Positions 1-64,000 of a DNA stretch of 64,000 nucleotides are shown piece by piece. The position numbers were made by a program, and so were the translations under genes. The notes under the pieces are model-generated. The model saw only the letters and a list, made by a program, of their open reading frames with translations. It ran no database searches and was not told the origin of the DNA. Source of the DNA: Sminthopsis crassicaudata (taxonomy: Eukaryota); the NCBI RefSeq assembly GCF_048593235.1, contig NC_133622.1, positions 182,342,001 through 182,406,000 on the forward strand, written 5' to 3'. How positions within the stretch are numbered: the first letter of the stretch is position 1; the number at the start of each line of letters is the position of its first letter.

Positions 1-689
1 ACAGAATCTTTATGGGAGCAGATATGAAAGGAATAGCTTTGTAAATCAAAAAAGCTGTGGGATATATTTCTTAGTAATATTCTAACCACCAGTTAAAGAA
101 ATAAATAAAATGTAAGCAGGATTTATTGAAGAGGGAATTTGGTACTCCCTACAGATCAGTGTTTAAAATTAATCAACTTTGGGTTGAATATTTCTCTTAG
201 AGATTCAGAGTTGACTATGCATGTAGATGATCTACCTTTCCTGATTACACTGATGAAATGGATGACTTGTGCCAATCATAGCTCTTAGATGTCTCTTCTT
301 TTCCTAGATTAGAGAGTCTTGGGGTTTTAGATCTAGCCTAGTTGTTTCTTCATAGATTTCTGTCAGTCTGGTTGTTTCTAAGTGGGCTTTTCTTCATAGA
401 AAAAAGTGCTACCTTAGTTGGACTTATCTTTGTACAAAACTTTGTACTATTTCCTCCCTCTTATCACATAAACTTAGAGTCATCTTAGAAGAATAAAGAG
501 TTAAAAGGTAAGTTAAATTAAATCAAAAGTTTAAAAAGAGTTTAAAGGGAAATTCTTTACCTAATAAGAGGGAGGAAACTCAGCAGAGTCAGTCCATGTC
601 TGAGAGCACTTAAAATAGTTATAAAATTATACTATAGGAGTTATGTAATGGTCAAAGAGTAGTATATGATAACAACAGCAGCAGCAGAA

Positions 690-830
690 GCAACAAGAAG
701 AAGTATTTATTAAGCAATTATTTAGGCACTGTGTTACATACTGGGAGTACAAACATAAGCAGAATAAAAACCCCTATCCTCAAGGAATTTACATTCTAGT
801 TTGAGAAGATAATACATAAAAAGGAAGCTA
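690..830 (-). mobile_element. L2 LINE 3' end fragment
   Basis: gtatttattaagca...ggcactgtg...cctcaaggaatttacattcta matches the reverse strand of the L2 3' terminus. Confidence 0.7.
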
Positions 831-974
831 AAAGGAGGGATGGAGAAGATGGGGGAAAGAAGAGGCCTGAATAGTTACAGAGTCTGGAGTCAAGAGTCTA
901 GCCTTGAGGGGAAGGAAAGACATGTTGGGCATCCTCCTTTAAATAGAGGCAGAACCAACCATTCAAAAGAGACA

Positions 975-1052
975 GACTGCCAGAGTCAAATTTAAATTCA
1001 AGTCCTTGTGATTCTGGGTCCAGTTCTCTATCCACTGTGCTACCTAGCTGCC
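975..1052 (-). mobile_element. MIR-family SINE tRNA-derived head
   Basis: Reverse complement reads gggcagctaggtagcacagtggatagagaactgga...gacttgaatttaaat. Confidence 0.75.
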
Positions 1053-1334
1053 CATAGAATTTCATACAGTTAGTTAATTTTAGAACTCTAATGATACCCA
1101 AGTTTTCCTTACTTTTAGAAAGGCAATGCTTTCTACTCATAGTTAAAAATAGAGACTTACTCTATAATTCCTATTTTTTAAACTTTTTTTTTAAAAGACT
1201 TTTCAGAGATCTTGTGGTTTCCCAAACTAGCTCTAGATTGAATGTTTGTTCCTAGTCCCTTAGTGACTCAGGTGCATTTGTGAGTGTGGAGTGATGTGCA
1301 TGTAACTAACATAAAAGCATTTGACAGCTTGAAA

Positions 1335-1700
1335 AGCAGAGGCCTTCACTCAGCGGTCAAGGGGATTTTTCTAAGGTGCCGCTTTGTCCATGTCACCATT
1401 CTTTTCAGTGAACTTCAGGGTCTGCCTGTTACCTCCGGGATCAAATATAGAATCCCCTGTGTGATTTCTAGAGCCCCTCATAACCTGCCCCCTTCCCACC
1501 TTTGCAGTCTTCAACTTCACTCTCTACACAGTCTGTGATCTTGTGACGGGCCTTCTTATAATTCCATGCACATAACATCCATCTCCTGATGTCAGACTTC
1601 TCACTGTCTGTCCCTCACACCAGGAGTGTTCTCTCTGCCTTTTAGCTTCCCTTAGAACTCAGCTCAGAGCCCACCTTCTGTAGGAGCCTTTCCTGTAAAA
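1335..1700 (+). mobile_element. L2 LINE fragment
   Basis: L2 3' region motifs: catgtcacc...ctgcctgttacctcc.ggatcaaata, cccctcataacctg, ctcagctcagagcccaccttct. Confidence 0.75.
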
Positions 1701-1701
1701 G

Positions 1702-1927
1702 GCAGCCAGGTAGTTCAGTATATATCCAAAGTATATAGGTACTGGAGACAGGAAGGACCTGAGTTTGAATCTAGCTTTATACCAGTTATTAGGTGCGTTA
1801 ACTCTGGAAAAATCACTTAATCATTGTCTTAGTTTCCTCAATGTTAAAAATGGAATAATAACAGTATTTACATTTCAGAATGATTGTGTCAAATGATATA
1901 ATATTTGTAAAAAGCTAACAAGCACTT
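1702..1927 (+). mobile_element. MIR SINE, running into a gap
   Basis: tRNA-like head gacctgagtttgaatc, core tcacttaa...agtttcctca...aaaatggaataata. Confidence 0.8.
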
Positions 1928-2340
1928 NNNNNNNNNNNNNNNNNNNNNNNNNNNNNNNNNNNNNNNNNNNNNNNNNNNNNNNNNNNNNNNNNNNNNNNNN
2001 NNNNNNNNNNNNNNNNNNNNNNNNNNNNNNNNNNNNNNNNNNNNNNNNNNNNNNNNNNNNNNNNNNNNNNNNNNNNNNNNNNNNNNNNNNNNNNNNNNNN
2101 NNNNNNNNNNNNNNNNNNNNNNNNNNNNNNNNNNNNNNNNNNNNNNNNNNNNNNNNNNNNNNNNNNNNNNNNNNNNNNNNNNNNNNNNNNNNNNNNNNNN
2201 NNNNNNNNNNNNNNNNNNNNNNNNNNNNNNNNNNNNNNNNNNNNNNNNNNNNNNNNNNNNNNNNNNNNNNNNNNNNNNNNNNNNNNNNNNNNNNNNNNNN
2301 NNNNNNNNNNNNNNNNNNNNNNNNNNNNNNNNNNNNNNNN
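1928..2340. other. Assembly gap (413 N)
   Basis: Run of N. Confidence 1.
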
Positions 2341-2540
2341 TTTTCTTTCCATATAATGTTCCCTTTATTCTGTATATATCTCCTGTATACCTAGTTATTC
2401 ATAGTCTTTCCCAGTATAGTGTGGAACTCCTCAAGATCAGTAACTTTTCCCTCCTTTATAACCACAGCAAATATCACACTTATCATAGTACTTGACATAT
2501 AGTAAATGCTTAATAATTGCTTGTTGACTCATTGACTTCA
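2341..2540 (+). mobile_element. L2 LINE 3' terminus
   Basis: aactcctcaaga...acatatagtaaatgcttaataattgcttgttgact tail. Confidence 0.7.
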
Positions 2541-2956
2541 TATAAATGTCACTGGTAATTATCATCTAATTATTGTCTTTTTATAAAGTTTAGATTTAAA
2601 TGGTCTGAGGACAAGTCATTATCTTGTCTTTTTATATTTAATATTCTATAGGCATTAATTGTTAATTAGTTAACAATTAGATAAGTTCCTTTTTGCAATT
2701 TTAGAATATAAGCTCATCATCAGTAGAATGATGAAAATATCTTTAGGATGATTAGTCATAGGCAATTAATGGGTTAAGTACTTCATTCTGTTTGTATATA
2801 GTTCTGATTTTTTTCTGTTACATCTAAAAATTTTGGAAGTTTTTCATGCCTTATAATTTGGAGATTATGAATATTCAGTACAGTAACATCTATTGAAAAA
2901 TGTTCTTAAATTTTTATGGATTAGTGTTATATTTGGATAGTAGTGCAAGTTGGTTC

Positions 2957-3741
2957 TAAAAATATTTGGGGAATGTTTGTGGCAGCCCTCTTTGTAGTGG
3001 CCAGAAACTGGAAATTGAATGGATGCCCATCAATTGGAGAAGGGCTGAATAAATTGTGGTATATGAATATTATGGAATATTATTGTTCTGTAAGAAATGA
3101 CCAACAATGTATAGGATTGCCTGTCATCTAGGGGAGAGAGTAGAGGGAGGGAGGGGATAATTTGGAAAAATGAATACAAGGGATAATGTTATAAAAAATT
3201 ACTCATGCATATGTACTGTCAAAAATTATAAATAAAATTAAAAAAAAAAAAGAAATGACCAGCAGGATGAATACAGAGAGGCCTGGAGAGACTTACATCA
3301 ACTGATACAGAGTGAAATGAGCAGAACCAGGAAATCATTATACACATGACAACAATATTATATGATGATCAATTCTGATGGACGTGGCCCTCTTCAAAAA
3401 TGAGATGATTCAAACTAGTTACAATTGTTCAATGATGAAGAAAGCCATCTATATGCAGAGAGAATACTGTGGGAACTGAGGGTGGCTCACAACATAGCAT
3501 TCTCACTCTTTTTGTTGTTGTTTGCATTTTCTTTTTCTTTTTCTTTTTCTTTTTTTTTTTTGCTGGTTTGATTTGATTTTTCTTGTACAGCACAATGATT
3601 GTATAAATATAGATGCATATATTGAATTTAACATGTATTTCTACCATGTATAATTGGAACATAAGGTTTTGTAAGGGTTAATGTTGAAGAATCGTCCATA
3701 CATATATTTTGAAAAAACAAAAAACTTAAAAAAAAAAAAAG
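2957..3741 (+). mobile_element. Marsupial L1 3' fragment (ORF2 C-terminus plus 3'UTR and A-tail)
   Basis: Encodes MFVAALFVVARNWKLNGCPSIGEGLNKLWYMNIMEYYCSVRNDQQ, typical of the L1 ORF2 C-terminus. Resumes after a nested insert and ends in a poly-A tail. Confidence 0.92.
3106..3249 (+). mobile_element. 5'-truncated L1 3' end nested inside the L1
   Basis: G-rich L1 3'UTR end plus poly-A, flanked by the 12-bp direct repeat aagaaatgacca (3092-3103, 3250-3261). Confidence 0.85.
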
Positions 3742-4714
3742 ATATCTCCAACCTATCTAGGTATGAGCCAAAGAACTGGGCCCTTGGACAAAATGACCCA
3801 GGTCTAAAATGACCTAAACAAACTAGAGTTGATGACAGGGCACAAACATTTTGGCACATGGAATGGGCTAATAGAGAAGATAGTAAGTCTGACCAATTGT
3901 AACTAACTTTGTCAGTCTGACCAATGCAAACCTTAAAGGGAGAGATAAGGAACCAAATTAACAATATAAAGCTTGCTCCCAAGAAGAGTATTCATCAGTA
4001 TTGGGGTGTGTCTTACCCATGGGCACAGCAGCTTCTCATGAGAATCATTGAATAATGGATTCTTTTCTTTGCAAAAAAATAAAAAAAAAGAAAAGATATT
4101 TGGGGGATTGTAATTGAAGTACAAGTCTGTTAAGTTATAAAAGAGAGAGAGTGAGCATCTGATATATGATTCTCACCAACTGATTTTGTCTTTCTAGAAA
4201 AGATGGTAGATCTTTTTTTTTTTCTACATATAAAGATGGATTACACAGTTTCTATCATTTTGTGGTTTACTATGCGTTGATCAATTCCTAGGCATTATAA
4301 GTTTAAGTAGAGGTGCTAGAACCAAATGCATGGATCTTCCCATCTGAATGGACTGCTGGCATTACATACACATAACTTGATTCAGAGCATCTGACAGGAG
4401 GATTAAATGACATGGTCTCATCAATTAAATGTAGGTCAATGAATAATTAAGTCAACTGTGATAAGAAACACACCCAACATGGGCAGCTTGTCTTAGTTTC
4501 TCGCTATATGAGAGAGTTCCATTTCCAAATGTTTTAGCATGATGATGAATAGCAATATAGTTGAGGGAAAAGAGGACAAATTCATCCTTTGGAAGACTTC
4601 TTTTGGAGTACCAAATCTGCCACTGGCCAGCTGTGTAAAAATGGGCAAATGTACTTTGAGCTTCAGTGATGTAATCTGTAAATGAAGATAACAACTGGTC
4701 CTACTTATCACTTG

Positions 4715-4815
4715 TTTTTTGTCCTTCCTTCTTGAAGATGACCATGATGTTAGCAAAGTGCTGTCATGACATGCAAGTGAATTAGATTTGAGTGAGGGAG
4801 GGCTGTGCAAAGTCC
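4715..4815 (-). mobile_element. RTE-tailed marsupial SINE (MdoRep1/WALLSI-like) fragment
   Basis: tgtccttccttcttgaagatgaccatgatg...catgacatgcaagtgaattagatttgagtgagggagggctgtgcaaagtc, also seen at 11028, 22787 and 28935. Confidence 0.75.
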
Positions 4816-5054
4816 CCTTAGGAATCCTATGGAACCTACTTATCATTAAAGTTAGGATGGCAGAATATCAATGAAAGTTATAAAGTGTTATAAATGTGCG
4901 GTCATGATGTAATTTACATTGCTTAAGACTTTAAGAATCCATGATTTGGAGTTGGGAAATGACATGATGTGTAGCCTTGGGGTGTGGTGGTATGGTATCA
5001 AAATACCTATGATGAACCATGGGACTTGTCCATGGCTCCAGCACTGAATTGCTA

Positions 5055-5590
5055 AGTGACATGATCAGAACAATGCTTTAGGAAGATCAATTTGACCCCT
5101 GAGTGGAGGATGGACTATAATGGAGAGAGAGGTGATTTCCAGAAGATCAATTTGAAGGCTGTTGTAATAGTTCAGGCAAGAAGGGGAATGGGCCTTGGTT
5201 ATAGCAGTGTCAAAGGAAAGGAAGGGGCATATATAGAGACTGTTAGAAATTGGAAAATAGAACTTGGTAACTGATTGGATATGGGAGAGGTGGGGGAAAA
5301 TGAGGAATTGTGCACCTGGGTGATTGGGATGATGATGGTATCCTGGCAGTAATGGGCAAAAGAGGATTTGGAAGAAAAAGATAATGAGATCTATTTGACA
5401 CTTGTTGAGTTTAAGATTCTATGGAACATCCAGTGTGAGAGATCCAATGGACATATGGAAATACAAGACTGAAGATCAGAAAAGTGATTAGGGCTGATGT
5501 AGATGTGGTGGGAATCAATTGTTAATTGTATCCTTGGGAGTGGATGAGATCACTAAGAAAAATAATATAAAGGGAGAAGAGAAGAAGAAT
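5055..5590 (-). mobile_element. L2 LINE fragment
   Basis: Purine-rich reverse L2 motifs: ggctgttgtaatagttcaggcaaga, ggtaactgattggatatggg, gagtggatgagatcactaag. Confidence 0.8.
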
Positions 5591-6069
5591 TATATTGTGA
5601 CACAATATAATTCATTAATGAGCCAGTGTTTAAAGCCTTTCCAGGTTTATAGGGTATGGGGTGGAAGTTATAGAATTAAGATATTTAGGGTAACTTCCAT
5701 ACCACAAAGAACATCAGAGGACTATAATAGAGAGAGTTGGTCTTATAGCATCCTACATGAAAACAAAAGTACAGGATAAAGACTTCTCTCTCTTTTTTTT
5801 TAAAGTGGGCCAAGATGCCAGAAAAGCAGACCAATATATTATATGACTTTGGGAGGGAAGAGAATGGAAATTTTTAGTAATGTGACCCAAAGCACTTATC
5901 CAATTTTCCTAGGTTTTGTGGCCATGTAATTGTTATAAATTCTTATTGGCAAAAATGATATTCATTTTATTCTTACGGATTCTGCCACCATGATTCTCTA
6001 GGGTTTAGCCTGGTGGGGCTCATCCATCCATCCTTAAGGGAAATTTTGTTTTTTACCCTTGCATCCCAG

Positions 6070-6106
6070 TACTGAAATCCCTGAAAGAAATAGTGCCAAA
6101 AGAAAG
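6070..6106 (+). other. Candidate 37-nt exon (LKSLKEIVPKE or TEIPERNSAKRK frame open)
   Basis: Strong acceptor ttttgttttttacccttgcatcccag, moderate donor AAG|gtatct, in unique sequence. Confidence 0.25.
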
Positions 6107-6409
6107 GTATCTTTGGTTCTCATCAGTGAAGCCATGCCTTGGAGCTGGCTATGATTTCTTGTGCAGCTGGAATATATAACAGGTTGTCTCGGCCAGAGTT
6201 CTTGTGAATAAAATGCACAGCTGGGTAAAAGCCTAATGATGCCTGGTGGAAACATTGGGAGAAGCATTCGGCTTCAGGACCGGGGGCGCATTCGGAATTG
6301 TTTCTGGATTGTTTCTCCCTAAATCTGTGCCTGAGTTAAGCCACCTGTATTTCAGGCAGACAGCACAGATCCAAGAATGCTCACAGGCTCTGTCATACAA
6401 ATGGAAACA

Positions 6410-6720
6410 AGCAGTAAAGTGCCAACTGTGTGCAGTGTTGTATCATAAGTGCCAAAGAAACAAGGTGAAAAGGGACAAAGTCCCTGTCCAAAAGGACTTC
6501 ATAATCTTTTTTTTGGGGGGGGCCAGGAAATAATAACTACATAAATGCCTTTAAAACAAGATAGGAAGCAGGAAGGACAAAGGAAAAATCCAAAATCTTT
6601 GAGGGATGTTTGAAGAGAGACAGCACACCTTCAGGTGAAGAAATCAAGGAAGTCTTCTTGAAAGAAATAGCATCTGAACTAATCTTGAAGAAAGAAAAGG
6701 ATCCAATAGATCCTTGAGGG
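6410..6720 (-). mobile_element. L2 LINE 3' fragment
   Basis: caactgtgtgcagtg...gtccctgtccaaaaggacttcata...aatcaaggaagtcttcttg...catctgaactaatcttgaag. Confidence 0.6.
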
Positions 6721-8299
6721 AGGAGAGTATATAATTAGTTTTTCTACATCATGGGTGTTCAGGATGTTGATGCCCTTTGAAATCTGAAAAATGCATGAAA
6801 AAAATTTGGCTCCCTTCATACCAGAGAAGTCTGAATTATTATGGTATTGAAAGATAAAATATGTTGATGTTATAGATACACACACATATAATACATTTAT
6901 GAGTTGCTAAACTTTTTCTGGGTGGTCTACTGACCTTTGTTGATTGTGGCTTCTGTAAAATTTTCAGAAAATTCCTATTTAATTTCTTATGCTGACCTTC
7001 AATATATTGAAACTACGATGAGGAAAGTCACAGTGTGGAAGGGATAAGTGTATTTTAAAAACTGAAAAATGGCCTCCATGAATATGCAGAAATGGGAGAT
7101 GGCACAATTTGCAGATATGGGGAAAAATAGGATGACTAAATATTTGGTGTGTTATTCAGGACCATCCAGTGAACATAGCTGGGAACAAAATACTGGGTCT
7201 TGGTGCTTGGGTAATGCATCCAGAGCTTTTGTTTCTTGCTCACAGTTATAATTCCAGTGATACCTAACCTTTAAATCCAGCCTCCTCCATGATAAAGCCT
7301 TTTCCTGAAGCCCCTCAGACATGATGTGCTAATCTTTTCTGAAGAATGTTATGCTATGGCATCAGGATACCTATATTCAAACCTCATCTTGGGTATTTGC
7401 TAGCTATATAATGTAGGGAAAGTCATTACCATTCTGTAGATCAGTTTCTTCATCTATAAAATGGAGATAGCACTACCTCCAAATTATGATTTATAATAAT
7501 AATTAGAATTTCTTTTATTCTTCTTACGTGCTTACTCATATTTTTATTATATTTATCTTTGTGTGTGTCTTATGCTTTGCTATAATATACACCTTTTGAA
7601 GGTAAAGGTGATGTTTCTGTTTATGTATGTATATATTTATGTGTATATATTTGTATCTCCTTCATTGCCTAGTAGACCTTGAACATAAAAATGAATGAAT
7701 ATCACAATTTGCTGCAAGTGTAGGTAGTAGCTACTAAGCTGGTCAAAAGAAGGAGAAGAAATTCTAAGCTCAGCTTACTTTATTTCAATGCAGATATCCA
7801 CAGCAATTAAAAATCAAAAGACTTACCTAGAAAAAATTAGATAAAAATTTAGCATGTGTAGTTTCTCTCTTCACATGTTTGAGTGCATTGTAGATTTCTG
7901 TAAAAAGTCATTATTAAAATAACCAAAAAAATCATTTTTAAGTGTGGAAGGCAAGTATTATCATAAACTGCAAACGAATAGTACAACCAGATGTAATTCA
8001 GATATCCTAAGTCATTCTGATTGGAGACTGGGGTTAGAGCCTTGAGATGAGCACCTAGGACTAGCAGGGTTCCTCTGTTCATTATTTCATCATCCAAGAC
8101 CCTATTTGAGCCTGAACATTTCAGGTCTTTGAGCATCATGTGAAACTGGCATGGAACCTTTAAAAATATTATTTTATTAGACTCTAATATTTGAGTATAA
8201 TTTTTTCTCTACTGTAATTATAATATTAGGATAGAAGTCCATATGAGCATTGTCTTAGAAAAAAAGGGATCTGGGAAAGATTTTAATATAGAAAAACCA

Positions 8300-8480
8300 A
8301 GGTCATCCACTGCAAACTGAGCCATTGCCAATCATATTGACTTTTGCCTTGCCACTGGACTTTGATGATGGAGGAAAGAGTAAGGCTGATGACTCTGCTT
8401 AAATCCAATTCATGTGCTAGTCAAGACATCGCCCTCATGATGTCACTGGTTGTCTTTGAGAATGAAGGAAGAGCAATGAA
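8300..8480 (+). mobile_element. RTE-tailed marsupial SINE 3' part
   Basis: ttaaatccaattcatgtgctagtcaagacatc...tgatgtcactggttgtctttgagaatgaagga, the reverse complement of the 4715-type copies. Confidence 0.7.
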
Positions 8481-8557
8481 TATTATTAGAATAATATAAT
8501 GTTAAAATTGGAAGGTACTTCCTTGTATTATTATGTTATTTTACCAAAGAACATACC

Positions 8558-8654
8558 CAGGGTGCCCCAAAACTTAGTGCAAGTTTATGGTTGATGCATT
8601 AAAACTTTAAGCTTCATAACTTAAAACAGCCCTAGGAATTTTGGAACATCCTTG
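8558..8654. mobile_element. Tc1/mariner-type palindromic MITE (~97 bp)
   Basis: Imperfect TIRs cagggtgccccaaaacttagtgca ... ccctaggaattttggaacatccttg followed by TA. Confidence 0.65.
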
Positions 8655-10768
8655 TAGAATGGGATATCACTCCCCATCTGGCATTTTGTGTCTTTCTATT
8701 ACTCAGCCATAACACTCCATCTTCCATCTCTTTATATTATATTGGCTGCCTAACTTTCATGGAATGTATTCTTTCCTTAGCTCCATCTCACAGCTTGGGT
8801 GCTATTTTCTGTATGGAGCCTTTTCTGATATCCCTAATAGCTAGTATTTTCAAATGACCTTGTACAAGATCCCAGTTAGTGCAAATAATGAATACTCTGT
8901 GTAATCAAATTTTCACTATTCAAAGTATAACTATGTCAAATATGATAATTGGTTTCTAGCCTAGTGGAAATATATAGTTTGAATTGGAAGAACAGAATTC
9001 CTTATTGGCACTAATGGGGCCTAACTGTATTCTGCATATATTTCTTTTCATTCACTTTATATTTATGCTCCATATATTCATGCACTTGTCTTCTCTTTAC
9101 TTTTACTTCTTCATTAGAATGTGAGCTCTTTGGGAACAGGAATTGATTTATTTATTTTTCTTGCATCTCTAGTAGTGCCTTACACAGCGCTTGGAACATA
9201 ATCGGTGCTTAATAAATACTTGTTACTTGATTAATATAGCTGGAAGAGACCTGAGAACATAAAATACTAGTGCTTTAAAGAATACAAAACATACAATTTC
9301 AGAGTTAGAAGGACCTTAGGACATAGAAGATAGTGATAATAGTTATTACTCACATTTCTAAAACTTATAATTTTTTTTCTCCCAACACTGTAAGGCAGAT
9401 AATGGGAATATTATTAACTCCAGTGATATAGCAAGCAACTCAAATGCTAGGAATACACTGTTGTAAAAGAGAAAAAAGAAACCCTCTAAAATCTTCCATT
9501 TATCTTTTTGGTTGACTGTGTTCTCATGGTACTGTGGGAAGTTAATTGCCTGGAATCCAGGAAACATGCCTTCCAGTACTTGATCTGCTATCAACTTGCA
9601 ATATGATGCAGGGCTCCATCCTTCTCCCCTGTCTACTGAGGAGTTAGAAGTGGCTTTGGGGCAGAGTCATGAGATATTATAGCTGGAGGTAACCTTAGAC
9701 TGTAGAGCTGAAGGAGAACTTTTTATCCATCCAGTATTGTCCTTCAATTTGACACATAAGGAAACTGGGACTCCTGGAGGGAAAATGATTCGTCCAACTG
9801 GTTAGCAATGAAGTCTAGACTGGAACTGAGATGTCTTGATTTCCAATATACTTTAGTTTAAAAGCATGCCCAATAATGGTAAATTATGGGGAACTTTTGA
9901 GTTTTTGTCTTCATAGATGTAACAATGGGTAAAAAAGTACAATTTTACTCTCATAAATCCATGATTAACTTCATATAGACATCATTCTTCACCTCTAGAA
10001 GAACTGTAATTGATAAGTATTATTACAATTTTTATTTCCTAGGAAGGAAAATTAGGTCCTTTGAGGGTTTAGTGACTTGCCTAAAGTTATATAACTAATT
10101 AATGCCAGAGCCAAGAATAGAAGTCAGGTCGCATCATTCTTCAGGTTAAGTTGCTAAAACGTGTTTCTTCCTTAAGATGAGTAAATTTTATTCTAGCTCT
10201 TCAAGTGGGTTCAGGCTTGTGAAGCAGAGCAAAGGCTCTGGCTTCATGTGTCTAACTTTATTCATTGACAACAGATACTTCTTAAGCTTCTATTGTGGTC
10301 CTAGTCACACTAGAGACTGTAGAGAGGTAAAGTTTAAATTAGAAATGGACTGATAAAAGCACATGATTGTAGATATGTCTTCCTAAAAAAATAAAAATTT
10401 AGAACTGTCATAAATCCTTAAAAATCATCTTAATTCAATGCTGTCATTCTTCAGGTGTGGAAACTGAACTTCAGAGAAATTCACTGAATTGCTTATGGTC
10501 ACATAAAGGGGGAAACATGGTAAAATGTAAAGAAGAATTGGAATTAGTAAAGTTGAGTTTAAATTCTGTCTCTGACACTTATGAACATTGTGATCTACTT
10601 ATAGTCCTCCCTAGAAAATAGAAATTATAATACTTATCAATTACAGTTATGACACAAGATGCATTTTACTTTTCTTGAGGCTTAATTACCTCATATGTAA
10701 ATTGGAGGTGATCATCTGCTGCTGACTTCATCTAGTTCTTATGAAAATATAATGCTCTTAAAGTGCTT

Positions 10769-10920
10769 NNNNNNNNNNNNNNNNNNNNNNNNNNNNNNNN
10801 NNNNNNNNNNNNNNNNNNNNNNNNNNNNNNNNNNNNNNNNNNNNNNNNNNNNNNNNNNNNNNNNNNNNNNNNNNNNNNNNNNNNNNNNNNNNNNNNNNNN
10901 NNNNNNNNNNNNNNNNNNNN
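10769..10920. other. Assembly gap (152 N)
   Basis: Run of N. Confidence 1.
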
Positions 10921-11027
10921 ATATATCCAAAATTGTATTTTGTCATTATATCCAGGAAGATTCTACTCTTGATTTGAACTCAGGAGACCTGGATTTGAAT
11001 CTATCTTGGACAGTTTCTAATTTTGGG

Positions 11028-11165
11028 TTGTTGTTTGTCTTTCATTCTCAAAGACCATAATGTTAAGGAAGTAATTCCATGACGTGCAAGTGACTTGGAT
11101 TTAAGTGATGAAGGACTGTGCAAAGTCACCAATTTCACTTTCTGATCCAGGGATAAGTCAGGATG
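11028..11165 (-). mobile_element. RTE-tailed marsupial SINE fragment
   Basis: ttgttgtttgtctttcattctcaaagaccat...gcaagtgacttggatttaagtga...gtgcaaagtcacc. Confidence 0.75.
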
Positions 11166-12129
11166 ATTGGAGATTCTCTGGGAACTACTTTCTTTGTCTA
11201 CAAGATGATGATACTTATGCTCCTTATCTCCCAGGCTACTACTATGCAAAATGTAAAGCCCTATTGAAAAGAGAATTGTTGTTACTGTTATTATCATTAT
11301 TATTAATATTACTCCAGACAGTAATTCTTTTTATATCTCTTTGACTTTTGACTCTTGAGATTAAGAAGGTAGACTACTTCTCTTAAGGCAGAAAGTTGAT
11401 TTGGAGATGGAAACATCTGTCCACCAGGACTTGGGGTTGACATTCCTTGTCACATGGTATTAATATTTCATCTTTCCCAGGCTGTTTTCAAAATGAATGA
11501 GTCTGATGAGTTGTGAAGAGTGCTGGTTCCATCCCTTTGGTCATTGCCGAGGCTGTCATCTGGTGGAAGAGAAGTCCTGTCTGGTCTCCAGTGACCTCTT
11601 CTGTCTCATCCTTCTGCCATCACTGCTGAGTTCTACAGGAACAATGTTAGGAAACATGAGCTAGACTCACAACTTATGCAGGCGAATAGGAGGCAAACAT
11701 ATGGGCGTGAGTGGGGAATTGGTCTGAACATCAGGAACCTTTCTCCTGTAGGCCTGGAGAGTAATTATTTATATATTTGCAAAGCCGTCAAGGCACTGGG
11801 CTGTTTTCTGGTCCCTCATGTAATTTAAGACCATCCAGTTGTTGCTTGAGATGAAAGGTTATGGCCATCTGGAATGAATCTTTATCCATCAAGAGAAAAC
11901 AAAGAGAGAGATTCCTCAGCCAGTATTTCCCCCCCTAGTTTCAACTGATACCCAATGCTGGGAATTAACCCTTATAGATCTGCTTCTGAGCAGCACACAT
12001 TTTTGGACTAGTAACTGTGGGTCTCTGCAGAGAAGCTTAGTGTGACTCTCAAGTTCATACTGGGTCAGCTTAGGTCGGTTCCTGCCTTTCTCTTCTTCTT
12101 GCCCCTCACTCCCTATCATCTACTCTGCA

Positions 12130-12485
12130 ATTCAGTGAATCTGGACTCTTCCCTGTCCCTCATGCAAGACATTCCATCTCCTTGCTCAACATTTTCATTG
12201 GCTGCCCCCCAATCCTTCTCTCTTCTTCTCTGCTTTCTTGGCTTCTTTCAAGTCCCAGCTAAAATCTCATCTTCTATGAGAATCCTTTCTTGATCCTTCT
12301 TAATGTTAGTACCTTCTATTGATCTTCAATTTAAACTATGTTTGCACATAGTTGTTTTGATGTTATCTCCTTCACTAGCCTCCTTGAGAGCAGAAACTGT
12401 CTTTTTCCTTTCTTTGCGTCCCCAGTACTTAGCCCAGTGTCTGGCACATAGTAGACACTTAATAAATGCTTATTGACTGACTAAC
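12130..12485 (+). mobile_element. L2 LINE 3' end
   Basis: gtcccagctaaaatctcatcttcta...cccagtacttagcccagtgtctggcacatagtagacacttaataaatgcttattgactgact. Confidence 0.85.
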
Positions 12486-13363
12486 AGACCAAAAAGTAAA
12501 TAGACTTTGGACACAAAGTAGGGAGTAATTTTATTTTGTTGGTCAAAATAAGACAAAATAAACAACTGTAGTTCAATATTAATCATATCCTTATTACAAG
12601 TAATGGAGAAGGGTAGTTGTTAGTCACTTATTCAAAGGAATAAAAGCTTTACAACCCTGAGAGATTGTTTTATTTCTAGTACAAAACCATGGTGCTAGAA
12701 TGGATAGAACACTGAGCTTGAAAATAGAAGATTTGTGTGACTCTAGCTACGTGACTGGAAGAAATTATCTATTTTTTTTCCTGAGGATTTTTTCATTGGT
12801 AAATGAGTAGTCAGTAAGTATTCACTAACACTTACTATGTGTGAGGAGCCCATGTTCTAATAATGGTGAGAACTTGCAAACAACTGGGTATATGGGAGAC
12901 ATACAAAATTGCCTGACCTTTTTTCAAAGGTTGACCATAATAGTGCATGATAATGCATCAAAAAGTACTATGAAAAGATGCGTGATGTATTTTGGGTGCA
13001 GGATATATTTTGGAGAATTACAGGAAAAATGAGAATAATTGAGATTATCCAAAGAATTTTAAGAGTTGGTTAGGATATGAAGGTTCCCTGTTAAAGCCTC
13101 TGATGCAATTTAAGATCTTTTCTTTTCACCTTAAGCTCTCTCCATCACTCTTGTACTCTTCTCTTTTAACATAGAACCTAGCTCCCCTTCTTTTCTGAGA
13201 AAACAAAGTTCATTTGCCATGAACATCTTCTAGCTTACTCCATTGTTTACAAATGCTCTTTCTTTGTGTCCAATCTCTCCTTTGCTCTATCTCTGATAAA
13301 GAAACAGTCATCCATTCTTGGTAAGATCAGATCCTCCCCTTGCTCTCTTGATGCTATCTTCTT

Positions 13364-13743
13364 TTTTAAAAAAAATTATTATTATTATAGCTTTTTATTG
13401 ACAAAACATATGCATGGGTAATTTTTCAACATTGACCCTTGCAAAAACTTCTGTTCCAGCTTTTCCCTTCCTTCCCTTCCCCTAGATGCCAGATAGACCA
13501 ATATATGTTAAATACAATATATGTATACATATTTATACAGTTATCTTGTTGCACAAGAAAAATCAGATTTAGAAAGAAGGCAAAAATAACCTGAGAAGAA
13601 AAACAAAAATGCAAGCAAACAATAACAGAAAGAGTGGAAATGCTATGCTGTGATCCACACTCATTTCCCAGTGTGCTTTCGCTGGGTGTAGCTGGTTCTG
13701 TTCATCACTGATCAATGGGAACGATTTGGATCCTCTCATTTTT
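13364..13743 (-). mobile_element. Marsupial L1 3' end with TSD
   Basis: L1 3'UTR on the reverse strand, with exact 13-bp TSD atgctatcttctt at 13351-13363 and 13744-13756. Interrupts an L2. Confidence 0.92.
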
Positions 13744-13869
13744 ATGCTATCTTCTTCTGGAAACTGTCCCTTATTTAAACCTTAAACCCTTTAATTCCAT
13801 GTCTCCATATCTACTGGCTCCTTTACCACTGCTTACAAACACATGGAGGTTTCTTAGTATTTAGAACTG

Positions 13870-14327
13870 ACCCTAGCATACTCCCTGCCCAGGGTAGAAA
13901 GTTCTTCTAAAAACTCTGTCAGTAGATTGTCCAGTGACATTTTTTCCTAAGTAGGCTGCCCATTGTTGGCCAGCTCTAGATGTTAGCAAGTTCTTCCTAT
14001 ATTGAATCTCTCTCAAATCTCTTCTTATAATTTGTACCCAGAATTCCTAGTTCTGACCTTGGGGAGTTATACAGAATAAATCTGTTTCCTCTTTTTCAAG
14101 GCAATCCATAGGATATTTGAGGACATCTTTGAATCCGGTAAAATCCAGTTATTCTTATCTTCAAGTCAGTCTATGTTCTTTTAACTTATTCTTAGATGAC
14201 ATGGTCAAAGGAAACTTCAGCAGATGCCTTACTGAAATATGGATACTTTGTCCATAGAGTTTCTTTTGATCAGCCAGTCTTGGTAAACCTGTCAAAAAAG
14301 GAAATGAGGTTAGTCCAGCATGACCCT
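13870..14327 (-). mobile_element. CR1/L3 LINE fragment (RT start and 3' region)
   Basis: Reverse translation SCWTNLISFFDR...FSKASAEVS resembles CR1 RT SCQTNLISFFDR...FSKAFDKVS; aagttcttcctatattga...cctagttctgacc is an L3 motif. Confidence 0.8.
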
Positions 14328-14690
14328 GTGTTTAGCCTGGAGAAGAGAAGATATTATGTGAACATGATTTCCTGTCTTCAAGTATTTAAAGGCTGTCATG
14401 TAGGAGAGAGATTAGTCTTACTCTACTTAGTCCCAAAAGAGCAAGGAAAACTAGGAGTAATAAGTGGAAGTCTTCAGGAAGCATATTTTTTCTTAATAAA
14501 TAACAAAATTGCTTAACATTTAAGTACTTTATAAAAATGAAGTCTTGCCTGAGGAAATAATGAATTCTTTTTTATTGGCAGCTGAATGAACTCATTTTAA
14601 TTATTGTTGGCCTTTGATTGGGAAGTTTTTACTCTCAGGTACAGTTTGGACAATGTGACCTCTAAAGTCCCTTTAAAATCTGAATTTCTA
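14328..14690 (+). mobile_element. CR1/L3 LINE 3' fragment, opposite orientation
   Basis: tttagcctggagaagagaaga (FSLEKRR)...gtcttcaagtatttaaaggctgtcatg; ends with the L3 tail ttggacaatgtgacctctaaagtccc. Confidence 0.8.
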
Positions 14691-14699
14691 GGTATCTCA

Positions 14700-14990
14700 C
14701 ACTGATCATCTGACCTTGAACTCATCCCACTTTTTAAAATACCTTTCCAGGATAAGATATAACATTTGAGATAGGATTTAGTCAGGTTAGATGACAGTAA
14801 GTTCTTTTTACCTCCTCTATTACAGCCTGAGAGCATCTTCCTTTTTTGGATTGCATGTAACAGTTCTGGCTCTCTTTGAGCTTGTACTCTGCTAATGCCC
14901 CATGATTTTCTTTACATAAACTCTTATCTGACCAATGCATAATGTTTTTTTCCATATTATTTTCATGTTGACTAAGTATTTTAAAATGGT
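14700..14990 (-). mobile_element. Probable CR1/L3 ORF2 upstream fragment
   Basis: Resembles reverse-strand CR1 endonuclease-region sequence and lies collinear with the 13870-14327 fragment. Confidence 0.4.
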
Positions 14991-16051
14991 GAAAATCATG
15001 GCTGAGAATCTGGTCTTTCCTTGTATCTGAAGTTTTCTCTAGCTCTTCATTGTTGAGATGTGGCTGTGTCTAGACCTATTGGGACACCTTCATTCTAAAA
15101 TTTGATTTCACCCTATATGACATGAATACCAACCTTTCTCCTTTGTGTTACATGGGAGTGTTTTAAGTTTTGGCAAATAATTCTTTGGAGCTACAGTGTG
15201 GATCAAACTGAGAAAGCCTGAGGGTCCTTAGCTATCTTAAGGAGGACTTAATATAGTCCACTGAAAGATTTCAGAGAATCTTCCCTTAATCCCTTCGGTG
15301 TCCTAGGTTTCACTACATTCTTGACAAAGGAATGTTCGTGACTGTGCATATATAGGGAGGAAGTAAGCATTCCTTCAGTCTGGGAAAATTGAAAACCAGA
15401 TTCATGAAATTTTATCAGAGATGACCGAAGACATCACATATTCACAGGGTTATCGTAGATAGTCAAAGTTGGAAAGGATCTTAGAACAGAGCGGAGTGGG
15501 AAGAAATTCTATAAAACTGAACAAAGAATATGAGGAAAAGTATCGATCCCTATAGCTCCTCTCATCTAACTTCCTTATATTATAGAGAGGAAGACTTGCT
15601 TAGAGTTTAAGTGATTTGTCTAAGGAGTAGAGCTAAGAAGAGATCTGAGATCTCTGGACTCTTAGACCAAACCCTTTCAGCATCTCTATGTATCTTTAAT
15701 ATATTTAGGAAAACAGGATTTAAAGCTAGGAAGGACTTTCAAGAACATAGAGATATAGTATAATTTTTTATAGATAGGAGGATAAATTTCTTCCCCCAAT
15801 CACATAAGTTATAAGTACAGTAACTCTTTATTTTTTTTGAGATTCCTTTTAAAATGCCCAGGAGATTTTTTCCCGTTTCTTGACAAATCCATAGAAAATA
15901 GTGATTTCAATTCTTTTCTTTTCTTTTCAAAACCCCTCCCTGCAAGTCATTCCCTTCCCCAACTCTTCCTTCTCAGTACAGAAACTGGCCTCATATTTTA
16001 TTGAAAAATAGATGCCATCTGCCAGGGAGAACTCCCACTGGTACTCTTCTC

Positions 16052-16230
16052 CAGCGGTATCAAACTCCCTACTCAGAGGGCCACAAAACTCTCAGATTAA
16101 AATATTATGAGGAAATGTTTAACAAAATAAGTTCAAATATAACACACCATAAATTATGTTAATTTGTGGAGTTTTTAAGTCAATAGGCTGCCCACAGGGA
16201 TTCAGTTTCTTTTTGAGTTTGACACTTAGA
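16052..16230. mobile_element. hAT (Charlie-type) MITE
   Basis: Ends cagcggtatcaaactc ... gagtttgacac; body homologous to 43600-43753. Confidence 0.7.
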
Positions 16231-16549
16231 ATTCCTCTGGCATTCCTGAGCCTGCCTTTGTTCCTGCTTCTAATATTGAGGTGGAAGGCGGCTTTTGCCA
16301 AGACTGTTACTTTGATACCCTCCAATCTTCTCCTGAAGTTTGCCCCCTGAGCAGATTCTCTCTCCTGATCCCTTGCATATTTGTGCTTTCTCTCGATTGT
16401 TCATGTTTCTCATTATTTCTGCTCTCTTTCTCTTTTCTGTCTCTTGTGTGTTTTCTGTGTTTCTCTGTCTCTCCTTCCTTCCCCCTCCCTCCAGCTTCTT
16501 CCCTGCTATGTAGAAATATGCCCACATTTCTCTTTTTCTCAAGAGTATT

Positions 16550-16960
16550 CACATGATGCTATCATCCCTCCCCTCCCAATCTCTTGCCTTGTATCTCTCC
16601 CTTTCACTGTCAAATTCTGATGACCTTTTTGCTTTTCAGTTTCTAAAAAAATCAGCCTAGTGTAGGGCTCCACCATTTGACTGAAACTTCTAGCATTAAC
16701 TAGGATATCTTAGTTGATAAATCCAGGGGACTTTTTTTCAATCCTCATCCTTCTTGAACTGAAGTATTTGATGGTCAGCTGCCTCTTCCTTCTTCTGTTT
16801 CCATGTTCTCCTACCAATCTCCTCTTACTTAAGTTCTATTCTTCTTTTTCAAAAGCATCCTCTCTCTCCAAGTATTGAATACCTTGCCTTGGATCCTCTT
16901 CCCTTGGAGAACTCTCAGGAGTTCATTTGCATTTTCTTATGCACTCATGATATATGATTA
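16550..16960 (+). mobile_element. L2 LINE ORF2 fragment
   Basis: gggctccaccatt..actgaaact...ttgataaatccagggga.ctttttttcaatcctcatccttcttga matches L2 RT region motifs. Confidence 0.65.
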
Positions 16961-18424
16961 TATTTCCTAATCATCTTTCTTGGGTCATTCCATTGCTGGG
17001 CTATTAATTCTATGAGTGTAAGGAGCTTATCTTAGGTAAACTTGATGTCATCTCTAGAATCTATCATTGTGCACAGAACATATCAGGTGTTCACTCAAAG
17101 TCTGCTGAGTTTCGAAATCAGCTGAAAATTCTCACTCTCACATATATTAATGTGGTGACGCTTAAAAAATGAAATTATACAGCATAGGTTTTTGGCTGGG
17201 TTCTGTGCACTAGATTTAAAATATTTTGTTAGCTGCATATAAATATATTGATTTTCTTTGTAACTTTGTGTTTTACTTTATGCATTTAAAATATTATTCT
17301 GAGAAGGAGTCCATTGCCAAAAGGATCTATTACACACATAAAAAGAAGGATTTGCATCTGTATCAGTAGGCAAGGATATCAGGGATTACTGATATGTGGA
17401 AATATTTTTTTTGTTTAAGTTAGGGGTCCTCATTACTAGTTTTGGCTCTATCACTGTAATGACTTGGATTTATCCAACTGCTCCTCAGCTTCCTCACCTG
17501 TAAAATGAGGTGACATCAAAGGTCCTTTCAAGTTCTAAGATTCCTTAAGTCACATTTCCATTATGTTTTTAAGAACATTAAATTAAGGCCTTCCTTAAAC
17601 ATAAAGCATGGAGTATATGTTTTAGTACATGAGCTGTTTGTAATGAACTCAGTGGAAGGGCATCGGTGCCAACAGCTCTCCCTTCCAAATTTAACACCAT
17701 GGACCATTAATAAGGTGGGTTCATAAATTTAATTTTAAGCCAATAAGCCTGTTTGCCCAGTGTGGACCCCTGTAAAAAGAAGGCTGAGCAGTGACCACCA
17801 TCCCCATGTGATGCTACATACGTAGGTAATCTCTGCTCTCTAGAAGGAGAGCCTGTCTTCAGGGAGGGATGGGCTGAAAGCCAAGCTTCCCCAGAAATGT
17901 AAACAGGAACACCTGTGTCTCTGCTGAGAAAACCGTTGGCTCATTTATTCCTGGAGTAACACCTCACTTATCTGGGGGTCGCTTCTCTAGTCTCCCCAAC
18001 TACCTGGAACACAGCCGAGAAACCAGATGTGAGGAATAAAAATCTTGGAAGAACTCTAACATGAATAATAATAACTCACATTTATATAGTATTTTATGAA
18101 GCTCTTCCTTTACAAAAATCCTGTGAGGTTGGTAGTGTGAGAATTATTAGCCCCATTTTACAGATGAGGAAATGGAGCCTCTGACTAAGTATGGGAAGCA
18201 GGACTTGAGATTGCCTCTCAGGATCTTTCCACCCTATTACTTTTAAAGCCCATATATTAAAGTACATGCATTTTATCTATGGGAAAGGCCCTCCAGTTCT
18301 CACTGAAAGACTTCTTAACCTGGATTCAAATCTTTTTCATACAGTTCTTAGCAATCTCAGAGTTTACACTTCTAAATGCTTTATTTTACATTTACCTCAC
18401 AACTCAATTGGGATTACATTTTAT

Positions 18425-18640
18425 TATTGTTGTTCAGTTGTTTCAGTCTGACTCTTCATGATCCCATTTGGAGTTTTCTTGGGGAAAAAAAAAAGCTGGA
18501 GTGGTTTGCTATTTCCTTCTCCAACTCATTTTATAGATGAGGAAACCGAGGCAAACGGAGTTAAATGTTTTGTTCAGAATCTTCCAGCTGGTAAGTGTCT
18601 GAGGTCATATTTGAACTTAGGGAAATGAGTTTTCCTGATT
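18425..18640 (-). mobile_element. MAR1-like SINE (MIR core plus RTE tail)
   Basis: ttgttgttcagttgtttcagtctgactcttcatgatcccatttgg...ggagtggtttgctatttccttctcca...gatgaggaaac. Confidence 0.85.
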
Positions 18641-19419
18641 CCACACCCACCTTAGGTAGTGACTGCATAGTGAGAGCATTATTACCCCCATTATAGAAAT
18701 GAGGAAACTGAAGTTCAGAAGGGTGATGTTATTTATCCATGGTTATATAAGGGTTGGATTTGGGTCTCAACGTTCAATCCATTGTTCTGTGCTGTCTTTC
18801 AAGTTGAACTGTTATCTAAGCTGTTAGCAGATGAGAATGAACTCATTAATAAATCTCTGAGTTTAGGAAGGATGCTAAAATAAGACAAACAAGAAAATCT
18901 GCTTAACAACTTGATTGTGAGGAAGGTTTGAAAAATGATATAAGTCCACATAGTAACCAGGGGGAAAAGAGCCCACTAGTCTTGGATTCCTAAATAGGGA
19001 AGAAGACAGTTGCACACATCTTGGTAGTTCCCAGATAATAAGTGATATGATGGGACAATCCAACTTTGTGCTTTCTAAACTTTCTTCCAGTTTTGAAATC
19101 TGTGAAGCTTTTATTCCCCTGCTTTTAATGATAATCTTCCTAAAGATAGGACTCAATGACCTCCACTGCCTTCTATTTTAATAGAAAAGGGCTTGGCTGA
19201 AATATTTGATTCTTGATTCAAGAATTCTGTAAAGGATTTTTTTCCTGTGTTTCGTAAACTCATGATTTCATTGGTGTGGGCACATTCTCTTTCTGTTAAT
19301 TAATCAAGCAGCAAGCTTTAAGCACTTACTAAAAATCGGGTTTATTAGTTAGTTATTAATTGGGTCCATCATCACAATGAATTCGGCTCATTCTTCTGAA
19401 TTAAAATCTGGTCTCAGAT

Positions 19420-19565
19420 AATCAATAGCTGTGTGATATTGGGCAAGTCACTTAACTGTTAATCTTAGTTTCCTCATCTGTGAAATGCGCTGGAGAAAGA
19501 AATGGGAAACCATGCCAGTATTTTGGCTGAGAAAAACCCCAAGTGGGTTATGAAGAATTGGAAAA
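19420..19565 (+). mobile_element. MAR1-like SINE
   Basis: gggcaagtcacttaac...agtttcctcatctgtgaaatgcgctggagaaagaaatgggaaacc...gaaaaaccccaa. Confidence 0.85.
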
Positions 19566-19779
19566 AAGGGAAAAAAGGCTGAATTCATCAGATATTGTGT
19601 TAGGCACTGAGATCATACATATTAAAATGAACTTATTTTAATGGAAGATACAAATGTATATCTAGCATAAATATAAAGTCAATAAATACATAGGTAGATA
19701 TATTACATAGTTAACTGACATTTAGGGATGAATTGGGAAAGGCTTTAATGAGAAGATTATGCTTGAGTTGAACCTTTTA

Positions 19780-20330
19780 AAAATTCTTATGTTATTTAAA
19801 AAATTATAATGCATTCATTTCCCCCTCCTACTTCCCCTCCACTCAGTGCAAAAAAAGAAGGAAAGAAATGCAGAATATCTGTATTATATAAGCAGTCAAG
19901 CAAAACATTCTCATATGATTGTGTCAAAAACAAATTTCTTATTCTTCATATTAATGTATTATTTCTTTGCTATGAATAGATAGTATCTGTCTTTATCAGT
20001 CCTCTGGAATCAGGTTAATCTTGAATTGATTAGAGCTTTTAATCTTTCACTGTTGTTTGTTTTTATAATATTGATATTTTAGTTTTACTCATTTCAGTCT
20101 TTATTTGTTCATATAAATCTTTCCAGATTTCTTGGAAATTATAGATTACCTAATTTCTTATAGCACAGTTATATTCCATTATTTTTATATATCACATTTT
20201 ATTCAGTCATTACCCAGCTGATGGGCAGCCCCTTAATTTCCAATTCTTTGATCACCTCAGACTGGCTCTAAATATATATTTTTTATTTTTATAATTTTTC
20301 TTCTTTCTTTGATTTCTTTGGAAATATAGC
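19780..20330 (-). mobile_element. Old marsupial L1 3' fragment
   Basis: ttcatataaatctttccagattt, ttcttatagcacagttatattccatt, tattcagtcattacccagctgatgggca are L1 ORF2-end/3'UTR motifs. Confidence 0.7.
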
Positions 20331-20614
20331 TCTTAGGTGCAAATTAAAGGATAAGAAAGACTATGAAATGGAAATCAGGAGGTAAAACATTCCAGTAAAT
20401 GGGACATCACTGTAAAGGTGTGGAGATAGGAGATGGTGATGGGAGATTCCTTACATTTGAGGAACAGAGAGAACAATTTGACTGGAGCACACAGTGTTAG
20501 AGTGGGAATAATATCCAGTGAGGTTGGAAAAATGGGTTGATGTTATGTTGTATTAATGTTTTAAAACCTAAGCTGAGAAATATACACATACATACATACA
20601 TACACACACACTTC

Positions 20615-21170
20615 TCAATAATATTTTATTTTTCCAAATACATATGAAGATAGTTTTCAATATTCATTTTTGTAAGATTTTTGTGTTCCAAATTTTTTTC
20701 TCTCTACTTTCCCCATCTTGCCCCTCTCCAAAACAGCAAACAATCCAATATAGATTAAAAACATGCAATCCTTCTAAATATATTGCTATATTTGTCATGT
20801 TGTTGAAGAAAAATCAGAACAAAAGGGAAAAATAGTACAAGAAAGAAAAGGCAAGCAAGCAAAAAAACACAGAAAAGGGTGAAAATACTATGCTTCAACC
20901 CACATTCAATTTTCATCATTTTCCATCCTAAGTCTATTGAAATTGTCCTGGATCACTGTATTGCTGAGAAGAGCTAAGTTTATCATAGTTGATCATCACA
21001 CAATCTTGCTATTACTATGTGCGATGTTTTTTTTTTTTCTGGTTCTTTGCACTTCACTCAGTATCAGTTCTTTTAAGTCTTTCCAGGCTTTTCTGAAATA
21101 AGTCTGCTCATCATTTTTATATACTTTATTCAGCCATTCCTCAATTGATGGGCACCCACTCAATTTCCAG
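20615..21170 (-). mobile_element. Marsupial L1 3' end
   Basis: Homologous to the 36861 and 13364 copies; ends ...cagccattcctcaattgatgggcacccactcaatttcca. Confidence 0.9.
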
Positions 21171-21729
21171 AGGAATTTATATTTTATCCTAGAAGCAATA
21201 GGAAGCTGCGGGCATTAGTTGAGGAGGGGAATCATATTGTAGCTCTGTACTTAAGGAACATTACTTTGGCTGGAGGTAGGGAGATCAATTAGAAGGCTAT
21301 TGCAATAATATCTGATGATAGCATTAACTAAGGTGGCCTCTGTGTGAATCAGAGATAAATAATGTAAAGTCTGAGTTAAACTTTCAAAAATTCTTATTTT
21401 ATTTTAAAAAATTATAATGCATTCATTTCCTCCTCCTCCAATTCTTTGTGAGCTACAATAACTGACATACATTTGCCATTTGGCAGCCAATTCTGTGGTA
21501 AGAGACCTTATCTTGGACTATTAGATGATGGAAACAGTGGGTCGTGAAACTCCTTGTAGTTTTTCCACTGTGGTCAGATCCTCCATTTTTGGCACCGCAC
21601 TGACATAGTCTGGGGTCACTTCATACCTCAAGCTAAAACTGGAGGAGGCCTTCTCAATGTAAGAGTCTATGAAGTATATATTGTAGTGTCTCCTTTGATT
21701 TCATTGCACTATATTCCTTGGATGTTCCC

Positions 21730-22730
21730 ATGTGCTAACAGAGGCTCTATCCCCTAAGGCTCTCTCTGCCTTTTCTCCCTTGGTGTTCTCATCAGCTCCC
21801 ATGGGTCCAATTATCATCTCTATGCAGGCTGACTCCCAAATGCTTATAACCAGCTCTGATCCTCCTCCTGAATTCTATTCCAGTGGAAAGTGTGCTGAAT
21901 TTGGAGTTGGAGCACCCAGTCACATGCTCTTTCATTCCCACCTTGCATAAATCACTTAACCTCTTTGGCCCTCAGTTTCCCCATCTGTGAAATGAAGGGG
22001 ATGGCCTAAATGACCTCCCAGGTCACTTCCCATTTTTAATCTAATCAGATGCCTGAACCCTGTTGATTATACTTCCACAGCATCTTGCACATTTGGTCCT
22101 TTCTCTGTTTGCAGTCACCACTTAACTTCAGGCCCTCCTCACCTCTCACCTGAATAAATTATTTATTGTAATAGCCTCCTGATTAGTCTCTTTTCTTTCA
22201 CTTTCATCCCTCTCTAATACATTCTTCACAGCTGTGATGCCCATCAGGTCTGACTATGTCACTCTCTTGCTCAGAAACCTATTAAGTACAATTTTTTAAG
22301 GCTGACATTTTAAAAGTTCCTGTACAATCTCTTCCTGACAAACTTCTCTCCCTTATTTAACCTTAACCCCCTTCATGCACCTTGTATTTCAGCCAAACTG
22401 GATTTTTAGCTGTTTTGTGAATTAAACATTCAATTCCTTCCCATTTCTGCAGTTCCCCATGCCTGAAATGTGCTTTTTCCTTCTCCTTTTCTAATCCTTT
22501 AAGAATCTCAACGTCCTGCAAAATTTGGTTCAGATGTCCTCTCATCTTGGAAGACTTCTGTGGTCCAATCATCTAGTTTTTAACCTCTGTTAAATTGCCT
22601 TGCATTTATTTATCTATGTATTTGTATATCAAAGATGCACTTAAATTCCTTGATACCAAAGGCTTAAAAAAAACAAACTCTAAATCTCCAGTAGATATTT
22701 AATAAAGATTTTGAAATCAGTTGAATTAAA
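21730..22730 (+). mobile_element. L2 LINE 3' region with a MIR inserted at ~21930-22050
   Basis: ctatgcaggctgactcccaaat, aatagcctcctgattagtctc, tctgactatgtcactctcttgctc, tail ttaataaagattttgaaat. Confidence 0.8.
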
Positions 22731-22786
22731 TCCTTGTTTGTTATGAATTCATCATGGGATTGCTTCTTATTTTCTCTGATAGACAT

Positions 22787-22960
22787 GTTGTTTGTCCTTT
22801 GTTCTGGAAGAACACCATGACATTAGGGAGTTTATACCATGACATGCAAGTGAATTGTATTTAAGTGAGGGAGGATTGTACAAGGTCACCTGCCTCAGTT
22901 TCCCCTCCAGAGCCCTCTGGGTCCAGTGGCCAGTTACAGATCAGGACGACTGGAGATTAT
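22787..22960 (-). mobile_element. RTE-tailed marsupial SINE fragment
   Basis: gttgtttgtcctttgttctggaagaacaccatgacattagggag...catgacatgcaagtgaattg...gatcaggacgactggagat. Confidence 0.8.
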
Positions 22961-24316
22961 AAGGGAGAGCTTATTTTCTTTGCCTACCTTCTCCTGAAGA
23001 CTCCACTAGAAAGACACTTAATCATTATCGGATACGTTGAATTCAATCCAATTGAAATAGATGAGACAGATTCATCCAGAGGAACAAAGAGTACTTTGCT
23101 TTGACATGAGGAAAAGATGAAAGAAGAAAGCTGTTGTTTTTGTTTTTTTCTTTTCCTGGAGGTTAGTTTGATTTTCCTTTGAGAGTGTTCATTTTAGACA
23201 TTCTCTTTGGAGGGTGAAGAGCTTTGCATCTGTAGCAAGATTATCCAGATCATGACGGTTGACTTTAGCCAGCCTTGTTTACACAGGGGATTTAGAAACA
23301 CAAATACCAGCACACATCTGAATGGGCTGCTGCCTCATGACTGGAAATTGGTAATTCTCCAACTGATTGTCTATATTAGTCTGGCATTTACTCTGACCCC
23401 CAATTGGATGGGTCACTTTGAATTGGAAAATCCCAGTGTTATGTTCACAGGCATGTGCCTTTCAGTCCACAAATATTTATAAAAATAACAGCTCTCATTT
23501 ATGTAGTTTCTTATGGTTTACAGAGCACTTTACTCACAATCCTTCTTAGTCAGCCAAATTGGGCTCAAATAAATTTGCACTTTCCCATCTCCATGACTTT
23601 TCCCACATTGCTCCCCTTGCCTGGAATACTTCCCTTCTTGTCTTGTCTTTTGAATTCTACTCCTTTGAAGCCCACCTCAGATGCCAAATCCTCCATGAAA
23701 TTTTCCCTATTAAGCCTCATGTTTGCTTCTCTCAATTTCATTTATTACACAGCTATTATTATATATTATAGTTGTCCGCATTGATTTCCTGTCTCTCTGT
23801 TAGCTTGTGAGTTCCTTGAGCTTAGAGACTGTATATTCTCTAAACTCTGTGTCTCTCCCACTGTTGTGTGAAGCATTTGATGTTGATAGTGGTATTATCC
23901 ACAATTTTGTAAAGGTAGAATCCGAGACCCACAGAGGGAAAGTGACTTTCTTCAAGTCCCATGGCCAATCAATGACACAGCCATGCTGCTAACCCACGTC
24001 TTTTGATCCCATGTGAAAAAGTCTTTACATAACATCATGCTGTCTCCCTTTGTGTGTACCCGTGTGAAGAACTCTGGGTAGTCATTGATATATGTTAAAT
24101 GCAGGATTTTCTGCCCTTAAGAAAATAGCAATCTACAAAAGTAGCCGGTCTCCAGGTCTAGCTATGGCCCCATGGTCAGAGGGCCAGAGGCTGAAGTGGT
24201 ATTCAACACTGTCATACAGTGGCTTTGCCATACTGCCAACGGCATCATCATAATAATCTTCACTTCCAAAATTTCACCTTCTTCAATTACCCTCCTGCCT
24301 AAGCTCCTTCTCCAGC

Positions 24317-24612
24317 CCCAGGATCATACACTGTAATATTGATAGAGCTAGAAGCCACCTCGGAGTTCCTCTAGATCAGGGGGTCTTAAACTTTTTTGGA
24401 TCATGGACTCACTGGCAATTTTGTAGAATTTTTAAAAAGATTTTTAAAATAACAATTATTTTAAAATTAGCTGTAAAAGATTTCTAAAAGATTCCTAATA
24501 GAAGAAAATGACAAATTTCAGTTAAAGGTTAGTGAAAATAAAGATGTGACTTTCCCCCCATCCAAGTTCAAGGACCCTTTGGAGTCTATGTGTAGAGACT
24601 CTGTACCTCCTG
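24317..24612. mobile_element. hAT (Charlie-type) MITE inserted into a MIR3
   Basis: TIRs cagggggtc...acctcctg; degenerate 8-bp TSD ctctagat/atctaaac; the MIR resumes on both sides. Confidence 0.75.
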
Positions 24613-26459
24613 ATCTAAACTCATATTTCCCTAACAAAGAAACAGGTCCAGATAGAAGTGACTTGTTGAAGGTCTTAGAGTCTCAAAAGTAGTAGGATTT
24701 TCACACCTTCTCCTGAGTCCAAATTCACTGCATTGTGCTTCGTTATTTCTCCCAATCTACTGATTCTTCCTATCATTGTTGATATTACTTGGTCCTCTTC
24801 TCTCGTTCATCTCCTTTGCCCTGTACATGCCCAGTGCTTAAAAATTTTCTGCTCAGTTTGTTCATGTCAAGAAGCTCTCCCTCCTAAGGAAAGAGAGTCT
24901 TGGACCTCAGTAGGTCCTGCTGAGCCACAGTGAGAAGCCAAACATTCCAGCCTTGCTGGTCTCCCCCTCATTTCCTTCTCCCATTTAACAGCAATAAATG
25001 TTTTGTCACATTTTTTTATTGGGACAGGTGGATCTCGTTAGTTCCTCACTCCTCACTATTTCATGGGGGAATTGGAACTGGAAATTCAGCTGCTTTAGTC
25101 TGACCCAATGTTAGACCTGAAGAGGTGGGAGCTATTCAGCTCTAGCCCAGAGACAATGTCCTCACTGCAAGGCTGAAGTGGATTATTGGGAGTTAGAGAC
25201 GGATTCATCCTGAACTTGTCTAGCAAAGAAAGAATGGAGGGGTAGATGATGGTAAAATGTTTCAAGAACTGGGCTACCTTTTGAAATGGGGAGATTTTCA
25301 CAGATATGTAATCTTAGAGGACTCAGTATTGTTCTCTAAGACATAAGCAATGGCTGAAGGACCTACAGATTGGAAGAATTGAATTCAAATCATTCCTTAG
25401 ACACTTAAGGTATGACCATGGTCAAGCCATTTAATCTCCATGATCCTCCATGTCTTCACTTGAGAAATGATAATAATAACATCTACCTCCCAGAATTGAT
25501 GTGGTGATCAAATGAGATGATATCTGTAAAGAGCTTTGCAAACTTTAAAGGAATATGTGCAAGGGAGCTTTTATTATCCTTTAAATTGGAGAATAATACT
25601 TTCACTATGTGCCTCATAGGGCTGTTTTGAGGGGGGGAAATCTTGTAAACCTTAAGAACTGTAGAAGTGTGAGCTGTTATTATTAATAAAAGAAAAAAGG
25701 AAACTCTTCAAAATATTAATTATAAAGAAGAAACAGTGTAGAAAATGAACCCCTTGGCTCCTCTCCAGCTGAGCTGTCATGTCATCTGAGCTCTAGTAAT
25801 TCCCAGCCCATCACTTCCCACTCTGTAAAAATCATCTGGGTTATTGGCCTTTTGGTTCTCATGGAAAAAGAGCTATTTTATCTACATATGAATACTTTTT
25901 TTTCTTCCAAAATGCATTCCAGCATATAGTGGGCCTGGGGGTTTGTGTTGTTGTTTTTTTAATATAAAAAGTGAAGGAAATCATGAATTTCCGCTGAGAG
26001 GTGGGGAAAATCTTGGTGGTTTTGATGGGGTGCCAATAGTGCCTTCTGAGCCCATGAACTTATCACTGGTGAAAGAGACCTTTCTTTGTTAGAAGGATGT
26101 GAGTGATGGCTGACCTTTTGTATCTTCCTCACAAACTCAAACTCCAGACTCGCTGAGGAAGACTGAACTTGAGCTGACCAAGCTCTACTTTTATGGCAAA
26201 TTTATTAATCCAGTCAGATTGTGTAAAAGTCAAGAGATCCAGGAACTGCTTTCTTATGAGGAAGGCTCTTGTCATCAGGAGAAGCTGTCCCAAGTTCTTA
26301 CTTTACAGAGCCATAGGCCCACATAAAACGCCATTAAATTCAGAAGCACAGAAAGAAATCTTCCTGGGGATAAAGCATGTCCTTCATCCTTCCAAAGTTA
26401 TGAATGGTGTAGATTTTTCACCAGCAATTCAAAGTTTGTTATTATTTATAGTTTAATTG

Positions 26460-26705
26460 TGGCCGACTTTTCATGACCCTGGATAACAGCACATCAATTC
26501 TGTCTATAGGGTTTTTGGGGTAAATATTCTGGAATGGTTTGCCATGTCTTTCTCCAGATGATTATACAGAGAAGGAAACTAAGGTAAATAGGGATAAGTG
26601 ATTTGCCCATGGTTACATAGCTATTAATCTGTGTGAGACTGCATTTGAACTCAAGTTTTCCTGATTCCAAACCCAGCATTCTATCCACTAGGCCACTTGG
26701 CTATC
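26460..26705 (-). mobile_element. MAR1-like SINE
   Basis: ccgacttttcatgaccc...ggaatggtttgccatgtctttctccag...gcatttgaactcaagttttcctgattcc...ccactaggccac. Confidence 0.8.
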
Positions 26706-27789
26706 TCCTTTATAGCTTGATAGCTTTTTACCAATTACAAGGGGCTTACTTCACAAATATTGTTGTATTAGTTTTATTCTTATTTTACAATCAATCTATA
26801 ACTATATAGTAAGTTCATATTATGTGCCAGGTACTGTGCTAAGTACCGGGAATACAAAAAAGAGGAAAAGACAGTTTCTACTCTCACGGAATTTACAATC
26901 TAATGGGTTATAGATGATAAAAACTAAATTTGTGGAGAGGGGGTAATGTTCCCACAATCACAGAGTTAGTAAATGGAAAATCTACAATTCAGATCTTGGT
27001 CTTCTCACTAAAAACCAAAAATATTTTCTCTGCTCTTTAATAGTGAGACATAGACATTTATCTGTTTTCTTCCTGTGCCTCAGTTTTACTTTCTGTAAAA
27101 GGGATTGAACTATATCCTCACCAAAATTCTAATCAATTAATGAGAATTTATTAGATGCTTATTAACAGGTGTATTCCAGAAATACAAAGAAAGACAAAAA
27201 AAATTAAAAAGACCAATTGCATTTCATTCCCATAATGCTATCTAGTAAGCATTAGAGCCAAGGCTTGAATCTAAGGCTTTCTGATTCCAAGACCAGCAAG
27301 TGTTCCACAAGTGAATATTGAAGCTATATATTGCACTGTTTCTTCTTTACCCCACCATAGCAAGGCATAGAATGCTATTATCCCTCTGTTACAAATGAAG
27401 AAACTGAAACTCAAGGGATTATCTTGCCAAGTATCATGTAACCAGATGCCTCATACATGGGTACATCCACCTGAATTAGTAGTGTTGTTTCTGGCAACCA
27501 TCTCCCCAGAAGCACCCAAAACCTTGGGCTGCTAGTGTCCCTAATGCACATTTATGGGAGACAGAGTCCAAACAATGAAAATGAGTTTATCATTTGTTGT
27601 TTAAATGGAGCATAAAATCCTTCCATGCTGTTTCGTTAACAAATTAACTGATAAACAGCAAAGGCATCTTTTCGAAAGGGCCTGGTTCCTACATTTTTGA
27701 GGAGTCCTAGGAGGAAATAATTTAAACAGTTCTTAATTTTTATCCTTTTCACCTTCACTCAGGTGGAAAGGGAAAGGGAGAAAGGAAGG

Positions 27790-28035
27790 GAATAAATATT
27801 TACATAATACCTACTATATACCATGAAATATGCTAAGAAAATTTGAATTATTATCTTATTTGATCGTTATAACAATCCTGCAAGTTCGGTGCTATTATTA
27901 TCCCCATTCTATAATTGAGGAAACTAAAGTGACTTGCTCAGGGTTGTCCAATTAATAAGTGTCTGAGTGCAATTTTGAACTTATGTCCTTCTGATTCCAG
28001 GCCCAGAGTTTTATCCTTGTTCCACCTAGCTGCCT
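27790..28035 (-). mobile_element. MIR SINE (representative of many further MIR/MIR3 copies not listed individually)
   Basis: tatcttatttgatc...acaatcctg...attatccccatt...tgaggaaact...tttgaact...ctgattccagg...ccacctagctgcct. Confidence 0.85.
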
Positions 28036-28934
28036 GTAGGTACTTGCATAATAGAGAACTCCCAATTGAAACAATTCTTTCCGTTATTTTCTTCAACTTA
28101 AGAGTAGTTGAGAATTGCCTCAGAGACCAGTGACTTACCTGGAATGTCACAGCCAGGATATGGCAAAACAGGATTTGAACATGGGTCTTTCTTGACTTTA
28201 AAACCAACTCTCTATGCATTACCTGATACTGCATCTCTGTTTTTTAATAGATAGATTTTATTTTTTAGTAGTTAAGAAAAATCCGTTTTTAATAGATTTT
28301 ATTTTTTAGTAGTTAAGTAAAATCAGGTCTAAATCACATGATCACAGCCTAAATCTGGCGCTCTTGAATAATCATTCTATTCCACAAACACTCCTGAGCA
28401 TATACAATGTGCAAAGAGCTTTGAGCAAAGTGCTCAGGGAATTTAAAAGATTATCCAGATTGTGTCTGTGCCATTATAGAATTTAAGATCTCACAGGAGA
28501 ATTTTATATTTAATAATGACTCCCTGAAAAAAGGCAGGATGGGAAAGTTCTGCAGGACCCAGGGGATTGTCCTAAATGACTTCTAGAGATCGTTGCTTCA
28601 AGTATTGCTCTGATTGTACAGAGAGACTTGGATTTTGATAATGTTCCTTGAATGAATTAGTTAACAATAGTTAAAATGTGAAGGTTTTCTGTATAGGATA
28701 ATGTATTGGCCAAGTACAATGTTGTACATACAATATTTGCCTAGTAATAAATGCTTATTAATGAGTGAATGAAAAAATAAAAGAGCTTCCAGGGTCCCTT
28801 TCACTTTTTAATTTGGTGTCTGATTCCCAGAAGGAATTAAATTTTTCCTTGGTTAGTTCAGTGCATGTAGGAGATATTTAATGTGTGTGGGTTGTATGGT
28901 AGAGAAAGTATACACAAACACACATGTGTATATG

Positions 28935-29400
28935 TTGTTATTTGTCTTTCATTCTCGAAGAGGACCATGACATCAGGAGATGATGCTGTGACATGCAAGT
29001 GAATTGGATGTAAATGAGGGAGGGCTGGGCAGGTCACCTCACTTTCCCCTTCAGGTCTATCTGGGTCCTGTAGCAAGATACAGATCAGAATGACTGGAGA
29101 TGGCCCTGGATGAATTGGGAGACTTTAGTCTTTTTAAGCTAAAAGTCTTCAACAGGTCTCTGTTTGATTGAAGCTGTACCCACTCAGTGATTAAGGCTAA
29201 GTAGCAATTGAGACAAAGAATCTCCTCTTTTACCTAGTCCAAAAAAAATCTAGATAAATAAGTAAATAAATCTGGGAAGGGAAGACCTTAGGGTTTTTGG
29301 CCAAAGTAGAAATGATTGCTATTTACATTAAATCTGAGTCAATCAGGACCCAAACAGTGACCAAATAGAACTTGGCCTGGGACCAAAGAGAATCAGAGAA
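28935..29400 (-). mobile_element. RTE-tailed marsupial SINE, longest reverse copy
   Basis: gttgttatttgtctttcattctcgaagaggaccatgacatcagg...gactggagatggccctggatg...ttttacctagtc...aatcaggaccc. Confidence 0.85.
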
Positions 29401-32154
29401 GTTTTGGTTTAAGAAATGATCCTTAAGATAGAAATCTAACCTCAAGATATTTGGGGAGGTTTTGGAGATCTAAAAGAAAACAAAGCTTTTAAGAGCGCCT
29501 GGAGGAAAGGGTATGATATGCTATGTGGATAGAGGGAAGGAAGGAAGGTAAGGAGGGTGAAGGAAGAAGGAACATGTATATCTGCCTATAGATTACATAT
29601 GTATTTATACTATAAGTCTATCCATGTGTGTATGCATTTATGTATTCATATAGCTATCAATTTATCTATCTCTACTTCTATTTTTATCTTTACCTCAATC
29701 CATGCATATAAACCCTATAAATTTATTTCTCTGCCTCTATCTCTACTTCTTCCTTTATCTCTACTTCAGTCCATACATATAAACCCTCAGAATAGCAAAT
29801 GGCATCTTGGGTATTTTTCTACTATACAATCCACACATATTAAATACCTCTTATGCATATTATCTAACCATGGAGTGATTAAATTCCCTCAAAATTACAA
29901 ATTACAAAGTGAAAGGTAGCCTCTAAGTTCCTTGTTTTGTCCATTGAGTGAGCACACATATGTTTACTTATTAAACAACGCATTATACATATATGCACAA
30001 ATACATGATATATCTAGGTACAGATGTGCATGTATTCTGCACATGCATAAATAATGGATGTTTTAATAGATAGATTTTATTTTTAGTGGTATGTGTGAAC
30101 ATACATGTATATGCACAGATATACATGTATGTGTGTCTGTATTTCCAGTTATATAAATCCCATTCTGTGTATTTCTTGTGAGACTCTTTTGGGAACAAAG
30201 GCTGTTTCTTTTTCTCGCACAAAATGAGGCGAAGACCATTTCTCTCTCCTGCAGCCAGGAACATCTTAATTTCTAAAATAAGGATTGATAATGGGAGCTG
30301 GGACAATGGGAATCCCTTCATCCTTTTATCCTGTGCAAACACATCCTTGGAGAGGGGAATAAAGGCGCCTCCTTGCTTTTGTTAACCTGAAGCCTTCATG
30401 AAGCAGTTCCACTATGCCGAGGTTTGAATGGAATAGTGGGGTTGCTTTGCTGCACCTGGACCATCAGTGCCCATAATGAAAGCTTGAGGTTTGTTTCTGA
30501 TCTGTCAGACAGCATTCAGTGAAAGATACAGATGGGTAATGATTTGCCTGTCCTTTCAAAGTGTCTATTGAAGTCTTCAAAGGGGAATTCTATGTTGAGT
30601 TTCATTATAATCGTAACTCACATTTCTCTAGCTCTTAAAGGTTTACTTGCACCCTCTGGACCCTTTCCCCTTAATCTGTCAAATCCCTGCAAGCAAAAGG
30701 AAGCAAGGTGGGGCTGAAGACCATTTCATGTTACTGTTGGTTTCATGCATCACCAGAGACAAAGAGTTCCTCACTGGGTCGCCAGCCTCCTGGTGAGGAT
30801 TGTCTCCGTGCTTATATCATCTGGCCCTCGGACGGGATGCCCGGCTGGTTGCTGGGATTGTGCTAGTCTCTGGGAGCTCAATTTATCTCTAGCTCCATCG
30901 AATTTGCCCTGCCAAAAGAGCTTTTGAGAACCTAGGCTCATTGCCATGGTCCAGTGAAGTTTTGGTCAGAGGGAAGTGTGGTTAGTGGAAGATTCATTCT
31001 CGGACTTGTTCTGGAGAGAAAGTAGAAAGATCTGAACTCAATGGTCCCAAGCTGGAATCCTGGCTCTGTTATTTGCTCTGCTGAGGCAGTTATAGTCTAG
31101 CATCCATAGCATGTCTAGCTCTAATCTATAGTAATAATAATAATAGTTAGAAATTTAAGATTTGCAAAAAAAATTAGCAAATATCACCTCATTTGACCCT
31201 CAGAGTAATTCTGGAAAACCAGTGCTATTATCATCATTCTCATTTTACAGATGGAGAAACCAAGTCTAAAAGAGAGCACTTAACTTCCTACCTGTTTTGA
31301 GGCAAGATTCAAATACAGGTCTTCTTGATTCCAAGTTCCATGCTCTATACCTTATGTCGGAAGGAACTAGTTGTTGAGTCCGTCTCCTTCACTTTACAGA
31401 TGAGATCCAAAGAAATTAGCAGCGGCTTGTCTGAGGTCACAGCTATTGTTTGAGACAACAGTTGATTTCAGGTTTTCCTTCTCTACCCACTGTGCTTTCT
31501 AGCATTTGCATTAGATGTTGATAAAAGACATATGGGAAAACCATTGAGGAATAACAGGGGACCATTCTGGGCATTGAGATCGAATAAACAAAATATCAAA
31601 GAACCAGAAATTCTTTAGTATGTTGGCTAACTCCTCCATGGAAGATGTGTATAAGGACATAGTTAAAAATTGTCACCTGAAAAAAATATAATATAAGATG
31701 CTTATAAAAAATTTGTGACCTGTCTTGGAAAATCCCTGGGAGAGCAAGTGTTTGATGTTTTCAAAACACATTCCTCATAATAACCTTGTAAGGTTGGCTG
31801 TGGTATGTCATTTTACAGATGACAAAACTGAGGCTTAGAAAAGCTAAATCATTTCCCCAAGGTCACCTAGCAAGTAAGGAGCTCTTATTTGAATCTGGAG
31901 CATTCTGATTTCAAGTCTTCCCAGCATGCCAGATTGCCTACCTCTCATTCAGCATCTCTTTCTGTGTGAATACATGGCAATGAGTCATAGCTGATTGAAC
32001 AGATATTTAGAGAGAATGGGGCAGTAGAGGATGTACCAGGATGTACATGTTTCCCACAGATGTTTGCAAACAGATTAAGCAAGGGGTTGCTTTGCTAACC
32101 AGGTGCTGTAGGCTGTTGGTCTCCCCCTCCCCTTTCCTTTCCCCTCTTCTCCAG

Positions 32155-32313
32155 CTCTAGGAACACACAATGTCCCCCCAGTGTCTTCGGTTTTCATTGT
32201 ACATGAACTGCTGGGTTCTGAGCAGATGCCCACACCGGGCACAGGCAGCCATTTGTATTCCAAGGCATGTGCCCCCGTTTGACTGGCTGTTCACACCGAG
32301 CCGGCTTTCTCAG
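32155..32313 (+). other. Candidate exon (5'UTR or coding; ATG at 32170 opens 48 codons to a phase-0 donor)
   Basis: Very long pure pyrimidine tract ctccccctcccctttcctttcccctcttctccag; donor CAG|gtaaag; unique, GC-richer sequence. Confidence 0.45.
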
Positions 32314-33091
32314 GTAAAGGCTTCAGCCAGAGGGCTACAATTCACTCAGCAGGTACTTACAAGGTTCCTAACCCAAGCTAATCCCTTCTTTGTTATTTCT
32401 CCATCCAGTGAAGTAGGCTGTTTTATCCCAACCTGAGCTAGGCTGTATTAGTAAGAAGATTAGATCCCATCTTGTAAACCTCTGATATAGATGATTAAAA
32501 TCATAGAACTGGGGCTTCCAGAGATCAGCTAAATCTAGTTCCTGCCCTTATTGGGAGGCTTGGGCAATGACTGTGTTCTTAGAGATCCTTAGGAAAGGAG
32601 ATTCCCACAGCTATGGGGACCAGTTCTTCCACACAGCGCAGCGTGACGCCCTGGAAAGGACACTGCACTTGGGAGTCCAGCTTGGAGACCCATCCGTATC
32701 AAATTCTGGCTTTTGAATTTAAGAATTATGGACAAATCGTTTCTCTTTCCCTAGCTTCTTTTGCCTCATCTGTAAAATGGGTCTAATAATACTCCCAGTA
32801 TCTGCCTTACAAAGCCATTGTGGGGAAAGCTCTTTAAGAACACTAGGGACTTATAAACTGTTGTTGAATTTACAGAGAGAATCTCACCCTATTTTAGTCA
32901 TTCAATCAGTAAGCATTTATTATGTGCCTATTATATGCCAGGCACTGGCACTAGGTACACAGAGACATAAATCAAATAGCCCTTGTTCTCAAGGAGCTTA
33001 CATTCTATTTCAAAGCCTATGATGTGCTAGAAGGAACTGGGTTTTTATCAGCTTAATGAACTCATGGGGGCAACTCACTCCAATGCGGATC

Positions 33092-33258
33092 NNNNNNNNN
33101 NNNNNNNNNNNNNNNNNNNNNNNNNNNNNNNNNNNNNNNNNNNNNNNNNNNNNNNNNNNNNNNNNNNNNNNNNNNNNNNNNNNNNNNNNNNNNNNNNNNN
33201 NNNNNNNNNNNNNNNNNNNNNNNNNNNNNNNNNNNNNNNNNNNNNNNNNNNNNNNNNN
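33092..33258. other. Assembly gap (167 N)
   Basis: Run of N. Confidence 1.
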
Positions 33259-34324
33259 GAATATAAAAAGGGAATGATAATAATAGCTGACATTTGGCTG
33301 ATGCTTCATCATTACAACCTGATGTGAGGCGGATAGCACAAGTAGGCTTTGTCTCTCCCTTATAAAACTGAGCTTTAGAGGGTTGAAATGACCACGATCC
33401 CATCGTTTGTAGGGAGCAGACTTGACTAGATCTTTTAACTCTAAATTCAGTGTACTTTGTATTTGGGACACTTGTATTCCAGCATTTCTTGCAAAATTCA
33501 CATTTCTAAAGCTCATTGAGTTTTGTGAGAGTGTAACTAGTATAATGATTAATATTATTATCCTCATTTAGCAGATTAGGAAATTGAGACTCAGAAAGCT
33601 TAAGCAACTCCCTCAGAGTCACACAGCTAGGAAATAATTGGGTTAGGGTTTTAACTGAGTTCAACTGACTCTAACTGGGATGATTTTTCTGTGACACTGT
33701 GTGGCTTCCAGATTTATCTCCATCACCATTAGAATGGTGGGTTATTTGAGTTCATTTTTTAGTAGAAGTGATGAATTGACATAAATTTATTTTCTCTTCC
33801 TTGGCCACCCTTGGGATCAACTGTCTGCATTTATAAGGATTTATTCTGTAGCCTTGGAACAGAGCCATCCTAATTGGGCTGTGGCTGTATGGGGATGGAA
33901 CCTCTGACCTTGGCCTCATTAGCACCAGGCTCTAATTAACTGAACTAATCAGCTATGATCCTTAGGAAGGTCCCTGGCCAGAATTCTGTTCCATCAGAGC
34001 CTTGGAAAGGCATTGTCTTACTGGTATTCTCAAATATGTGACTCCTGTGTCATAGATTACCATAATCATCGTAATGAAATTGTACATTTCTACATTCTCC
34101 TCAATAAAGCCCTTTTCAAATATTGAAATGGAGAAATTGTTAATCCCTTTTAATAGGCGCTGGGAGAAGTTAAGTGACCTGCTGATTGCCACATAGTAAA
34201 TGGGAGAGCCAGGATTTGAACCTGATCTAGTTGCAAGTCTAGTGCCCTTGCATGACATCATACTCATATTGCCTTCCATCAGCGAAGGACAATCTTGTAC
34301 AATATATTCATGTGTATTATTCAG

Positions 34325-34610
34325 TCATAGAATCTAGAGAGGGAAGGGAACTTTGTGATCAATGAGTCCACCTTTTGGAAAGAACTTTGGGAGTAATTTT
34401 TGGTGGGTCACCCCCAATCAGAAAAGTGAAACCCTCATAGCTATTCCTATGATTATACAGCCTGTGATGGAAGACCTCCTTTGAGTGAGATCTTACTATC
34501 TCCTGAGATAACACATCATCATCTTTGGACAGTTTTAACTCATATACTTTCTGTCCTCTGGCAACGACAGACAAAGATGAATAATTTCTCTTTAGAGAAC
34601 TGGAGAACGT
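34325..34610 (-). mobile_element. CR1/L3 3' end fragment
   Basis: tcatagaatctagagagggaaggga...cagcctgtgatggaagacctcc...gagatcttactatctcctgag...tttggacagttttaact. Confidence 0.65.
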
Positions 34611-34639
34611 ACTCAGTTATTGATAACAATCGCAATCCA

Positions 34640-34845
34640 TGATGCAGTGGATAGAGAACATGAAAGCCTGATTTGGCCACAGACACTGTGTGACCCTGGG
34701 CCAGTCATTTCACCCTGTTTGCCTCAGTTTCCTTATCTGTAAAATGAACTGGAGAAGGAAATGGCAAACTACTCTAGTGTCTTTGTCAAAAAACCCTAAC
34801 TGGTATCATAGAGTGATGACTCCAAATCATGACTGAAAATGAATC
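34640..34845 (+). mobile_element. MAR1-like SINE
   Basis: cagtggatagag...gtgtgaccctgggccagtca...gcctcagtttcc...ctggagaaggaaatggcaaactactctagtgtctttg. Confidence 0.88.
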
Positions 34846-35340
34846 AATAATCTTGGTGATTATATCTCAGGTATAGTTCTTCATTGTATGTTGTCACAAG
34901 AACCTTCCGAGATACTTATGAGTGTTCCTTGTTTTACATATAGGGAAGTAGATAGTGGCTTGGCCAAATGTAGATTTGAATTCAGAGCTTCTGACTCAAA
35001 ATCCAGTCCTTTTCCCCCATTAGATATAGGGAAAGAATGCTAATGATGGAGTTAGTAGATAAAGGTTCAAATCCTGCCATTATCTCTGTGACTTTCGGCA
35101 AACCATTTAATTTCTGTTTTCTTATCTGTGGATTGGATTGATTCTCCTTTAAGACTACTTTTTCTGAATCTTAGAAATTTAGAGAAATTTAGTCTTAGAA
35201 ATTTTCAGCTCTGCCATTTAAAGCTGAATGACAGCAGTTTGTTATCTGTGGATATGATACTAATAGTGCCTACTTCACAGAGTTGTTAGGAGGAAACTGC
35301 TTTGGACTTATCAAAGCTCTCTAGAAATGGAAGCCATCTA

Positions 35341-35758
35341 ACAAGACTATACGATGGTCAATTCGGATGGACGTGGCTCTCTTCAACAGTGAGATGATTC
35401 AAACCAGTTCTAATTGTTCAGCGATGAAGAAAATCATCTACACCCAGAGAGAGACTCTTGGGAACTGAGTGTGGACCACAACATAGCATTCTCACTCTCT
35501 GTTATGTGCTTGCATTTTGTTTTCTCTCTGTTTTTTTTTTCTTCCTTCTTGATCCGATTTTTCTTGTGCATATAAATATGTATACATATATTGGATTTTA
35601 CATATTTTAACATATTTAACATGTACTGGACTACCTGCTATCTAGGAGAGGAGGTGGGGGGAAGGAGGGGAAAAGTTGGAACAGAAGTGTTTGCAAGGGT
35701 CAAGTGTTGAAAAATTACCCATGTGTATGTTTGTAAATAAAAAGCTTTAATAAAAAAA
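35341..35758 (+). mobile_element. Marsupial L1 3' end
   Basis: Homologous to 3360-3740, retains the G-rich tract, ends aataaaaagctttaataaaaaaa. Confidence 0.92.
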
Positions 35759-36860
35759 GTAATGGAACGATCAATTCTTGCTAGCTTACATTATATTCTT
35801 TGTTTCTTCATGAGGAAAATGTCTTTGCTAACATATTAGGCTTTGACATCCAATATCTCATTGTGGTTTCATTCTTTCCTTAGTCTGTAAAAATAGGGAA
35901 AGAGTTAATTTTTTTTTTCAATGGCATCTTGGAGATCATGGAATAGAGGAACTGAAGGAAGGATGGCTTAGAACCCAATCACTACTCCACAGGGCACAAT
36001 CCAGACAGCAAACCAGGAAATAAGAAAGTTCATATAGAGTTGAAGAGCAGGAGGAGGGGAAGGGGTAATCCGATGGGAGGGATTCCATTGGAGTTTGGCC
36101 AAGCTATTTTTTTTTTTTTTTTGTGAAAAGACCCATTGATTCTAGAATGATTATGGAATAATTAGAGCATCTCCCCCTTTACCACCCTGGGTCATGTAAT
36201 GGTGTGTCCTCTCTCAGCTGCCGGAAGAAATGGATCCATAATTTGTAGTCCTGCATTATGTGGAAGGTTGAACTAGGTGACCTTGTGAAGCTCTTGATAA
36301 TAATGATTAATAATAGCTAGCACTTATGCAGCACTTTAAGATTTGTGTCTTAACATAAACAGTCTCATTTGGTCCTCACAACAACCTGGGTGAGGGTGCT
36401 GTTATCACCTCACTTTTACAGATGGGGAAACTGAGGCATACAGGGGTTAAGCTATTTAGTGGGTTTTTGAAGTCGGGTTTTGAACTCAGATCTTCCTGAA
36501 TACCAATTCAGCACTCTAGCCTCTCCAGCATGAAGCTGTCTTTTTATTTTAAGAGTATGATTTTATGATCTTACTCATCCATTGTGTCTCTAAAACCAAC
36601 TTGGCAAGTCTTTCATTGTGCCATAGGGAATAGGGAAATGGACTTGGCGTCAGTAAGACCAGTCCTGGAAGTGTCTGATGCACTCAGATACTGCATTTGA
36701 TGCCCAATTGTTGAGTGAACAGGATCAGTCTCTTACATCTAGTGTCCTTCCCCTGCTATCAATTTTCCCTTCATTTGAATCACAGCTTCAGGTGGCCCAG
36801 TATGAGATCATAGATTTAGAACTGGAGGAGACTTTAGGCAGCTCTTTATCTAACTCTCTT

Positions 36861-37308
36861 AAAAAATAGCTTTTAATTTTTTTTCAAAATACATGCAACG
36901 ATAGTTTCCAACATCCACCATTGCAAAACCTTGTGTTCTAAAATTTTCTCCCTCCTTTCCTCTATCCCCCTCCACTAGACAGCAAATAATCCAATATAGA
37001 TTATGCAATACAATTCTTCTAAATGTATTTCCACATTTATCATGCTACACAAGAAAAATTAGATCAAAAAGGAAAAAAAATCAAAAAAGAAGCAAAAACA
37101 ACAACAAAAAGGTGAAAATACTATGTTGTGATCCACACTCAGTCCCCACAGTCCTTTCTCTGGATGCAGATGGCTCCCCATTGGAACTGGCCTGAATCAC
37201 CCCATTGTTGAAAAGAGCCAAGTCCTCCACAACTGATCATCACAAAATCTTGTTGCTTGTGTACAATGTTCTCTTGGTTATGCTCACTTCACTTGGCATC
37301 TGTTCATG
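36861..37308 (-). mobile_element. Marsupial L1 3' end inserted in a MIR3
   Basis: L1 3'UTR on the reverse strand; imperfect TSD tatctaactctctt / tatccaactctttt. Confidence 0.9.
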
Positions 37309-40300
37309 TATCCAACTCTTTTATTTTCTACTTAGAGAGGGCACAGTTTGCCTAGGATAATTATGAGTAATAATAATAATAATATAATATGTATTCATTA
37401 ATATTAGTAATATTTAGGTAATAAGTAGCAGAACCAAAAGTTCTTTGACTCAAATCCAGTACTCTTCCCATTAATCCACAACTGTCTCCTTATTCTTTGT
37501 TTCTCTAATTGATTCCAAGAAGAGTCCATCAATAAACATTTTTTAAGTGCCTGCTGTGTTCTAGGTATTCTGCTAGGTGTTAAGAAAATCAAACAGTTCC
37601 TACTTACAACAAATGTCTATTGGGTAAAAGAACATATACACACGAAGGTGTATAAGCCCTGGAAAGAGATCTGTTCCTTTTGGGAAGTCAATAAAAATGT
37701 CACAGTTTTATGAACAAGGGCCATTTTGTGGACAAGTTTTCTAAATTGGGGAAAAATTATTGCCCTGCACCTGAGGTTATATCAAAGTCCATTAGAAAGA
37801 TTACTAGATCTGCAGTGAGAAGTTCCAGGTTCAAATCCTGACTTCCACTTGGATCTGTATAGCTTTGGGCAAGTCACAACTCCATTGTGCATTTTAACCC
37901 TTTTTTGTGGAGTAACTTGGATGTCCTTTTGTTGGCCTCTGCAAAAGACACTCATTCTCCTTCTTTATAAAATAAAGCTTAGAATGAGGCAAGTAACTAC
38001 CTCAAATTTAGGGAATGGAGATAAGATTTATATCCAGATCCCTCACTCTAAAACCAGGGTGCATCTTTGCTGCCCCATACTACTCTGCTATGGAAAGTTG
38101 TTGTGTCTCCTGGTGATGGGCAAAGAATTAGATATTTCATTTCTAGGCTGTGTGACTCAGGGCTCCCAAATCCGGGGGGGAAATTCAGGCATTCTCCAGT
38201 CAATAGCTGCTTTCACCAATAAAGGCAACTTGTACATTTGGGGCCCAGAGTCTCATCTATTATGAGAGGGGAAGTGGAGTTCGGAATGTGGCCCAGCTGA
38301 GTTCATGCTTTACTGTGAATCCTTTTGTCTTTCTAAGTGGCAGAGCTGGGTTAGTGTTCACGGAATTATACTTAAAGCAGAAAACTCTTGCTGTGGACAA
38401 TTTTCTCATTCTCTGAGTAACTTTCTCCTCCTGCAACCATAAAAAGCAATGATAGGGAATAATTAGGTGTTTCTCTAGCTTTCCAATTTGTAGACAGCTG
38501 GAAAAATAGATGCACTAAATTCACCTGGGACTTTGAGTAGCAAAATGCTAAGGCGTCAATCAAATGACTGCCAGTTCTGAATTCATAGTGTGGGAGCAGA
38601 TGAAAACTGGAGGTTTTCTCCTTTTACAAAAATGAGAAAAAAAAAACACAAAACAAAACCAAAAAAACAATCAGCATGACAAAAAGACAGTGATAATAAT
38701 TGCTTTTATTGTTAAAATCTCATAATTCCCTGAAGCCCAATAATGGTGGTTGTGGTGATAATAATGGCTAGCAATCATATAGTACCCATGATATGTCAGG
38801 CATTATGCTAAGTGCCTTATAATTCCAATCTCATTTGATCCTCAAAGCAACCTGGGGATATAGGGTGCTATTGTTACACTATCATGAATGAGCTAGGAAA
38901 GGTATGTTAGTCTTCCCATTAACAGATGATGAAACTGAGATGCAAAGAGAACTGAAGTAGAACCCTGTGAGGCAGCAAGGTGGTTCAATGCATAAAAAAC
39001 TGGATCTGGAGTTAGGAAGACGAGTTCAAATTCAGCCTCATGATACACTTTTTCACTGTGTTAACCTGCCTCTTAGCCTCTGTTTGCCTCAGTTTCCTCA
39101 GCTGTAACATAGGAATAACACCACCACCTACCTTGCAGAGTTGTTATATGGGTATGAATGATTTGCTCAAATTTTCAATTCAATTCAAATTTGTTCTATT
39201 AGTTAAAATTAGTTCTATTAAAATAAAATAATTAAACATTGACTGTATGCAGGGCTGGGTATGCAAAGGTGAAAAATGACTGTTCCTGCCCTCTGAAAGC
39301 TTGCAGTTCATACTTCTTGGATACAGGATTTCATCAACTCCTTTTGTCAGTGCAGGTGGAAGCCCGGATAAGTATTTGTTGCTCATCTATTTTGTTTATA
39401 GCTGCTATGACCAAAAACCTTTCACTTTCTGATGGCTGGTCCTTTGAAGGCAGATATACAGTTGATCATTTGTTTTTACTCAAAATGTTGAAGTCTAGTA
39501 GCACCTGCCAGAGCTTATTCTCTCTTGGTGGACTTTTGGGGAATCATCCTTCTCCAATCCATTCAGAGTCGTCATCATTGCCGACTTCAGTGGAGGGACA
39601 ATCCATGAGGCAATAAGGAATAGTCTCTTCAATTTAGAAAGGACTTGCATTATACTCTAGCATGCAACTGGAAGGGGAAGATAAAGGAGATGAGAATAAA
39701 GAATTCCTGGATGCAAGGTGTTAGTGGAGACAGAATTTTTTTTATTATTGTCTAAAATATGCCCATGTTGTTACCAAAGGATGGGAAAGGACTGGGGCAA
39801 GTCACTTTGCCTCTCTGAGATGTCCTTGATGACCTCTTCCAAGTCTAAATCTATGAGTTCATGATTCTTAATCCTCATGGAACTTATAGTCTAATAAGGG
39901 AAAAATAACATGCATAGGCAGTTTGACTTCCGCCAGAGTCACAATTTGTTGGTGTGGGTTCTCCATCTGTTGCCAGAAGCAGTTTCCCCTGCCTTAGGAA
40001 CATAATTTCCTGAGCAGATGTGGCTAGAAATAGTTATTGTTAGGTGGTCGACCCAATGGTGCTGAGCCATCCTAACATTCTCTATTCTGGCCATCAGACA
40101 ACAAACTACAATCTAGTCCGGGAGCTAAGCAGATGAAAGTCTGGCCAGATAGAGAGAAATTCAGCCCAGCTTATAGAATATCTTCCTAACATTTGCAGTT
40201 GTCCAAAAATGGAACAGACTGCCTTGGGAGGTACTAGAGTCAGGGGCATGAGACTTGTTCATCCCTGGAGGACTTTAAGGAAAGCACAGAAAGACTTTTC

Positions 40301-42107
40301 AGACTTGATGCCTAAGATTTCTGTTTAGTTATTATTTGACCTTTGAGGTCCCCTTTTGGTTTAGATTGGGAAGCCATTACTTCCCACTTAACATTACAGT
40401 CACATTAAAAACTTATAATTGCTAGTATTTAGATGGATCTTTAAGGGTTGCAAAGCATCTTCCAAATTTTAAAAGCAGATAATAATTGCACAAGAGAGTT
40501 GTGAAGGTCAAATAAGGTAATATTTGTATAACGTTTACTACAGTGCCTCATATAAATGCTTATATATAATGCTTATTTATACCACTGTTTAAATGCATAT
40601 TATCTTTCCATTCCCTTAATGTGAATAAAGTGCTTTACTTAAAACCAAACAAAATGAAAAAAAAAAAGAAAACAATTCAAATCCTACAAAGTACTATGTA
40701 AATGCCATCTCTAATTTTTCTGTACATCCTTAAGTATTGTTGATTTGAATGATTCTTGCTGACTCCAAAGGTGATGAAGAGTGAATGAGAGTTCACTGAT
40801 CCCTAGCAGGAAAAGGAGCCCTCTTTTTTAGGGCCTTACTTTAGAACCCTCTTAGATTCTCATCATATGAAGAGAATATTCATCTCTGACGCTATCTGTC
40901 TTAACTCCCCCAATCTCCTGTCACATAGTTGAGAATAAAGCCTATCTCCCCCAGCATTTTTAGAATGTTTTGCCCATAGTAAGTGATAACAGGTTGCTGG
41001 TGAAATAATCAAGTCCTGTCCTAATCAGAAAATAGAAGAAGGGTATTAACTACTATAATAGAAACTTTCTGAGATCAATTATTATCTTCTCTCATAGAAT
41101 CATAGAATTAGAGCATGAAAGGACTTTAGAGATCATCTAGTTCAAGTCCCTAATTTTACAGCAGAGGATACTGAGTCCCAGAAGAAATAACATTTGTTTC
41201 TCCAGCAGCCAGGATCAAGTATTGCACACACAATAAGATAGGCTCTTTGAATTTAGGATTGGAAGGAGGCTTCAAGGGCACCTATTTCCACTACCTCATT
41301 TTACAATTGAGGAAGCTTAAGCATTCAAAAGGGGATTGAGTTGCCTGGAGATCCACAGCTAATAACCAGCAGCAAAGGGATTTGAATCCAGGGATTGTTG
41401 CTCGGAATCTTGGTCTCTTCCTACTATACCATCTTGCCTCTCAAAAACAAAGTCTGTTGAATTTAATTGAATTAAGGGAGAAAATGCCATTGAAATGCTT
41501 TATCTAAACATCAGCATTTCTGAGGTATTTTTCCTCAGCATAAAATCAAGGCAGTATCCCAAAGGCAACTCATGCAGATGGTGAGGTATTTCAGATGAAA
41601 ATATTTAAAACCATCCAGAAGACATTGTTTGCCAATTTTTACTGAAAGTGCTGTCATAAATGAGATACCATTTTGAGAGTTCCACACTCAAGCTCCTCTT
41701 AACCTTAGATCTGGCCTGAGACAATTTAATCTTAATATATATGTTTAAAATGATGCTCTCATCTGTGCCACTTTCAGGCAGATTTTAGCCTAGGGTAATA
41801 TTGCTCAAATGAGTTCTAAGGGCTTCAACAACTGTACTTAGGATGGAAATACCGACAAGCTGTTAAATATAATGATGCTATAAAGGAATTAAAACTAACC
41901 CTACCAACCATTCTAATTTAGGTAGAGACAGATGGGGAAACTGAATCATGTGTCAAAGAACTCTTTGAAAACATGAAATAAAATATTACAAATGTAATTA
42001 CTCAACCTATTTAGGAAACAGCCACTCTCTAAAATCGCTTACAATCTCTACTTAGAGATTGCCCGTTTATCAGATATTGCTTGTAGCAGGATGCTCATCC
42101 CTTGCAG

Positions 42108-42207
42108 TCACCAAATGCCCGGCACTTTCTGATTGAAAGTTTGGATTTAAAACTAGACTCCAAGCTGCTACTCAGAATACCAGCCCCTATAGGGAAGAAA
42201 AATGAAG
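42108..42207 (+). other. Candidate 100-nt exon, open frame SPNARHFLIESLDLKLDSKLLLRIPAPIGKKNE(G), phase 0 to 1
   Basis: Moderate acceptor ctcatcccttgcag; good donor AAG|gtgaga; no stop codon in frame 0. Confidence 0.25.
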
Positions 42208-43259
42208 GTGAGATTCATCCCTCCTGGTCATCTGCATGCCATATGTTCTCTACTCAAAGCATTCTTTCCCTCTTTCCAACTAGAACTTTGGTCTCTGCCT
42301 CTGAGTCTCCTAGTGGGTAAAATTTTGCTTTCCGTGGCTGAAGCCTAGATCTCCACCCCACTTCTCGGCTATTCTTCCTCTCCTCTCTCAGTCTGTTTTC
42401 CAAGTCCCTTTTATGTGTTATCTCCTTCCTCAAGAATGTAATCTCCTTGAGGGCAAGGACTATTTTGTTTGTTTTTATTTATATCCCAATATTTCTATCA
42501 GAGTTATAATATATACTTAATAAGTGCTTTACCTCTCTCTAATCTCATAACTGCATTAGGATGATAATCATGATAAAAGTATCATTTTCATATAGTGCCA
42601 TAGGATTGATGAATCATCCTCCATATATTCGGCAACCCTTTGAAGTTATTTCCATTTCAAATATGAGAAAATTGAGACTTGGAAATAAAATAAATTTCTT
42701 ATGATCACATAGCTAGGAAATGACCATGTCACCATTTAAGCCCAAAGTCTGGGATCCTGAGTCCAAGCACAGGGTCATTATACTAGTGTTTATTAACCTA
42801 AAGAATACATTTGTTCTGTAATCTTTTTTTTTTTTTTTCTGATTCTTCATTGAACTCCTAACTTTTGGCTTTTCTCCATCTTTCATTCACTTTCCACAAA
42901 CCTAACCATGTACTTCCTTGCTCAAGAACCCTAAGTGGCTCCTATTACTCTCATGAAAAGACTTTTTATAATCTAATCCCAGCCTTATTGTCCATTAATT
43001 CCTGTATTTATTTTTAAATCAGACAGATATACTCGCCATATTCCAGACTGACCTTCCAGACTTTCATTGGTTGGCTTGTTTCTTCTCTCTTTTGGAATCA
43101 CTAGTTTCTTTCAAAGGTTCAGCTCCCAGACCATTTCTCATGGATCTTTATTCTTGATCCTCCTCATTGTTAACATTCTCTCCCTCCTCTCAAATTATCC
43201 CAGATATACTTAGCTATTGATATACTGTATTCTTACAGTATTTTAATAATGTATAAGTA

Positions 43260-43450
43260 CACAGATTACATAGATTATATATAGATTATAGATTATTTAT
43301 ACATATATAATGTACATTATATGTATATACATTATATATGTATAGGTACACATACAGACACATATATATGCATATATACACATATAAATATACACACAAA
43401 CATATACACATAGCTATCTATCTATTTGCATATGCTATACACACACACAT
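43260..43450. repeat. Degenerate (TA/CA)n microsatellite
   Basis: acagattacatagattatatatagattata...catatacacatata. Confidence 0.85.
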
Positions 43451-43599
43451 ATGTCTTTTTGGAAAGGAATTGTGGTATAGTAGAGTTAGTCTTAGATACA
43501 GGAAGACATGGATTCAGTTTCCCATCTGCATATTGAGGAAGTCACTAAGCCTGTCAGTGCTTTAGATCAACCTTGTGGGCTGCAATAGGTTGACAAGAC

Positions 43600-43753
43600 T
43601 CTTCAATGTAATGAGAACCAGATTAAAATTTAATTGAGAAACATTTAACAAAATAAATAAAATATAATACAAGATAGATAATATTAATTTATGGTTTTCT
43701 ACGTCACTTTGTGGACCATGGGAACCCCTTTCCATTGGAGTTTGACATCACTG
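43600..43753. mobile_element. hAT (Charlie-type) MITE, left end truncated
   Basis: Right TIR gagtttgacatcactg; body cagattaaaat...tttaacaaaataa matches the 16052 element. Confidence 0.7.
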
Positions 43754-44520
43754 TTCTATGATGTAACTGTCTACCTAATTGTAAATTGCAGAGAAGGGGT
43801 GAACCTGCATTGAGAGAGGGGATTTTTCCACCTGAGAATTCCTTACAATGTAGTCACAGATAGGGTTCCTAGTTCTAACCTTTTTGTTATTTCATTCTTA
43901 TAAATTGCCTAAAGTCAGATACATGTGTTATTTACCTTTGTATCCCACTACTCCTCAGTGTACTTAGTTCAGGACTACACACAGTAGACACTTAATAATT
44001 ACCACTGGGCTGAGGAGTGATGGATTTGGGCAGAGATTGAGACTATGGGTATATAATTATAGTCAGAGAGAGAATTTGAGGTTTACAGATATGCTTTTCT
44101 CATTACTAGGGCAGGGGTGAAAATATCCAGAATATGGTATGTGATGAGGAAGTGAAAGTGGCGGTTTTTTTTTTTTTTCATGGAATGGAGCATCTGGTTC
44201 TATTTTATAATTCCCAGCAGAAATAGGACAATTCCCTTGGTCTCCCCAAGCAGACAGGGAAATGAAGCCCTAGCCTATGAGTTTGTTTGCCAGATATTTG
44301 GATCTGTGAAACACCCAGCTGGGATGTGGATGAAGGGATTTTTTTTGTTATTATAAAACTTTGTATTGCATAGGATGATAAGGTATGGTTGGGTTGTTAC
44401 CTGATTGTTATATGTATTGGTTGTGAGAGTTCTCACACTTAGAAGATGGATTCATAGAAAAAACAAAGCATATTTTTGGTATGAATTACTTGGGAAAAGA
44501 AATAATTTTGATATGGCTTC

Positions 44521-45743
44521 TTTTTTATTAAAGCTTTTTATTTTCATAACATATCCTTGGATAATTTTTCAACACTGACCTTTGCAAAACCTTGTGTTCC
44601 AATTTCCTCCCTTCTCCTTACCCCCTCCCTTAGATGGCAAATAATCTAATATATGCTAAACATAATAAAAATATATGTTGAATCTAATAAATGCATACAT
44701 ATTCATACAATTATCTTGCTGCACAAGAAAAATCAGATCAAAAAGGAAAAAAATTAGAAACAAAATAACATGCAAGCAAACAACAACAAAAAGGTGAAAA
44801 TCCTATGTTGTAATCTACACTCAGTTCCCACATCCTTCTCTCTGAGTGTAGATGGCTTTCTTCATCACAAGATCACTGGAACTGGTCTGAATCATTCTCA
44901 TTGTTGAAGAGATCCACATCCATCAGAATTTACCATAACAAATTCAGCCCTTCTTCAACTGATGGGCAGTTTATTGTCACTACAAAACGTATTTCCAGAA
45001 ACATTTTTTGTACATATGGATCCCTTTCCTTCCTTTAAGATTTCTTTGGGATATAAATCCAATAGAAACATTGCTGGATCAATTATGCACATTTTGATAG
45101 CCCTTTGGACACAGTTCCAAATTACTCTCCAGAATGACTGGATCAGTTCACAACTCCACCAACAATGTATCAGTGTCCCAGTTTTCCCACATCACCTCCA
45201 ACATTCGTCATTGTCTTTTCCTGTCATCTTAGCCAATCTGAGAGGTGTATAATGGTACTTCAGAGTTGTCTTGATTTGTATTTCTCTGATCAATAGTGAT
45301 TTAGAGCACCTTTTCATATGATTAGAAATGGTTTCAAGTTCTTCATCTGAAAATTGTCTGTTCATATATTTTGACCATTTATCAGTTGGAGAATGGCTTA
45401 AATTTTTATAAATTTGAGTCAATTCTCTATATGTTTTAGAAATAAAGACTTTATCAGAATTGTTGAATGTAAAAATGTTTTCCCAGTTTATTGCTTCCCT
45501 TCTAACCTTGCCTATGTTAGTTTTGTTTGTGCAAAACCTTTTTAACTTAATATAATCAAAATTATCTATTTTGTGTTCAATAATGAACTCCAATTATTCT
45601 TTGGCCACAAATTCCTTTCTTCTCCACAAATCTGAGAGGCAAATTATTCTTTGTTTTTCTAATTTGCTTATAATATCATTCTTTATGTCTACATCATGAT
45701 CTTATTTCTATCTTGATATACAGTGTTAGGTGTGGGTCAGTGA
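44521..45743 (-). mobile_element. 5'-truncated, internally deleted marsupial L1 with ORF2 remnant
   Basis: ORF 45192-45593 (DNFDYIKLKRFCTNK...DKWSKYMNRQFS...HMKRCSKSLLIREIQIKTTLKYHYTPLRLAKM) is L1 ORF2; exact TSD atatggcttc at 44511-44520 and 45744-45753. Confidence 0.95.
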
Positions 45744-46609
45744 ATATGGCTTCATTTTTATGAAAGCCATGTTCATGTATATATTCTACTGATGGTAGGC
45801 TGATTCAGATAAATAGAAATATCTGAAGAGAGAGTATTTATGAATTACTTTCTTTGTGCTTACAATAAAAATACAAGTGAATAAGCCAGAGCTGATCTGC
45901 AAGAAGTTTACATTCTCATCAGAGAAGACAACACACAAAAAGGTGAGAAAGGTTTTGATAACACAGATGGGGACAAGTTAATGAGGAAGAAGAGAAGAAG
46001 AGAATGAGTCAAAATAAGAGTGAGCCACTGGGTATCTTCTTGAAATGGGTCTAGCAAAGGGAGCTACTAACTAAGAGAGTGGAATCTTAGTGGGGAGGTC
46101 TCTCAGGGAGTTGATGAGAAAGAAGATGAGTATAAAAATGAATTGAAGTATAGGTGAAGCATGGTATATGTTTGATTATTCTTTTTATGTGTTTGTATGT
46201 GTTTTAAATTCTATGTTTGCCCAAGAAAAGATGCAAATTTTGTAGCTCTTATGGAACACACTTCAATGACTATTGGATATATTGCATTAACTGTTGGTGT
46301 AGGAAAATCAAATATTTCAAGGATCATTCAAAGAACAATGAAATAGGATCAGTTGCTTTGGAGTACAAAGGGATTCAAAAACAAAAACATCACCAAGAAA
46401 TGACCAATGATTGCTATACCATAGCCTCATTAATTCTCATACATAAAAATTTTAAGAAAGATCTGGGAATGGAGCAATTATTACTGATCCCTCCTTCTAC
46501 CATGTGTCATAGACTTCTTGTAGTTGCAAAAAACTAAGAAATCTAGTTTAAAAGTAGCTTCTAACTTGGCTGTTGTCATGGGCTAAATAGTATTAGAGCA
46601 CTTAAGACT

Positions 46610-46718
46610 AGTGGAAGATTATACATGAAGAAAGATGTTATCTGCATCCAGAAAAAAACCTGATAAATAGAAATATATATGTAGAATAATTTTACACATA
46701 CTGCATATGAATGTACAC

Positions 46719-46758
<40 letters not shown>

Positions 46759-46985
46759 CTCCATCCATCTATCCATATGTCCATATGTATTTATGTCTAA
46801 TGGTAGATATCTCTAGGGTTAGCTGGGGGAGGGGAAAAAGGCTAAAAAAAAAAAAAAGAAATGTACACGATAATTTTATTATATGTTTATAAGTTGTACA
46901 TAATGAATTTGAAGTTGCATGTGTATTTAAAAATTATACTGTTATGAAAATGTTTCATTCTATAAATTAAAAATAAGTAAACATT
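46610..46985 (+). mobile_element. Old L1 3' end containing (GT)n(AT)n at 46719-46758
   Basis: gaaagatgttatctgcatccagaaaaaa.cctgataaatagaa motif, G-rich tract and A-rich tail. Confidence 0.6.
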
Positions 46986-49900
46986 TGAAAAAAATATTGC
47001 TGTGGTTATAAAGATTAGAAAAAGTGAAATTTTTATTGCTGTAACTCACCTTTTGATTTAAGCTCTGCTAAACCTCTGGCAGAAAAAGTTGAAATAAGCG
47101 GCCATGGGCATCTTCCTCAAACTATGAAATATCTACGTAAACACAAATTTAGTGGATTTTCTATATCTGAGAGACTTGGAATTCTTGTCTCCACTGAGGG
47201 AGTGATGGTTTCTGATAAATATATTGATTTAATGAAAAGTATAATTGTTCCAGAATTATAAAAATTCCAAAACATGAAATATTGCAATACTGCCTCCCAT
47301 CATTCCTCTGCCTCGTGTGATGAAAGGCTAAGAAATTCATTCAAGATATTGAGATAAACATGCTCAAATTTCCTTATTTAAGCACTTTTTGAAAACCTGT
47401 GGACAATAATTCAAGTTTGCTTTGGGAAAAATGGATCATTCATCAGAGTTAGGCTTAACATCCAATATGATAAAAGTATGGTTTCATGATAAAGAAGTAA
47501 AGAATGTGGTCCAAATCTTGGGAACTCAGTGCCAAAGCACGTATAAAAATGATTACAGCAAGTAGATATATCGCATACTTGACCATTTTTAAGATATAAA
47601 AATTATGAAGCTTCTTGTGTAAGCTTTTATTTTTAATACATTTCATCTTTAATACATTTATTACTTTTTTATTTTTAATAAATTTAATCATTTTTACTTT
47701 GTCAGTTAATCCAAACATTTTTTATAAGAATATATTAAAAAGAAAAATGTCACTCATTGGTACTTTATTCTCCCACATGTACTTTTTATCTGATAGCAGA
47801 ACTAGTTCTATTTCTGGCTTGGAACCACTATGTATGGTATAAAGGTATAAAATAGATGCATTTTCAAGGAATTAGAATAGAATCAAATACGCCCTCCCCT
47901 CAAATGTCCCTGATAAGGGCTTTAGAGACCATTTTACTACATCTTCGTATGTCACCTCCTCCAAGATCCTTGCTTGTCCTGATACTTGAATATGATTTTA
48001 TATGCTCTCATGGATAGTAATAGCTAAAGTGTATGCAGTGCTTTTAAGGTTTGCAAAGTGCATTACTTATATTGTCACATTTCACTCTCACAACAAGACT
48101 GGGAAGAATTCCTCCTTTGCATTTCTTGGATTCTTAGTAAATCTTATTTATACTGGATGGGAGTATGGTATTAATTATAGTAGGTACCGTGATTCTCTTG
48201 TACTTATAGTAGATGAATAAATGAATGAGCAGGAAAAAACACAAGTTCCTTTGCCTTAAAGGCATTGACTTCAATTGATTCTGATTTCCTCTTCCCATTT
48301 AGTTTGGATCTAAAGGCACAAATTTTCAATTACTTTGTGCATGCCTCCTATACAATGTGGTTACCTATTTGCTCCAGGACTGTGGGGTTAAAGTAGTCAT
48401 TATATTCCCTCTCCCTCCAACACCTTTCAAAGGAAACCACAGTGTGTAAACCACTGGCTTGTCTCACATGTAGTGCACTAGTATATTAAGTAGGCTGTTA
48501 AAAATGTTATAAAATGGAGAAATAAGCTGGAAGAAAGGCTGGAATCTAGAGCATGCAATGTCAGGGCAGGCAGGGACATTAATTCCAACAGTGACTATAA
48601 ATATGAAGACTGTAAGGGTTTAGAAATCCAGTCTCTCTCTCACCTAGCATGTGTCTTGTCCCCTGCTAAATTGTAATGAAAGCAGGGACTATGTCTTATC
48701 TAAATCTTATACCTCCCTCGGAGCCAAGCATAGTGTTATACATACAGTAGACACTTGATATATGTAGGTTGGATTTTATTTTGAATTTATATGAGAGGAA
48801 ATTGAAACCCACAGAGGGTGAAGTCCAAGGTCACATGATAAATTAATTGTAGATAGAGTCAGGACAGGAACTCGGGCCCCTTTACTCCCCCCAGTCCCCG
48901 GCCCCTGTCCATTGTTCCTTCCCCAGCAGGGTATAGCTCTTGTTCTGTTTCTTATTTTGAGAGTGACTGTTTAGGATGAAACTCAACATTCAGGAACCCA
49001 AATAATAATGGTTCCAGATAAAATAACTGTCTAGATCAAGATTGATTTTCCTTCTGCCCAAATCCTTTGTTCCAACTTTGTTTAAAAAAAAGCCTTCTAA
49101 AAGTGTTTATTTCAAGCCATATGAAAGTAATAAGCAGACAGCCTACGGGGTAATACCTTTTACATGAATCTGTCTTTATCTTGTGGTCAGCGTTTCTTTC
49201 CGTCAAAATATTTCTACTCGCTAGGCTGGTCTGGTGTAGGAGAGAGCCCAGGGGAAACATCTTTTTCACTGCCTGGAACAAGTGGGGGCAATTTTGCCTC
49301 AATGGTCTGTATTATTCGTGGAAATAATAGCAGATGTTTATATACTGCCTAACATATATTATCTCATTTAAACTTTACCGCAATGGTGTGAGGTAGGTAC
49401 AACAGACATTATTATCCACATTCTACTGGAATGGGAGGAAACTGAGGTTCAGAAAGGCAAACACAAGCTCTCTCCTGAAGCCAGGTGCAGCACCCCACTG
49501 CACCACCAAGAAGGACTCTCAGAGGTGGTTACTTAGCATAATAGGCTTTCGGGCTTCCACCTCTGAATATTCTTTCCATAAAACTTTACCGAGATCCTTA
49601 TGTTTCTTTAATAGTTGTCTGCTTCAATTTTCCTCATTTTATAGATGAGAAAACTGAGGGTCAGAGAGAGGGTAAATGCCTTGACCAAGGTCTACAGATG
49701 GTGTGAACCAGAGCCAAGATTCTAAGCCTGCCCATCTGACGTCAACTGTAATGTTCTTTTCTTCAGAGCTCTCCTGGTGCCTCTTCAGGTTTTTATGTTA
49801 AAATAGCAAAAAAGAAAGAAAAAATCAAATGGAAATTAATTTCCATAAGCATAGAGTAGATTTTGATCACAGGTGGAATAAGTATTTTAACTCCATAACC

Positions 49901-50229
49901 CACCTAACTACACACTATGTCAGTCAAAGTTTGCTGAGGGCAATATCTTCCTTTCTTACATATACATCTATTGGTCTGACTACAGGTCACACATTTCCTC
50001 AGATATGGTCTGTGTAAAATCTAAGCGCTGTCAGTAATTGTTTTTCCTTTTTTGCTCACTGTGTGCCAAATTCCCCCCCCCCTTTCAAATTGATCTCACA
50101 TATATTTGGACCTGTAAGGTACATAACTTGTTTTATAGCAGAAATGGTCATTTTCTTAATAATATTTAGAAAGTATGTGTAACTTGTATGTTAGCATTTT
50201 AAAGCAAATAGGATGTGGAGGGCATTGAA

Positions 50230-50600
50230 AACTGTTACTGGACATGGACCTCAAAACACAGAATGTCAAGGATGTGAAGGACATTAGAATAGAGACTGTC
50301 AAAACTAGAGGGGCTTTAAAGTAAAGAATGTTGTCTAGTTAGTTGGTTAGAAGGGACTTTGGGACATAGATATCAGAGATAGAGGGAATCTTAGAATGAA
50401 TGCTGTTAAGAGTCGAAAGGAACCTTAGAACATGGAATATTAGAATGGAAAGGGACCTTGGTAAATGGAACTTTCTATCATCATTAGAGAATGCTTTATA
50501 ACATAGGATTATAGAGATGTGAGAAATACCTTAGAACACACAACATTGAAGCTGGAAGGAATCTTAGGTCACAGGAAGGAACCTTAGAAACCATCTGTGT
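50230..50600 (-). repeat. Degenerate tandem array (~8-9 units of ~31-35 bp) derived from the CR1/L3-MIR3 3' terminus
   Basis: Recurring aaca(t/c)agaat...ag(c)tggaagg(g)accttag units; the last unit runs into a MIR body. Confidence 0.7.
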
Positions 50601-52179
50601 TAATTATCTCATTTTACAAACAGGGTAATGGAGGATAATTAATTTATCCAAGTGCATCAGGTGAAAAGTAGAAGAGTCAGGATTCTCTGACATCAAGTCC
50701 AATGCTCTTTCTATTACATGATCTTGCCTTTTTCCAGCCATTAAAAGTTGATTGACATGATCCAGTGGAGCAAAAAGCTCGTCCTGTCATTTTGGGCAAT
50801 AAGGTATCATCTGAGAGTAGTAAAATATTAAACTTCTAAGCATCAGATTTAAAGCTATTTTCACCAACTCAAACTTACATTAAGAAAATAAAAAGAATTA
50901 TATCCCCTGGAAGTTCCAGAAAGTAGAGAAAAATGCCTTATTTATAGTTTTTCTTGTATAGGCCTCCACTTTGCTCAGAGAACATATTTTTCTCGTGGAA
51001 TCTCCCTTGAGAGTAAAGGGGATTTGAAGGGGGAAAATACTTCAAAAGTTTGAAGAACTAAAACAGTCAAAATAATGTCTCCAGGTCTTATAAGACCTCA
51101 AAGCTGTTAGGTTTTTCTACCCTGAGGGATATAAAAGGACCCTTCTTTTCCTTCATTTGACTGTTTCACTCAACCTCTCTCCTTTTTCTTTTCTTTATTC
51201 AGTTCTACTATGGTTTTGAGCTGGAAGTAGTTTTAGAGATCATTATATCCAACTGTCTGATTTTACACATAAATACTTGCCCAAGGTGTCTTTCTGATTC
51301 CAGGTCAAGTGCTCTATCCACTGTACCACACCTCCAGCTATTTCTGAGAAAGAGAAGTGAAAGGATTTGCTACTAATTTGTGAAAAGCCTCAGTGGTTCT
51401 TTGACCTTATATCTTTAGATTCTTTGATCCTGTATCAAGTGCTCTTTTTATTACATGTTTTTTTTAAAGGTAAAAAATCTATAATTCATTATAAAGGACT
51501 CTTTGCAAATTGCAAATGGAAAAATAAATTATTGTACACAAAAAAGTCCCTTACAGGCAAACAGATCTTTAGAATTTAGAAGCCTTGTCCAGTGGGGAAG
51601 TATATGAGACAAGGATTCAAATCCTGAATGAAGTCTGGCACTTGCTCCATCATTTAATCCCTTCATTTATGGGGCTCTAGGTTTCTCATCTGTAAAATGA
51701 TTTGGGAGCCATCTACCTCATTGAGTTATTTTGAAGAAAGTGTTTTTTAAATCTTTAACGGCAATAGAAAGTAAGCTCTTCTTAGTCTATCTATTTAATC
51801 ATTCCATCCTGAGCAGTTGATAAGATAGAGGTTATCATATTTAGTTTGCTGCTGGTGAATTTGGGGCTAAAACCCAGGTCCAAGTGACTTTTGTGTTAAT
51901 AGTGATAAAGTGAACAAAATCCATGTGATTTGTTGATAGAAAGAGAATGATGTTGGCACATTTGTTGATTGACCAGTTGTCGAGTTCTAGCTATTAACCA
52001 GAGATTCTCACCGCTGATCTTGAGAATCTTTATCTTGGCAATTTAGGTTCTAATGCTGTGGCGTTAACGAGTTCTATGTCTTTAGCTAGTTATATTCATT
52101 TTTTGGACTTTTTTTTTCTTCTAAAAATTGAGAGTATTTCATTAGTAGTTTGCTTCCATCTCTGTAGTTTCCTTTAAAT

Positions 52180-52369
52180 CTCGGGTTCTTTCATCATTTT
52201 TATATGTAAATCCCTTTGTCAATCTGGTGAAACTTGGGGATTTCTTCTTAGAAAAATGTTTTAAAATTTATATGATAAAATACATAAAATTATCAAAATA
52301 TTAAAGAAAAGAAGCTCACAGGTTTGTTGAACCCATTCGTGGACCTCCTCAACTAAATGAGGACCCCAT
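52180..52369. mobile_element. hAT (Charlie-type) MITE
   Basis: Ends ctcgggttctt...gaggaccccat; 8-bp TSD ctttaaat/ctttatat; related to the 24317 element. Confidence 0.7.
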
Positions 52370-52739
52370 CTTTATATCTCTAACTCTTAATGAAGTCTAG
52401 ACATATTATAATTGATTAAATCTTAGGATTTAGAATTGGATAGGGTTTTAAATGCATCCTGTATAATGACTCATTTACAGAGAAGTCCAGACAACTTTGC
52501 CTAAGACCATAGAGACAAATAACATGTGAGTTGTAGTTTTCTCTATACCCAGTGTTTTTTTTTTTTTTCTCATATAGTGTTGACTCAGCCTCATTATCAG
52601 CACTGTTATTTCTAATCCTAGTGAGAAAATAGTGAAATCATGTACTCCTCCCTCTATTTATACAAGTATCCATTTTTATAAGACCCTTTTATATATTAGC
52701 TCTTTTGACTCAAAATTACTCTAGATGGTATATGTTCTT

Positions 52740-52970
52740 TTTGTTTAGTCACTTTTCAATTGTGTTTGGTTCTTTGTGACTCCATTTGGAATTTTCTTGC
52801 TAGAGATATTAGAATGATTTGTTATTTCTTACTCTAGCTCATTTTTCTGAAGCAAGCAGGGATAAGTGACTTATCCAGGGTCATACAGCCAGTAAATGTC
52901 AGAGGTCACATTTGAATTCAGATCCTCCTGACTCTAGACCCAGCACTTTATTCATTGTACTACCTATAGA
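52740..52970 (-). mobile_element. MAR1-like SINE
   Basis: ttgtttagtcacttttcaattgtgtttggttctttgtgactccatttggaattttcttg...gataagtgacttatccagggtcatacagc...tttgaattcagatcctcctgact. Confidence 0.85.
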
Positions 52971-53732
52971 CAGCATGTAGGATGTTTACCACAAATAGAA
53001 TATATATAAGCCCTTTGAACACAGAGACTGCCTTTTCTTTTGTTTTATCTCTTGGGAGGAGATTTTAATAAATTCCCATTTGATTTGATTATAATTTCTA
53101 CTTTACAGGAGAGGAAACTGAGATTCAGAGAAATGAATGGAAAAATAGAAAAGCATTTATATGATATACAGTTAATCTCAGGACTTGAGAATCTGGGTGA
53201 CTAAGGAGAGCAGTGAGCCATAAGGAATTCAAGTCTCAGATGTATTTTAAGCTTCCTTGAAAGTAGTGATTTCTGGTTGTGAATTTGAAGTCTCCAGGGG
53301 GGAAGTTATACTGTAACATGAGTGTGAATGTTTACCGTTGTTAACCATAGAGCCTCTCAGCCCACGCTTAGTCTTCCAGTCTGGGGGAGTTGTACATTAC
53401 TCCTGGGATGAATCCTACCTTTCAAGGATCCTTAAACACAGTCAGTTTATGTGTGGATCAGATTGAGGCCCCCCAAAAGCAGCCTTATGTTGATTTCCTC
53501 TATGGCGTATTTTTTTTTTCTTGGAAACCAATACTTCACTCCATTAAATTCCCCACAGATCCTAAATGTGTTGGATGATTGGCTTTGTTCAGGCTTTCTG
53601 GATGCGTGGGGTCTGTGTCCTTTGACTTAAGTGGTATATCTCTCACATGGTTGGGGAAGTGTGGGCTTATGGACTTTCTCTATCCCTTTAAAGTCTGGTT
53701 CTTGATTCCATAGAATGGAAAATATGTGTAGG

Positions 53733-53758
53733 TATATATACATATATATATATATACA

Positions 53759-53789
<31 letters not shown>

Positions 53790-53795
53790 GTATAT
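53733..53795. repeat. (TA)n microsatellite
   Basis: tatatatacatatatata...tatatatgtatata. Confidence 0.95.
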
Positions 53796-55344
53796 AATGA
53801 CAATAATCATAGCTCCCTTTTCTATAGACTTCTGTAGTTTAATAAAGTGCTTTTCTCCCAACAGCTCTGAGATTCAGGTCATTATTTCCATTTAGAGATG
53901 AAAATTCATTGAGACTCAGAGAAAAATTAAAAATTAAAGAAGTGAACTCAGTACCATATAGCCAGTCAGCATCAAAACCTTGATCCAGGCTCCATTTCCT
54001 ATATTTTCCACCACGCTATGCCATGCCACGCCATGCTCACACCAATGACTCAAGAAGGTGTGAGATGCCTCTAAGTCCAATTGCTGGATGAATGGGCTGG
54101 CAGGGCTTGAAAAGTTGCTTCCCAGTGGCTGGCTAACAGGCAGCTTCAAGGAATCTTGTTGGTGGTCTCATTCCTGAGCCTTGAAGACAGCTCTCCACTT
54201 TGCTAAACCATCAGCACCTCCACTAATGGCTCACACCCCTGTTGGCAGCTAACACAACAACCCAGAGGCCGACAGACAGATGTGTAGGGCTCCAGTTAAA
54301 GCTCAGAGTTTCCTAACCCCTGTTTTTTTTTTTTTTACTTTTTCAAATTAAAAAAATAAATTTAAACATGAGCCCCTCTTTTTCATTCCCTTCCCTTCTC
54401 AAAATGTTCATAAATTTTATTTTGAAAAGTGCCTTCCCCTCTAACTTTTAGAAATAGACAAGACAGTAAAGATCATTTTGCCAAATTTCTTTATTTTGTA
54501 TGTAGATAAAGAAACTGAAGTCCAAAGTTTTTATTTTGTACATTTAATTCATACAACATCAATAGTAAAGTAGAGTTAATAAAGTAGTAAAGAAGAGTTA
54601 GAATGTGAGTTTGAGGATTTTAGTGTGGAATTAGTACTCTTTTCATTCCATTTCTCTTGGGAGAAGGGAAAAAACATTTTTAATAGCATCTACTGTTCTT
54701 TAATCTGACCATATTGGCTCCAGGTATATCTAATTCAATAAGCTTTAGTAAAAGTTGACAATATTCTGAACAGTGAGCTTGGAAATTGGAATACTGAGAG
54801 AAGGACTTATATTCTACTTTGTGAATTGTGGGTTGGATGAAATGACAGTTCTGCTAAATAAAATTCTATTCCCTTTCATGATTCTAAATCAGAAGAGCTG
54901 TTGATATAATAACTTAATAAGCCCCATCCTTGATTTTTGACATTAGAGGGTGATATATTTTTTATGATGTTGGTCAATCTTTGTCTTCCCCTTCCAATTT
55001 CACATCACATTCTTCTTTCCAGCCCTTTAATGCATTGTGTATTATTTTTTAATCTATGTATATGTCTTATCCTGAGACTGTGAGCTGTGAAATCCATGAA
55101 AAGCAGGAATTGTGTCTTAATCAATTTTTTATCATATTCAAAGCACTCTGGTAAGTTCTGGAGATATAAAGATAAAATTTTAAAAAATCAACTATATTTT
55201 ATATTTTACTGGAGAAGATCTTGAATTATTTCATTATTATCTTAGAACCTCATCTGTAAAGTTCAGACAATTATATTTATAGTCCTATCTCACAAGTGCT
55301 GAGTGCAGGCATTGTACACAATTTGTGCTAAAGCAATGTTTGTC

Positions 55345-55470
55345 AAAATATATTTTTGGGGGGCAATTGGGATTAAGTAACTTGCCCAGGATCATATATA
55401 AGTGTTTGAGGCCAGATTTGAATTCAGGTCTTCCTACCTCTTTCTACTGCATCACCTAGCTTCCCTTGTT
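55345..55470 (-). mobile_element. WSINE1-like SINE
   Basis: ttttggggggcaattgggattaagtaacttgcccagg...gccagatttgaattcaggtcttcct...cacctagcttccc. Confidence 0.8.
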
Positions 55471-55581
55471 ATACAGAATTGTAATAAATGAAACTTTAAA
55501 ATTATCATCTATGCATTTCTAGCATTATTTGATCTTCAAATTTTCCTGTAAAACAGAAAATAAGGAGTTTCTAGTAATAGC

Positions 55582-55768
55582 NNNNNNNNNNNNNNNNNNN
55601 NNNNNNNNNNNNNNNNNNNNNNNNNNNNNNNNNNNNNNNNNNNNNNNNNNNNNNNNNNNNNNNNNNNNNNNNNNNNNNNNNNNNNNNNNNNNNNNNNNNN
55701 NNNNNNNNNNNNNNNNNNNNNNNNNNNNNNNNNNNNNNNNNNNNNNNNNNNNNNNNNNNNNNNNNNNN
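55582..55768. other. Assembly gap (187 N)
   Basis: Run of N. Confidence 1.
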
Positions 55769-56789
55769 CACTAGTGGTAATTATAGTAATAGGAGGAGGA
55801 GGAAGAGGAGGAGTAGCAATGTCAGTTGCAGCGATAGCTAATACTTATAGAGTGCCTACTGTGTGCCAAGCACTATACTAAGTAGTTTACAGATATTAGG
55901 TCAGTTAATCCTAATAACCATCTGGGAGATGGGTGCTATTATTACCCTCATTTTATAGATGAGGAAACTGAAGGAAACAAAGGTTAAATGACTGGCACCA
56001 GGTCTAAGTAAACTGTCTGAGCTGAATTTGAACTCATGTTCTTTACTCCAGATCCACTATCTACTTTAATCTTTAGCTGTCTCACATATAAACATAGAAA
56101 GACAAGGATTTACTGTTTTAACCTTGGGGGCAATCTTTCAGTCTGTATCGACATTATGGCAATACTCCAGAGTAAAAGTAAAAATTCATCAAACTTTTTT
56201 TGAAGGAATGCAGTGGGAATGGTGTATGTGTAAAGGAAAGAGAGCCTTGGGATTCCTAGTTGTGTGAATTGGGACAAGCCCGTTCATCTTTTTCTGAGTT
56301 TCAATTTTGTCATCCATAAAAGGTGTGTTTGGAGGGAATCCATATTCTATTTATGGGGATGTTATATGAAAAGTGTTTTATAAACTTAAAGAATTTTAGA
56401 ATTATGAATAATTTTTATTATTTTCACTATGATGTGCTCATCAGACAGATGACTGCAAAGAGATGAATTCTTTGGCCTTAAAACTCATGGAAATGACTAC
56501 TAAGGCATGGAGGGGTCATTATCTCTTTTGATGAATGGAACACTCTTTTGGGGAAATTTTGGACTTTGAAATGTTGAAGTGCTAAATGTGAATTGAAAAT
56601 GTGAGTTGTGCTAACTGGGAGTTAAAAAAGGTTAGAAGAGATATGAATGGTCTCTCTATGGCTGTTACTCATCATAAGGACCAGCTTTACTCTTGCCCAT
56701 CCTCTCTAGTAGTAGCAACAGAGCTTCCAGATTGACCTATGCATTAATGTGTTGATCAGGGCATCCATAATCAATTGAGTCTCCAATCT

Positions 56790-57045
56790 ATTTAAGAAAG
56801 ACATCAGGAAAATGATGTCTTCACTTGCAAGTGAACCGTATTTAATCATTTAAATTATTTAATCATTTATAATATATAATATCCATATCCATATATAATA
56901 TATAGTCATTATAATCAAATAAATTATTTAAATTAAATCATTTAAATGTTCACCAGATGTGGACCAGATATAGATTGGGTCAACTGAAGATGGCTCTGGA
57001 GGCAACAGGAGACCTTGGTCTTTCTAAGCTAAAATAGACATTATT
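56790..57045 (-). mobile_element. RTE-tailed SINE fragment with an internal AT-rich expansion (~56850-56945)
   Basis: gacatcaggaaaatgatgtcttcacttgcaagtgaa...actgaagatggctctggaggcaacaggagaccttggtctttctaagcta. Confidence 0.7.
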
Positions 57046-57099
57046 TGAGAGCAAAGTTATCTAACAAAATAGATATATGGGGTAGATTTATTTCTTAAG

Positions 57100-57565
57100 G
57101 ATCATGCCTTAATCCCAAATTACTCTGGCTCTCACTGATTGACCAATATTAGGTCCCAAGCCAAGCCCCACTTCATCATTGTTTGGGTCCAAATTGGTTC
57201 ATAATGAATGCAGATAGTAATTGTTTCTGTTGTGGTCAGAAAGGTCTTCCCTTCCCAGATTGATTTTTTTTTGACTAGGTAAAAAAAATTCATTCTCTGC
57301 CTCATTTCTTACCTATTTTTAATCACTAATTGGTTATTGTTTCAGTCAAACTAAGACCTGGGAAAGATCTTACTTTAAAAAGACCGTGGTCTCTCACTGC
57401 TTCCAGGACCATCTCCAGTCATCCAGATCTCTATGTTGCCACCGGATTCAAATGTTTCCTGAGCACTTTGCTCAGCCCATCACATAAATCCAGTTCATTT
57501 GTCTGTCACGACATCACTTTCCTGATGTCATGATCCTCTTTGAGAACAAAGGATAAACAACAACA
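57100..57565 (+). mobile_element. RTE-tailed SINE, near full length
   Basis: Ends tgatgtcatgatcctctttgagaacaaaggataaacaacaac; reverse complement of the 28935-29400 copy. Confidence 0.85.
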
Positions 57566-57859
57566 GAGACATCTATAATTATAGTTGCCATTAGCTAATT
57601 TTGTCAGCTCACCAATTAGAGCTCAGGTAACACAGTGGTAGGGGCTTGTGAACTAAAGTTCACAATTAACTTCCTATTGAGGAAAATGAGAAGGGAAGCA
57701 AAGAGGATGTTGAGCTTGTTAATGCAGCTTGTGAATCTCAATTTCCTCGTGTATAAAGTGGGCATAATGATACTTATTCCATATACCTCTTTAGGCTACT
57801 GGTTTTCAGTTGTGAAACTTCTTAGAAATGCTAAGATATTGTTGCTTTCTAGAAAGCAG

Positions 57860-58199
57860 TGAGTAGATACTTTCTAGTAAAGAACCTGTGTCCTTTCTCA
57901 GTGACTCATAGTTACAGGCAGGAAAGCCCCAGCTGCCCATCTTGCTGCCCCTTGGCCAGGCTATCCTGTTGTGTAACTAACCCAGTTTCAAACCTCCTCA
58001 GGGAGATTGCTGTAACATACTTTCCTCAGGCAGCTGTTCTCTGGGCTAATTAGGTCATGCTGTAAGGACGCATGCTCAGGTATTTAACCCAAATTTACCC
58101 TTGTTTCTACATCCTCTGTGTCAGACCAAGTGTTAGACCAAGCAATTCTTTCCTTTCCTCGAAGTTACACTCTTTTGAGGTTGCTTCCCTCCTTTACAG
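57860..58199 (+). promoter_or_regulatory. Putative promoter/enhancer upstream of exon A
   Basis: Unique sequence with AP-1 TGACTCA (57902), two CAGCTG E-boxes, TAATTA, AGGTCA half-site and TATA-like TATTTAA (58081). Confidence 0.35.
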
Positions 58200-58202
58200 G
58201 GA

Positions 58203-58245
58203 ATGGAGAAAATGGAGACAAATGAATTACTGCCAAGGGTTTTTG
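58203..58245 (+). CDS. Putative coding part of exon A (58200-58245): MEKMETNELLPRVF(phase 1)
   Basis: Acceptor ttgcttccctcctttacag|G, good Kozak ggaATGg, donor TTG|gtaggt, paralogous to exon B, in frame with exon C. Confidence 0.5.
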
Positions 58246-58651
58246 GTAGGTCCAACTGTCAAAATTGCCAAAATTTATATATAGATGAGTGTCTTAGAAG
58301 GGTCAAAGAAAGAAACTCAAGTACTCAACATGCAGAAGAGCTCAGGCAGGATCCTGATTTAGAGTCAGAGACCCTAGAACATAGAACTTTAGAGCTGGAA
58401 AGGACCTTAGAATGTAGAATGTCAGATCCTCAACCATAGAATACCAAAGCATGAAGACATCTTAGGACAAAAAATGTTAAAGCAGGAAATGACTTTAAAG
58501 ATTTTTTCCCCTCAATTCCTTATTTTATTTTACTTTTTTAGTTGTACATAAGTGATGGGAACTCCCATTGAGGAAACCGCCTCTCTACCAATACCGATTG
58601 ATATGATCTCTGTAACTCAGAGTTTCAGAAAATTGTCAAGGTTACATAGCT

Positions 58652-58827
58652 CAGGGCTTCACAAACTTTGTCCACTTTACGATCCCTTTTCACCCAAGAA
58701 ATTTTTATGTGACCCCAGGTATATAGGTATATTAAATAATTATACAAGTCAAACATTCATTAGTAACAAATCATAATTCATAACCCCCCATGTTCACCTA
58801 TGTGATGCCCCAGTTTAAGAAGCTTTG
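58652..58827. mobile_element. hAT (Charlie-type) MITE
   Basis: TIRs cagggcttcacaaact ... agtttaagaagctttg; degenerate TA-centred TSD acatagct/atgtagtc. Confidence 0.7.
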
Positions 58828-58859
58828 ATGTAGTCTAACCACATTTTATTTTTACTTTG

Positions 58860-58977
58860 TTGTGGGGAGGCAATTGGGTTACACAACTAGTGTTAAGTGT
58901 CTGAGGTCGCATTTGAACTCAGGTCCTTCTGACTTCAAGACCCGTGCTCCATCCACTGTGCCATCTAGTTGTCCCTA
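58860..58977 (-). mobile_element. WSINE1-like SINE
   Basis: gaggcaattgggtt...gttaagtgtctgaggtcgcatttgaactcaggtccttctgacttcaagacccgtgctccatccactgtgccatctagttgtccc. Confidence 0.85.
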
Positions 58978-60239
58978 ACCTCCTCATTTTAGAAACAAGT
59001 AAGTTAATTGACTCAGAGAAATAAAATTTCCTACCAAAAGTTGCACAAATAGGTAAGTGGCAAAGGTAAGATGGGAACTCTGTTCTTCTGATTCCAAATC
59101 CAATATTTTCACTCTACTTCTCACTTTGCCTTCTTGTCCCTGGCTGCTGACGCTGAAGCTCTTTCCACTGCATCCTGATTTCTAATAAATATTTGTTGAT
59201 ATGCTCTAAGCCTCCATCTGCCACTTATATATGGCATTGTGCAAAGGGGCCTAAGCAAACACAATGCCTGTCCTCTAGGGCCTTCTAATCTAAGCCTGTC
59301 AAATCTGTTAAACTACCCAGAGGAGCCATTCTTCACACAGCCAGCATTTCAGAAAATAAAGAATTTTAGAAATGTTGTCCTATATGAGCCCAGAGCCAGA
59401 GCTTGTCGAATCCAAAAGCTTCATCATTTTATTTTTTTTAGAATGCCAGTTCTTTGCTCTTCCAAAGCCTGATTTCCCTTGCCTCCAGCCTGGCCATTTT
59501 AAAAGCTCTTGCCTGGTGGGGGGCATATGGCCCTGGATCCCCCAGGTGTTTCACTTGAAGCTGGACTCAGAGGTTTTTGCAATGGTCTCATCCTGTCCCT
59601 TCCAGCCAAAACCTGAAAATTTGAACCCTTCCTCACCTAAAAAGTAGAAAAGGGGTAAATATCCACAGCAGTGAAGCAACTAAATAGCAAAACCCTTGCC
59701 AGTTTGGCTTGGCTTGGAGGCCATTGTTGAATTCCTCTTCAAATCCTTTACTATATCTTTTGCAACAGATGGTCATATGTATACTGGAATTATTTTTATG
59801 ATCATCTGTTTGCTCACTCTGTGTTGAGGGGAGCATGTGTCTCAAAACAAACGGTGATCCACTTGGTATATGGTGAGGGCAAGTAGACTGTTATATTCAC
59901 AACTAGAACTTACTGGTAAGAAGTGAAATAAAAGGGATCACCAGTTAATTTGTGATCAAAAAGAGAGACAAAGTAGTCACTACCAGGGGCCAGGATCATG
60001 AGTGGGCAGCTCTAGTACACAAAATATTAAAATAGACAGAGGAAAGTAGCATCTCTGGGGGATCTTTGGTAGGATAGGGACAAGGATCTCTCTGGATTCT
60101 GAGATCAGTAGAATGGGGGAATGAAGAAGGGTCATAGGAGATCCGAGAGGAAATGAAGTAGCAGCATGAAATGGGTCAAAGTCATCTAAAGGCTGATCCA
60201 GAAACAAGAGACATGTCATTTGGAAAGCTCTATGGAGAA

Positions 60240-60465
60240 TGGACAGTGGGTAGAATTCCAGGCTGGAGTCAGTTAAATTATAAAGTCAGATCCAGACTCA
60301 GATATTAATTGTGTGATTCTGGGTAAGTCACTTCACCCCATTTGCCTTAGTTTCCTCACCTGTAAAATGAGCTGGAGAAGGAAATGGCAAAACCACTTCA
60401 GTATCTTTGCCAAGAAAACCCAAAGATGGGGTCATGAAGAATCAGACGTGACTGAAGAAGAGAGG
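60240..60465 (+). mobile_element. MAR1-like SINE
   Basis: gggtaagtcacttcacc...aaaatgagctggagaaggaaatggcaaaaccacttcagtatctttgccaagaaaacc...catgaagaatcagacgtgactgaa. Confidence 0.9.
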
Positions 60466-60799
60466 AAAGATCAAGTGAGAAGCTTCAAGGGGCAGACAGA
60501 AGCTCCTGATTGGAGAGGATGGAGATTTGAGTTTAACAAAGGGTTGGAAACAATTTGCTTTGATAGGCATTTTGTGAGTGGGAGGCAGGCAGTGAAGGGA
60601 TGCTGATAAATGTTTAACAACAATGTTTTCTGGGAGGAAATATATGCAGGTCATGCTTTTAAATTTAATCTGCATTATCACCATTTTCTTTGTTAGCATT
60701 TTCATTATTACCATTACTTTTTTTGGCCCATAATCAGCACAACAATAAATCAAGCGTGATTTGTAGTGTTTGTTGATTTCAAAGGTGTAAATATTCACA

Positions 60800-61124
60800 T
60801 ATTTAACAGTTTAAGCTGACTCCAGCATGCCCTACATCATGGATGGGCTGTGTTTTTCTGTGTGAACCCTGATCGGCTTCCCGGTTTATTCTAGATAATT
60901 TTCTGCTGGACAGTATCCATCACTTCTCCCACCCCCCAGTGATAGGATCACCATTAGGGGACAGAGCCCTCTTTAATCAGGGATAGACATCTGACTTGTC
61001 TAAGGGCATTATCTCTGTCCTCTGGGCTCACACTTGCTATTAGATGCAGCTGGGACTTTGGTGTCTGAAGTGCTTGGCCAATGACATGAAGGATGGCCAT
61101 GTCTTACCTCCCCTTTTTATGCAG
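60800..61124 (+). promoter_or_regulatory. Putative promoter region upstream of exon B
   Basis: Unique GC-richer sequence with GATA-like sites, a CAGCTG E-box and CCAAT (61078). Confidence 0.3.
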
Positions 61125-61172
61125 GGATGTGCAGCTGACAATAAGGACATTTGCCTTCATGAAAAATAGACC

Positions 61173-61239
61173 ATGTTGATGGATGGTAAAGAAGACCCTG
61201 TGCACTTAGAGAAAAATGGACTACTGCCAAGGGTTTTTG
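61173..61239 (+). CDS. Putative coding part of exon B (61125-61239): MLMDGKEDPVHLEKNGLLPRVF(phase 1)
   Basis: Acceptor cctcccctttttatgcag|G, in-frame TAG then accATG, the same donor TTG|gtaggt as exon A, in frame with exon C. Confidence 0.5.
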
Positions 61240-61655
61240 GTAGGTCCAACTGTCAAACTTGTTGAGATTGGAGCACATATGCAGCAAGCTAGTAGGGTAG
61301 CTGGAGTGGGTTTTCGCCAGCTGTAACAGTCTTCATCTGAGCAGGTCACTAAAGCTCTAAGAATCAGGACCATGACACTGATGACTGGATTCTAGCCACC
61401 TCCATCACTTTGCTCAGGCAGAGCTAAACCCTTTTGGTTTTCATGTTGGGGATATTTGAAGGTTCATATTATCTAGATTATTCCCTGGGTATGGTGCTCA
61501 GTTGTATAAGTTAATTTTTTCCTTTGGAATCTCTTCATTTAGATCTGGGACCAAAATGTCACATTTAGTAGTCTTTATGTTCCCAGAGAAGTTTAAACTT
61601 GTTAGTAAAGATCTGTACTGCTGACCACCTGTAATCTTTGATTTCTGCTCCCCAG

Positions 61656-61711
61656 AGGAAGAGAAAGTAAGATTGCCAAATAGGCTGAATGCCTTAACAT
61701 CGTACGCTTCG
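61656..61711 (+). CDS. Putative exon C: (E)EEK to the donor at 61667, or (E)EEKVRLPNRLNALTSYAS to the donor at 61712
   Basis: Branch-point-like ctgac at 61621, AG-free tract ending tttctgctccccag, two phase-0 donors (gtaaga, gtaatg) 45 nt apart with no stop between them, three CpGs retained. Confidence 0.5.
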
Positions 61712-63410
61712 GTAATGGACACTTGAAAAGTACTCGATTTTCCTTCAAGGTTCAAATAGAATCTTTTCCTGATGCAATCCATGAGGCAATAAGCTTTTAT
61801 ATATGTGAGATATTATGTGTTGCTACCATCTTTGCCTTCATAATCTTATATTTTAATAGAGACATGCAGCAGTGCAAATGGTTATGTATGTGGGAGAGGA
61901 CTGGGGAGTGAAGAGTGGGAGGACCGGGAACATCCTCTTGCAAAAAGTGAAATGATGAGATCCCAGCATTTTTGACTGACATTCACTTTCTAATTTATAC
62001 TCCGATGGCGTATTCTGCCTTGTGTTACAGATTTCCTTATGTGTCTTATCTCCCCTCCACAATAGCTCTTTAAGGCAGGACCAATATTATCTTTCATCGA
62101 TGTATGTTCCAAGGTTCAGGATAGTGCATGGGATTGTGTAGAATAATAATGTGACTTTGCTGGGAGACTTTTAGATTTACAAAGTGCCTTTCATTGAAGT
62201 TTGTATTTTATCCTGTTGATCACACTGTGAACCATAGCATGAAGCTGTTATTGCTCCCATCTTACAGAAAAGGAAACTGAGGCACAGTAGAGAAAAGAGC
62301 AACTGGTCTTTAAGTCAGAGACGCTGAATTCAAATCATGAGACTTTAATATCTTTTAGTTAGTCTGCTTTTGACTTTGGACTTCTCCCATATGGACACCA
62401 TTCCCTATTCCCACCCCCTCAATTTCAGTTATCGTTTGTGCTGTGTATATGAAGTAGATATATGAAATACATTTAGGAGAGCATAATGGTTCGATTTGCA
62501 TGAAGAAATCATGTCACGCTTTTTACAGATTACAAAGATTTGTTATTTATTATGTGACTAAGATGTCACTAAGTGAAGCCAAATCATAGGTAATTAAGCA
62601 ACTTGCTTCTGTGTTTGGGAACCTTTAAAGTCTCAGGGGATAGGAAGAACTGGAGCAGTTTAGACAGGAAAGGAGTGTGGGAGGAGGTAGGGAGAAATCA
62701 AGGAAGAGCCAGGAGTCTACATGATTGGCCAGGTTCCAGACTTGTCTAAAGATATGCTAATCAAGTCTCAGAGGGTGGAGATTGGATGGATAGATTAGAG
62801 CTACTAACCATGAAAGTCTATGAGATGATTTAGAATTCCAGCTTCCTATCATATATTAACAAGACAATCTGGTAAAACTTTCCTGGCAAGGGGAGCAGAA
62901 CGGGCTGGTTTAGAGTTCACATCATTTTGTGTGTTGTCTTCTGTTATTAGATTGTAAGCTACTTGAAGGCAAGGACTGTATTTTTATTTGTATATAAATC
63001 TCCAGTGTTTAAACAAAGTGCCTGACTCTTAAAAGGGGTTTAGTAGATATTTATGAACTATGATTATAACTATCTATGGGATTTTGGGGAAGATACCTCT
63101 CTCTGAGACTTATCAATAAAATGAAATTAAGTTAGATGATTCAATGTAATTCATAAATCATTTATTAAGTATGTACTACATACAAGACAACAGTATTAAA
63201 TACCAGGGATACAAAGATATGAAAGCAATGTAATCCTTTTAATTTATTTCCCCCACTGACTCTGAGAGAGAAACTAATATTACATTAATAATTACATTGT
63301 AATCCAACACTTTTCCTTCATTTATTGTAAAGGCCCATATCTGTTTAAGATTAGTCAGTCTTTGAAGGGCAGGACTGATTGATGAGCTTGCTCCTAGCCC
63401 TTAAGAAATA

Positions 63411-63778
63411 TGTTGGGTCAATTTTGGCAGGACCCCACCCAACTAGGAGACTTAATTCCTGTTTACTACAAAAATAGAATCCAATGTGGGCTAACTCTGA
63501 GGAAAGTGACTCCTGTCCCTGATCTCCTCCATTAGAGTTAGGGTGAGTCAGCTAGTCAAGGAGAAAACCAGCCAGACATACAAATGGATAGAAATGGATT
63601 CCCCTGCTCAGATTGCTGGAAGCTGAGTCTCATTATCAGAAGGAAGAGCTGAAAACTTTTAGCCAACTTCTTCATTAAATTGTTTACCAATCAAGATTGA
63701 TTTTCATTTGTGAGGGGAATTCCCTTTCAGAAGGGAGTCAAGGCTTTTTAGGATTTTCCTCAGTGTCTTTGGTCAGCA
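63411..63778 (+). mobile_element. Probable ERV solo LTR (~368 bp)
   Basis: TG...CA ends (tgttggg...tcagca), 5-bp flanks aaata/agata, polyA-like attaaa followed by ttgtttaccaatc, AP-1 TGAGTCA inside. Confidence 0.5.
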
Positions 63779-64000
63779 AGATAAACTGCTGATCTTCAAT
63801 TTATTGATTGCTGGCTAGCCTAATTAATAAATTGATTGTTAATTGCCCAGAAACTGTCTTGGAATTTTTGTCTTAATAGCTCATTTATCACAGCAGCTTT
63901 TCCAATTTTTTTCATCCCTCCATCCCTCTTAAGCCTGTTGTGGTGCTCTCTTAACTTCAGCCTCCCAGTGGAGGACCTTGCCACACACAACAAAACAAAA

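What the first reader, a model, noticed from the sequence alone, without database searches (positions are those of the whole stretch)
58200..61261. Two paralogous exons 2994 bp apart sharing an identical donor block: duplicated alternative N-terminal exons of an unrecognised gene
Seen: tactgccaagggtttttggtaggtccaactgtcaaa (36 bp) is identical at 58228-58263 and 61222-61257, and 45/48 match over 58220-58267 vs 61214-61261. The block matches no repeat I recognise and straddles a TTG|gtaggt donor. Each copy also has a pyrimidine-tract acceptor followed by GGA (58200, 61125). Both exons are 1 mod 3 in length (46 and 115 nt). They encode EK-MET-NELLPRVF vs EK---NGLLPRVF, a clean 9-nt in-frame indel plus a synonymous TTA/CTA Leu change. 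The wider flanks are unrelated. Inference: an exon duplication giving alternative or mutually exclusive N-termini. The 18 identical intronic bases suggest gene conversion or a conserved splicing-regulatory/pairing element.
Basis: partly seen in the sequence, partly recalled or inferred. Interest (0 to 1): 0.8.

Follow-up and report, generated by a model that had tools for sequence, protein, structure and literature searches.

The report
Duplicated exon-like block, expression untested
Two short stretches 3 kb apart in this marsupial genome share a near-identical 53-letter block that sits on a good splice-donor signal, and each has a very strong splice-acceptor signal upstream, so they look like a duplicated pair of alternative exons, but I could not get RNA evidence or name the gene.

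Summary
The repeat is real. It is an ungapped 53-nt direct repeat, 49/53 identical, at 58215-58267 and 61209-61261. Its exact 36-nt core runs from -18 to +18 around a TTG|GTAGGT donor. There are only two copies in the window, and both lie in otherwise unique, unalignable sequence.

The ungapped alignment reads ETNELLPRVF against EKNGLLPRVF.

Outside the repeat, the acceptors at 58200 and 61125 rank among the 8 best plus-strand AG sites in 64 kb. A random point has such an acceptor 20-130 nt upstream with probability 0.014. This is the main support that both copies are exons.

Splicing both copies together stops translation after 18 codons, so alternative use is the coherent reading.

Protein searches found nothing real, so the gene is unnamed and coding status is open. 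Copy 2 has two tiny upstream ORFs, and another frame has an ATG inside the block. No docking-site complementarity or significant RNA structure was found.

Best reading, at about 0.45: a tandem exon duplication giving two alternative 5' exons, which is a known kind. The main rival is a short copied patch with no function.

The parts
58215..58267 (+). Repeat copy 1: 53 nt, made of 31 exon-side nt and 22 intron-side nt
   Evidence: 49/53 identical to 61209-61261, ungapped, blastn E about 1e-16 within the window
61209..61261 (+). Repeat copy 2: 53 nt
58200..58245 (+). Candidate exon A, 46 nt. ATG at 58203 in context GGAATGG. Reads MEKMETNELLPRVF plus 1 nt. Predicted only.
   Evidence: acceptor at the 99.88th percentile of + strand AG sites, donor at the 97th percentile of GT sites
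61125..61239 (+). Candidate exon B, 115 nt. ATG at 61173 in context ACCATG, with an in-frame TAG at 61167-61169. Reads MLMDGKEDPVHLEKNGLLPRVF plus 1 nt. Two tiny uORFs start at 61127 and 61159. Predicted only.
   Evidence: acceptor at the 99.81st percentile, same donor as exon A
58246..58267 (+). Shared intron-side segment of copy 1 (GTAGGTCCAACTGTCAAA..): first 18 nt identical, 21/22 overall
61240..61261 (+). Shared intron-side segment of copy 2
58178..58199 (+). Pyrimidine tract and CAG acceptor of candidate exon A
61103..61124 (+). Pyrimidine tract and CAG acceptor of candidate exon B
61656..61711 (+). Unverified.
   Evidence: acceptor at the 99.2nd percentile; donors at 61667 (98th percentile) and 61712 (87th percentile); 4 CpG within 35 nt

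Best explanation
This is a tandem exon duplication. Two paralogous internal exons lie near the 5' end of one plus-strand transcript, at 58200-58245 and 61125-61239. Each is entered through its own strong acceptor and left through the same TTG|GTAGGT donor. They are used as alternatives. Each carries its own AUG, and both read into the shared ..LLPRVF end in phase 1. Splicing A to B gives a stop after 18 codons, so a productive mRNA can hold only one of them. The exact 36-nt core centred on the donor is kept by selection on donor-region signals or by short-tract gene conversion between the two copies. Shown: the repeat, the signals and the frames. Inferred: that either exon is spliced, that the ORFs are translated, the identity of the downstream partner, and the cause of the identical core.
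For: The repeat is real, unique in the window and sharply bounded. The acceptors at 58200 and 61125 lie outside the repeat and are among the 8 strongest plus-strand AG sites in 64 kb. The probability that a random point has one 20-130 nt upstream is 0.014, so about 2e-4 for both copies if independent. The shared donor is at the 97th percentile of GT sites. Both copies have an ATG-started ORF in the same frame with reasonable Kozak contexts, and A+B joined gives MEKMETNELLPRVFGMCS-stop. All 4 mismatches lie outside the central 36 nt, with P about 0.03 if they were spread evenly. The surrounding 58000-58340 and 60900-61900 match no other part of the window, so neither copy sits in a recognisable dispersed repeat. 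Run-level hints that the locus is transcribed: declared RNA runs of a related species hold 10-14% of the exact words of 58100-61800, and several runs hold words of exon B. Tandem exon duplications, including unannotated ones and ones in UTRs, are common in animal genes (PMC9013439).
Against: There is no junction or strand evidence at all. Pseudo-exons are common: 26 plus-strand and 22 minus-strand acceptor-donor pairs pass looser thresholds in this window. No protein anywhere matched either N-terminus. These blanks are weak, because a control ORF of this genome is not on record either and full-length proteins fall outside the length limits of the word-indexed searches. Homology covers only the 3' 31 nt of each exon, and the exon lengths differ (46 and 115 nt). 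The differences are 2 non-synonymous to 1 synonymous, and the intron part is at least as conserved as the exon part, which is not the pattern of protein-level selection. Copy 2 has two uORFs ahead of its ATG.
Confidence: 0.45

Rival explanations
1. A short copied patch with no function of its own. About 53 nt was copied 3 kb away by short-tract non-allelic gene conversion or templated repair and has drifted neutrally since. At most one copy is a real exon, and the other is a pseudo-exon that happens to lie behind a pyrimidine-rich AG.
For: The edges are sharp and no homology is detectable beyond 53 nt. The 4/53 divergence is in the range expected for neutral DNA of moderate age. The intron side is as conserved as the exon side, and the exon-side changes are mostly non-synonymous. 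Pseudo-exons are frequent. No protein match was found.
Against: A top-0.2% acceptor upstream of the recipient copy has a chance of only about 0.014. The mismatches avoid the central 36 nt (P about 0.03). Both copies keep an ATG-started ORF in one frame.
Confidence: 0.3
2. Both copies are real spliced exons but non-coding. They would be alternative 5'-UTR or lncRNA exons, and the ORFs are incidental.
For: Copy 2 has two uORFs and an in-frame stop. A second frame has a conserved ATG inside the block, giving M[N/D]YCQGFL in phase 0 (contexts). There are no protein homologues. Duplicated exons are especially frequent in UTRs (PMC9013439).
Against: Nothing excludes it. The same-frame ATGs with good contexts (GGAATGG, ACCATG) and the 1-mod-3 lengths fit coding slightly better.
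Confidence: 0.15
3. Both copies are fragments of one interspersed repeat family, or of another multi-copy element, and the splice-like signals are incidental.
For: Marsupial SINE/MIR-like copies lie between the two blocks.
Against: There are only two copies in 64 kb at up to 3 mismatches. The flanks are unique and share nothing. The 24-nt core has no hit in the metagenome or viral contig collections, though those hold almost no marsupial DNA. There is no Rfam or tRNA match.
Confidence: 0.05

Closest known systems
Tandemly duplicated alternative (mutually exclusive) exons, as surveyed in PMC9013439, PMC9741552 and PMC8373072
   Same: Two neighbouring homologous exon-like units lie in one orientation, each with its own acceptor and donor. 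Both lengths are 1 mod 3, so joint inclusion breaks the frame.
   Different: Homology covers only the 3' 31 nt of each exon plus 22 intron nt. The lengths differ (46 and 115 nt). Each unit carries its own start codon instead of swapping an internal protein segment. Expression and mutual exclusivity are untested, and the gene is unknown.
Competing RNA structures made by duplicating exon-adjacent intron sequence (selector/docking model; PMC6071210; ATE1 in PMC7797038)
   Same: A near-identical intron segment follows both variant exons, as the duplication model predicts for selector sequences.
   Different: No complementary docking site scored above shuffled controls anywhere in 50-64 kb. The local hairpin that covers the donor is not significant (z about -1).
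Arrays of alternative first exons with their own promoters (UGT1A type, described in PMC9013439)
   Same: Homologous variable 5' exons give different N-termini joined to common downstream exons.
   Different: Both units here have strong acceptors, so they look like internal exons fed from an upstream exon rather than promoter-driven first exons. The units are very short and there is no CpG island.

Membership tests
Tandem duplicated alternative exons | Significant sequence homology between two neighbouring exons of one gene, in the same orientation | tested here: met
   53 nt, 49/53, spacing 2994, 0 expected by chance. It covers only part of each candidate exon.
Tandem duplicated alternative exons | Each copy is bounded by a usable acceptor and donor | tested here: inconclusive
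   Prediction only: acceptors at the 99.8th percentile and the donor at the 97th percentile with rough matrices. No splicing was observed.
Tandem duplicated alternative exons | Both copies are found in mature RNA, joined to common flanking exons | not testable with these tools
The two run searches give presence only.
Tandem duplicated alternative exons | Same reading phase, so that either exon keeps the frame and both together do not | tested here: met
   46 and 115 nt, both 1 mod 3. A+B joined stops after 18 codons.
Tandem duplicated alternative exons | Equal or nearly equal exon length and homologous peptides over the whole exon | tested here: not met
   46 against 115 nt. The peptide similarity is limited to the last 10 residues.
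RNA-structure-controlled mutually exclusive exons | One docking site complementary to the selector next to each variant exon | tested here: not met
   The best duplex energies are no better than those of shuffled queries.
Interspersed repeat fragment | Many dispersed copies, with homology extending into the flanks | tested here: inconclusive
   Two copies in 64 kb with unique flanks. The genome-wide count was not possible.
Alternative first exons with own promoters | Each variable exon starts at a promoter and has no acceptor | tested here: not met
   Both units have top-ranking acceptors. There is no CpG island. The only promoter-like hint is a mild excess of GATA/CACCC/CCAAT motifs upstream of copy 2.

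The most novel reading that the evidence does not exclude
The exact 36-nt core centred on the donor (-18 to +18) is a selected splice-control element shared by two paralogous start-codon exons of an unannotated marsupial gene. It could act as a hairpin that hides the 5' splice site, or as one binding site for a regulator, so that the two N-termini are chosen by one switch.
Probability: 0.1. Interest if true: 0.5.

Novelty: new member of a known kind. Interest (0 to 1): 0.3.

Why it matters
If both units are spliced, this is an unannotated duplicated 5' exon pair in a marsupial gene. It would add two alternative N-termini or leader sequences and a small example of donor-region conservation after exon duplication. 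That is useful for annotation but is an ordinary kind of event, because tandem exon duplications are frequent in animal genes. If it is a neutral patch, it has no importance.

Tried and rejected
- **Read laying.** So there are no junctions, strand or depth.
- **Whole-library protein search.** phmmer of the 30-aa copy-2 ORF against 1.84 billion representatives returned only three long repetitive proteins with spurious summed scores.
- **Word-indexed protein searches.** The copy-1 ORF (residues 1-40) and a hypothetical spliced copy-2 peptide found no candidates. The PDB search was also blank.
- **Exact look-ups of window ORFs.** None were on record, including a control ORF. The collection does not hold unannotated ORFs of this genome, so the blanks say little.
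- **Collection scans.** The 24-nt core had no hit in the metagenome or viral contigs.
- **RNA families.** Rfam and tRNA scans found nothing.
- **Docking-site search.** Nothing scored above shuffles.
- **Folding.** Folds of both copies were not significant, and the minimum-energy structures differ between the copies.
- **Wider homology at the same offset.** Only a 22/30 match at offset 2970 turned up, and it ties with the best of 1600 offsets.
- **Literature search for the peptide.** No papers hold it.
- **Earlier scan notes.** A search by sequence was blank.
- **Not attempted.** I considered padding the query with an unrelated long protein to widen the length range of the protein search. I dropped it as unreliable.

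Full report
**1. The observation**

The window is AT-rich at 26-41% G+C, has no CpG island, and holds marsupial SINE/MIR and L1 fragments. Earlier notes of the scan call the genome a marsupial.

It has no third copy in the window at up to 3 mismatches, and none is expected by chance. A 22-nt core gives the same result.

The full homology is an ungapped 53 nt at 58215-58267 and 61209-61261, 49/53 identical, with spacing 2994. Nothing else aligns. This was checked three ways:
- local alignment of 700-nt flanks;
- blastn with word size 7 of 58000-58700 and 60900-61900 against the whole window;
- blastn of the three intervals before, between and after the copies.

One 22/30 match at offset 2970 (56376 against 59346) ties with the best of 1600 offsets. 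It is not significant.

Both copies lie in sequence that is otherwise unique in the window.

**2. Anatomy**

The block straddles TTG|GTAGGT, with 31 nt on the exon side and 22 nt on the intron side. The four differences are at -27, -21, -19 and +19. The exact core therefore runs from -18 to +18. A mismatch-free run that long has P about 0.03 if the four differences fell at random.

The ungapped alignment reads ETNELLPRVF against EKNGLLPRVF. The gapped version gains about one match, and only because copy 1 has an internal near-repeat.

Upstream and outside the block, CAG|GGA acceptors with long pyrimidine tracts put the exon starts at 58200 and 61125. With a rough position matrix they are at the 99.88th and 99.81st percentile of all plus-strand AG sites. 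That places them among the 8 best in 64 kb. Only 1.4% of random points have such a site 20-130 nt upstream. The shared donor is at the 97th percentile of GT sites.

This is the strongest argument that both copies are exons. Either two independent strong acceptors arose by chance, at about 2e-4, or the acceptors descend from the duplication and were kept while everything around them decayed.

The caveats are real. The matrices are approximate. At looser thresholds the window holds 26 plus-strand and 22 minus-strand acceptor-donor pairs, so pseudo-exons are plentiful.

**3. Reading frames**

- **Candidate exon A (46 nt).** It starts GGA ATG G and reads MEKMETNELLPRVF plus one base.
- **Candidate exon B (115 nt).** It has an in-frame TAG, then ACC ATG, and reads MLMDGKEDPVHLEKNGLLPRVF plus one base. 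It also has two tiny upstream ORFs starting at 61127 and 61159.
- **A second frame.** It has an ATG inside the block in both copies (58222 and 61216), giving M[N/D]YCQGFL in phase 0. There, one of the three exon-side differences would lie before the ATG, one would be conservative and one synonymous.
- **Joined products.** A spliced to B stops after 18 codons.

That points to constraint or copying at the nucleotide level, not the protein level.

**4. RNA evidence**

The two run searches show that four runs of one study of the same species hold 33-53% of the sampled words of 58100-61800. Four runs of that study hold all 8 words of exon B. Declared RNA runs of a second organism label hold 10-14% overall and 3 of 8 words of exon B. 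I infer that the second label is a related species.

I read this as a sign that the locus is transcribed in several data sets. It gives no strand and no junction, and the listed runs are a selected subset.

The decisive test was therefore not done.

**5. Gene identity**

- phmmer of the copy-2 ORF against 1.84 billion representatives gave only three repetitive proteins with spurious scores.
- Word-indexed searches with the copy-1 ORF and with a hypothetical spliced copy-2 peptide found no candidate.
- PDB was blank.
- The peptide is in no held paper.
- A control ORF of this window is not on record either, and full-length proteins fall outside the length limits of the word-indexed searches.

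These blanks do not exclude an annotated isoform.

**6. Mechanism checks**

The intron-side segment has no complementary partner in 50-64 kb better than shuffled queries. This gives no support for a selector/docking mechanism.

The 36-mer alone can form an 8-bp hairpin that covers the donor, at -9 kcal/mol. Its z-score is only about -1, and the two copies fold differently in context.

There is no Rfam family or tRNA.

**7. Comparison with what is known**

Tandem exon duplications are common in animal genes, also in UTRs, and many are unannotated (PMC9013439). Duplication of exon-adjacent intron sequence has been proposed as a source of competing structures (PMC6071210).

This case fits that kind in orientation, splice signals and phase. 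It departs from it in three ways:
- the homology is only partial;
- the exon lengths are unequal;
- each unit carries its own start codon.

It does not fit promoter-driven first-exon arrays, because both units have strong acceptors.

**8. Verdict**

The exon-pair reading is plausible and has statistical support from the acceptors, but expression, coding status, conservation and genome-wide copy number are all untested.

My weights are:
- paralogous alternative 5' exons, coding status open: about 0.45;
- a neutral copied patch with at most one real exon: about 0.3;
- explicitly non-coding exons: about 0.15;
- a repeat fragment: about 0.05.

Even if true, it is a new member of a known kind, so interest is modest.

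Noticed in passing
Its acceptor is at the 99.2nd percentile and it has donors at 61667 and 61712. It carries 4 CpG within 35 nt, one of the denser CpG spots in a CpG-poor window.
   Followed up: partly
window 60893-61082: Upstream of copy 2 there are three GATA-type motifs (60893, 60940, 61009), a CCACCC box (60929) and a CCAAT box (61078) within about 230 nt. The window average is 0.9 GATA motifs per 275 nt, and there are none upstream of copy 1. This could hint at a promoter or enhancer, or it could be chance.
   Followed up: partly
window 56376-56401 and 59347-59371: A weak collinear match, 22/30 at offset 2970, lies close to the 2994 spacing of the repeat. It could be a remnant of a larger old duplication, but it ties with the best of 1600 offsets and is not significant.
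   Followed up: yes
window 60360-60451, minus strand: A strong acceptor-donor pair (scores 9.0 and 8.7) lies inside a MIR-like SINE copy. It looks like a typical repeat-derived pseudo-exon or exonisation candidate. The same spot (60339-60375) tripped the read-laying filter.
   Followed up: no
window 45192-45593, minus strand: A 133-aa ORF with the look of an L1 ORF2 fragment. I identified it by eye only.
   Followed up: no
window 58228-58249: The shared core can fold into an 8-bp hairpin (CUGCCAAG / UUUGGUAG) that covers the donor from -4 to +4. It is not significant against shuffles.
   Followed up: yes
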